DNA of 24,000 nt from an uncultured Burkholderiaceae bacterium (GTDB lineage Bacteria; Pseudomonadota; Gammaproteobacteria; Burkholderiales; Burkholderiaceae): positions 61,550 through 85,549 of the forward strand of contig CBIHOQ010000016.1 in assembly GCA_966212065.1 (NCBI GenBank). Reading direction: 5' to 3'. This document shows, in pieces, positions 1 through 24,000 of this stretch. The translations under genes were made by a program, and so were the position numbers. The notes under the pieces were generated by a model. It was not told the origin of the DNA and did no database searches. It saw only the letters and a list, made by a program, of their open reading frames with translations. How positions within the stretch are numbered: the first letter of the stretch is position 1; every line of letters begins with the position of its first letter.

Positions 1-630
1 GCTGATACGGCCTGCCCACGCGCCGGCGGTAACCAGTGCAGCCGGCGCGCGGAAAATCCGTCCATCGGCGGCCGTAACGCTGAAGTCCTCGCCGTCTTTT
101 TCGATGTTCACGATCTCGGTGTTTTCGTACACCTGCGCACCTTCGCGCACCGCCGCACGGCCGAACGCAGGCGCGGCGAGGCGTGGGTTGGCTTGGCCGT
201 CGTACGGCGAGAGCGAAGCCAAAATAACCTCGGGTCCGAGCAAGGGGAAGCGTTCGCGCAGCTTGGGGCCGCTGAACAATTCCAGATCCAGCCCGTACGC
301 CTTCGCGTCCTGCGCATACTTCTCCAGCCGATCGACATGCTCCTGCCGGTAGCCGACCCGAATCTGGCCGCTGGCCACGAACTCCGCATCATCGCCGATC
401 AGTTCCTTGAGCTTGCCCCAGATCTCGCGCGAACGGTTCGACAGCGGCAACTGCTCGAGATGCCGCCCCGACCGGCGCACGTTGCCGAAGTTGACGCCGC
501 TGGCCTGCTGACCGATCAGGCCGCGCTCGAGCAGGATCACCGACACGCCTCGCTTGCGCAGGAAGAAGGCGGTGGCAGCACCCATGATGCCGCCGCCAAC
601 GATGATGACATCTGCTTTATGCGCGTTCAT
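1..630 (-). CDS. FAD-dependent oxidoreductase (DadA/HcnC/opine-oxidase-B-like), N-terminal part only; 3' end lies beyond the window start
   Basis: The ORF is open at the window edge, so it is absent from the ORF track. My minus-strand translation from the ATG (complement of 628-630) reads MNAHKADVIIVGGGIMGAATAFFLRKRGVSVILLERGLIGQQASGVNFGNVRRSG... This is the N-terminal GxGxxG FAD Rossmann motif of DAO/DadA-family flavoproteins. An ATGA overlap (627-630) with the stop of the upstream gene suggests translational coupling. Confidence 0.8.
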   Translation of the reverse strand, partial: MNAHKADVIIVGGGIMGAATAFFLRKRGVSVILLERGLIGQQASGVNFGNVRRSGRHLEQLPLSNRSREIWGKLKELIGDDAEFVASGQIRVGYRQEHVDRLEKYAQDAKAYGLDLELFSGPKLRERFPLLGPEVILASLSPYDGQANPRLAAPAFGRAAVREGAQVYENTEIVNIEKDGEDFSVTAADGRIFRAPAALVTAGAWAGRIS

Positions 631-2003
631 TCCGTCTCCTCCCGCACCGCAATCGCGAGCGGCTTGACCGGCGCCTGACCGCGCAAGCGGCCCACCTGTT
701 CCACTGGAATACCGGCAGCGTGCGCAATGACTTCCGCCCCCGCGTGTGCGCAATAGCGCCCCTGGCAGCGTCCCATGCCGACCCGGCTGAAGGCCTTGGC
801 CCGGTTCGCTTCCCGCGCACCCATTTCACAAACCACGCGGCGCAGTTCGCCCGCGGTGATCGCTTCGCAGCGACAGACGATGGCCTCGTCGGGCAATTGT
901 GCGGCCTGCTGCACCGGCCACGGGAAGGCTTGCGCCAATCCTTGGCGGAAGCGTTCCATGCCGGCCTGCCGGGCCCGCAGCCGCTGCAATTCGTCTTCCG
1001 ACACATTGAGCCGCAAATCCTTCAGCACGGCCATCGCGGCGAGGCGGCCGCCGATCTCGGCGGCATCCGCGCCGAGCACGCGCATACCGTCGCCGGCCAG
1101 GTAGACACCCGGCACAGAGGTGCGTCCATCCTCCCCGACCTCGGGTAGCCACTGGCGCGTCTCTTGGTCGAAGCGGAACGCGCAGCGCGCCAGGTCGGCC
1201 AGTTGGGTTTCGGAACGCAGGTGGTAGCCCATGGCGACCGCATCGCACTCGAAGGTGTGCGTGCGCTCGCTTGCATCGCGGCATACCACGCCTTGCACAC
1301 CGGTTTCCGGCGAGCCGGTGATTTCGATCGGCGTGATGCCAGTCATCACGGGCACGCCGGCGCGTTTGATACTGGCCACCAGGCGCAGACCATTGAGCAG
1401 CACCGCAGGCCGCGCCAGCAGTTTCGGCAGCGCGGCGACGCGGCGCATCACGGGCGAGGTATCGAGCACCGCGACAACATTCGCGCCCGCTTTCAGATAT
1501 TGCGAAGCCACCAGGTACAGCAGCGGCCCCGTGCCGAGGAACACGATCTGGCGGCCGATCGCGCAGGCCTGCGCCTTGAGCGCAATCTGCGACGCGCCGA
1601 GGCTGTAGGTGCCCGCGTAATGCCAGCCCTTAAGCGGCATGAGGCGGTCGGTCGCGCCGGAGCAGATCACCAGCGCATCGTAGGGCAATGCCTTCGAACG
1701 CTCGTTGCTCACGATGTGCAGCTTGCTCTCCGCGATGTTCCAGGCCAGCGTCTCGGGCAGGTAATCGACCTTGCCGCGCAGCGCGTCAAAGCTCTCGTGC
1801 AGCGCCTGCGCGCGGCCCGCTTCGGTGCCGTACAGCCTGGCGTAGGGGCGCGTGAAGTTGTCTGGCTGGCGACGGTAGATCTGGCCGCCGTCGCGCCGGT
1901 TTTCATCGACGACGGTGGGACGTAGGCCGGCGGCTACCAGGGTCTGTGCGCAACGCACGCCGGACGGACCGGCGCCGACGATGATTACGCGAGGTTGGGC
2001 CAT
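627..2003 (-). CDS. NAD(P)/FAD-dependent oxidoreductase, HcnB / opine oxidase subunit A-like large subunit
   Basis: 458-aa ORF. It has an N-terminal VIIVGAGPSG and an internal IVFLGTGPLL dinucleotide-binding motif. A C-terminal Cys cluster (VCRCE...GMGRCQGRYC) resembles a BFD-like [2Fe-2S] domain. Its size and its position between a small 2Fe-2S protein and a DadA-like flavoprotein match HcnB/OoxA-type subunits. Confidence 0.85.
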   Translation of the reverse strand: MAQPRVIIVGAGPSGVRCAQTLVAAGLRPTVVDENRRDGGQIYRRQPDNFTRPYARLYGTEAGRAQALHESFDALRGKVDYLPETLAWNIAESKLHIVSNERSKALPYDALVICSGATDRLMPLKGWHYAGTYSLGASQIALKAQACAIGRQIVFLGTGPLLYLVASQYLKAGANVVAVLDTSPVMRRVAALPKLLARPAVLLNGLRLVASIKRAGVPVMTGITPIEITGSPETGVQGVVCRDASERTHTFECDAVAMGYHLRSETQLADLARCAFRFDQETRQWLPEVGEDGRTSVPGVYLAGDGMRVLGADAAEIGGRLAAMAVLKDLRLNVSEDELQRLRARQAGMERFRQGLAQAFPWPVQQAAQLPDEAIVCRCEAITAGELRRVVCEMGAREANRAKAFSRVGMGRCQGRYCAHAGAEVIAHAAGIPVEQVGRLRGQAPVKPLAIAVREETE

Positions 2004-2293
2004 GTTGCCTCCGGTTGTCGCGTCACGATATGCATTTGTTCTGCTACTACGGTGGTGCAGGCACGCAGCCGATCTCCATCAGCGGTCCAGACCCAACAGT
2101 CCTGGCAGGCGCCCATCAGGCAGAAGCCGGCGCGCTTGCCGTCGCCGAACTCCGATTCGCGCAGGGACCCCACATTGCTGAGCACGGCGACCATCAGCGA
2201 GTCGCCGGCCAGCGCCTCGACGGGCTGGCCGTCTATGATCAGGCGCACGGGCGCTCGGTCCATTTCTTCCAGCCTTGCAAAACGTCTCGTCAT
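1985..2293 (-). CDS. (2Fe-2S)-binding small subunit (HcnA-like)
   Basis: The track ORF is 1985..2338. I prefer Met16 (complement of 2291-2293), giving 102 aa starting MTRRFARLEEMDRAPVRLIIDGQPVEA. The Cys motif GFCLMGACQDCWV is typical of small 2Fe-2S subunits of HcnA / sarcosine-oxidase-alpha N-terminal type. It overlaps the next gene by 19 nt. The start is uncertain (2293 vs 2338). Confidence 0.75.
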   Translation of the reverse strand: MTRRFARLEEMDRAPVRLIIDGQPVEALAGDSLMVAVLSNVGSLRESEFGDGKRAGFCLMGACQDCWVWTADGDRLRACTTVVAEQMHIVTRQPEATWPNLA

Positions 2294-2394
2294 GATTGAA
2301 TTTCCATCTGGATGATCGAATCGCGGTCGGCACGGCACCGTAGAACTTCATGCCTTCCTTCTCGCGGTAGTCCGGGGGCGAGGAGGCGTCTTGT

Positions 2395-3360
2395 TCAGGA
2401 AAGGAGCCTCGCCAGGACGGGCAGATCAACGTTGCCTCCGCTGACGAGCACGCCTATCCTTTTTCCGGAAACCGGGTAGACCTGCTGAAGTGCGGCGGCG
2501 GCGGCGAGGCAACCGGTCGGCTCGACCACGATTTTCATTCGCTGCGCGAAGAACCTCATGGTGTCGATCAACTGGCTGTCTGCCACGGTGACGATGTCGT
2601 CCACGTGGCGCCGGATCACCGCGAAGTTGTGATGCCCGACATGGGTGACCTTGGCGCCATCGGCGATGGTGTCGGGGACCGCGATATGAACGATCTCTCC
2701 TTTGCGCAGCGATTGCTGCCCGTCATTGCCCAACTCGGGTTCCACGCCGATGACCTTGCAGTGCGGGCTGATGCCGGCAGCCGCAAGCGCCGATCCGGCA
2801 AGCAAGCCGCCGCCTCCTAGGCATACCAGCAGCACATCGAGTTCGCCCACCTCTTCGAACAGTTCCAGGGCGGCAGTTCCTTGGCCACAGATCACGTCGG
2901 GGTGATCGTAGGGCGGGATGAGCGTCATGCCTTTCTCTTCGGCCAGGCGGCGGCCGATTTCTTCGCGATTCTCGGTGTATCGGTTGTAGGTAAGAACGTC
3001 GGCACCATAGTCCTTGGTGGCGCGTATCTTCGTTTCCGGCGCATCCTCCGGCATGATGACGGTGGCGGGAATGCCAATCATGCGGGCGGACAAGGCAATC
3101 GCCTGTGCATGATTGCCGGACGAATAAGTCAGCACGCCCTTGCGGCGTTGTTCGACGGAGAAGCGGGCCAGGGCGTTGTAGGCGCCCCGAAACTTGAATG
3201 CACCGATCCGCTGCAAGTTCTCGCACTTGAAGAACAGTTCCGCGCCTGCCATCTCGTTCGCCGTTCTTGATGTCAGGACGGGTGTACGGTATGCCACCCC
3301 TCTGATTCTGTCGGCAGCCTGCTGGATAGCTTGGAATGTCAGATACGCTGAATCGTTCAT
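2395..3360 (-). CDS. PLP-dependent serine/threonine dehydratase / serine racemase-family enzyme (fold type II)
   Basis: 321 aa. It carries the PLP-lysine motif GAFKFRGA, SSGNHAQA and the glycine loop CLGGGGLLAG, and the overall length is typical of the family. It is the first gene of the minus-strand operon, with a LysR gene divergent from it. Confidence 0.85.
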   Translation of the reverse strand: MNDSAYLTFQAIQQAADRIRGVAYRTPVLTSRTANEMAGAELFFKCENLQRIGAFKFRGAYNALARFSVEQRRKGVLTYSSGNHAQAIALSARMIGIPATVIMPEDAPETKIRATKDYGADVLTYNRYTENREEIGRRLAEEKGMTLIPPYDHPDVICGQGTAALELFEEVGELDVLLVCLGGGGLLAGSALAAAGISPHCKVIGVEPELGNDGQQSLRKGEIVHIAVPDTIADGAKVTHVGHHNFAVIRRHVDDIVTVADSQLIDTMRFFAQRMKIVVEPTGCLAAAAALQQVYPVSGKRIGVLVSGGNVDLPVLARLLS

Positions 3361-3431
3361 GGCGCTCGCGGATCAAGAATGGAATGCCCGTAGTCTAGGG
3401 TCGGTGCGTCGCTTCGGGTTGCAACGCCTTA

Positions 3432-3446
3432 TTGCGCAAATCGCAA
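3432..3446. promoter_or_regulatory. Candidate LysR box (T-N11-A dyad TTGCG-N5-CGCAA) in the divergent promoter region
   Basis: TTGCGCAAATCGCAA is a perfect 5-bp inverted repeat containing TGCG-N5-CGCA (T-N11-A). It lies 72 nt upstream of the dehydratase-like ATG (3360, minus strand) and 134 nt upstream of the LysR ATG (3580). Further TGCAA/TTGCA dyads occur at 3484-3494 (GCAATAATTGC) and 3541-3557 (TGCAA-N7-TTGCA). Confidence 0.3.
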
Positions 3447-3579
3447 CGGCGAAGGCTATGCGAGAAGAAGGTCGGCATGCGCTGCAATAATTGCCGAGGT
3501 TTGGATGACCGCAATGTATGGGACGGTGACGATCGATCACTGCAACACGGCATTGCAGAAAGCTGCGAGGACAAAAGTA

Positions 3580-4509
3580 ATGCAAGGAAGAACGCTGTGG
3601 GAATTGAAGGTATTCTGTGCGGTGGTGGAAAAGCACAGCTTCGTCACGGCAGCGCGCGCCATGGGAATCTCTCCCAGTTCCGCCACGCGGACGGTGCAAA
3701 CGCTCGAGGAGCAGCTCGGTATTCAATTGCTTGCGCGATCCCACAAGCTCTTGAGTCTGACCGGTGCCGGGGAGATCTACTATGACTTCGCCAGGAAAAT
3801 GCTGGAAGTGCAGGCCGAGGCGGAAGACGAGATCTCGAACTTGCAGTCCGATGCGAAGGGCTGGATCCGATTCTCCGCGCCCGAGATCTGCAGCCGCTTC
3901 TTCCTTCCTGAGCAGATCGGCACCTTGTCCCGGCAGTTCCCCGACATCCGCATCGACGCGCTTTATACCGATGTCGTGGTCGATCCGATCGAGCAGAACC
4001 TCGATTTTTCGATTCGAGGTGCCTACCCCGCGGCAAGCGAATTAATCGGCTATCACCTCTGGCACTATGAGCGCGTCCTTTGCGCCAGTCCGGACTATAT
4101 CCAGAGGCATGGCCTTGCCCAGGAACCTGAAGAACTCTCTCTTCACACCATGGTTCTGCATACGGCGCCACGCATATTGAAGGACTGGCACTTTCAGTCC
4201 GCCGCCCGCACGGTGCGGATGCGCATGCAGCCCGCTCATCGCGTTAGTACGGGAAGCGGTCTGTATGAGATGGTGCGCTGCGGTCTGGGTGTGGGGCGGC
4301 TGGCCGGTTGGGCAGTGCAGCCGGCTATCGAGGCCGGCACGCTGGTGCGCGTATGTCCCGCCTATCGCCTGGTGTCTTCATCAGGCGACAGCCCTCAGAT
4401 GCATGCGGTGTATGGTTCGAGAGGCCTGCCGCGGCGTACCAAGGTTTTCCTGGACGCGGTTCGCGCTGCCGCGATCCAGCAAGGATTCGACAAATACCCC
4501 AAAGGTTGA
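3580..4509 (+). CDS. LysR-family transcriptional regulator
   Basis: N-terminal wHTH: LWELKVFCAVVEKHSFVTAARAMGISPSSATRTVQTLEEQLGIQLLARS, followed by a LysR substrate-binding region. The track ORF starts at 3505. I prefer ATG 3580, which has GAGG at 3567-3570 nine nt upstream and places the HTH at the usual N-terminal position. Confidence 0.85.
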   Translation: MQGRTLWELKVFCAVVEKHSFVTAARAMGISPSSATRTVQTLEEQLGIQLLARSHKLLSLTGAGEIYYDFARKMLEVQAEAEDEISNLQSDAKGWIRFSAPEICSRFFLPEQIGTLSRQFPDIRIDALYTDVVVDPIEQNLDFSIRGAYPAASELIGYHLWHYERVLCASPDYIQRHGLAQEPEELSLHTMVLHTAPRILKDWHFQSAARTVRMRMQPAHRVSTGSGLYEMVRCGLGVGRLAGWAVQPAIEAGTLVRVCPAYRLVSSSGDSPQMHAVYGSRGLPRRTKVFLDAVRAAAIQQGFDKYPKG

Positions 4510-4636
4510 GGGCGGACTCTAGGCGAAGCGGACCCAAGCCCCTTAACCACCTTCGCCACGAACACGATAAAAGCCGTCGCCGTCGCTAGAAAGCCGTCCA
4601 CCGCGGTCAATTCATCCCACGATGTGTCTGGCGAAT

Positions 4637-5524
4637 TCACTTCGTTGCAGACCTCGTTCGGCCGCCTCGCGCCTCCCGCAACAGATCCGCTACTACGCTG
4701 ACTTTCGGCTGCGGGACGTCCTTACGCCAAATCAAAAGAATTCTCACCGTGCGGAAATCGCCCTTCAGTTTATGCACCGACAATCTGCTCCGTTCGGTAT
4801 AAGTATCAAGGACTGCGGCGGGAATCAGCGCGACGCCCATGCCCGCGACGCAACATCCCAGGATTGCATGGTACGAACCCACCTCAATGATTCTCCCGGG
4901 GGCCACGTCGCTGCGAGCACACCATGCTTCCAGCCGCTGACGATGCGGACAGTCCGGCTCGAAGGCGAGTAACGTACCCGTGCGCAGGTCATGCGCGGAC
5001 CGGATCGGTGGGTGGTCTTTCGGGCCAATAATGACGAGTTCTTCAACATACGCAAGCGTGCTCGCCAATCGCGCGTCCGATACCGGCTCCGCAACCAGCG
5101 CTGAATCCAATTCACCCGATAGGACACGCGCAGTCAGCGGGCGAGGCGCCCCCGTTCGCAGTTCGACCGACAGATCGGGATAGCGCTCGTGCACCTGTGC
5201 AAGCAGCGATGGAAGACGGATAGCGGCGGTGCTTTCCATTGCCCCCAGGTTAAGGACGCCGCGTGGAATTTTTTCGTGCATGGCCCCACGCGCCTCGTCC
5301 GCAAGCGCTAGCAGACGGGTGGCATAGTCGAGCAGTACCTTGCCCTTTGGCGATAACTGGAAGCGCTTGCCCTCACGCGTAAAAAGCTCGACATCGAGAT
5401 CGCCCTCGAGCTTCTGGATACGAGTCGTGACATTCGACGGTACGCGGTGCAGAAGCGCGGCGGCACGGGTGATGCCGCCGGTCTGTGCGACAGCTTGAAA
5501 CACCCGCAGATCGGCAAGGTCCAT
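4637..5524 (-). CDS. LysR-family transcriptional regulator
   Basis: 295 aa. N-terminal wHTH: MDLADLRVFQAVAQTGGITRAAALLHRVPSNVTTRIQKLEGDLDVELFTREGKR. It is divergent from the ABM gene. Confidence 0.9.
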   Translation of the reverse strand: MDLADLRVFQAVAQTGGITRAAALLHRVPSNVTTRIQKLEGDLDVELFTREGKRFQLSPKGKVLLDYATRLLALADEARGAMHEKIPRGVLNLGAMESTAAIRLPSLLAQVHERYPDLSVELRTGAPRPLTARVLSGELDSALVAEPVSDARLASTLAYVEELVIIGPKDHPPIRSAHDLRTGTLLAFEPDCPHRQRLEAWCARSDVAPGRIIEVGSYHAILGCCVAGMGVALIPAAVLDTYTERSRLSVHKLKGDFRTVRILLIWRKDVPQPKVSVVADLLREARGGRTRSATK

Positions 5525-5604
5525 TTTCTTTTTTCGAGAAGATAATGTTCGATCTTATTCATTTTACGTAAATAGCTCAAGCATCTAGACTCCATGCGCA
5601 TCAC

Positions 5605-5616
5605 TGCGATATCGCA
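5605..5616. promoter_or_regulatory. Perfect 12-bp palindrome TGCGATATCGCA (candidate operator) upstream of the ABM gene
   Basis: TGCGATATCGCA is self-complementary. It is nested in ATGCG-N14-CGCAT (5594-5617), and ATGCGCAT at 5594-5601 is also palindromic. It lies 28 nt upstream of ATG 5644, in the LysR/ABM divergent intergenic region. Confidence 0.25.
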
Positions 5617-5643
5617 TGTGCGGCTCCATGGAGGAATTGAAAA

Positions 5644-5976
5644 ATGATCGTGACAGTCTTTAGATCGAGGTTGAATGCTGGCGCCCAAGAGGAATACACA
5701 CAGTGGGCGACGCGGATGAGTATCCTGGCCCGCGACGTGCCAGGCTATGTTTCCCACAAGGGCTTCACCGCCGAGGATGGCGAACGTGTAACCATTGTGG
5801 AATTCGAGTCCGAAGAGGCAATGCGCGCCTGGGCAAAGCATCCCGAACACGTCGAAGCCAAGAAAAAAGGGCGTAGCACCTTCTTTGCGGAATACCGGGT
5901 GCAGATCTGCGAGGTGGTGCGTGATACGGCGGATCGCAGCAAGCCTCACCGCGCTGCAAGCAAGGTCTCGAGATGA
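5644..5976 (+). CDS. Antibiotic-biosynthesis-monooxygenase (ABM) domain protein
   Basis: 110 aa. The sequence MIVTVFRSRLNAGAQEEYTQWATRMSILARDVPGYVSHKGFTAEDGERVTIVEFESEEAMRAWAKHPEHVEAKKKG follows the ferredoxin-like ABM pattern. A strong GGAGGA RBS sits 7-12 nt upstream. The last 31 nt overlap the convergent Lrp gene. Confidence 0.8.
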   Translation: MIVTVFRSRLNAGAQEEYTQWATRMSILARDVPGYVSHKGFTAEDGERVTIVEFESEEAMRAWAKHPEHVEAKKKGRSTFFAEYRVQICEVVRDTADRSKPHRAASKVSR

Positions 5977-6437
5977 TAGTGCGTCTTGACGATCGGCGAT
6001 TTGATGATGATGTAGCTGAAGTATTTCTCGATCCCGATGTCACGCTCCAGCAGCCCTTCCATCACGCTCTGATAGTGGGTGACGTTGCGCGTGACCAGTT
6101 TGAGCAGATAGTCGTAGCCGCCCGTCGCGTGGTGGCACTCCATGATCTCGTCGACGCCGCGAATGGCATCGACGAAGCGCGCTAAGTCTTCGCGACGATG
6201 ATCTGCGAGCGTGACCTTGGTAAACACCATCTGGAAGTCACCGAGCTTCTCGATCCGGAGCCGCGCGCCGTAGCCCGCAATGAACCCAGCCTTCTCGAGC
6301 CGCTTGACGCGCGTGAGGCACGGGCTCGCCGAGAGCCCGACGGCGTCGGCCAGTTCCACATTGGTAATGCGGCCGCGCTTCTGCAACTCGGTGAGAATGC
6401 GCAAGTCCATCCGGTCCAACGTGCAATCCGTTCTCAT
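5946..6437 (-). CDS. Lrp/AsnC-family transcriptional regulator
   Basis: The sequence LDRMDLRILTELQKRGRITNVELADAVGLSASPCLTRVKRLEKAGFIAGY is an AsnC-type HTH, followed by a RAM domain. The track ORF starts at 6491. I prefer Met19 (complement of 6435-6437), which is preceded by AAGGAGGAGAGG. Confidence 0.88.
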   Translation of the reverse strand: MRTDCTLDRMDLRILTELQKRGRITNVELADAVGLSASPCLTRVKRLEKAGFIAGYGARLRIEKLGDFQMVFTKVTLADHRREDLARFVDAIRGVDEIMECHHATGGYDYLLKLVTRNVTHYQSVMEGLLERDIGIEKYFSYIIIKSPIVKTHYHLETLLAAR

Positions 6438-6776
6438 CCTCTCCTCCTTCGTCCGGTGAGGTAGCCTCCAGGTGAGCGCTTTCGCGTCCACTTCAATCTA
6501 GATAGCCACCCCACCCCTTAGTACGACGATACGGCGATCTTGCTGTTTGTACGCGGTGTTCTGCACCGTGCGATTTCATACAGCAGGACCTGCCGCGAAT
6601 CTGCCAAAAAACGCTTCGACTTTTGTCTTTTGCACCGATCAATTCGGCATCGGCGCGACGCTTTCCAGATTAAATTTGAAGTACCGACATCGCTATCGGT
6701 GCTTGCGCGAAATGGCTTCCAGCAAGCCCCCCATTCAAGAATCCCTCGGGATTCGTCACTCATCGAGACTGAAGAC

Positions 6777-7445
6777 ATGATCGACTTCGAGCCGAAATTC
6801 ATCACGTTCGATTGCTACGGCACCCTCGTCAATTTCCGTATGGCCGACCTGGCGCGGGACATCTACGGCAACCGCCTTCGCGGCGACGCGATGGACAACT
6901 TCGTCAAGCTGTTCGCCGCCTATCGTCGCGACGAAGTGCTCGGCGCTTGGAAGCCCTTCCGCGAGGTCGTCATCCATGCCGTGCGCCGCACCTGCGAGCG
7001 CACCGGCGTGCCGTTCATCGAAGCCGAGGCCGAACAGTTTTACCTGGCCGTGCCGACCTGGGGCCCGCACCCGGACGTCCCGGAAGGGCTCTCCCGCCTC
7101 GCGAAGAAATACAAGCTGGTCGGGCTGAGCAACGCGGACAACGCGCAAATCATGAGCAATATCGAGAAGCTCGGCGCGCCGTTCCATGCCGTCATCACGG
7201 CCGAAGACGCCGGCGCCTATAAGCCGCGCATGCAAGGCTTCGAATACATGTTCAAGAAGCTCGACGTGCAGCCTCACGAAATCCTCCACGTTTCGTCGAG
7301 CCCGCGCTACGACCTGATGACCGCGCACGACCTCGGCATTGTCCACAAGGCTCACGTGCTCCGCGGCCATGAACCGGAAGCGCCGGAATATGGGTATACG
7401 CCCGTCAGAAGCATCATCGAGCTGGCCGAACAGCTCGGCTTGTAA
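6777..7445 (+). CDS. HAD-superfamily hydrolase, type II haloacid dehalogenase-like
   Basis: HAD motif I FDCYGTL immediately follows the start MIDFEPKFITFDCYGTLVNF. Further motifs are GLSNADN, AYKP and HVSSSPRYDLMTAHDLG. The track ORF (6540..7445) is over-extended across the AT-rich intergenic region; with ATG 6777 the protein is 222 aa. Confidence 0.82.
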   Translation: MIDFEPKFITFDCYGTLVNFRMADLARDIYGNRLRGDAMDNFVKLFAAYRRDEVLGAWKPFREVVIHAVRRTCERTGVPFIEAEAEQFYLAVPTWGPHPDVPEGLSRLAKKYKLVGLSNADNAQIMSNIEKLGAPFHAVITAEDAGAYKPRMQGFEYMFKKLDVQPHEILHVSSSPRYDLMTAHDLGIVHKAHVLRGHEPEAPEYGYTPVRSIIELAEQLGL

Positions 7446-7640
7446 GCCATTCGCGCCGCCCTGGCCCCCGCGTTCGACGCCGGCCAGGCGCGCACATCGC
7501 GCTGTTCGACTGACGCCTCGATTCAGGCCGATGGCGCCGCGTAACCCTATCGATGACAGCGCCGATACCTAGTGCCGGGGTTGCCTCGATCTTCCACAGT
7601 GGTGCACGCATGCCGGTACTCCAACCTAACTTGCGGAAAC

Positions 7641-7653
7641 ATTGTAGAACAAT
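7641..7653. promoter_or_regulatory. GntR/FadR-type operator candidate 1 (ATTGT-AGA-ACAAT)
   Basis: Perfect 5-bp inverted repeat with a 3-nt spacer. TTGTAGAACAA fits the FadR-subfamily consensus T-N-GT-N3-AC-N-A. It lies 99 nt upstream of ATG 7752. Confidence 0.5.
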
Positions 7654-7705
7654 AACAGGGAAACAAGCCCGGAGAAAGGCGTCGTTTTCGGCTTTACATT
7701 CCACG

Positions 7706-7718
7706 ATTGTCCGACAAT
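7706..7718. promoter_or_regulatory. GntR/FadR-type operator candidate 2 (ATTGT-CCG-ACAAT)
   Basis: Same half-sites as site 1, and TTGTCCGACAA also fits T-N-GT-N3-AC-N-A. It lies 34 nt upstream of ATG 7752. It contains the TTG (7707) that the ORF track used as a start. Confidence 0.5.
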
Positions 7719-7751
7719 AATAGCGCCTACCATCGCTTCCCCCGCTCGTCC

Positions 7752-10301
7752 ATGTCCACACATTCCACGCTTAGCGTCGCATCCTCTCCGCAGGCAACGG
7801 GGCTCAATGCCCTGTTAACTAGCGGCCTGTCGGTCAGCTTTCCCCGTCTGGATACCGCTGATGCGATTGCGATCACACGCCGCGTTTACGGCATAGATGG
7901 GGCAGCTACGAGGTTTTCGACCGAGAAGGACGACACCTTTCGTATCGACGCCTGCGACGGCGCGCGGTACGTCTTGAAGATCTCGAACCCCGGCGAGACA
8001 GCTGAAGAGCTCGACTTGCAGGTGGCCGCGATGCGGCACGTCGCGCTCGTCGCGCCCCGGTTGCCGGTGTCGCGCGTGCTGCCAAGTATTGATGGACAAT
8101 TTATCGTGCCGCTCGCGTTAGCCTCATCCACGCAGCCGCACCGCACGGCGAGGCTCTACAGCTACCTCGAAGGCACGCCGCTCGACACACTGCACCCTAG
8201 CGCACGCAATCGATACGAGATCGGTGAGGTGCTGGCGCAACTGCGCCTGGCCATGGCCGACTTCCGGCATCCGCACGAGCACCGGGTGCTGGCTTGGGAC
8301 GTGAAGCACTTGGCGAGTCTCGCGGGGTTGCAGGCCCATATCGCCGACCCGTTGCACCGCTCGCTGATCGAGCAGGCATTCGCGCGCTTTGCGGCGATCG
8401 AACCGGCCTTACGCCGCTGTCCGACGCAAGTCGTGCACAACGACTTCAACCGCTCGAACATCGTCGCCAACGCAGGCGGCCCGAACTTCGTCAGCGGCAT
8501 CATCGACTTTGGCGACACCGTGCATACGGCGGTAGCCATCGATGTCGCCACGGCGGTCATGAATCAATTCCCGCTCGACTTCGACGCCGACGGCTCGCAC
8601 GACCTGTTTGTCGAGGCGCGCGACCTGCTGCGCGGCTATCTCGCGCATGCCGAGCTCAGCGCTGACGAACTGCTGCTGATTCCGCACCTGGCGATGGCGC
8701 GCGTCGCGGCGCGGGCCTTACTGACTTCATGGCGCGCCATGCTGTTTCCGGAAAACGAGGCCTACATCCTGCGTTTCACTCGGCCGGGATGGGAGCATTT
8801 GCGCTGGTTCATGCAACGCGACCATGACACCGTTTCCCATGCCTTGCTTGAGTTCGTCCGCCGACCCACTCGCTCCACCTCTCTTGAGCCCTCTATGAAC
8901 GCCACCCCCACGCCCATGCCGCAGCCGCCCGTCCTCAATCAAGCCGTCGATACCGGCAAACCCGCCGACAGCCTGCGCGGCGACATGCCGAACGGCTTCA
9001 ATCCCTCGGAGATCTCCCACCTCGACGCCGCCACGCAACAACACATCGCGCGCCGCCTACGGCTGCTCAGTCCGTCGTATCGCTTGTTTTACGCCGAGCC
9101 GGTAAAGATTGTGCGCGGCGAGAAGGTCTATCTGTACGACGATGAGGGCAACGACTATCTCGACGCCTACAACAATGTCGTCTGCGTCGGGCATGCCAAT
9201 CCGCGCATTGTCGATGCTGTTACCCGTCAGCTCTCGACACTCTGCACGCATACGCGCTACATGCAGGAGCCGATCCTCGACTATGCAGAGGACCTGCTCT
9301 CGACCTTCAACACGTCGATCCGCGAAGGGCAGATGATGTTCACCTGCACGGGTTCCGAGGCCAACGACCTGGCCATGCGCATCGCGATGCAGTACACCGG
9401 CAAGACAGGCGTGATCGTGACCAGCGAGGCCTATCACGGCAACTCTCACATCACCTCGAGTTTTTCGCCGTCGCTGGGCCGCAAGGCCTTGCTGGGCCCC
9501 TACGTGCGCACGGTACCGGCCCCCGACTCATACCGGATGACGCCGTCCGAGATCGGTCAGCGCATGGCCGAGCAAGTCGCGCTGCAGATCGAGGACATCC
9601 GCCGTCACGGCGGCGGCCTGGCCGCCTTCATCGCCGATTCTTTCTTCTCGTCGGATGGCGTCTTCGCGCACCCGACCGATGTGCTGGCGCCGGTGGCCGA
9701 GGTGGTGCGCCGCGCCGGCGGACTGTTCATCGCGGATGAGGTGCAATCGGGCTTCGGGCGCGGCGGTACCCACATGTGGGGGCACGAGCGCCACGGTGTC
9801 GTGCCCGATATCGTCACGCTGGGCAAGCCGATGGGCAACGGCTACCCGGTAGCGGGTCTGGTCGCGCGCCCCGAGGTCGTCGCCGGCTTTGGCCGGGACA
9901 TGCGCTACTTCAACACCTTCGGCGGCAATTCGGTGGCGGTCGCTGCCGCGCAGGCTACGCTCGACGTGCTGCGCGACGACTATGTGCTCGATAACGTGCA
10001 GCGGGTCGGCGCGATCATGCTCGAGGGGTTGAATGCGCTGGCAAAGAAATACGAATGCATCGGCGATGTGCGCGGCACCGGTCTGTATTTCGGCGTCGAG
10101 ATGGTGCGTGATCGCGCGAAGAAGGACACCGACATCGCGACGGCGCTCAAGGTCGTTAATGGCCTGCGCCAGCGGCGCGTGCTGATTTCGGCAACGGGGC
10201 CGGACGCGAGCGTGCTGAAGATCCGACCGCCGCTGGTGTTCGCGGCCAAGGACGCGGACCGCTTGCTGACGGAACTGGACGCCGTGCTCGCCTCGCTCTA
10301 G
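7752..10301 (+). CDS. Bifunctional fusion: APH-family (hydroxylysine-kinase / homoserine-kinase II-like) phosphotransferase plus a class-III aminotransferase-fold PLP enzyme (phospho-lyase-like)
   Basis: All residue numbers use track-ORF numbering (start 7707). The N-terminal domain (residues ~40-385) has the kinase catalytic loop VHNDFNRSN (243-251) and IIDFGD (265-270). A Pro/Thr-rich linker follows (~386-440). The C-terminal domain has YNNVVCVGHANPRIV, GSEANDLAMRIA, ADEVQSGFGRGG and the PLP-lysine motif DIVTLGKPMGNGYPVAG (AAG at 9825-9827). I prefer the ATG at 7752 over the TTG at 7707. Confidence 0.88.
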   Translation: MSTHSTLSVASSPQATGLNALLTSGLSVSFPRLDTADAIAITRRVYGIDGAATRFSTEKDDTFRIDACDGARYVLKISNPGETAEELDLQVAAMRHVALVAPRLPVSRVLPSIDGQFIVPLALASSTQPHRTARLYSYLEGTPLDTLHPSARNRYEIGEVLAQLRLAMADFRHPHEHRVLAWDVKHLASLAGLQAHIADPLHRSLIEQAFARFAAIEPALRRCPTQVVHNDFNRSNIVANAGGPNFVSGIIDFGDTVHTAVAIDVATAVMNQFPLDFDADGSHDLFVEARDLLRGYLAHAELSADELLLIPHLAMARVAARALLTSWRAMLFPENEAYILRFTRPGWEHLRWFMQRDHDTVSHALLEFVRRPTRSTSLEPSMNATPTPMPQPPVLNQAVDTGKPADSLRGDMPNGFNPSEISHLDAATQQHIARRLRLLSPSYRLFYAEPVKIVRGEKVYLYDDEGNDYLDAYNNVVCVGHANPRIVDAVTRQLSTLCTHTRYMQEPILDYAEDLLSTFNTSIREGQMMFTCTGSEANDLAMRIAMQYTGKTGVIVTSEAYHGNSHITSSFSPSLGRKALLGPYVRTVPAPDSYRMTPSEIGQRMAEQVALQIEDIRRHGGGLAAFIADSFFSSDGVFAHPTDVLAPVAEVVRRAGGLFIADEVQSGFGRGGTHMWGHERHGVVPDIVTLGKPMGNGYPVAGLVARPEVVAGFGRDMRYFNTFGGNSVAVAAAQATLDVLRDDYVLDNVQRVGAIMLEGLNALAKKYECIGDVRGTGLYFGVEMVRDRAKKDTDIATALKVVNGLRQRRVLISATGPDASVLKIRPPLVFAAKDADRLLTELDAVLASL

Positions 10302-10404
10302 TCAACGATGGCCGGTCGCGTCAAACCCGGCCGATCGTCGACAGGCGTCATGTTAGCGTCCGCGTCGGCCACCTATAATCGTGATTCCAACGACCCATCG
10401 CGAT

Positions 10405-11094
10405 ATGAGTGCACCGATTCCTAAACCGGCGAGCGTCGCCGAGGCGGCCAAGCCCACAGCCGTTCAAGCGCTGGCCGAGAAGCTCAAGACCCGCATCTTG
10501 AACGGCGATTTCGCGCCGGGCGAGTACCTGCGCGACATCAAGATGGCCGAGCAGTACGAAGTGTCGCGCAGCACGTTCCGCACGGCCGCGCAGTTGCTGG
10601 TCGCGCGCCGCATCCTGCGCCAAGTGCCCAATCGCGGGTTCTTCGTGCCGGAGTTCTCGGCCGACGACATCGTCGACGTAACGCGTTTTCGGGGCGTGCT
10701 CGAAGTCGAGGCGGTGAAGATGATCGTGCATACCGGGCACATTCCGGTCGAGGCGATCAATGCGGTCGAGCGGCTGCGGGATGCCCCCGACGACGCGCCG
10801 GTCTCGTTCATGGTGGAGGGGGATCGCGACTTTCATCGCGCGATTGTGGCGGCCAGCGGCAGCGAGCGGCTGCAACGCAGCTATGAAGCGATCGAGAGCG
10901 AGATCGAATTGCTGCTGGTGCAGCGCCAGCATTTCTACGAACACCCGAAGGAAATCGTGCGAGAGCACGAGCACTTGATTGCCTGCCTGAAGACGCGCGA
11001 CTTCGCGGCCGCGCGCGATGCCTTCCTCGAACACTGGGATGATCTGCGCGTCAGCCTGCTGCGCGTCGAGGCGAAGAAGGTGCGGGCGCGCTGA
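10405..11094 (+). CDS. GntR-family transcriptional regulator (FadR subfamily, FCD C-terminal domain)
   Basis: wHTH: GEYLRDIKMAEQYEVSRSTFRTAAQLLVARRILRQVPNRGFFV. The helical C-terminal domain contains DRDFHRAIV and REHEHL His residues, as in FCD domains. The start is uncertain (GTG 10381 or ATG 10405), and neither has a clear SD. Confidence 0.85.
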   Translation: MSAPIPKPASVAEAAKPTAVQALAEKLKTRILNGDFAPGEYLRDIKMAEQYEVSRSTFRTAAQLLVARRILRQVPNRGFFVPEFSADDIVDVTRFRGVLEVEAVKMIVHTGHIPVEAINAVERLRDAPDDAPVSFMVEGDRDFHRAIVAASGSERLQRSYEAIESEIELLLVQRQHFYEHPKEIVREHEHLIACLKTRDFAAARDAFLEHWDDLRVSLLRVEAKKVRAR

Positions 11095-11125
11095 ATGGGT
11101 CGTTGATCCAGCCATTCGCGGGCCA

Positions 11126-11617
11126 CTACTGAATGACCGTTCGTCCCGTGTGTCCGGAGGTCCAGCGGCGGCGCAGCCAGTGATCCACCGACAGCGTGCC
11201 CGCCCCGCGGCAGAGCAGCACGAGCAGCATCGCCGCCCACTGAATATGGGTCGGCCATGCCTGCGGGTAGACGAAGATCTCGATCACCGACGTCATGCCG
11301 AGCAGCACTAACGCCGCGGGCCGGGTCCCGAGCCCCAGCACGAGCAGAATGGGCGTGCTCAGTTCGATCGAGGTGCCGATATAAGCGGCGATCTCCGGCG
11401 GCAGCAGCGGCACCTTGTATTCATCGCGAAACAGCGCGAGCGCGGCGTCCCAGTTCGCGAGCTTGGCCATGGCGGAATTCCAGAAGACCGTCGCCACCGC
11501 GAGCCGCAGCGGGATCGCGAGCAGCCAATACGGCACTCGCTCTAGCCGCTTTGCGACGCGCAACAGCCGCGAGGGAACGGACGACGCATGGCGGTTGGTG
11601 GGTGTTAGGTCAGGCAT
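11126..11617 (-). CDS. DoxX-family membrane protein (fourth gene of the bufferin/gig-type operon)
   Basis: 163 aa from the ATG (complement of 11615-11617): MPDLTPTNRHASS...VPYWLLAIPLRLAVATVFWNSAMAKLANW...ELSTPILLVLGLGTRPAALVLLGMTSVIEIFVYPQAW, with four hydrophobic segments. The track ORF (to 11965) is over-extended in an Arg-rich frame across the upstream gene. It overlaps the upstream gene by 13 nt. Confidence 0.8.
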   Translation of the reverse strand: MPDLTPTNRHASSVPSRLLRVAKRLERVPYWLLAIPLRLAVATVFWNSAMAKLANWDAALALFRDEYKVPLLPPEIAAYIGTSIELSTPILLVLGLGTRPAALVLLGMTSVIEIFVYPQAWPTHIQWAAMLLVLLCRGAGTLSVDHWLRRRWTSGHTGRTVIQ

Positions 11618-12423
11618 GGCGATGATCCTCCAGAAGGAGATCCGGCGTCGGGCACCGACTCGGCATCGGCAAAGCATGCGCGCCCGAGCAGTAAGGCCAG
11701 AAGAGCGTACCCGTCCGTGCTTAGAGCGACAGACAGCGCGTCGCGAATCGCTTCGCCGGCAAAGAGTGCAGCAGCGATCCGGTACTCGCCATCGCCCAAG
11801 CGAAGGACCTCGACTCCTTCGGCCGTACGTTGCACGAGCAGGTGCACCGGACCATCGTCGAGTCGGATCGAATGCATCGCCGGGGCGTCCTGCTCGAGCA
11901 CCGCGCGCCAGATCGCATCGGCCGGAAAGGCGAAATGCGCGAGCCGTACCGCCGGATGCGGACACAGGCGCAGCGCGCCGAGCGCATCATCGTCAAGCAA
12001 TGCCAGACGTGGAAGGTCGAGTGTCGGGAGGGCCGGTGCATGCAACACGCTATTCACCTGCCACTCGAGATACGCGACACCGGCGAGATATGGCACCGAT
12101 GCTGTCTCCGGGAGTTGCGCGAGAAATGCGGGAAACGTCGCGCCATACTCGTCCAGCCATGCGCTATCCGGCGGCGATGCGTCGATGAAGCGTCGGACGG
12201 CTCCTTCAAAGCACTCCGCTCCAACGAGACGTTGCACGGCCGGAAACGCCAGGCGAATCGCATTCACCAGCACGCCGGTCGCCGTGTTGCGATAGATCGA
12301 CAGACGCGCAACGGGCGCGAGGCCGTCAGCCACGATCCACGCCTCGGCGTCTCCCCCCGCGCCGCGCAGATTTTCTCGAACCGCTCGCTGCAATTCAGCC
12401 AGCGTGGATGCGGGCGGGTTCAT
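11605..12423 (-). CDS. bufC: DUF2063-family protein (BufC/GigB-like partner of the DUF692 enzyme)
   Basis: The sequence LAELQRAVRENLRG...RLSIYRNTATGVLVNAIRLAFPAVQRLVGAECFEGAVRRFIDASPPDSAWLDEYGATFPAFLAQ...YLAGVAYLEWQVNSVLHAP carries the SIYRN / LxxxFP / YLxDxAxLEW pattern that I recognise for DUF2063. The start is at 12423 (MNPPAST) or 12453, overlapping the upstream gene by 29 or 59 nt. Confidence 0.78.
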   Translation of the reverse strand: MNPPASTLAELQRAVRENLRGAGGDAEAWIVADGLAPVARLSIYRNTATGVLVNAIRLAFPAVQRLVGAECFEGAVRRFIDASPPDSAWLDEYGATFPAFLAQLPETASVPYLAGVAYLEWQVNSVLHAPALPTLDLPRLALLDDDALGALRLCPHPAVRLAHFAFPADAIWRAVLEQDAPAMHSIRLDDGPVHLLVQRTAEGVEVLRLGDGEYRIAAALFAGEAIRDALSVALSTDGYALLALLLGRACFADAESVPDAGSPSGGSSPCLT

Positions 12424-13285
12424 ATCGAGCCGTCTCCAGTGCAAATTCTGCAATTGCCGCTTCCTGCATCAAGGTTTCCAGCGCCGGCACATCGGTGTCC
12501 CATTCGATCAGTGTCGGTACGGCGCCGAAACGGCGCAGCGCTTCGCGATACAGGGTCCAGACCTCGGGCGCGACGCGAGAGCCGTGATCGTCGATGCGCA
12601 GCGTGTGCCCGTCCTCGAACTGCCTGACGCTGTGACCCGCAAGATGAATCTCGCCGATCGACGCCGGCGGCAGCGCAGCGAGATAGGCCCGCGGATCCCA
12701 GCCGTGATTGCAGGCGCTGACGTAGATGTTGTTGACATCGCAAAGCAGGCCGCATCCTGTTCGTCGCGTGATTTCCGCGAGGAATTCCCATTCCGGAATG
12801 GTCGAGTGGACAAACTGCAGGTACGTGGACGGGTTTTCCACCAGAATCGGCCGCCCGAGTGCGTCCTGAACCTGGTCCATATGTCGGCACATGACGTCCA
12901 GCGCTTCCTCGGTCATCGGCAATGGCAGCAGATCGGCCAGATAGGTTCCGCCCACCGCACTCCACGCCACGTGCTCGGACACCAGATCGGGCTCGAAACG
13001 TCGCACCGTTGCGCATATGCGAGCCAGATGCGCGGCGTCCAGCCCATCGGGGCTGCCGAGGGACAGGCCCACGCCATGCAGCGACAGCGGGTAGTCGCGG
13101 CGGATGGCGTCCAGATATTGCGACGCCGTTCCGCCCCCCATGTAGTTCTCGGTGTGTACCTCGAACCAAGGGACAGCCGGCTTCTCATCAAGCACTGCCT
13201 GATGGTGCCGGAAGCGCAGGCCAACGCCCGCCCGCGCGGGGACTGGCCGTGGCGCCGCGCAATGCGATGGCGCGGATACGTTCAT
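12395..13285 (-). CDS. bufB: DUF692 / MbnB-like multinuclear non-heme iron oxidative enzyme (MNIO), BufB/GigA-like
   Basis: 296 aa from the ATG (complement of 13283-13285). Motifs: GVGLRFRHH, WFEVHTENYM, HGVGLSLGS, SEHVAWS, ILVENPSTY, LCDVNNIYVSA, HLAGH, LIEWDTD. These form the TIM-barrel metal-ligand pattern of DUF692. The track ORF (to 13456) is over-extended into the precursor gene. Confidence 0.88.
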   Translation of the reverse strand: MNVSAPSHCAAPRPVPARAGVGLRFRHHQAVLDEKPAVPWFEVHTENYMGGGTASQYLDAIRRDYPLSLHGVGLSLGSPDGLDAAHLARICATVRRFEPDLVSEHVAWSAVGGTYLADLLPLPMTEEALDVMCRHMDQVQDALGRPILVENPSTYLQFVHSTIPEWEFLAEITRRTGCGLLCDVNNIYVSACNHGWDPRAYLAALPPASIGEIHLAGHSVRQFEDGHTLRIDDHGSRVAPEVWTLYREALRRFGAVPTLIEWDTDVPALETLMQEAAIAEFALETARYEPARIHAG

Positions 13286-13299
13286 GGCGGAACCCGTCT

Positions 13300-13620
13300 T
13301 CAGCTGGCCTTGAGTTTGCCGCCCGCGATCTTGCTGCAGTCGCCGGCCGGCAGCAGCACGAAGGACTTCGCATCGCGAGCCTGCGTGGACTGGCCAGCGC
13401 ACGAATGGGCCCCTTCGGCGCAGTCGTTCTTGGCTACCGCGTTCACGCCGTAGCATTTTTCGAGGTGGTTTTGCGCCATCCTGGCCATGTTGTCTTTGAC
13501 GATCTGGGGCATATTGCTCATATCCTTCATGCCCTGCGCTTGCCCCGGGACGGCTTGCATGGCGAGCGCGAGCCCGACGGCGGCGGATAGCGAGGAAATG
13601 GCCGAAGCGGATTTGCTCAT
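13300..13620 (-). CDS. bufA: Secreted DUF2282 Cys-containing RiPP precursor (bufferin BufA1 / GigP-like)
   Basis: 106 aa from the ATG (complement of 13618-13620), preceded by an AGGAGA RBS. It has a Sec-type signal (MSKSASAISSLSAAVGLALAMQA), a Met-rich tract (MKDMSNMPQIVKDNMARMAQNH) and a core EKCYGVNAVAKNDCAEGAHSCAGQSTQARDAKSFVLLPAGDCSKIAGG. The four Cys are at residues 56, 67, 74 and 95. Only 14 nt separate it from the DUF692 gene. Confidence 0.85.
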   Translation of the reverse strand: MSKSASAISSLSAAVGLALAMQAVPGQAQGMKDMSNMPQIVKDNMARMAQNHLEKCYGVNAVAKNDCAEGAHSCAGQSTQARDAKSFVLLPAGDCSKIAGGKLKAS

Positions 13621-13669
13621 GGTGTGTTCTCCTGACGTGGGATCGCCGATGCGCGACCTTGTCAAAAAA

Positions 13670-13695
13670 TTCGCTCCGTCGCAGCCAAAGGTTAC
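13670..13695 (-). promoter_or_regulatory. ECF (SigF/ECF16-type) promoter candidate GTAACC-N16-CGAA driving the precursor operon
   Basis: The minus strand reads GTAACC tttggctgcgacggag CGAA. GTAACC is the complement of 13690-13695, the spacer is exactly 16 nt, and CGAA is the complement of 13670-13673. The element ends 49 nt upstream of the bufA ATG. As I recall it, this matches the promoter consensus published for Caulobacter SigF. Confidence 0.6.
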
Positions 13696-13757
13696 TCAGC
13701 GTGCCGAAAATTTTTTGCGCCGCTTTTTGCGCTGCGTCTTAAGAGGATCGATGGGTC

Positions 13758-14411
13758 ATGACTGACGAGAAAGGCCATCGGCGACGCCGCATCCATCTGG
13801 TCCGGCCGGCACCCGGACCGGAACGCGGCGTCGGCGCGCAGGCCGCAACCCGGGAGGACGGATCGCCCGACTGGTCGATGCTGATGGCATGTGCGCAGAT
13901 CGGCGACAAGGACGCGTACCGGCGCTTGCTCGAGAGCATCGCGCCGTACCTGAGGCGCCTCGCTGCGCGCCGCGGCGTGCATCCGGATGCCGTCGAAGAC
14001 GTCGTTCAGGACATTCTCGCGACGATCCACCAGGTGCGTCATACGTATGCGCCCGAGCGGCCGTTCGGGCCCTGGCTGGTGTCGATCGCGAGCCGGCGCA
14101 TCGTCGATGCATTGCGGCGGCAGGGGCGCGCGGTATCGCGCGAAGTGCCGCTCGATCCGGAACATGAAACCTTGCAGGGTGACGGAGCGAATCTTATGGA
14201 AGAAGCGGCGGATGCGCGCGTGCTGCGCGAAGTGCTCGCCCAGTTACCGCCAGGTCAGCGCGAGGCGATCCGGATGCTGAAGCTCGAGGAGATGTCGTTG
14301 AAGGAAGCGGCCGTGGCGACCGGCATGACCCTAGGCGCGTTGAAGGCCGCGGTCCATCGCGGGCTCAAGGCGTTGCGCAGGTTGTTGGAAAAGCAGGGGA
14401 ACCGGCAATGA
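13758..14411 (+). CDS. ECF-type RNA polymerase sigma-70 factor (SigF/RpoQ-like)
   Basis: Region 2: DAYRRLLESIAPYLRRLAARRGVHPDAVEDVVQDILATIHQVRHTY...FGPWLVSIASRRIVDALRR. Region 4: LPPGQREAIRMLKLEEMSLKEAAVATGMTLGALKAAVHRGLKALRRLL. An AAGAGGA RBS ends 10 nt upstream of ATG 13758. An alternative internal start at 13878 would remove a 40-aa N-terminal extension. Confidence 0.88.
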   Translation: MTDEKGHRRRRIHLVRPAPGPERGVGAQAATREDGSPDWSMLMACAQIGDKDAYRRLLESIAPYLRRLAARRGVHPDAVEDVVQDILATIHQVRHTYAPERPFGPWLVSIASRRIVDALRRQGRAVSREVPLDPEHETLQGDGANLMEEAADARVLREVLAQLPPGQREAIRMLKLEEMSLKEAAVATGMTLGALKAAVHRGLKALRRLLEKQGNRQ

Positions 14412-15067
14412 GGCGTTCGACGTCCGAACTGATCGAATCGCTGGTGGCCGACAGTGCGCCGGTGCGTCCGCTGCGTCGCCCGCTTTGGCGGGCGACGGGC
14501 TGGCTGATGTTTGCGGCGCTGCTGCTGCTATCCGTCGCCGTCGCCCAGGGCTTGCGCCCGGATTTGCCGCTCAAGCTGCACGAGCGCGTGTTCCTCACGG
14601 GTGTCGTGACTGCCGCGGCAACGGGCGGCCTGGCCGCCGTCGCCGCGTTTATCGCCAGCGTACCGGGGCGCTCGCTGCGCTGGTTGTTGCTGCCGCTACC
14701 GGCGCTGCTCGTTTGGACGTCCATGATCGGCTACGGTTGCCTGACGAACTGGATCGAGATCGGTCCCGACGGTATCTCGCCCGGCGAAACCGCGCGCTGC
14801 TTCGCGACGCTCGTGCTGACCAGTGTGCCGCTTTCGCTGACGTTGTTAGTCATGCTGCGCCATGTCGCACGCCTCGCGCCCGTGCCGGTGGCGATGACGG
14901 GGGGGCTTGCCGTCGCCGCGATGACCGCCGTGGCGTTGTCGCTGTTCCATCCTCTCGACGCGACGGTAATGATCCTTGCGTGGAATCTCGGTTTGACGGT
15001 CGTCCTGTTGATCGGTAGCGCATGCTACGGCCCGCGATTGTTCCACTGGGTCGAATCGCATTCGTGA
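14408..15067 (+). CDS. nrsF: DUF1109 / NrsF-family membrane anti-sigma factor
   Basis: 219 aa, starting in an ATGA overlap with the sigma gene stop. The N-terminus MRRSTSELIESLVADSAPVRPL resembles the DUF1109 start, and about six hydrophobic TM segments follow. Cys residues sit in predicted loops (GYGCLTNW, ETARCF). Confidence 0.78.
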   Translation: MRRSTSELIESLVADSAPVRPLRRPLWRATGWLMFAALLLLSVAVAQGLRPDLPLKLHERVFLTGVVTAAATGGLAAVAAFIASVPGRSLRWLLLPLPALLVWTSMIGYGCLTNWIEIGPDGISPGETARCFATLVLTSVPLSLTLLVMLRHVARLAPVPVAMTGGLAVAAMTAVALSLFHPLDATVMILAWNLGLTVVLLIGSACYGPRLFHWVESHS

Positions 15068-15101
15068 CCCACTGCATTGAGCCTTCTCCGTTAAAATAAG
15101 T

Positions 15102-15137
15102 TGTAAAGTACGCTACCTATGTGTAGTGTATTTTACA
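15102..15137. promoter_or_regulatory. Imperfect 15-bp inverted repeat in the AT-rich nrsF-chrB gap (candidate ChrB operator or RNA hairpin)
   Basis: TGTAAAGTACGCTAC (15102-15116), a 6-nt spacer (CTATGT), then GTAGTGTATTTTACA (15123-15137). 13 of 15 positions are complementary. The right arm ends on the A of the preferred chrB ATG. Confidence 0.35.
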
Positions 15138-16117
15138 TGACGACATTAACCACCTGGTCTGTCCTCGTCCTGACGTTCCCAACCGAGAACGCCACTGCGC
15201 GCATGCGGGCATGGCGGGCGCTGAAAGCGAAGGGGTGCGCCGTCCTGCGTGACGGCATCTATCTATTGCCGCATACCGTCGAGCGTGAGGACATGCTGCG
15301 CGAACTCGCTGCCAGCATCGATGATGCCGGCGGTACCGCGCATCTGCTGCGGGCGCAAAGTCTGAACTCGTCGCAGGAAGCAGACTTTCGCGCACTGTTC
15401 GATCGGAACGACGATTACGCGACCTTTGTCTCGGCGTTGGGAATCGCGCGGAAAACGCTGGGAGGCCAGTCACCGGCAGAGGTCACCCGCCTGCTGCGTC
15501 GCCTGCGCAAGGACTATGACGCGATCCGGCTGATCGACTATTTCCCGGGCGCGGCATCGACCGAGGCCGAAGTGGCCTGGGAAGACTTCCTGGCGCTCGC
15601 GGATACGGTCCTGTCGCCGGGCGAGCCGCATGCGGCTGAGCGGGTTATCCGGCGCCTGCAGCGCGACGACTATCAGGCACGGACGTGGGCGACCCGGCAA
15701 CGGCTATGGGTCGATCGCGCCGCGAGCGCCTGGCTGATCCGCCGCTTCATCGATCCGCAGGCGCGCTTCGTGTGGCTCGTGTCGCCGAAGGCCTGCCCGC
15801 AGGAGGCGCTTGGCTTCGACTTCGACGGCGCCGCCTTTACGCATGTGGGCGAGCGCGTGACGTTCGAGGTGCTGGTCGTGAGCTTCGGTCTCGATGACGA
15901 CGCGGCGCTTCTTCGGCTCGGCGAAATGGTGCATGCGTTGGATGTCGGCGGCACGCCGGTGCCCGAGGCGATTGGTTTTGAGGCGGTGATGGCCGGCATG
16001 CGGCAACGCGCGTTGGACGACGATCAACTGCTCGAGGAGATAGGTCGCGTGTTGGATTCAATCTACGCACACTTTGCGGTGAGCACAAAAAACGGCAACG
16101 CAGGGGGCCGGCCATGA
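15137..16117 (+). CDS. chrB: Chromate resistance regulator/sensor protein ChrB
   Basis: N-terminal WSVLVLTFPTENATARMRAWRALKAKGCAVLRDGIYLLP (ChrB N-domain pattern). C-terminal WVDRAASAWLIRRFIDPQARFVWL...GFDFDGAAFTHVGERVTFEVL (ChrB C-domain pattern). It lies directly upstream of chrA, with an ATGA overlap. The start is ATG 15137 or 15119. Confidence 0.85.
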   Translation: MTTLTTWSVLVLTFPTENATARMRAWRALKAKGCAVLRDGIYLLPHTVEREDMLRELAASIDDAGGTAHLLRAQSLNSSQEADFRALFDRNDDYATFVSALGIARKTLGGQSPAEVTRLLRRLRKDYDAIRLIDYFPGAASTEAEVAWEDFLALADTVLSPGEPHAAERVIRRLQRDDYQARTWATRQRLWVDRAASAWLIRRFIDPQARFVWLVSPKACPQEALGFDFDGAAFTHVGERVTFEVLVVSFGLDDDAALLRLGEMVHALDVGGTPVPEAIGFEAVMAGMRQRALDDDQLLEEIGRVLDSIYAHFAVSTKNGNAGGRP

Positions 16118-17298
16118 ACACCACGACGGCGACCCAACCCGGCTACACGCTCGGCCAGCTGGCCCTTTACATGCTGCGGCTCGGAGCCTTCGGTTTTGGC
16201 GGCCCGGTGGCGCTCGTCGGCTATATGCACCGCGACCTCGTCGAGCGCCGGGGCTGGATCAGCGAACAGGACTACAAGGAGGGGCTGGCGCTGGCTCAAA
16301 TGATGCCTGGGCCGCTTGCCGCGCAACTCGGCATTTATCTCGGTTACGTACATTACCGCGTTGTTGGCGCGACGCTGGCGAGTATCGCCTTTGTATTGCC
16401 TTCATTCCTGATGGTCGTCGCGCTGGGTTGGGCCTATGCCCGGTTTGGCGGCCTGCCCTGGATGCAGGCGGTCTTCTACGGCGTCGGTGCCGCGGTGGTC
16501 GGAATCATTGCGATGAGCGCCTACAAGCTGACTAGAAAGACCGTCGGCACAGACAGGCTGCTGTGGGCGATATTCCTGACGCTCGCGGCCGTGACCGTTG
16601 CCACCGAATCCGAAATCGCGTGGCTGTTTATCGCGGGGGGCCTGCTCAACTGGTTCTGGCGGGCGCCGCCGAAATGGCTACACAAGGGCGGACTGAATGC
16701 GCTTGCGATGACGCAGACAGCGGCTTTGAGCGGCGTTTTCAGCGGTATCGACCTATCTTTGCTCGGCCAGATCGGCGCTTTTTTCGCCAAGGCCGGCGCG
16801 TTTGTGTTCGGCTCGGGACTCGCGATCGTGCCGTTTCTCTACGGTGGCGTGGTGACCGAACACCACTGGCTCAACGACAAGCAATTCGTCGATGCCGTGG
16901 CTGTGGCGATGATCACACCGGGACCGGTCGTCATCACGGTCGGGTTCATCGGTTATCTCGTCGCCGGATTTTCGGGGGCCTGCGTCGCCGCGCTCGGCAC
17001 CTTCCTGCCTTGCTATCTGTTCACGGTGCTGCCGGCACCGTACTTCAAGAAATACGGCAGGCTGCCCGCCGTCAAAGCGTTCGTCGACGGCATCACGGCT
17101 GCGGCGGTCGGGGCCATTACCGGCTCAGTGATTGTCATCGCACGAAGGTCCATCGTCGACTGGCCGACCATCGCACTCGTCCTTGTGACGGTCGTGCTGC
17201 TCTGGCGCTTCAAGAAACTCCAGGAGCCGGTGATCGTCGTCGCGGCGGCCCTGTTCGGTCTTGTTGTCTATCCGCTCATTCATTCTCACGCTATCTAA
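16114..17298 (+). CDS. chrA: Chromate ion transporter ChrA (CHR family)
   Basis: 394 aa, with the duplicated CHR-domain architecture. First half: FGGPVALVGYMHRDLVERRGWISEQDYKEGLALAQMMPGPLAAQL. Second half: VFGSGLAIVPFLYGGVVTEHHWLNDKQFVDAVAVAMITPGPVVITVGFIGY. Confidence 0.92.
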   Translation: MNTTTATQPGYTLGQLALYMLRLGAFGFGGPVALVGYMHRDLVERRGWISEQDYKEGLALAQMMPGPLAAQLGIYLGYVHYRVVGATLASIAFVLPSFLMVVALGWAYARFGGLPWMQAVFYGVGAAVVGIIAMSAYKLTRKTVGTDRLLWAIFLTLAAVTVATESEIAWLFIAGGLLNWFWRAPPKWLHKGGLNALAMTQTAALSGVFSGIDLSLLGQIGAFFAKAGAFVFGSGLAIVPFLYGGVVTEHHWLNDKQFVDAVAVAMITPGPVVITVGFIGYLVAGFSGACVAALGTFLPCYLFTVLPAPYFKKYGRLPAVKAFVDGITAAAVGAITGSVIVIARRSIVDWPTIALVLVTVVLLWRFKKLQEPVIVVAAALFGLVVYPLIHSHAI

Positions 17299-17327
17299 AG
17301 GCACGCGCGTGCGCGCAATTTGCAGCA

Positions 17328-17936
17328 ATGAACACACGTGAGGAAGGCCGCACCGCTTCATTGGCGGACCGGATGTCGCGTTGGGTATTGCCGGCCGGCG
17401 CCGACAGCGCAGCACGGTTGCTGCTGGTAAGTCGCGGACTGCGCGGTTTCTGCGATGGATTCATCGCGGTTCTGCTGCCGGCATATCTGCTCGCGCTTGG
17501 GTTAGGACAGGTCAGCGTCGGCCTGATCAGCACCGCGACGCTTATCGGCTCCGCCGTGGCGACGATAGCGGTCGGTGCCTTTGCCAATCGTTTCACGGCG
17601 CGCCGGATGTTCGTTTTTGCCGCCGCATTGATGATCGCCACCGGACTCGGGTTTAGCGGGTTTTCGTCGTTCCTGCCGATCCTGATCGTGGCCTTCGTGG
17701 GTACGCTCAATCCGAGCTCAGGCGACGTCAGCCTCTTTCTTCCCCTGGAGCAATCACGCCTTGCCGAAATGGCGGCCGGCGAAGCGCGAACGGCATTGTT
17801 TGCGCGCTACAGCCTGATCGGCGCGATGTCGGCAGCGCTCGGTTCGCTCGCCGCGGGCGTGCCCGCGTGGCTGGTAACGCATACAGGCATGCCGGAGCTA
17901 TCCGGATGGGATGGCCTACGCGCCCGATGTGCATAA
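17328..17936 (+). pseudogene. MFS transporter remnant (N-terminal six-TM half only, ~202 codons)
   Basis: The sequence MNTREEG...LLLVSRGLRGFCDGFIAVLLPAYLLALGLGQVSVGLISTATLIGSAVATIAVGAFANRF...LIVAFVGTLNPSSGDVSLFLPLEQSRLAE...RTALFARYSLIGAMSAALGSLAAG matches the first half of ~400-aa MFS proteins. The frame stops at 17936, and the following DNA encodes an unrelated beta-propeller. The track's 457-aa ORF (from 16563) is an out-of-frame extension across chrA. Confidence 0.6.
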
Positions 17937-18513
17937 ACTCTACGTATCGGACGAGACCGGTAACACGGAAACAGTCATTGATGTTCGGGACAACCGGCGT
18001 GTGGCAACCATTGCGCTCGGCGGCGAGGTGGGCAATACCCAATACGATCCGCAATCGCGCCATATCTTCGTGAACGTTCAGACAAGCAACGAACTCGTTG
18101 AAATCGACCCGACGTCGGATAGAATCGTCGCCCGTCTCAAGCTTGCCGGGGCGGATCACAACCATGGGCTGCTGATTGATTTTCGGGACCGGCTCGCCTT
18201 TATCGCCTGTCAGGGCAACGACAAGCTGCTCGTGTTCGATATGGGAACTCGGCGGGTCGTCCAGTCGTTCGGCATCGGTGGCGACCCGGACGTACTCGCG
18301 TTCGATCCGGCGCCGGGCACACTCTATGTGGCGGGCGAAGCCGGCATTGTTTCGATGTTCAGTGTCCGAGGCTCGAATGTCGCGAGGATAGGCGAAGGCC
18401 ACCTTGGACCCAACGCCCATGTGGTCGCCGTTGACCCCATCACGCACCGCTCGTATTTCCCGCTGAAGGACGTCGGTGGACGACCAGCGCTTCGAATCAT
18501 GTCAGCGCAATGA
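17878..18513 (+). pseudogene. YVTN/YncE-type beta-propeller repeat protein, 5'-truncated remnant
   Basis: The frame is open from 17878 and the first ATG is at 17911. Repeated ~40-aa blades are visible: HKLYVSDETGNTETVIDVRDNRRVATIALGG, PQSRHIFVNVQTSNELVEIDPTSDRIVARLKL, DRLAFIACQGNDKLLVFDMGTRRVVQSFGIGG, PGTLYVAGEAGIVSMFSV. It has no signal peptide and only ~200 aa, against ~320-350 aa for intact family members. Confidence 0.55.
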
Positions 18514-18602
18514 CGCACCGCGCTTTCAGGGTGTCTCGAAGGTCGCGATTGCGATCTTTTAACGTTCCCGGCAGAAAGCTCGGTGCCGAGATGGTAGATG
18601 GT

Positions 18603-19166
18603 TCAAGCAAGCAGCCGCGAGACTAGATCCGGCGTCGTCTTGACTTCGTATTTGCGCAGGAGGCTTGCACGGTGGATATCGACCGTGCGAGGACTGATAT
18701 TTAACTCCTTGCCGATCTCTTTGCTCGACATGCCATGAACAAGCAACGCCGCAACGTCGCGCTCACGTCCCGTCAAGGTGCTCGCGATTTTAGGTTGCTT
18801 CAGGCCTTCCGATGAGTCGGTGAAGGTCCAGATCGCCAGTTCGAACGGGCGCTTCGGGTTATATCCAAAACCACAAACAGTGACCCAGAAATGGCTTCCG
18901 TCGATGCGCCGCATGATGCGGTCGTCGCTGAACATCGCGCGTTTTGCGATCAGGGGCGCGAGGCGGCGGCCGGTCGCCGCAAAGTCCTTCTGCTGCGGGT
19001 AAAGCACGGAGAACGACTGATCGACTATGTCACTGCGTTCCGCCCTGAACATTTCCAGGGCTCTCGAATTGCAGTCGACCATGATTCTTTCTCTGGCCAC
19101 GATCACAGCGACGGGAAGATGCCTGAAGAGATCCCCGTAGTCGAGATCGGACATCGCGTCGGTCAT
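18603..19166 (-). CDS. PAS-domain / LuxR-type HTH transcriptional regulator
   Basis: N-terminal PAS-like region: FRHLPVAVIVARERIMVDCNSRALEMFRAERSDIVDQSFSVLYP...DGSHFWVTVCG. C-terminal LuxR HTH: LTGRERDVAALLVHGMSSKEIGKELNISPRTVDIHRASLLRKYEV. ATG 19166, preceded by AAGGA, is preferred over GTG 19187. Confidence 0.85.
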   Translation of the reverse strand: MTDAMSDLDYGDLFRHLPVAVIVARERIMVDCNSRALEMFRAERSDIVDQSFSVLYPQQKDFAATGRRLAPLIAKRAMFSDDRIMRRIDGSHFWVTVCGFGYNPKRPFELAIWTFTDSSEGLKQPKIASTLTGRERDVAALLVHGMSSKEIGKELNISPRTVDIHRASLLRKYEVKTTPDLVSRLLA

Positions 19167-19200
19167 GTTCGCTGTCCTTTGAATCACCCGCCAGCCGCGC

Positions 19201-20562
19201 TCAGACGGTTCGGTTTATCGCTTGTCCGACGCTCGCCTCACCGCTAGCGCTTTCAGTCGCGGCGCCCGCTTCCTCGAGGGCGGTTTTGGACGTTTCACGC
19301 AGCGACAGGCCGCCGATCATTGCGAAGATTGCCACTGCCATCAGGTAATACGCCGGCGACAGATTGGTTCCCGTTTTCGAAATGAGCCATGTCGCGACTA
19401 GGGGCGCGGTGCCGCCGAAGATCGTGTACGCAAGGTTGTAGGTGATGGCGGAGGCAGTGTATCGGGTTTTCGTTGCGAAGACTTCGGACAGAAGCGGCGC
19501 GGTGACCACGCCGCAAATTACGGCGCCCACGGCAAGGAGTGCCACGCCAAGCAGTGATCGGGACAAGTCACCCGATCCGCCGAGCGCGAAAGCGGGATAA
19601 ACCGAGGCGATGATGAAGATGCAGGCACTCGCGATCGTCGTGCGACGGCCCGCCCGATCGGATAACCAACCGGCGAGCGGGCATGAGGCCGCTGCGAAGC
19701 AGAGGGCAAGGACCGTCACGAGAAGCGAGGTCCCGCGAGAAAGATGCCCGGCTACCTGAAGGTACGTCGCGAAGTACGTCGTGAACGTGTAGAAGGACAG
19801 CGCCGTCACCGATATGAACGCGCCGAGTTTCAGGATGTTCGCCGACTGCGAACGTAGGGTTTCGATCAGGGGCGCGTGCGCGACTTCTTTTTTTCCCGCG
19901 AGCGCTAGGAAGGCCGGCGTCTCATGCAGGTTCACGCGCAGATAGACACCGATGAGGCCGACTGGCGCCGCGGTCAAAAACGGAACCCGCCACCCCCAAT
20001 CGATCATTGCCGACGTCGACAGTGAAGACTCGAGGGCGTAAGCGACGACTGCCGCGCACGCGAATGACGAGAAGGTCGAAACCGGAATAAAACTACCGAA
20101 GAACGCACGGCGCCGGCGCGGCGCGTGTTCCATCACATAGGCGCATGCTCCCGCGTACTCGCCGCCTGCGGAAAACCCCTGGACGCAGCGAATGGTGGTG
20201 AGGAGCAGCGGCGCCCAGTAGCCGATGCTCGCATAGGTCGGGAGCAGACCAATCAGCGTTGTCGCGCCGGCCATCAACAGGATAGTGACGGCGAGGGTCC
20301 GCTTGCGACCGATTCGGTCTCCGACGACCCCAAAAAAGAAACCGCCGAGCGGTCGAAACGCGAAGGCGACCGCGAAGACCGCGAACGTCTTCAAAAGTCC
20401 AACGGTAGGATCGCCGCTCGGAAAGAATTCTCGTGTCAGGATGGTCGCGAGGAATCCGTATGCGGCGAAATCGAACCATTCGACGAAGTTTCCTATCGAA
20501 GCGGCCGCGATGACCCGCCGTAACGTCTTGCCGTCTACCTCTTGCGTTTTCTGCTCTGACAC
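19201..20562 (-). CDS. MFS transporter, metabolite:H+ symporter (MHS) family
   Basis: The sequence GNFVEWFDFAAYGFLATILTREFFP and the motif GDRIGRKRTL are typical of MHS (ProP/KgtP-like) transporters, with about 12 TM segments. I prefer GTG (complement of 20560-20562), preceded by GGGAGAGGA, over the track's TTG at 20610. Confidence 0.88.
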   Translation of the reverse strand: MSEQKTQEVDGKTLRRVIAAASIGNFVEWFDFAAYGFLATILTREFFPSGDPTVGLLKTFAVFAVAFAFRPLGGFFFGVVGDRIGRKRTLAVTILLMAGATTLIGLLPTYASIGYWAPLLLTTIRCVQGFSAGGEYAGACAYVMEHAPRRRRAFFGSFIPVSTFSSFACAAVVAYALESSLSTSAMIDWGWRVPFLTAAPVGLIGVYLRVNLHETPAFLALAGKKEVAHAPLIETLRSQSANILKLGAFISVTALSFYTFTTYFATYLQVAGHLSRGTSLLVTVLALCFAAASCPLAGWLSDRAGRRTTIASACIFIIASVYPAFALGGSGDLSRSLLGVALLAVGAVICGVVTAPLLSEVFATKTRYTASAITYNLAYTIFGGTAPLVATWLISKTGTNLSPAYYLMAVAIFAMIGGLSLRETSKTALEEAGAATESASGEASVGQAINRTV

Positions 20563-20623
20563 AGTCCTCTCCCGTTTCACTTGTCGGTTTCCTGCTAATC
20601 TCGCAAGCAATGTAGGTGCTCAA

Positions 20624-20660
20624 ATTACCTAGGTCTATACGTGTTGATCACCTAGGTAAT
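20624..20660. promoter_or_regulatory. Twin ACCTAGGT palindromes (ATTACCTAGGT-N15-ACCTAGGTAAT), candidate operator upstream of the MHS / PAS-LuxR operon
   Basis: Perfect 11-bp inverted repeat (20624-20634 and 20650-20660). Each arm contains the self-complementary octamer ACCTAGGT. It lies 62-98 nt upstream of the GTG start at 20562. Confidence 0.4.
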
Positions 20661-20951
20661 CGAGGGGTGGCGGTTGCTCGCGGAACGGGAGGCCCTAGCG
20701 AATTCACCGATTCAGTTCCTCTAGTCCAACACCGTTGCTGTTGGGCTAAACGGGCGGCAACTAGAAGATTGCGAACGTGCGAGATCGATTTGAAGCTTGA
20801 AGATTGCGTGGGCTGAACCGTGTCCTACCGGGTGATCAGAAGCGCCCGCGTCTGCCTGCAGAGCTCGGCAATTCCGGTTACGCTTGAGAACCGATCGGCG
20901 ACGAGCCAGCCGCGTAGCCCGACAGATCATCTTCATCTTTGCAAGGCAGCA

Positions 20952-21608
20952 ATGACAGCACAACCGCTTGAAATTGATTTCGTTTCCGATGTCGCATGTC
21001 CGTGGTGCGCGATCGGACTTTCCTCGCTTCAACAGGCGCTCGCCCGCATTGGCAGCGACGTCGATGCGCGCATCGTCATGCACCCGTTTGAACTGAATCC
21101 GGGAATGGCACGCGAAGGCGAGGACGTTATCGAGTATTTGGGGAAAAAATACGGTCGTACGCCGGAGCAGATCGCCGAGACTCAGGCGATGATCCGCGAG
21201 CGAGGCGCCGCGGTCGGCTTCGAGTTCGGTGCGCGCACGCGTGTCTACAATACGTTCGACGCTCATCGATTGCTGTATTGGGCTGGGATCGAGGGCAAGC
21301 AGGTGCAGCTCAAGCTGGCGCTGCTGCAGGCCTATCATTCCGACGGGAAGGACCCCAGCGACCATGGCGTCTTGATCGATACAGCGCGTTCGGTCGGACT
21401 CGACGCGGGGCAGGCGCGCGATGTACTCGAGAGCGAGAAATTCGCGGAGAAAGTTCGCGCGGAAGAGCAGCAATATCAAGCGATGGGCATTCAGTCGGTG
21501 CCGGCCGTCATTTTCGACCGGCGCTATCTAGTGAGCGGCGGACAGCCGGTGGAAGTCTTCGAGCAGGCTATTAGGCAGATCGTTTCCGAACGAAGTACAG
21601 GGGCGTAG
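20952..21608 (+). CDS. DsbA-family thiol:disulfide oxidoreductase (FrnE / 2-hydroxychromene-2-carboxylate isomerase-like)
   Basis: The start MTAQPLEIDFVSDVACPWCAIG contains a CPWC CxxC active site near the N-terminus. The C-terminal GIQSVPAVIFDRRYLVSGGQPVEVF is the cis-Pro loop region. The track ORF (from 20820) is over-extended; from ATG 20952 the protein is 218 aa. Confidence 0.85.
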   Translation: MTAQPLEIDFVSDVACPWCAIGLSSLQQALARIGSDVDARIVMHPFELNPGMAREGEDVIEYLGKKYGRTPEQIAETQAMIRERGAAVGFEFGARTRVYNTFDAHRLLYWAGIEGKQVQLKLALLQAYHSDGKDPSDHGVLIDTARSVGLDAGQARDVLESEKFAEKVRAEEQQYQAMGIQSVPAVIFDRRYLVSGGQPVEVFEQAIRQIVSERSTGA

Positions 21609-21756
21609 CTGGCGCCGTCAAGTTGCCGATGCGGTTGCCCGGACCCGCGGGGGCGGCTATCCGCAGCGTCAATGCGTCTATGACGGCGAGCTACTGAGAC
21701 ATTGGGCGGCGTCGCCGGCACCGCAATCGGCCCAGCGCCGGGACCCGCCTGTGCGG

Positions 21757-21972
21757 TCACGCAACGTATCGCGCCACGCTCACGAACTGACATACGCTGC
21801 CGGCCAGCACAAACAGATGCCAGATGCCGTGCCCATGGCGGATACGCTCGTCGGCGCCCATCGTTACCAGCGCGGAAAGCCCAGCTACCGACAGCACTGC
21901 GCCGACGAGATGGGTAATGCTGTTGAAGCGCTCACCGACATGCATGGCACGATTCTCCTGTACGGCCATCAA
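21757..21972 (-). pseudogene. Hemolysin III (PAQR/YqfA) family remnant with a large in-frame internal deletion
   Basis: The 71-aa ORF joins a hemolysin-III N-terminal/TM1 signature (ERFNSITHLVGAVLSVAGLSALV; compare E. coli YqfA [23 protein letters not shown]) directly to the C-terminal TM7 signature (ERIRHGHGIWHLFVLAGSVCQFV; compare [23 protein letters not shown]). TM2-TM6 are missing. The junction is near 21850. Confidence 0.6.
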
Positions 21973-22003
21973 CCTTTCCCGAGACCAGCCACTGGCTAAT
22001 GGC

Positions 22004-22630
22004 TCATCGATGTTGGGTAGCGACCTTCAATCCCAGCGTTATAAAGATGGTGCCGATGATTTTTCCTTGCCAACGGCTTATCCAAGACAGTCGCCTGACC
22101 ACCCGGCCGAGTGGGCGGATCGAAAGCGCGATAATCGTTGTATACAACGAACTCAACGCGACAAAAATAAGGCCTAGAGCGGCGAACTGGAAAAAGACCG
22201 AACCTCGTTCGGGATGCACAAATTGAGGCATGAAGGCGAGGAAGAATAGGGCGGTCTTAGGATTGAGGACTTCGGCCGGCACGGCCTGCAAGAATGCTTT
22301 TGCAGGCGTCACGGCTGGTGCCTTCGGCAACGAAGCATCGCTCTTCTTTTCAAGGATTGCGCGAATGCCCAGGTAGATTAGATAAGTCGCACCGATGTAC
22401 TTGACCGCGTTAAACGCGAGTGCGGAAGTCATCAGCACCGCCGATAAGCCTACTGCGGCAAAGACGGTGTGCACAAAGTCGCCGGTCGCTATGCCAAGGC
22501 CCGTCATGACTCCAGTTTTGCGGCCAGCCTGGGCAGTACGACTTAGTACGAGAAGCACTGCGGGGCCCGGAATGAGAAACAGCCCAAAAACGACGGCAAC
22601 GAAGGTGCTCAGTGTGGAGAGGTCGAACAT
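22004..22630 (-). CDS. LysE/RhtB-family amino-acid exporter
   Basis: The sequence MFDLSTLSTFVAVVFGLFLIPGPAVLLVLSRTAQAGRKTGVMTGLGIATGDFVH matches the LysE signature, with about six TM segments. ATG 22630 is preceded by AGGAG; the protein is 208 aa. Confidence 0.88.
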   Translation of the reverse strand: MFDLSTLSTFVAVVFGLFLIPGPAVLLVLSRTAQAGRKTGVMTGLGIATGDFVHTVFAAVGLSAVLMTSALAFNAVKYIGATYLIYLGIRAILEKKSDASLPKAPAVTPAKAFLQAVPAEVLNPKTALFFLAFMPQFVHPERGSVFFQFAALGLIFVALSSLYTTIIALSIRPLGRVVRRLSWISRWQGKIIGTIFITLGLKVATQHR

Positions 22631-22933
22631 TGCAACTCCTGCCATAAGTTGTAAGGACCCGACGATTGTCGACGATCAGGGTTGAGATGTCGAATGTCCG
22701 AGCTGCCGCGCCCATGCCGATCGCGCCATCGCCGTGCAACCGATGCACCCGCTCGGTGCAAAACCCTCCTGCCGCGCGGCGGGACCGGTCGCCCACCCGC
22801 GCCCAGCAACGCGCGCGGCGCATCGCAACGGCTTGGCATGGTCCGTGCATTGTCTTCGCCCGGCCCGCGCAACCGTTTGTGCTCGACTGTTTGCGGGACC
22901 CATACGCCACAAGGCCTATCCATCGGGGACTCC

Positions 22934-23740
22934 ATGATTTTCGTTTCGTCGTTTCGCTCCGCCCGCGCGTTCGTCGCGGCATCGCTCGTCGCCGTGACCG
23001 CATGGACCGCCGCCGCGCCCGCTCACGCGGATACGCTGTCTGACATCAAAAAGGCCGGCGTGCTGCGCGTCGCCGTGCCGCAGGACTTTCCGCCGTTCGG
23101 CACGATCGGCCCCGACATGCAGCCGCGCGGCTATGACATCGACACCGGCGCCCTGCTCGCGCGCGGTCTCGGCGTCAAGCTGGAACTCGTGCCGGTGAAG
23201 AGCGACAACCGCGTTCCGTACCTGACGACGGGCAAGGTCGACGTCGTCGTGTCGAGCCTCGGCAAGAGCCCCGATCGCGAGAAGGTGATCGACTTCTCGA
23301 CCGCGTATGCGCCGTTCTATAACGGCGTGTTCGGTCCGGCCGACGCGACGATCGCCGGCGCAGCCGACCTCACGGGCAAGCGCATCGGCGTGACGCGCGG
23401 CGCAGTCGAGGATCTCGCGCTGACCGGCATCGCGCCGCCGTCCGCGACGATCCAGCGCTTCGAGGACAACGACGCGACCATCGCCGCCTATCTGTCGGGG
23501 CAGGTCGACCTGATCGCGACCGGCAACGTGGTGGCCGCGGCCATCAACGGCAAGCATCCGAAGCGCGCGCTCATGACGAAGTTCCTCATCAAGAATTCGC
23601 CGTGCTTCGTCGGCATCAACAAGGGTCAGCCGGCGCTGATGTCGGCGATCAACGGCGTGCTGGCGCAGGCGAAGAAGGGCGGCGATCTCGACGCGATCTC
23701 GCAGAAGTGGCTGCACGAAACGCTGCCGGCCGGGCTGTAA
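22934..23740 (+). CDS. ABC transporter periplasmic substrate-binding protein (family 3, polar amino acids)
   Basis: From ATG 22934, the signal peptide is MIFVSSFRSARAFVAASLVAVTAWTAAAPAHA, with D as the next residue. The mature part has IKKAGVLRVAVPQDFPPFG...YDIDTGALLARGLGVKLELVPV, typical of SBP_bac_3. The track ORF (from 22682) is over-extended. Confidence 0.88.
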   Translation: MIFVSSFRSARAFVAASLVAVTAWTAAAPAHADTLSDIKKAGVLRVAVPQDFPPFGTIGPDMQPRGYDIDTGALLARGLGVKLELVPVKSDNRVPYLTTGKVDVVVSSLGKSPDREKVIDFSTAYAPFYNGVFGPADATIAGAADLTGKRIGVTRGAVEDLALTGIAPPSATIQRFEDNDATIAAYLSGQVDLIATGNVVAAAINGKHPKRALMTKFLIKNSPCFVGINKGQPALMSAINGVLAQAKKGGDLDAISQKWLHETLPAGL

Positions 23741-23765
23741 GAGCCGCCCGGCTTCGGAGAAGCGC

Positions 23766-24000
23766 ATGTCCTATCGTTTTGATTTCGGCGCGCTGCTGCC
23801 ATACGCGCCCCTGTTCGCGAGCGGCGCCGCGTTCACGGTCGCGCTGACGATCGCGGGCACCGTCTGCGGCTTGGCGCTCGGCATCGCCGGCGGCGTATCG
23901 CGCGCGTGGCGCGTGACGCCGCTCGATCGCGTGTTCGGCGTCTACGTCGAGGCGATCCGCAACACGCCGTTCATCGTCCAGTTGTTCTTTGTTTTCTTCG
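23766..24000 (+). CDS. Amino-acid ABC transporter permease (HisM/GlnP-like), 5' part; continues beyond the window end
   Basis: My translation from ATG 23766 reads MSYRFDFGALLPYAPLFASGAAFTVALTIAGTVCGLALGIAGGVSRAWRVTPLDRVFGVYVEAIRNTPFIVQLFFVFF. RNTP..VQLF is characteristic of polar amino-acid permeases. It starts 25 nt downstream of the binding-protein gene. Confidence 0.82.
   Translation, partial: MSYRFDFGALLPYAPLFASGAAFTVALTIAGTVCGLALGIAGGVSRAWRVTPLDRVFGVYVEAIRNTPFIVQLFFVFF

Follow-up and report, generated by a model that had tools for sequence, protein, structure and literature searches.

A single open reading frame of a Burkholderiaceae bacterium, found in the 24,000-nt stretch of DNA analysed here (the window), joins an APH-family kinase to a class-III aminotransferase-fold PLP enzyme. 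It raises the question of what the two parts may do together, and whether their union in one protein is a special invention or an accident of the lineage. In vertebrates HYKK is the hydroxylysine kinase, and PHYKPL and ETNPPL are two ammonio-phospho-lyases. In 2012 Veiga-da-Cunha et al. (J Biol Chem 287:7246) reportedly were led to the function of AGXT2L1/2 by bacterial bi- and tri-functional fusions of an APH kinase with a class-III PLP enzyme, and the bacterial kinase/phospho-lyase pairing has been known since that year. PMC12138971 cites the 2012 identification paper in a paragraph on how fused genes can point to function. Our literature search found no paper on any characterised bacterial fusion, and no report of a substrate for bacterial APH-kinase/class-III PLP fusions, including PRK06148 and PRK06149.

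Two catalytic domains in one polypeptide

The gene (7752..10301, + strand) is one ORF of 849 aa starting from the ATG at 7752, and the alignments of relatives begin at residue 1 of the protein. A longer form starting from the TTG at 7707 is unlikely, because this codon lies inside the -10 element of a promoter-like site and inside the second of two operator-like repeats. Pfam finds APH (PF01636) at residues 60-283 (E 3e-26; score 93 bits, cutoff 23.2) and Aminotran_3 (PF00202) at residues 451-846 (E 1.5e-74; score 251.5 bits, cutoff 30.5), the order being kinase, 15-codon linker and class-III aminotransferase-fold domain. The open frame and the Pfam matches thus confirm the single-polypeptide fusion of a kinase and a PLP enzyme proposed in the original prediction, and the four motifs quoted there, HNDFNRSN, IIDFGD, NVVCVGHANP (residues 475-484) and TLGKPMGNGYP, were each found.

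The kinase part (residues 1-366, 7752..8849, +) is the counterpart of a separate APH gene of 365-367 aa in relatives. The features of the APH family are all present on the + strand: the beta-3, ATP-binding Lys in YVLK (residues 73-76, 7968-7979), the HxDxxxxN catalytic loop HNDFNRSN (residues 229-236, 8436-8459) and the DFG-like, Mg-binding Asp in IIDFGD (residues 250-255, 8499-8516). Compared with known fusion models the domain scored 201 bits with PRK06148 and 152 bits with PRK06149, followed by alternative homoserine kinase, and its only PDB relative was 2ppq, a ThrB2-type homoserine kinase (E 4e-8). The nearest ESM Atlas clusters carry the automatic name 'hydroxylysine kinase family'. By these matches the domain is an APH-fold small-molecule kinase; the intact catalytic motifs, the match to the PRK06148/PRK06149 kinase and the Atlas cluster names agree with the APH/hydroxylysine-kinase-like kinase suggested earlier.

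The PLP part (residues 382-849, 8895..10301, +) begins at the ATG of the relatives' separate 466-aa gene, and the folded class-III domain starts near residue 430. It contains, on the + strand, the motifs GSEAND (9351-9368), DEVQSGFGR (9735-9761) and TLGKPMGNGYP (residues 689-699, 9816-9848). Together with the PF00202 profile, the Schiff-base Lys (K692 in TLGKPMG, which aligns with its counterpart in both 5g4i and 6tor) and the Asp contacting the pyridine nitrogen (D662 within DEVQ) mark the class-III fold.

The subgroup of this domain was assigned from bit scores against solved PDB chains. A1RDF1 (5g4i) scored 337 bits and human ETNPPL (6tor) 332 bits, while all other solved chains reached at most 164 bits. 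The catalytic Lys, DEVQ.GFGR and GKPMGNG motifs align with 5g4i and 6tor over the full length of the C-domain, and the His of GNG(H)P in both solved phospho-lyases is Tyr in the 849-aa protein. Closer to the phospho-lyases than to any solved transaminase, decarboxylase or racemase of class III, and coupled to an APH-fold kinase, the C-domain by these scores belongs with phospho-lyases, not with transaminases. The AGXT2L1/AGXT2L2 (ETNPPL/PHYKPL)-like placement originally put forward therefore stands, and clustering with conventional transaminases was not seen by bit score against the solved chains.

The best solved relative, A1RDF1 (5g4i, 5g4j), matches residues 430-849 and shares with the fused protein the aligned catalytic Lys, GKPMGNG, DEVQSGFGR and GSEAN, but it is a stand-alone protein of 446 aa. 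Its PDB title reads 'PHOSPHOLYASE / putative aminotransferase class III protein', and its name and activity on O-phosphoethanolamine reportedly come from Cuetos et al. 2016. With ETNPPL the fused protein has in common the fold of the PLP domain and the subgroup. The vertebrate HYKK and PHYKPL would follow the same kinase and lyase logic, the likeness to HYKK coming here from the automatic cluster names; HYKK, PHYKPL and ETNPPL are separate genes in animals, whereas the two parts are fused here.

Kinase first and PLP enzyme last is also the order in PRK06148. Membership of the NCBIfam tri-domain families PRK06148 (score 669 bits, cutoff 1128) and PRK06149 (score 505, cutoff 973) was rejected, and only two end stretches match, residues 29-363 to positions 7-334 and residues 425-847 to positions 582-1009 of the PRK06148 model. 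No PF01551, the Peptidase_M23 middle domain of PRK06148/PRK06149, was found by Pfam in the 849-aa protein.

Origin of the junction

The fusion is genuine and not an assembly slip: the junction was unchanged in contigs assembled from three metagenome runs. Two of these contigs span 8500-9400 with 0 differences (X1 at depth 81, X2 at depth 23), and the third (X3) spans 8500-9056, also with 0 differences.

The origin of the junction was traced codon by codon against relatives. In Paraburkholderia dipogonis and most relatives the kinase and the lyase are two adjacent, separate genes, the kinase ending in '...ALL' and TAG, followed by a 42-nt in-frame spacer and the ATG of the lyase. The 15-codon linker of the fused gene (8850..8894, +) corresponds to the former kinase stop codon and this intergenic spacer, with GAG at 8850-8852 where the split relatives have TAG. 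A second difference is CGA at 8862-8864. This codon is TGA in Caballeronia sp. LjRoot29, which shares 92 % identity across both domains, and in P0008, which shares 97 % in the lyase. Judged from these alignments, the two parts appear to be joined for no other reason than that the stop codon of the kinase disappeared and the spacer happened to be in frame, a lineage-specific change, the stop being present in some relatives and absent in others. The join would be an independent and recent read-through of the spacer, in contrast to the long-established linker of PRK06148/PRK06149.

Fused and split states alternate inside one clade. A single origin of the fused state without reversal is ruled out, as the AU test rejects one clade of all stop-lost forms (p = 0.00025), the direction of change being either fusion or fission. 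That the fusion is a lineage-specific loss of a stop codon, flipping among close relatives, had been overlooked in the original prediction.

Close relatives would achieve both steps with a pair of neighbouring genes, and the join is therefore most likely near-neutral. It is possible, though we consider it doubtful, that the fused state is functional, giving a fixed 1:1 stoichiometry or channelling of the phospho-intermediate, and that selection keeps the frame open. Fused forms do survive at 82-93 % identity in several lineages (P0003-P0007, Paraburkholderia polaris, one P. phytofirmans strain and Burkholderia sp. OK233), the linker length among them changes always in frame, and fused relatives are common in metagenomes, 70 bi-domain and 27 tri-domain ones being among the best 120 matches of a length-biased search. 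Against this, 70 of the 74 scorable named loci are split, the lyase retains its own ATG in every fused form of the clade, and the two nearest relatives (LjRoot29, P0008) have the TGA within the linker, yet both of their reading frames are still open and constrained. A GC-rich spacer of 15 codons is also fairly often open by chance, and prediction of domain-domain docking gave no interface (ipSAE 0.00 in three runs, a score which is no evidence against binding). Far less probable still, and the least credible of the alternatives, is a long frame that reflects a decaying pseudogene or an error of sequencing or assembly: the source genome is a draft assembled from a metagenome, in 105 contigs, but the contigs of the three runs were identical at depths from 11 to 81, and cultured isolates as well as independent metagenomes carry this fused frame too. 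Assembly error is ruled out by these contigs and by the fused orthologues elsewhere. Both halves also have low dN/dS values, 0.14-0.20 for the kinase part (against four relatives) and 0.07-0.09 for the PLP part, and are thus under purifying selection.

Conserved module and candidate regulation

The kinase homologue lies directly 5' of the lyase homologue in every examined locus showing both, across Burkholderiaceae, Pseudomonas, Alphaproteobacteria and Actinomycetota. DNA homology to relatives extends from near 5940 to near 11105, and by comparison of loci the conserved module consists of an AsnC regulator, a dehalogenase-type HAD hydrolase, the kinase-lyase and a GntR/FCD regulator. The presence of the first two genes in this module had escaped the first reading of the sequence.

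The AsnC/Lrp-family regulator (5946..6491, - strand; Pfam HTH_24, AsnC_trans_reg and HTH_AsnC-type) is divergent from the HAD gene and forms the left edge of the module; tblastn finds its homologue adjoining the HAD, kinase and lyase genes in relatives at 69-84 % identity. The HAD-superfamily type II hydrolase (6777..7445, +, 222 aa), which has a homologue beside the kinase-lyase pair at 24 of the 79 named loci, is predicted to be of the dehalogenase or C-N hydrolase type. It scored 172 bits with TIGR01428 (haloacid dehalogenase type II, cutoff 125), and its best PDB matches were (S)-2-haloacid dehalogenase 8hp5 (105 bits) and L-azetidine-2-carboxylate hydrolase 3smv (92 bits). A phosphatase or phosphonatase was rejected on its motif, FDCYGT without a second Asp instead of DxDx(T/V) with one, and on the dehalogenase type of its family matches.

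The GntR/FCD-family regulator (10405..11094, +; Pfam GntR and FCD) forms the right edge and shows 89-91 % identity to its counterparts at the closest loci. Its start was judged also from the gene calls in relatives, which are 225-234 aa long. Upstream of the kinase lie two operator-like sites, the perfect dyad ATTGTAGAACAAT (7641..7653) and a second dyad ATTGTCCGACAAT (7706..7718), which overlaps the -10 of a sigma-70-like promoter match, TTTACA-17-AATAAT (7693..7721, +). The latter agrees with the consensus, on which alone it was scored, at 10 of 12 positions, 1.4 such sites being expected by chance in the scanned region. The paired TTGT-N3-ACAA upstream of the kinase was present in every GntR-carrying fetched locus showing the upstream region and absent from all fetched loci without a GntR gene. 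The downstream regulator therefore probably represses expression through these two candidate dyads, and the co-occurrence supports the earlier view that the fusion gene is followed by a GntR regulator of its own.

The FAD oxidoreductase of relatives is deleted at this locus, an absence which had not been recognised before. No transporter and no aldehyde dehydrogenase is present in the module; elsewhere, 8 of the 79 named loci include an aldehyde dehydrogenase gene, and a fusion of 56 % identity has one immediately upstream. Neighbours differ by lineage and include DAO, HAD, GntR, aldehyde dehydrogenase, M20 peptidase, arginase-family, hydantoinase and hydroxyproline genes, and across lineages they indicate no single substrate.

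Proposed reaction and significance

The protein is most likely a two-enzyme polypeptide for ATP-dependent phosphorylation of a 1,2-amino alcohol and subsequent PLP-dependent elimination of phosphate and ammonia. The APH-fold kinase would transfer phosphate from ATP onto the hydroxyl of the amino alcohol, a substrate which probably carries a carboxylate too, candidates being 5-hydroxylysine, 4-amino-3-hydroxybutyrate and isoserine. The PLP domain would then bind the free amine as an aldimine and take the adjacent proton, and phosphate would be expelled from the neighbouring carbon, releasing an enamine. Hydrolysis of the enamine would give an aldehyde or oxo-acid and ammonia, and the elimination step would not require an amino acceptor. 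The aldehyde dehydrogenase genes at related loci speak for this route, whereas the Tyr in GNG(H/Y)P and the absence of a transporter and an aldehyde dehydrogenase from this module speak against it. The GntR/FCD protein would probably repress the route by binding both TTGT-N3-ACAA dyads over the promoter.

Two other functions for the C-domain were weighed. That it is a conventional keto-acid-dependent omega-transaminase, with the kinase acting on something else, is quite unlikely: all Pfam and NCBIfam names read 'aminotransferase' and DVRGTGL retains the conserved class-III Arg, but the bit score of each transaminase of solved structure was below half that of either phospho-lyase, no NCBIfam transaminase equivalog was matched at cutoff, and the APH kinase is paired with the domain throughout the examined loci. 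We regard as more improbable still a PbfA-like ammonia-lyase for hydroxy-aminophosphonates in a module of phosphonate catabolism. The model of PbfA, (R)-1-hydroxy-2-aminoethylphosphonate ammonia-lyase (NF049939), matches at 211 bits and the best NCBIfam match of the GntR protein is the phosphonate-associated PhnR of Burkholderia (68 bits), but both scores are far below the cutoffs, 525 (an equivalog cutoff, on which PbfA itself was rejected) and 271, respectively. Moreover, no phosphonatase model was among the NCBIfam matches of the TIGR01428-type HAD, the window showed no phn genes, and PbfA requires no kinase (PMC8154272).

A known arrangement close to the proposed phosphorylation and elimination deserves comparison with the module. 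The Rhodococcus-Mycobacterium microcompartment locus for aminoacetone and 1-amino-2-propanol has kinase and phospho-lyase genes, and there, too, an APH-fold kinase and a class-III-fold phospho-lyase dispose of an amino alcohol. Unlike that locus, the present module has no shell, dehydrogenase or aldehyde-handling gene, and it has other regulators and a HAD partner.

The plain two-step route does not account for the conserved HAD hydrolase or for the relatives' FAD oxidoreductase. The set of a HAD of the dehalogenase/azetidine-carboxylate-hydrolase type, a DAO-family FAD amine oxidoreductase, kinase, phospho-lyase and FCD-GntR with paired operators is hosted by plant- and soil-associated Burkholderiaceae and Pseudomonas. 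Conceivably, though this is rather improbable, it forms an undescribed catabolic or detoxifying route, in which a 2-substituted amino acid (halogenated, or a small-ring imino acid) would give an amino-hydroxy acid on hydrolysis, and phosphorylation and elimination, instead of transamination, would then strip this acid of its nitrogen.

As the join amounts to no more than the loss of a stop codon, which close relatives either have or lack, the 849-aa gene is an ordinary case of the known bacterial pairing and no special invention. It does provide a natural and compact case of gene fusion and fission, in which point mutations at two sites of an in-frame spacer of 15 codons determine whether one protein or two are made, and relatives that are more than 90 % identical include both states. 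Bacterial kinase/phospho-lyase proteins are said to have been the clue which revealed two human enzymes, ETNPPL and PHYKPL. The clean, regulated four-gene module is also found in strains available in culture (P. polaris, P. phytofirmans RL17-379-BIF-B, Burkholderia sp. OK233 and Caballeronia sp. LjRoot29), and its substrate could therefore be found by genetics.

Structure and origin of the fusion gene

The fusion gene is an open frame on the plus strand that could begin either at TTG 7707 or at ATG 7752 and that ends with the stop codon at 10301. TTG 7707 falls within both an operator-like dyad and the -10 element of the sole promoter-like site, and the alignments of the relatives begin at ATG 7752. 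The TTG was therefore rejected as a start and the gene was defined as 7752-10301, encoding 849 amino acids. Since the source genome is a draft assembled from metagenomic data (105 contigs totalling 5.25 Mb, completeness 99.9 %; its same-genus relatives bear the name Trinickia sp.), the fusion junction was compared with raw assemblies, and no differences were seen in contigs from three runs (three samples of one study). With one continuous frame containing the Pfam domains APH (PF01636, residues 60-283) and Aminotran_3 (PF00202, residues 451-846), the single-polypeptide fusion proposed in the original prediction was borne out, and all the motifs it had quoted were found where it had placed them.

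Many of the best 120 matches in the protein collection were 466-residue proteins whose alignment is confined to the C-terminal part of the query (52-55 % of its length), with 79-96 % identity. In Paraburkholderia dipogonis the gene order is AsnC (minus strand), HAD, APH kinase (365 aa) and class-III enzyme (466 aa), and in the DNA alignment its kinase ends in ...ALL and a TAG stop codon, followed by an in-frame spacer of 42 nt up to the ATG of the lyase. The window has GAG at 8850-8852 in place of this TAG, and the former lyase ATG is kept at 8895 as Met382 of the fusion. Thus, the 15-codon linker (8850-8894) is the former stop codon plus the spacer; downstream of it comes the lyase's own Pro/Thr-rich N-terminal tail. 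Four codons after the GAG, at 8862-8864, the window has CGA where Caballeronia sp. LjRoot29, 92 % identical across both domains, has TGA. The same TGA is found in the metagenomic relative P0008, the lyase of which is 97 % identical to that of the window.

Predicted activities and candidate substrates

The C-terminal 430 residues match a solved bacterial phospho-lyase (A1RDF1, 5g4i) and the human ethanolamine-phosphate phospho-lyase (6tor) from end to end, with 337 and 332 bits, respectively, compared to 164 bits for the next-best solved chain of this large fold class. The Schiff-base lysine and the motifs GSEAN, DEVQ.GFGR and GKPMGNG all align with both. None of the NCBIfam transaminase equivalogs reached its cutoff, and the PbfA ammonia-lyase model scored 211 bits against the fusion protein, below its cutoff of 525. 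In the N-terminal 366 residues the kinase catalytic apparatus is intact. Among NCBIfam models, this half best matched the kinase portions of the fusion models PRK06148 (201 bits) and PRK06149 (152 bits), followed by alternative homoserine kinase (66 bits), and in the PDB a homoserine kinase of the ThrB2 type is its sole relative. The nearest Atlas clusters carry the automatic name 'hydroxylysine kinase family', which we regard as no more than a lead. Purifying selection acts on both halves, with dN/dS ratios against four relatives of 0.14-0.20 in the kinase and 0.07-0.09 in the lyase, and the linker is evolving faster than either half. When the two domains were modelled as a complex, no interface was predicted with confidence, which does not argue against their interacting.

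By homology, the kinase would phosphorylate the hydroxyl group of a 1,2-amino alcohol, after which PLP chemistry would eliminate phosphate and ammonia to leave a carbonyl compound. The similarity to phospho-lyases and the intact kinase apparatus support the activities originally predicted, including the phospho-lyase type of the C-terminal domain, as predictions from sequence.

Concerning the substrate, we lean tentatively towards an amino-hydroxy acid (5-hydroxylysine, 4-amino-3-hydroxybutyrate or isoserine) over plain ethanolamine, based on the AsnC and FCD-GntR regulators, families which typically sense amino acids and carboxylates, on the hydroxylysine kinase naming, on the pipecolate-oxidase-like DAO genes of some relatives, and on the neighbours of a 56 % identical fusion, which is adjoined by aldehyde dehydrogenase and hydroxyproline-catabolism genes. 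Two fusions with this identity were found in other contexts (L026, 10622-14454, and L025, 995-7993). One has hydantoinase A/B-type genes as neighbours. The other comes directly after the aldehyde dehydrogenase gene; its cluster also contains genes of the proline-racemase-like, DHDPS-like and amine-oxidase types and resembles a hydroxyproline catabolism cluster. As the contexts differ, the kinase/phospho-lyase family is likely to serve several substrates.

A conserved module and its probable regulator

DNA homology to the relatives spans from ~5940 to ~11105 and then ends, the flanks varying between genomes. The conserved unit has four parts: an AsnC/Lrp regulator (5946-6491, minus strand) and, on the plus strand, a HAD hydrolase (6777-7445), the fusion gene and a GntR/FCD regulator (10405-11094). 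Its DNA identity of 85-89 % to loci of Paraburkholderia, Caballeronia and Burkholderia sp. OK233, despite differing flanking genes, suggests that the module has moved between genera. Outside the unit, the window also contains a bufferin/gig-type RiPP operon (11126-15067, minus strand) with a DUF2282 precursor (13300-13620, PF10048, E 3e-20), an MbnB/DUF692 enzyme, DUF2063 and DoxX. Divergent from it is a pair of ECF sigma factor and NrsF anti-sigma genes, directly followed by a ChrB-ChrA chromate resistance pair (15119-17298, plus strand). A separate PLP-dependent enzyme (2395-3360, minus strand) scores above the cutoff of the NCBIfam threo-3-hydroxy-L-aspartate ammonia-lyase equivalog (558 bits, cutoff 452), and has an HcnB/OoxA-like flavoprotein (627-2003) and a LysR regulator as neighbours.

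A second Asp is typical of HAD phosphatases. The HAD enzyme of the module lacks this residue, shares the motif D-x-Y-G-T with dehalogenase-type enzymes, and scores above the TIGR01428 cutoff. Its nearest relatives are a 2-haloacid dehalogenase (8hp5) and L-azetidine-2-carboxylate hydrolase (3smv), the product of which is an amino-hydroxy acid (PMC8016842). HAD homologues occur in 24 of the 79 named loci compared, their cluster taking in Pseudomonas loci as well, and lie beside the kinase-lyase pair in two paralogous Burkholderiaceae arrangements. Overall, the gene most often found nearby encodes a DAO-family FAD oxidoreductase (29 of these loci). In the closest relatives (L051, L052, L053 and L091) the DAO gene (~425 aa, at ~1547-2832) lies between the HAD and kinase genes, divergent from the latter and sharing its operator region. 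The ~1.26 kb holding this gene is absent from the window, with a breakpoint near 7571-7577, and from the metagenomic locus L022.

Two dyads (7641-7653 and 7706-7718) lie upstream of the kinase gene. This TTGT-N3-ACAA pair was present in every fetched GntR-bearing locus showing the region, and in none of the fetched loci without a GntR gene. Dyads also adjoin lone GntR-HAD pairs: L031 (genome G099, 407-2397) and L033 (G186, 15948-17606) hold a second GntR and HAD pair (65-72 % and 52-53 % identical to the proteins of the window) with ATTGT-N3-ACAAT dyads and no kinase-lyase pair between. In genomes G218 and G265 the same GntR/HAD arrangement encloses a paralogous kinase-lyase pair. The co-occurrence of dyads and GntR gene supports the GntR protein, already assigned to the fusion in the original prediction, as the probable cognate regulator, with the dyads as candidate operators.

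Fused and split forms

A strong match was found in 31 of 299 species genomes of the family, and only in the genome of the window was the frame uninterrupted. Among the named loci, 4 of the 74 that could be scored are fused (P. polaris RP-4-7, P. phytofirmans RL17-379-BIF-B, Burkholderia sp. OK233 and, with an independent origin, Streptomyces endophyticus), as are several metagenomic relatives at 82-93 % identity. In a tree of kinase and lyase, with the linker excluded and the paralogous module as root, the fused forms make up a grade beneath a well-supported crown of split forms. A single clade uniting all forms that have lost the kinase stop was rejected by the AU test (p = 0.00025). The state has therefore switched at least three times, whether by fusion or by fission. 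The internal Met is present in every fused form of the window's clade, and the lyase may thus also be produced separately from it. We consider the fused state to be probably near-neutral rather than adaptive.

Bacterial kinase/class-III fusions are an established architecture (NCBIfam PRK06148 and PRK06149), and were reportedly described by Veiga-da-Cunha et al. in 2012 as bi- and tri-functional proteins. That work is among the references given in PMC12138971 where gene fusion is treated as a pointer to function. Unlike these tri-domain families, the window protein has no M23 domain and scores below both cutoffs; it was thus rejected as a member and is a bi-domain form of separate origin. No report of the substrate of any bacterial kinase/class-III fusion was found in the literature searched. 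The locus clearly records how point mutations fuse and split the two genes, and its neat, regulated module is suited to a search for the substrate in bacteria.

Follow-up and report, generated by a model that had tools for sequence, protein, structure and literature searches.

A Buf1-Type Bufferin Cluster Next to an ECF16 Sigma/Anti-Sigma Factor Pair in an Uncultured Burkholderiaceae Bacterium, With a Candidate Promoter Inside the Sigma Factor Gene

Introduction

Precursors of the BufA1 type have four cysteines and a Sec signal. Modification takes place on the central cysteines, and the outer two are joined in a disulfide. Modification needs BufB and BufC but not the DoxX protein. Both the induction of bufferins and the protection they provide are tied to copper, and genes for a sigma factor and NrsF are typical of Buf1 clusters (PMC11626156, PMC12452194). 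Thousands of bufferin clusters have been catalogued, with the sigma/NrsF-linked layout as a major Buf1 type (PMC12452194). 5'RACE mapping in Caulobacter gave the promoter consensus GTAACC-N16-CGAA (PMC3511200), and the orientation of this ECF16 motif was confirmed by data from Brucella and Sinorhizobium meliloti. In Cupriavidus metallidurans, dependence of gig expression on RpoQ could not be shown (PMC13492112).

Here, we describe a locus of this kind in a 24,000-nt stretch of DNA from an uncultured Burkholderiaceae bacterium (the window).

Results

The locus consists of six genes, one exact promoter motif, and one near-consensus motif:

bufA, 13300..13620, minus strand: precursor, 106 aa, with an AGGAG Shine-Dalgarno sequence
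bufB, 12395..13285, minus strand: MNIO (formerly DUF692) bufferin maturase, 296 aa
bufC, 11605..12423, minus strand: DUF2063 partner of the MNIO, 272 aa
bufD, 11126..11617, minus strand: DoxX-family membrane protein, 163 aa
sigF, 13758..14411, plus strand: ECF16-type sigma factor, 217 aa
nrsF, 14408..15067, plus strand: DUF1109/NrsF membrane anti-sigma factor, 219 aa
P_buf, 13670..13695, minus strand: exact ECF16 (SigF-type) motif GTAACC-TTTGGCTGCGACGGAG-CGAA
P_int (candidate), 14166..14191, plus strand: near-consensus ECF16 motif GAAACC-TTGCAGGGTGACGGAG-CGAA inside sigF

The sequence-only reading of this DNA had described a compact set of four minus-strand genes transcribed away from an ECF sigma/NrsF pair, as the gene coordinates bear out. 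Its spacings agreed exactly with the gene model: a 14-nt gap between bufA and bufB, overlaps of 29 nt (bufB/bufC) and 13 nt (bufC/bufD), and an ATGA overlap shared by sigF and nrsF. All the peptide motifs it quoted were found (EKCYG, NDCAEGAHSCAGQ, GDCSKIAGG, WFEVHTENY, HGVGLSLGS, SEHVAWS, HLAGH, and IEWD). Five genera (Trinickia, Burkholderia, Paraburkholderia, Cupriavidus, and Nitrobacter) together supplied at least 10 independent loci with the six-gene set in unchanged order and orientation, an arrangement far beyond chance.

A profile-HMM check placed all six proteins above the curated Pfam thresholds: DUF2282 in BufA (72.2 bits, E 3.4e-20, residues 54-103; gathering cutoff 22.4), MbnB_TglH_ChrH in BufB (355.5 bits; cutoff 25), DUF2063 in BufC (76.3 bits, residues 10-101; cutoff 27.2), DoxX in BufD (57.4 bits; cutoff 23.6), Sigma70_r2 and Sigma70_r4_2 in SigF (47.7 and 49.8 bits), and NrsF (93.3 bits across the full-length profile; cutoff 26.8). 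BufB also passed the NCBIfam equivalog MNIO_BufB, "MNIO family bufferin maturase" (385.5 bits, cutoff 310). The identification as a Buf1/gig-type bufferin locus divergent from an ECF16 sigma/NrsF pair stands. The parallels drawn in the earlier reading, Caulobacter buf1-SigF/NrsF and C. metallidurans gigPABT-rpoQ, are both named in PMC11626156, and the gig locus of strain CH34 was also found directly (L018).

The same reading had regarded such loci as routinely annotated as DUFs and the system as poorly described, and neither view held. In the contig collection, precomputed Pfam annotation lists PF10048 as 'BufA1' and PF09836 as 'HvfC_N', near-identical precursors already carry the BufA1 name in NCBI and UniRef, the maturase model is likewise named, and the cluster type has been catalogued (PMC12452194). 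The biosynthetic core showed none of the variant features announced in that reading; the stretch with Met that follows the BufA signal peptide is kept across Burkholderiales BufA1. Because the layout recurs in five genera and the literature lists it as a major Buf1 type, the cluster is one more ordinary member of the established bufferin family. What appears to be undescribed is the presence of an ECF16 motif inside sigF instead of upstream of it.

BufA has an N-terminal hydrophobic segment (residues 5-25) within a predicted Sec signal peptide of residues 1-30, the cleavage site being read from the sequence between ...VPGQAQG and MKD. The mature 76-aa peptide contains Cys56, Cys67, Cys74, and Cys95, all four invariant across 14 homologues, and BufA shares 90-95% identity with proteins from Burkholderia that bear the name 'BufA1 family periplasmic bufferin-type metallophore'. 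BufB aligned with PDB 3bww (E 9e-37), TglH 8hci, and MbnB 7fc0 (E 1e-5), and its MNIO metal-site motifs are intact in these alignments. Its conserved motifs are HTEN (44-47), HG (70-71), SEH (103-105), VEN (149-151), DVNN (183-186), HLAGH (214-218), DDH (232-234), and EWD (261-263), of which the N and D-x-H positions are counterparts of the HvfB site-3 residues N175/D242/H244. Two NCBIfam equivalog models built for the Hvf/oxazolin branch scored below cutoff: HvfC for BufC (39.9 bits over residues 39-211, cutoff 142) and HvfX for BufD (59.7 bits, cutoff 80). A sequence search found no solved relative of BufC.

SigF carries an Arg-rich N-terminal extension of ~37 aa, which alignments with Trinickia, Burkholderia, and Paraburkholderia cover from residue 1 onward, and the protein is 88% identical to a homologue on a B. 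pyrrocinia plasmid. The nrsF gene has its own AGGGGA Shine-Dalgarno sequence. Of the six transmembrane segments claimed earlier for NrsF, five exceeded the hydrophobicity threshold and the sixth (93-110) was weaker; Cys111 and Cys131 are invariant across 13 homologues.

The -10 element of P_buf ends 49 nt upstream of the bufA ATG. Besides P_buf, no exact N16 match exists in the window, where two matches with N15-17 spacers were found versus 0.06 expected by chance. The exact motif occupies an equal position and orientation in at least 10 loci (L001-3, L009, L010, L012-15, and CH34 L018), and we infer that P_buf functions as a promoter here. Upstream of sigF, the motif scan found no ECF16 motif, and the promoter scan found no sigma-70-like site for the gene.

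The near-consensus motif P_int spans sigF codons E137-T138 ... A144-N145, lies 217 nt upstream of the nrsF ATG, and differs from the consensus by a single T-to-A mismatch in the -35 element. Nine of 10 related divergent loci have it at the same codons, as do 74 of 80 homologues from metagenomes. Among 106 conserved columns (91 genes), the four lowest codon entropies all fell in P_int, with the frozen codons GCG (76/76), TTT (71/73), GAA (83/86), and ACC (83/87), and this codon choice runs against the codon bias of sigF itself. At position 137, E is swapped for V, A, or K and the nucleotides remain near consensus. The pattern fits the extended P_buf consensus (T/C)G-AACCTTT...GCGAA. Four loci (L015, L016, L017, and CH34 L018) are without the internal motif, and in these an exact motif precedes sigF, which follows it directly or through an operon fusion.

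Discussion

We consider it very likely that the locus is a Buf1-type (gig-type) bufferin cluster of a Burkholderia/Trinickia-like bacterium, controlled by the adjacent ECF16 sigma/anti-sigma pair and working broadly as follows. By homology with Caulobacter buf1, BufA would be synthesised as a 106-aa precursor, in which the iron-dependent oxidase BufB and its DUF2063 partner BufC would convert the central Cys67 and Cys74 to 5-thiooxazoles. The Sec pathway would then export the peptide and remove the ~30-aa signal peptide, a Cys56-Cys95 disulfide would form, and the ~8-kDa periplasmic product would bind surplus copper by chelation. BufD is presumably a conserved accessory protein, dispensable for modification in Caulobacter. 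We infer this chemistry and metal specificity; the published description of Caulobacter is the source for the thiooxazoles, the binding of copper, and the induction.

For regulation, six-TM NrsF would keep SigF membrane-held until it senses a metal or oxidant signal in the periplasm, probably via the loop with the invariant Cys111 and Cys131, and the released SigF would fire the exact GTAACC-N16-CGAA promoter before bufA. In this clade, SigF probably also fires the near-consensus promoter within its own coding sequence, which would transcribe nrsF alone and give negative feedback with no positive autoregulation of sigF. The conserved internal motif, with none upstream of sigF, suggests that only the anti-sigma gene is transcribed in a sigma-dependent way, as pure negative feedback, with P_int as a candidate promoter whose location in coding sequence and -35 mismatch count against activity.

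These last two properties also speak for another constraint on the frozen sigF nucleotides, for instance unusual codon choice in a protein motif, an RNA element, or a blocking or pausing site for SigF holoenzyme. 'HET(F/L)...AN' is indeed conserved as protein, and an ECF16-like site in C. metallidurans was linked to copA2 repression, though it was called with a reversed consensus (PMC13492112). Against such readings, the constraint acts at synonymous positions and against the gene's codon bias, and E137 substitutions leave the DNA near consensus. The two short blocks are separated by a spacer of variable sequence and fixed 16-nt length and by direct reading are not mutually complementary as a hairpin would require, and an Rfam search gave no family match. 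The resemblance to the extended P_buf consensus, and the exact motif ahead of sigF in the four loci without the internal one, also argue for a promoter. We regard a non-promoter constraint as somewhat unlikely.

The candidate promoter aside, the product and its stress could differ from the Caulobacter model. MNIO reactions are diverse, and closely related enzymes were initially credited with oxazolone-thioamide products, so that BufB might install a methanobactin-like oxazolone-thioamide or other MNIO modification and the product would not be a thiooxazole peptide. The disputed products were later reassigned to 5-thiooxazoles (PMC13097082), and BufB, which passes the bufferin-maturase equivalog, is far under the NCBIfam cutoffs for MbnB (41 vs. 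325), ChrH (40 vs. 600), ApyH (75 vs. 400), and HvfB (226 vs. 360); this makes a different modification very improbable. There is a small chance that the cluster is of the same kind with copper not as its main job, responding instead to chromate, cadmium, gold, mercury, or oxidants, and that chrBA joins the SigF response by nrsF read-through. Chromate, dichromate, and cadmium activate Caulobacter SigF/NrsF (PMC3511200), HOCl or ROS trigger other ECF16 systems, the cluster adjoins mer genes on other Burkholderia/Paraburkholderia plasmids, and MerC-bufferin fusions are known (PMC12452194). The ChrB and ChrA genes begin 70 nt past nrsF with no terminator-like site between. However, the nrsF-chrB spacer has its own 15-nt inverted repeat, which overlaps the chrB start and resembles a separate operator, and chrBA adjacency was missing in every other locus examined; downstream chrBA is a non-conserved neighbour. 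For Caulobacter bufferins, moreover, the inducing metal was Cu, with no induction by Fe, Zn, or Mn, and they protect against Cu.

Comparison with Known Systems

The probable copper-buffering Buf1 cluster favoured here resembles, by published description, Caulobacter vibrioides buf1ABCD (CCNA_03363-03366), which likewise encodes a DUF2282 precursor (four Cys, Sec), an MNIO, a DUF2063 protein, and DoxX in the same order, under the control of a neighbouring ECF16 sigma factor and NrsF with the same consensus. The mature peptide has 76 aa here versus 68 aa in Caulobacter, and Caulobacter sigF has a SigF-type promoter upstream, unlike the gene described here with its internal motif.

The gigPABT-rpoQ/rsqA locus of C. 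metallidurans CH34 has an equally divergent operon layout. By tblastn, the four biosynthetic products and the sigma factor were matched in L018, with no match for RsqA (NrsF) at E<=1e-6; the proteins are only 38-52% identical to those of the window. An exact ECF16 motif is directed at gigP, as one of two divergent exact motifs in the 219-nt spacer, and there is no internal motif. The gig genes are gold- and copper-induced and have a minor share in copper resistance (PMC11626156, PMC13492112). Second Cupriavidus-type loci, those of C. necator pBB1 and KK10, are closer than CH34 (63-79% identity).

In S. meliloti RpoE7-EcfR7, an alphaproteobacterial system likened by description, the ECF16 sigma factor activates a divergent four-gene operon (SMb20530-20527) with DUF692 and DUF2063 genes among its members. 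The promoters read TGTAAC...CGAAT, and RpoE7 has its own upstream promoter, unlike sigF here.

Haemophilus influenzae HvfABC(X)/oxazolin and other 'captophorins' also use an MNIO and a DUF2063-type partner to make 5-thiooxazoles on a Sec-exported Cys-rich substrate with a copper-linked function, and this branch also contains 3bww, the solved structure closest to BufB. The Hvf precursor family differs (EGKCG repeats), BufB, BufC, and BufD are under the HvfB, HvfC, and HvfX cutoffs, and an ECF16/NrsF pair is unreported for the branch in the cited sources. Methanobactin MbnBC, finally, has the MNIO fold and iron-site motifs in common with BufB (E 1e-5 to 7fc0), but its chemistry yields oxazolone-thioamide, and BufB reaches only 41 bits against the MbnB cutoff of 325. 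In methanobactin, a short leader-core peptide lacking a Sec signal is the precursor, and the product serves copper acquisition, not buffering.

Gene layout and family membership

The locus is an ordinary Buf1 bufferin biosynthetic cluster, as the sequence-only reading had identified it. The gene model proposed there was reproduced exactly by an ORF list and start-codon analysis, the peptide motifs it quoted were all present in the translations, and in the profile searches it had called for, the six proteins all scored above the Pfam gathering cutoff. The genes are arranged as follows:

13620..13300 (-): bufA, DUF2282 precursor, 106 aa; AGGAG upstream
13285..12395 (-): bufB, MNIO (DUF692) enzyme, 296 aa; 14-nt gap after bufA
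12423..11605 (-): bufC, DUF2063 protein, 272 aa; 29-nt overlap with bufB
11617..11126 (-): bufD, DoxX protein, 163 aa; 13-nt overlap with bufC
13758..14411 (+): sigF, ECF16 (SigF-like) sigma factor, divergent from bufA; ATGA overlap with nrsF
14408..15067 (+): nrsF, DUF1109 anti-sigma factor, ATGA overlap with sigF; own AGGGGA Shine-Dalgarno sequence

The product of bufD, the last gene of the operon, matched DoxX (PF07681, 57.4 bits against a cutoff of 23.6), and that of sigF matched both Sigma70_r2 and Sigma70_r4_2 in Pfam. SigF carries an Arg-rich N-terminal extension of approximately 37 aa (MTDEKGHRRRRIHLVR..., window 13758-13870). An 'R-(I/L)-x-L-V' motif in this extension also occurs in the Trinickia, Burkholderia, and Rhizobium homologues, and many metagenomic SigF homologues align only from residue ~38. 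NrsF scored 93.3 bits in Pfam and had five hydrophobic segments over the threshold and one weaker segment. Its C111 and C131, which lie on either side of a conserved 'CLTNW...GETARC' loop, did not vary among 13 homologues. The conserved Cys residues of Caulobacter NrsF (C131/C181) are needed for function there (PMC3511200); the two proteins, compared for the presence of such residues, are alike in having two conserved Cys.

The precursor and its predicted maturation proteins

BufA was assigned to the DUF2282/BufA1 family (PF10048, 72.2 bits against a cutoff of 22.4). The NCBIfam models gave a weak BufA2 match only (18 bits); family membership was assigned from the Pfam score and from the identity shared with named BufA1 proteins. 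The exact BufA sequence falls in a 90% identity cluster with proteins of Burkholderia ubonensis and the B. cepacia complex, several of which already bear the name 'BufA1 family periplasmic bufferin-type metallophore'. A homology search yielded 2683 relatives, and the best 120 of these were nearly all 106 aa long, shared 75-95% identity and included the genera Burkholderia, Paraburkholderia, Cupriavidus, Polaromonas, Glaciimonas, and Noviherbaspirillum.

At 106 aa, BufA is within the 80-120 aa range of Buf1 precursors. Its N-terminus, read from the sequence and the alignment, forms a putative Sec signal peptide that comprises a basic n-region (MSK), a hydrophobic segment (residues 5-25) and an AQG|M site conserved as AQA/AQG. 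The four Cys (C56, C67, C74, and C95) were invariant in an alignment of 14 BufA1 homologues, in which the AQ(A/G) end of the putative signal peptide and the adjoining Met-containing segment were likewise conserved; BufA is thus not a variant. The Met-rich stretch past the putative signal peptide was considered as a variant copper site and rejected, as M34, M45, and M48 do not vary and Burkholderiales BufA1 proteins, those of Cupriavidus included, keep the entire segment.

BufB matched the NCBIfam model NF050167 (MNIO_BufB, 'MNIO family bufferin maturase') with 385.5 bits against a cutoff of 310, covering profile positions 1-261 of 262, and the Pfam model MbnB_TglH_ChrH with 355 bits. Scores against the NCBIfam models of MbnB, ChrH, ApyH, and HvfB were all far under their cutoffs. 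By sequence comparison, BufB could be aligned to the solved MNIOs 3bww, TglH, and MbnB. The metal-site motifs HTEN, HG, SEH, VEN, DVNN, HLAGH, DDH, and EWD, representing the His/Asp/Glu/Asn iron site of the TIM-barrel fold, are kept in BufB and, compared at the motif level, align with those of 3bww and TglH; the N and D-x-H positions match the site-3 residues of HvfB. The partner protein of a Buf1 cluster is expected to join a DUF2063 domain to a C-terminal RRE-like domain. BufC contains DUF2063 at its N-terminus (Pfam, 76.3 bits). Residues 39-211 aligned to the NCBIfam model HvfC with a score under the cutoff, and a sequence search found no solved structural relative. By analogy with Caulobacter Buf1/Buf2 and related peptides, from which the chemistry is carried over, the Cys residues would be converted to 5-thiooxazoles and the product would bind copper.

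The probable promoter of bufA

The ECF16 promoter consensus is (T/C)GTAAC(C)-N16/17-CGAA, with GTAACC-N16-CGAA as the Caulobacter SigF form (PMC3511200). Within the 137 nt that separate bufA from sigF, GTAACC-N16-CGAA occurs once in exact form (13695..13670, minus strand), and the -10 end of this match lies 49 nt before the bufA ATG. This motif, designated P_buf, and its orientation were invariant in a spacer alignment of four genera. Exact counterparts were found in the comparison loci L001-3, L009, L010, and L012-15, and at least 10 loci overall conserve the motif. The orientation, with GTAAC as the -35 and CGAA as the -10 element, is backed by Brucella 5'RACE and by the targets of S. meliloti RpoE7, and the Rhizobium locus (L015), with the motif standing ahead of a co-oriented bufA, confirms it as well. 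A perfect 9-nt inverted repeat (CAAAAAATT / AATTTTTTG, 13663-13671 and 13709-13717) flanks P_buf, with only partial conservation in related spacers, and might serve as an operator or belong to a promoter of sigF.

An ECF16-like motif within sigF

The sigma gene has an upstream autoregulatory promoter in Caulobacter, S. meliloti, Brucella, and CH34 (C. metallidurans), an arrangement that is typical of ECF16 and not one that defines it. The 137-nt spacer held no plus-strand ECF16 motif upstream of sigF, even with up to two mismatches allowed, and an ECF16 promoter in that position was rejected on these grounds. An upstream motif was likewise absent from 79 of 80 related metagenomic loci. A scan of 10900-17500 gave no sigma-70-type promoter, whether for sigF or for the operon, and this option was dropped; no known RNA family was matched in the window. 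The plus strand did carry a near-consensus motif inside the sigma gene itself:

14166..14191 (+): GAAACC-N16-CGAA, ECF16-like motif with one mismatch, within sigF, 217 nt before nrsF

In 9 of 10 related divergent loci, the internal motif fell at identical codon positions. It was present in 74 of the 80 metagenomic homologues, themselves 52-66% identical to the window SigF, and the remaining six carried two-mismatch variants. Codon usage was compared over 106 conserved-residue columns from 91 unique genes. At four-fold degenerate sites, the mean pairwise identity was 0.46. The four lowest codon entropies belonged exactly to the motif codons: A144 (GCG, 76/76), F139 (TTT, 71/73), E137 (GAA, 83/86), and T138 (ACC, 83/87). 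Elsewhere in sigF, Ala codons had entropies of 1.1-1.9, Glu codons favoured GAG, and the other conserved Phe codon was TTC in 75 of the 91 genes. Where residue 137 had changed to Val, Ala, or Lys, the DNA still read GTAACC, GCAACC, or AAAACC. In the four loci lacking the internal motif (L015, L016, L017, and CH34, L018), an exact motif precedes sigF, whether immediately, as in CH34 and Methylobacterium, or with sigF-nrsF fused to the end of the buf operon, as in Rhizobium.

On balance, this sequence pattern favours the internal motif being a SigF-dependent promoter that is overprinted on the sigma2-sigma4 linker and would transcribe only nrsF, a negative feedback. In that case, active SigF would raise NrsF only, so that the feedback would be purely negative and the level of sigF constitutive. 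It is likewise more probable than not that the usual upstream autoregulatory promoter has been replaced by a SigF-type promoter in the linker codons of the sigma gene throughout a large Buf1-linked ECF16 clade, comprising Burkholderia, Trinickia, Paraburkholderia, some Cupriavidus, Nitrobacter, and many soil metagenome contigs. No description of such a sigma-gene-embedded SigF promoter was found in the literature searched. If true, it would be a clear-cut and testable example of coding sequence overprinted with a regulatory signal, and would give an ECF circuit with negative-only feedback that synonymous mutations could switch off without any change to the protein.

Neighbouring genes and other motifs

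The remaining one-mismatch ECF16 motifs in the window (at 29, 7541, and 19863) were set aside as consistent with chance, with 20 matches at up to two mismatches against 15.5 expected. The one at 7541-7566 (+), GTAACC-N16-CGAT, lies ~186 nt upstream of an APH/class-III aminotransferase gene (7752-10301) and fits chance. The same region, 7707-10301 (+), holds a single 849-864-aa ORF that combines an APH-type phosphotransferase domain with a class-III aminotransferase; next to it comes a gene for a GntR/FCD regulator, convergent on bufD.

Directly after nrsF are chrB (ChrB_N and ChrB_C) and chrA (a chromate transporter), which span 15119/15137-17298 and overlap by 4 nt. This adjacency would place chrBA within the system, and the idea was kept as a low-probability rival only: chrBA was absent from beside sigF-nrsF in all other loci examined, and a 15-nt imperfect inverted repeat of its own (TGTAAAGTACGCTAC / GTAGTGTATTTTACA, 15102-15137) overlaps the likely chrB start at 15137, where it may be the chrB operator. 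The pair was therefore treated as an independent unit. On two plasmids, the bufD end of the cluster adjoins mercury-related genes. In B. thailandensis (L012 665-2273), these comprise merP, a MerT-family gene, and genes that encode a heavy-metal-responsive regulator, a GDCCVxC (seleno)protein, and a thioredoxin; in P. phenoliruptrix (L013 2141-2350), a GDCCVxC gene is the only one. With mer genes elsewhere and chr genes here, the flanks vary from locus to locus and are often metal-related.

Comparison with known systems

The buf1 operon of Caulobacter is controlled by the adjoining SigF/NrsF pair, and BufA1 proteins, which measure 80-120 aa, contain four Cys and carry a Sec signal; the Cys of the peptide are turned into 5-thiooxazoles, and the peptide binds copper and protects against it (Leprevost et al. 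2024, PMC11626156). The central Cys have been reported as the modified ones, with the first and last forming a disulfide, and sigma/NrsF genes recur in Buf1 clusters (Antoine et al. 2025, PMC12452194). More recent work brings tens of thousands of these MNIOs together as enzymes that produce thiooxazole metallophores (Gadgil et al. 2026, PMC13097082). Family scores, relatives, and this literature uphold the bufferin/gig identity given by the sequence-only reading, and the literature and the existing BufA1 naming make its description of a poorly described system out of date. The operon is one more uncharacterised member of a family with thousands of clusters, and as such it changes nothing conceptually.

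The closest genomes were those of Trinickia dabaoshanensis (NrsF 81%) and a B. pyrrocinia plasmid (SigF 88%). An identical six-gene order and orientation was found in Trinickia, Burkholderia, Paraburkholderia, Cupriavidus necator pBB1, Cupriavidus sp. KK10, and a Nitrobacter hamburgensis plasmid. The proteins of the window were also found on ENA/Logan metagenome contigs, where precomputed Pfam labels already read 'BufA1' and 'HvfC_N'.

The C. metallidurans counterpart is gigPABT with rpoQ/rsqA. Its gigP-rpoQ spacer in CH34 (L018 6144-6229; NC_007974.2, 1315143-1315228) contains two exact, divergent GTAACC-N16-CGAA motifs. The plus-strand motif (1315203-1315228) stops 9 nt short of TSS_1315237, the published rpoQ start, and the minus-strand motif (1315168-1315143) is directed towards gigP. 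A 2026 transcriptome study (PMC13492112) concluded that ECF16 motifs are absent from both rpoQ and gig, having listed the consensus as -35 AATTCG / -10 GGTTAC, which is the reverse complement of the ECF16 consensus. Given exact matches in both directions, one of them 9 nt before the rpoQ start, our comparison with the correctly oriented consensus suggests that this conclusion, with its denial of an RpoQ-type promoter at gig, rests on the reversed consensus, and it probably needs revisiting.

Follow-up and report, generated by a model that had tools for sequence, protein, structure and literature searches.

A methionine-rich extension between the export signal and the cysteine core of a Burkholderiaceae bufferin precursor

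The bufferin cluster and its precursor

The window, by which we mean the whole 24,000-nucleotide stretch of DNA analysed here, carries bufA-bufB-bufC-doxX in that order on one strand. The first of these genes, bufA1 (13300..13620, minus strand, stop codon within the span), encodes a 106-aa DUF2282 bufferin precursor whose translation matches PF10048 over residues 54-103 (72.2 bits against a gathering cut-off of 22.4); a Pfam search of the precursor returned nothing besides DUF2282. An AGGAG sequence lies 7-8 nt 5′ of the bufA1 ATG. A database search with the precursor found 2,683 homologs; among named relatives, those nearest to it (94% identity) belong to the Burkholderia cepacia complex, and NCBI names proteins of that identity BufA1/DUF2282. 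The only NCBIfam match of the precursor, to BufA2, is sub-threshold, scoring 18 bits against a cut-off of 60.

The same strand carries bufB (12395..13285), a gene for an MNIO (DUF692) maturase matched by NF050167 MNIO_BufB at 385.5 bits (cut-off 310) and by PF05114 at E 2e-106; bufC (11605..12453), which encodes the DUF2063 partner (PF09836, 76.2 bits); and doxX (11126..11617), a gene for a bufD-like membrane protein (PF07681, 57.5 bits) starting at MPDLT. The start of bufC is TTG at 12453 or, likelier, ATG at 12423, the latter being favoured because bufB and bufC overlap by ~29 nt in relatives. On the plus strand, a divergent ECF sigma factor gene (13758..14411, with Sigma70_r2 and Sigma70_r4_2 matches) is followed by a gene for an NrsF-family anti-sigma factor (14408..15067; PF06532, 93.3 bits), beyond which lie chrB and then chrA. 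The motif GTAACC-N16-CGAA, which we take to be the SigF consensus, has a single exact occurrence in the whole window, 5′ of bufA1 at 13670..13695 on the minus strand, and is a candidate ECF/SigF-type promoter.

The gene is a BufA1 precursor within a complete bufferin cluster, and the cluster is of the bufferin-1 (gig-type) kind found in Caulobacter and Cupriavidus (PMC11626156, PMC10304878). It shares with buf1ABCD of Caulobacter vibrioides (Leprevost et al. 2024, PMC11626156) the order bufA-bufB (MNIO)-bufC (DUF2063)-doxX and a SigF/NrsF-type pair nearby, while the precursor shares with Caulobacter Buf1 a four-Cys DUF2282 core, the strand 1 motif T/L-E-K-C-Y and probably a Sec signal peptide. 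GigP of Cupriavidus metallidurans CH34 (Rmet_4685, gigPABT; PMC10304878) is likewise a small periplasmic DUF2282 protein, for which 4 Cys and 5 Met have been noted; its operon is gold- and copper-induced and stands divergent from an ECF sigma gene (rpoQ) and an anti-sigma gene. At 94 aa, with a 72-aa mature peptide, GigP is shorter than the 106-aa precursor described here. Bufferins were first described in 2024 and have been treated as 1:1 copper chelators whose chemistry lies wholly in two thiooxazoles. The word "methionine" is absent from PMC11626156, PMC12452194 and the 2025 captophorin preprint, and in the gig paper (PMC10304878) is confined to the title of a cited work; none of the four takes up methionine as a trait of the bufferin precursor.

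Four regions can be recognised along the precursor, all encoded on the minus strand. Residues 1-28 (13537..13620) form a probable Sec signal peptide, with predicted cleavage between A28 and Q29 placed by conservation. Residues 29-37 (13510..13536) form a flexible Met-rich segment, QGMKDMSNM, with MxxMxxM spacing, delimited by AlphaFold2 pLDDT and variation among homologs. Residues 38-53 (13462..13509), PQIVKDNMARMAQNHL, form a conserved helix in the AlphaFold2 model, with M45 and M48 invariant. The DUF2282 core, defined by Pfam and alignment, covers residues 54-106 (13303..13461) and holds Cys56, Cys67, Cys74 and Cys95; the first of these is invariant in a 149-sequence alignment, and the other three each reach at least 90% conservation. 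The extension between the export signal and the cysteine core is thus 25 residues long and conserved. Its 22 residues 31-52, MKDMSNMPQIVKDNMARMAQNH, translate exactly from the minus strand of 13465-13530 and contain 5 Met and 1 His, arranged as MxxMxxM at 31/34/37 and MxxM at 45/48. The sequence-only reading had placed this tract between signal peptide and DUF2282 core, as the Pfam match beginning at residue 54 confirms.

That canonical precursors pass almost directly from the signal peptide to EKCYG, as the same reading had stated, also holds. A short bufA1 paralog on contig C44 of the same genome encodes 81 aa that run signal peptide-ADM-EKCYG; its alignment with the long form begins only at L53 (46% identity). 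It has its own bufB, bufC and doxX, with no sigma/NrsF pair within 4 kb and no GTAACC-N16-CGAA motif upstream. Across ~45 sampled loci of the order, most of 56 BufA1 genes have linkers of 1-6 residues, counted from the first charged residue past the hydrophobic stretch of the signal peptide to the core, and many of these short linkers read DKMDM-EKC. In an order-wide sample of 401 evenly chosen genomes, 165 of them with a DUF2282 match, only four matches covered the tract well (G000, G036, G197 and G070). Mature Caulobacter Buf1 has 8 residues before its L53 equivalent, compared with 24 in the peptide described here, and unlike this peptide it has neither helix nor Met cluster before the core. 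Measured against the usual BufA1 form, the tract is inserted sequence.

Composition, conservation and structure of the extension

By composition alone the tract is moderately unusual, not extreme. Methionine accounts for 2.37% of residues in this genome's ORFs; 22-residue windows with at least 5 Met number 371 of 789,352 and occur in 48 of 2,855 ORFs, and the chance of at least 5 Met per 22 residues in a 106-aa protein is ~1-4%. At least 4 Met in the equivalent 20 post-signal residues were found in only 6 of 514 signal-peptide-like proteins of the same genome. Conservation argues more strongly for a real tract. Of the 120 closest database clusters, 107 are homologs of 106 aa (75-95% identical): all of these have M45 and M48 (107/107), 102 have M34, 96 have M37 and 91 have M31, and M31, M34 and M37 are present together in 77. 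Tract homologs come from Burkholderia, Paraburkholderia, Cupriavidus, Pandoraea, Polaromonas, Glaciimonas and Noviherbaspirillum. The histidine that the sequence-only reading had counted into the tract is present here at position 52 and is not conserved, being Lys in 77 of the 107 homologs, which rules out His52 completing a Met2His site as a general feature.

The two halves of the extension behave differently. AlphaFold2, run on the precursor with the 149-sequence alignment (mean pLDDT 77.5), gave pLDDT values below 50 at residues 19-31, a mean of 67 for residues 31-40 and a mean of 88 for residues 41-50, and placed a helix at 39-51 that leads straight into strand 1 (53-57), with a further strand at 86-91. 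A Foldseek search of this model against the PDB returned no match (best E 6.8), nor did a PDB sequence search with the precursor, so there is no solved bufferin on which to map the methionines. In the N-terminal half, M31, M34 and M37 can each be replaced by T or A in homologs, deletion forms of 103 aa (GMSNPPQ) and Met-free forms (QGAGNPPQ, AADPPQ) occur, and several lineages lack all three methionines. In the helix, by comparison, P38, V41, K42, D43, N44, M45, M48 and L53 are invariant or nearly so among the 107 homologs, and the motif PQ[IV]VKDNMAR[M/A/V] persists among representatives clustered at 50% identity, several of which have Ala or Val in place of M48. The polar helix residues K42, D43, N44 and R47 are conserved as strongly as the methionines. 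One natural relative (L012) keeps the helix as PQVVKDNIARATAQKL, which is Met-free, with Ile and Ala at the M45 and M48 positions; the helix can therefore exist without thioethers. A single helical stripe holds V41, M45, M48, A49 and H52, and the helix is weakly amphipathic, its hydrophobic moment being reached by 1,397 of 5,000 shuffles (28%, non-significant).

We also considered how the long form is distributed with respect to operon type, a co-variation the sequence-only reading had raised. The tract-form bufA1 adjoins a sigma/NrsF pair in four further genomes, and the six-gene module (nrsF-sigma, divergent from bufA-bufB-bufC-doxX) is found in Cupriavidus, in a Glaciimonas-type contig, in Noviherbaspirillum and in G036, with different genes around it in every genome seen. 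A second long Met-rich form (L014), with 7 Met and an unrelated sequence, is NrsF-linked as well. The contigs that carry three Met-rich representatives of other clades (P0173, P0162 and P0197) extend over just 0.9-1.5 kb, which leaves no operon context to be read. Sigma/NrsF linkage was seen in 6/6 long Met-rich forms versus a handful of ~45 short forms, with an NrsF detection that is insensitive. This co-variation is an association only, spanning at most two independent lineages, because few lineages are independent, NrsF detection is insensitive and the short Caulobacter Buf1 itself lies near sigF-nrsF.

Docking on BufC and methionine across the family

A structural model of the BufC and BufA pair scored 0.71, with all three controls at 0.00, a result that supports binding without showing it; in calibration the 0.71 mark was attained by 55 of 80 solved complexes and by 3 of 110 mismatched pairs. 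The BufA residues at the modelled interface are 8-19, 21-22, 37-38, 40-42, 44-45, 47-48, 51-53, 55 and 89-91. A three-chain model of BufB, BufC and BufA scored 0.62; two partner-swap controls gave 0.00 and replacement of BufB gave 0.56, which was read as no support. Contacts in the three-chain model fall nearly all on BufC, with M45 and M48 not among them, and residues 23-36 lie outside the BufC interface in both models, M37 being listed in the pairwise one. Recognition by BufB-BufC is reported to involve part of the core peptide (PMC11626156), and preliminary results assign the signal peptide to the recognition sequence (PMC12452194); the interface predicted by the pair model agrees with both. 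The near-invariant K42, D43, N44 and R47 fit docking too. We see docking and structure as the best explanation of the helix, above all because L012 has a Met-free version of it.

To survey methionine beyond this clade, 1.84 billion cluster representatives were searched by the core alone, so that the ranking was blind to the tract, and a linker census was made of 86 usable DUF2282 representatives outside the clade, from the first charged residue after the hydrophobic region to the core. These pre-core linkers are 7.2% Met (68/948), compared with 1.3% in the cores and 2.57% in the matched segment of 514 secreted-like proteins of this genome. The enrichment (odds ratio 2.9, Fisher P 3e-12) is a trend rather than a formal test, as related sequences were counted as independent and the signal-peptide rule was crude. 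Leu, Ile, Val and Phe each make up at most 2.5% of linker residues, and this scarcity suggests that linker Met is more than generic hydrophobicity. The Met-rich linkers cannot be aligned with one another and include G/S/K-rich MGGGQM types, KTMAxMKK types and a lipoprotein form. Counted by distance to the core, Met nonetheless peaks at -1 (29%), -6 (19%) and -9 to -11 (15-21%) versus 0-3% at -2, -4 and -5. Positions -1, -6 and -9 correspond to L53, M48 and M45 in this precursor, and position -1 aligns with Thr9 of Caulobacter Buf1, a residue that faces the thiooxazole loop and whose NMR signal is lost on Cu(II) binding. Met-rich C-terminal tails are present among the same BufA1 representatives, a misfit with an N-terminal leader role.

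The Met clusters are best explained by a role of the exported peptide; the simplest such role, by analogy with Mets motifs in other periplasmic copper proteins, would be thioether Cu(I) capture. The case for an exported-product role is their recurrence in non-homologous linkers and at both termini, among few other hydrophobic residues and in a fixed register beside a copper-sensing position. The exact ECF-type motif and the sigma/NrsF pair of the operon also speak for a metal role. Against a metal role stand the L012 helix without Met and the several lineages without N-half methionines. Even with no such arm, Caulobacter Buf1 binds Cu(I) 1:1 at ~7e-20 M, so weak Met sites cannot raise affinity, and gains in capacity, speed or metal range are what they could offer. 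The sequence-only reading had proposed a soft-metal capture arm or, alternatively, a recognition segment for the DUF2063 partner. The first gains indirectly from the roughly three-fold linker enrichment, the fixed register and the C-terminal tails and loses from the natural Met-free helix; the second gains from the pair model for the helix half only, residues 23-36 lying outside the interface. Each proposal probably holds in part, and for a different half of the tract.

Function of the extension and its alternatives

The likeliest reading, to which we give a rough probability of 45%, is a retained two-module extension consisting of a docking helix and a Cu(I)-capturing Met arm.

The alternative that fares best, which we regard as possible though rather unlikely, keeps the helix for recognition or structure only: it would dock on BufC-BufB or stabilise the core, its methionines would be ordinary residues, and the N-terminal half would drift with no metal role. 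The pair model speaks for it by placing residues 37-53 and the signal peptide on BufC, as do the polar residues that equal the methionines in conservation, the occurrence of a Met-free helix in nature, the Ala or Val at M48 in several representatives and the 103-aa deletion variants. It leaves unexplained the family-wide enrichment of Met in non-homologous linkers poor in Leu, Ile, Val and Phe, the fixed Met register and the Met-rich tails. Neither model gives residues 23-36 a contact, and even so M34 is present in 102 of 107 homologs; short-form BufA1 peptides, which do without a leader-like helix, are matured all the same (PMC11626156).

A redox role is improbable in our view. Surface methionines would then be sacrificial oxidant sinks or redox sensors that shield the oxidation-sensitive thiooxazole and disulfide site when copper drives oxidative stress, and that are repaired by periplasmic methionine sulfoxide reductase. 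Met clusters at either end of BufA1 in flexible polar contexts would suit such a role, and the operon includes DoxX, a homologue of which protects elsewhere against oxidative/sulphur stress (cited in PMC12452194). However, the scanned genes adjoining the operon include no msr gene, and a fixed Met register suits a defined site better than a diffuse sink.

The proposed function presupposes that the tract survives export. The N-terminus, judged from its residues, has a Lys-containing N-region, a hydrophobic region at 8-24 and a P-x-Q-A site followed by Q. P25 is kept in 106/107 homologs, A28 in 107/107 and Q29 in 106/107; position 26 is small in all (G/A/V/S/T) and position 21 hydrophobic in all. 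Such a pattern is what one would see if the hydrophobic region ended at residue 24, P25 broke the helix and cleavage fell between A28 and Q29. An alternative AXA-type site (ALA before M, at 20/21) likewise lies upstream of the tract, and cleavage at either site should therefore leave the tract on the exported peptide. Retention in the mature peptide is likely. We see little prospect for the opposite view, in which the tract is part of an extended signal or pro-peptide, is cut off during or after export and is missing from the mature bufferin, even though RiPP leaders are often removed and AlphaFold2 confidence is low at residues 19-31. The sole AXA-type sites, at residues 20 and 28, are upstream of the tract, and P25, A28 and Q29 are near-invariant; the charged residues K32, D33, K42 and D43 are unfit for the hydrophobic region of a signal peptide; the helix is continuous with strand 1 of the fold; the cluster contains no protease gene; and bufferins of Caulobacter are processed only at the predicted signal-peptidase site (PMC11626156).

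A neutral, functionless quirk of one lineage is highly improbable, since M45 and M48 are kept in 107/107 homologs from several genera and the enrichment recurs in unrelated linkers and in tails, even if 48 of 2,855 ORFs of this genome reach 5 or more Met per 22 residues and the Met-rich state is scattered over a weak tree of core domains. That tree, of 100 core domains, gave 21 changes of state versus 21-26 in ten label shuffles; at ~56 columns it is too weak for counting independent gains and was not used as evidence.

For a docking helix combined with a Cu(I)-capturing arm, the following course can be proposed. Ahead of its export, the precursor would dock on BufC through the hydrophobic stretch of its signal peptide and through helix 38-53, as the model has it, and BufC would then hand the core to the MNIO BufB, which would turn Cys67 and Cys74 into thiooxazoles. 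Signal peptidase would cut after A28, as conservation suggests, and the exported peptide would begin at Q29 with the whole tract. The helix would thus work much as a leader does, though inside the peptide and without ever being removed. A helix N-terminal to a modified core and modelled on BufC recalls RiPP leaders with their RRE-type partners (PMC11626156, PMC12452194); unlike those leaders, it sits behind a Sec signal peptide, has no encoded protease and would stay on the product.

In the periplasm, composition, register and analogy suggest that MxxMxxM 31-37 and the helix stripe with M45 and M48 may act as thioether ligands, with L53 in the place that looks onto the copper site of Caulobacter Buf1. 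These ligands could capture Cu(I), possibly Ag(I)/Au(I), and hand it to the far tighter thiooxazole site; alternatively, they could add capacity past one metal per peptide. Mets-motif Cu(I)/Ag(I) sites are found in CusF, CopC/PcoC, SilE/PcoE, the Met-rich regions of CopA/PcoA and Ctr1. The extension resembles such proteins in its MxxM and MxxMxxM spacing, laid partly along a disordered polar stretch and partly along a helix face, and in a periplasmic site within a metal-stress regulon. It differs from them in lacking sequence homology, in being a RiPP appendage whose main site is a thiooxazole pair and in having an unconserved His. In Caulobacter Buf1 the single Cu is bound via a 2N2S site, to which an N-terminal arm is not reported to supply thioethers (PMC11626156).

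The Met-rich extension is an incremental finding and no new kind of system. If it is functional, part of the bufferin family could gain extra metal capacity or a hand-over to the main site, and the helix is a specific candidate for what BufB-BufC recognise in a precursor that has a Sec signal in place of the classical leader. The extended form occurs commonly in Burkholderia, Paraburkholderia and Cupriavidus, genera of interest for their resistance to metals and for opportunistic infection. More speculatively, and with the odds against it, the long-form BufA1 may be an undescribed ECF sigma/NrsF-linked subfamily in which an uncleaved leader helix, lying between Sec signal peptide and core, docks on BufC and after export is reused, together with the flexible MxxMxxM arm, as a thioether lid or antenna above the thiooxazole site. 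Were that true, a peptide would bind more than one soft metal ion or would have a shifted Cu(I)/Ag(I)/Au(I) preference, and, on a wider view, selection would repeatedly have tuned bufferin capacity through Met-rich appendages at one end or the other.

Gene starts and neighbours of the tract-form operon

Within the operon that carries the long-form precursor, the start of bufC is ambiguous (window 12395-12453, minus strand): a TTG at 12453 would give a 59-nt overlap with bufB, and an ATG at 12423 would give an overlap of about 29 nt, which matches that in relatives. The end of bufC is in turn overlapped by the doxX start (window 11617).

On the plus strand, the chromate resistance genes chrB and chrA (window 15119-17298) directly follow nrsF, an adjacency not found in four other tract-form loci (L007, L008, L009 and L011). 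A copy of the ECF-type motif with one mismatch, GAAACC-N16-CGAA, lies on the same strand within the sigma gene, in its 3′ portion (window 14166-14191), and has GACGGAGCGAA in common with the motif of the candidate bufA1 promoter; this copy might act as an internal promoter from which nrsF and chrBA are transcribed.

Short-form bufferin-1 genes

The source genome encodes a second bufferin-1 operon on another contig (G000 C44; locus L010, 5931-8347, minus strand), in which a short-form bufA1 of 81 aa is followed by bufB, bufC and doxX, and near which no sigma/NrsF pair was found. This operon adjoins parA/parB-like genes and has a divergent NADPH-dependent FMN reductase gene, and therefore may be located on a secondary replicon.

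Some other genomes of the order carry two or three short-form bufA1 genes in a single cluster, in tandem or near each other: L049 (G117:C6, 5716-6831, minus strand), L025 (G084:C2, 5875-11095, plus strand) and L044 (5993-6713, minus strand).

Long-form variants elsewhere in the order

A distinct type of long BufA1 linker, DKMMADKGMMKMDEASMIKMGEEAKKAGK, contains seven Met and cannot be aligned with the Burkholderia tract; its gene (L014, G022:C2, 6516-6998, minus strand) is clustered with bufB, bufC, doxX, sigma and NrsF. In a further long-form precursor, encoded at a contig end (L012, G070:C93, 5054-5359, plus strand), the helix reads PQVVKDNIARATAQKL, with zero Met, and the N-half Mets are absent too. 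This natural variant, free of Met in the helix and the N-half, provides a ready comparison, as a control, for the tract form.

Follow-up and report, generated by a model that had tools for sequence, protein, structure and literature searches.

The DNA studied here places a bufferin operon back to back with the gene for an extracytoplasmic function (ECF) sigma factor, and the question it raises is whether that sigma factor directly drives the operon. We analyzed a stretch of 24,000 nucleotides from an uncultured Burkholderiaceae bacterium (the window) together with the rest of its genome and orthologous loci. A sequence matching the promoter of ECF16-type sigma factors lies on the minus strand in front of the bufferin precursor gene bufA. 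Judging from sequence, we put at roughly 0.85 the probability that it is the promoter of bufA-bufB-bufC-doxX and would be read by RNA polymerase carrying the adjacent sigma factor. A second, imperfect copy lies inside the sigma gene itself and is probably a promoter for the anti-sigma gene.

Gene content of the locus

Profile matches agreed with the gene identities that an earlier note had proposed from the letters of the window, namely a DUF2282 precursor, an MNIO enzyme, a divergent ECF sigma factor and NrsF (Table 1). A DUF2282 precursor, a BufB-type MNIO, a DUF2063 protein and a DoxX protein occur together, as in a bufferin (buf1-type) cluster, whose precursor bears a signal peptide and a core containing Cys. 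The candidate ATG of the DoxX gene, at 11617, is accompanied by a GGAGG ribosome-binding site. On the other strand, a sigma factor with regions 2 and 4 is followed in the same operon by NrsF, forming a sigma/anti-sigma pair. The sigma start codon is conserved in orthologues, and the nrsF start overlaps the sigma stop by 4 nt.

The genes chrB and chrA (15119-17298, plus strand) start 51 nt after nrsF, and the gap contains no terminator-like site. This linkage of nrsF to chrBA was not seen in the orthologous loci examined.

Table 1 Features of the bufferin locus, with positions counted from the first nucleotide of the window.
Feature	Coordinates	Strand	Remarks
DoxX-family membrane protein, bufD-like, last gene of the operon	11126-11617	-	Pfam PF07681
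bufC, DUF2063 partner protein	11605-12423	-	Pfam PF09836
bufB, MNIO maturase	12395-13285	-	NCBIfam NF050167 (MNIO_BufB), 384.7 bits, cut-off 310
bufA, DUF2282 bufferin precursor, 106 aa	13300-13620	-	Pfam PF10048, 72 bits
Predicted bufA 5' leader	13621-13664	-	Ribosome-binding site GGAGA at 13628-13632
Putative buf operon promoter, ECF16/SigF-type	13670-13695	-	Exact match; boxes conserved in orthologues
-10 box CGAA	13670-13673	-	
-35 box GTAACC	13690-13695	-	Separated from the -10 box by a 16-nt spacer
A6T4 tract	13707-13716	-	Between the sigma gene and the buf promoter, 12-21 nt upstream of its -35 box
ECF sigma factor, ECF16-like, 217 aa	13758-14411	+	Divergent from bufA; Pfam Sigma70_r2, r4_2
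One-mismatch motif copy, GAAACC-N16-CGAA	14166-14191	+	Sigma codons 137-145, in the sigma2-sigma4 linker
nrsF, NrsF/DUF1109-family anti-sigma factor	14408-15067	+	Pfam PF06532, 93.3 bits, cut-off 26.8

An ECF16-type promoter motif in front of bufA

Read from 13695 to 13670, the minus strand is GTAACC-tttggctgcgacggag-CGAA. Direct reading and a pattern search agreed on this exact GTAACC-N16-CGAA match, which the earlier note had described as ending 49 nt before the bufA ATG; with the ATG at 13620, that distance is correct. No other exact match occurs in the 24 kb window. Dinucleotide-preserving shuffles of the window gave a mean of 0.02 matches, and at least one match appeared in 2 of 100 shuffles. 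The GTAACC hexamer occurs six times (at 29, 5788, 7541, 13690, 16342 and 20876), and none of the five hexamers other than that at 13690 is followed by CGAA after 16 nt. The earlier note had made the same statement for hexamers at 29, 7541, 16343 and 20876. It had overlooked the one at 5788 and misplaced the one at 16342 by a single position, and its statement holds for all five.

The note had named GTAACC-N16-CGAA as the consensus of Caulobacter SigF. The same sequence was published as the SigF-binding sequence, mapped by 5'RACE upstream of CC3254 and CC2907 (Kohler 2012, PMC3511200), and the consensus of the ECF16 group is tGTAACc-N16-CGAA (PMC3420878; PMC8315932). The site at 13670-13695 has exactly these boxes and this spacing. 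It is also in sense orientation to bufA, close to it and conserved in orthologues. A promoter scan found no sigma-70-like promoter in 10200-15300.

We predict that bufA transcription starts at about 13661-13664, because known starts of this promoter class lie 9 nt after CGAA (Cupriavidus metallidurans rpoQ) or 6 bp after the -10 box (Bradyrhizobium japonicum ecfF). The resulting leader of about 41-44 nt would carry the GGAGA ribosome-binding site. The bufA leader is strongly conserved among Burkholderia orthologues. Its predicted first 20 nt or so (13641-13664, minus strand, TTTTCTGACAAGGTCGCGCA) are almost invariant in nine Burkholderiaceae orthologues and are not conserved in Cupriavidus or Paraburkholderia PGU19. 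We considered the leader segment TGACAAGGTCGC as a wider regulatory element and dropped it, since its conservation does not extend beyond close Burkholderia orthologues. Upstream of the -35 box, an A/T-rich tract occurs at the same place as the A6T4 tract in most orthologues and in C. metallidurans; the tract is possibly UP-like.

Conservation of the promoter boxes

We aligned the intergenic regions of nine Burkholderiaceae loci. The sequences GTAACCTTT and GA(G/C)CGAA are invariant in all nine, while the spacer differs between loci, as does the sequence preceding the -35 box. Counting plasmid and alphaproteobacterial loci, invariant boxes with diverged spacers were seen in at least 12 orthologous loci. 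P. phenoliruptrix, C. necator N-1, Paraburkholderia PGU19 and Virgifigura likewise have the exact motif before bufA, and a version with an N15 spacer takes its place in Nitrobacter, B. glumae and P. fungorum. In loci with an assignable bufA start, this start lies 46-56 nt from the end of the motif, the exception being Nitrobacter with 80 nt. Canonical SigF loci from the same genus or order (n = 10) carry exact copies too, mostly as divergent pairs.

In Virgifigura deserti the bufA-type promoter is present twice (1634-1659 and 2838-2863 of the extracted locus) with near-identical sequence, and a short sigma-like fragment lies between the two copies. This arrangement suggests a local duplication.

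Motif copies in the rest of the genome

The genome comprises 5.25 Mb in 105 contigs, with 63% GC and 99.9% completeness. The public sequencing runs listed for it were three metagenomic DNA runs, with no RNA run among them. The genome-wide scan proposed in the earlier note returned seven exact copies of GTAACC-N16-CGAA. Other spacings of 10 to 23 nt gave 1 to 11 matches, so the exact motif is not enriched genome-wide, and the case for the bufA promoter rests on position and conservation. Two of the seven copies are coherent, the one at bufA and one in front of a second nrsF. We found the other five unconvincing as a regulon: they directly abut the ATG of an MFS transporter gene, fall within coding sequence or on its opposite strand, neighbor a hairpin, or precede unannotated open reading frames.

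These genome-wide figures are what would be expected if the motif were a chance match in a GC-rich intergenic region and the operon used another promoter, as an exact motif no commoner than other spacings and mostly found in implausible places might suggest. We regard this as very improbable. By arithmetic from the genome-wide frequency, a sense-oriented match within 200 nt upstream of bufA would arise by chance with a probability of about 1e-4. In addition, a chance match would not account for boxes held invariant at a near-constant distance from bufA in at least 12 loci with diverged spacers, and no sigma-70-like promoter turned up to take its place.

The second coherent copy (contig C69, 2603-2628) stops 8 nt short of the ATG of an orphan nrsF. 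This gene matches the NrsF model with 220 bits and lies behind a gene for a TlpA-like redoxin, with no sigma gene next to it. If transcription starts 9 nt after CGAA here as well, the orphan nrsF mRNA may be leaderless. In relatives, nrsF genes of this type are paired with a canonical sigma factor, and the motif lies 28 nt upstream. Two sigma searches found no canonical sigF partner in this genome, and the flanks of the orphan nrsF share no synteny with the relatives. Contig C69 (14.6 kb) may be mis-binned, the genome being metagenome-derived.

A second DUF2282-MNIO-DUF2063-DoxX operon lies on contig C44 (noted at 2403-2648, minus strand, of the extracted piece), divergent from an FMN-reductase gene. 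Its upstream region contains no SigF-type motif with up to one mismatch, and this operon is presumably regulated differently.

The sigma factor that would read the bufA promoter

Searches of the 99.9%-complete genome with two queries, the window sigma and a canonical sigma of the same genus, found a single ECF16-like sigma factor, that of the window. Direct control of buf by the adjacent sigma is the simplest reading because no other ECF16-like sigma was found. The earlier note had interpreted the motif as the promoter through which the divergent sigma drives the RiPP operon; consensus, layout, conservation and the lone candidate sigma all favor that interpretation.

It is conceivable that the promoter is a genuine ECF16-type one and that buf is not simply under the adjacent sigma/NrsF pair, with the orphan NrsF, another regulator or read-through dominating instead. 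The second nrsF, a stronger match than that of the window (220 versus 93 bits) and placed on another contig behind its own exact motif, leans in this direction. So do genomes, such as that of a relative in the same genus, that carry both types of system with the same boxes, making cross-talk possible. Among studied systems, CC2748 of Caulobacter is only partly SigF-dependent (PMC3511200), and the gig genes of C. metallidurans were assigned to a distant RpoH promoter, and their dependence on RpoQ could not be demonstrated. Against this, the genome yielded no other ECF16-like sigma, the homologous Caulobacter promoter depends solely on SigF, and the C. metallidurans motif search appears to have used boxes in reverse-complement order (see below). 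We consider such indirect control improbable, although less so than a chance match, and retain direct control by the adjacent sigma as the main reading.

The steps of buf control, including the start site, the dependence on this sigma and the inducing signal, are ones we infer from model systems. The membrane anti-sigma NrsF would keep the sigma factor inactive until envelope stress frees it; the signals in studied systems are copper, chromate, cadmium and oxidants. Transcription would then begin about 6-9 nt after CGAA. The product would be a secreted, MNIO-modified, copper-binding peptide.

A motif copy embedded in the sigma gene

On the plus strand, no copy with up to two mismatches lies upstream of the sigma gene (13758) or of chrB. 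The window thus has no autoregulatory copy upstream of the sigma/anti-sigma operon, a feature that is typical and not obligatory. The earlier note had seen no such motif at either gene. This was right for the upstream regions and missed a one-mismatch copy inside the sigma gene, which ends 216 nt before the nrsF ATG.

The embedded copy recurs in the clade of sigma/NrsF pairs to which the window belongs, a clade with chromosomal and plasmid-borne members in Beta- and Alphaproteobacteria. It is present at the same codon, in frame 0 every time, in 22 of 29 clade loci, and its distance to the sigma stop is 211-223 nt; three more of the 29 have two mismatches at this site. In the plasmids of B. glumae and P. 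fungorum the copy is exact, with GTAACC encoding V-T (E replaced by V). One lineage has a T residue in place of the A and still keeps the CG.

Its constant frame and the conservation across the clade of the four residues encoded by the boxes (E-T and A-N) could mean that the site is a conserved protein motif of the sigma linker rather than a DNA element. Several observations make this unlikely. The six residues between the boxes vary freely. Across 15 lineages, 67 codon columns are conserved in amino acid, and the only two that use a single codon are E137 (GAA) and A144 (GCG), both within the motif. Overall in these genes, GAA accounts for 0.45 of the codons for Glu and GCG for 0.44 of those for Ala; the probability of these frozen codons is about 1e-11 with lineages taken as independent, which somewhat overstates the significance. 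The third base of N145, which falls outside the motif, is free (AAT in nine lineages, AAC in six). The V-T substitution in two lineages improves the promoter match, and the T-for-A lineage retains the CG bases.

The distribution of the copies also argues against a protein motif. The 22 loci that carry the internal copy all lack a same-strand copy in front of the sigma gene. Of the ten canonical loci, eight have the upstream copy and none has the internal one. The two layouts are mutually exclusive, as no locus examined carries both.

We therefore return to the promoter reading. The embedded copy is probably a functional sigma-dependent promoter of nrsF, lodged in the one region of the sigma gene able to accommodate it. 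It is probable that in this clade the usual self-activating sigma promoter has been replaced by one built into linker codons, and that active sigma raises only NrsF. Sigma-dependent transcription of nrsF only would give negative feedback with no positive autoregulation. Here the nrsF transcript might also continue into chrBA, whose placement could put chromate efflux behind the internal promoter, in this genome alone. Such wiring was described in none of the papers searched. If the reading is true, the clade combines an inducible anti-sigma with a non-autoregulated sigma, an arrangement that could be probed by purely synonymous mutations.

Distribution and divergence of the sigma/NrsF pair

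A close orthologue of the sigma factor was found in one of 24 genomes of the same genus searched (84% identity). Close relatives (74-84%) occur in Trinickia dabaoshanensis and several Burkholderia genomes, and more distant ones in Alphaproteobacteria. The gene also sits on plasmids and chromids of Burkholderia, Paraburkholderia, Cupriavidus, Nitrobacter and Rhizobium. Such a scattered occurrence, often on plasmids, suggests that the locus is mobile.

Between the clade of the window sigma and NrsF and the canonical ECF16 pairs of the same genus, identity is only about 35-41%. The anti-sigma factors of the ten canonical loci resemble the second NrsF of this genome. For the sigma factor, the best NCBIfam model was PRK12512, at 148.8 bits and below its cut-off of 198.

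We aligned NrsF sequences from the clade and the canonical type; the alignment took in no Caulobacter or Bradyrhizobium sequence. The window NrsF keeps C131, which is invariant in the alignment, and has no cysteine aligned to the second cysteine of the orphan NrsF2. Instead, it and three aligned clade relatives share C115, in a GCLT-W motif. The B. japonicum anti-sigma OsrA senses through Cys129 and Cys179, and C179 is needed for the stress response (PMC3420878). With no cysteine aligned at the second conserved position, the signal sensed by the window NrsF, or its way of sensing, may differ from that of canonical ECF16 anti-sigma factors.

Comparison with known systems

The closest described counterpart is the SigF-NrsF system of Caulobacter crescentus/vibrioides, whose motif at CC3254-CC3257 (buf1ABCD) is identical to that of the window. 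CC3254 and CC2907 are DUF2282 genes heading DUF692/DUF2063(/DoxX) operons, and activity of the CC3254 promoter requires the -35 box and depends on SigF alone (PMC3511200). The bufferin paper places both buf1 and buf2 of Caulobacter in the SigF regulon (PMC11626156). The gene set of CC3252-CC3257 also matches that of the bufferin locus, with DUF2282-DUF692/MNIO-DUF2063-DoxX divergent from an ECF sigma gene that is followed by DUF1109/NrsF. The two differ in that Caulobacter has a highly similar promoter before sigF, whereas the window has none there and carries its copy inside the sigma gene. In addition, the host of the window is a betaproteobacterium (Burkholderiaceae), its sigma factor has a 40-residue N-terminal extension, its NrsF has a different cysteine pattern, and chrBA follows nrsF on the same strand. 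The sigma-bufferin circuit is already known, and the bufA promoter is an ordinary further example of it. If our reading holds, a mobile version of the locus in Burkholderiaceae shares the Caulobacter SigF/ECF16-bufferin circuit down to the individual promoter boxes.

Two rhizobial systems share parts of this design. In B. japonicum, EcfF-OsrA uses the same promoter class, given as GTAAC(g,a)-N14-15-(c,t)CG(t,a), and a DUF1109 anti-sigma (PMC3420878), but the EcfF regulon comprises methionine sulfoxide reductases, not bufferins. In Sinorhizobium meliloti, the RpoE7-EcfR7 pair lies beside a DUF2282-like/DUF692/DUF2063 operon, the whole set being SMb20527-20532, and this divergent operon, SMb20530-20527, is the strongest induced target of the ECF16 sigma RpoE7 (PMC6180224). 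Unlike the window, S. meliloti has a GTAACA -35 box, an upstream copy of the motif for rpoE7 itself, no internal copy and a sigma factor only 32% identical.

The RpoQ-RsqA system of C. metallidurans CH34, with the metallophore genes gigPABT, is a Burkholderiaceae system with the same divergent layout and exact GTAACC-N16-CGAA copies. It belongs to the canonical type, with an NrsF2-like anti-sigma and a sigma factor 39% identical to that of the window, and it has an autoregulatory promoter upstream of rpoQ. We found two exact divergent copies in the gigP-rpoQ intergenic region of the megaplasmid, at 1315203-1315228 (plus strand) and 1315143-1315168 (minus strand), the latter facing gigP, the bufA homologue. 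A 2026 transcriptome paper (PMC13492112) mapped a start site, TSS_1315237, 24 bp upstream of rpoQ, which metals induce and which disappears when rpoQ is deleted; counted from the last A of the plus-strand copy, this start is 9 nt downstream. The same paper reported no ECF16 motif at rpoQ or gig, could not demonstrate RpoQ dependence of gig expression and assigned gig to a distant RpoH promoter. It prints the ECF16 boxes as -35 AATTCG and -10 GGTTAC. In our reading of its Table 4, these are CGAATT and GTAACC written as reverse complements and in swapped order, and a search with boxes in reverse-complement order would explain why the motif was missed. With the boxes swapped, the published failure to find the motif is no evidence against the promoter model. 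The exact copies before both rpoQ and gigP bear on whether RpoQ controls the gig metallophore genes. This discrepancy and the probable embedded nrsF promoter are more useful outcomes of the comparison than the bufA promoter itself, which adds little to the circuit known from Caulobacter.
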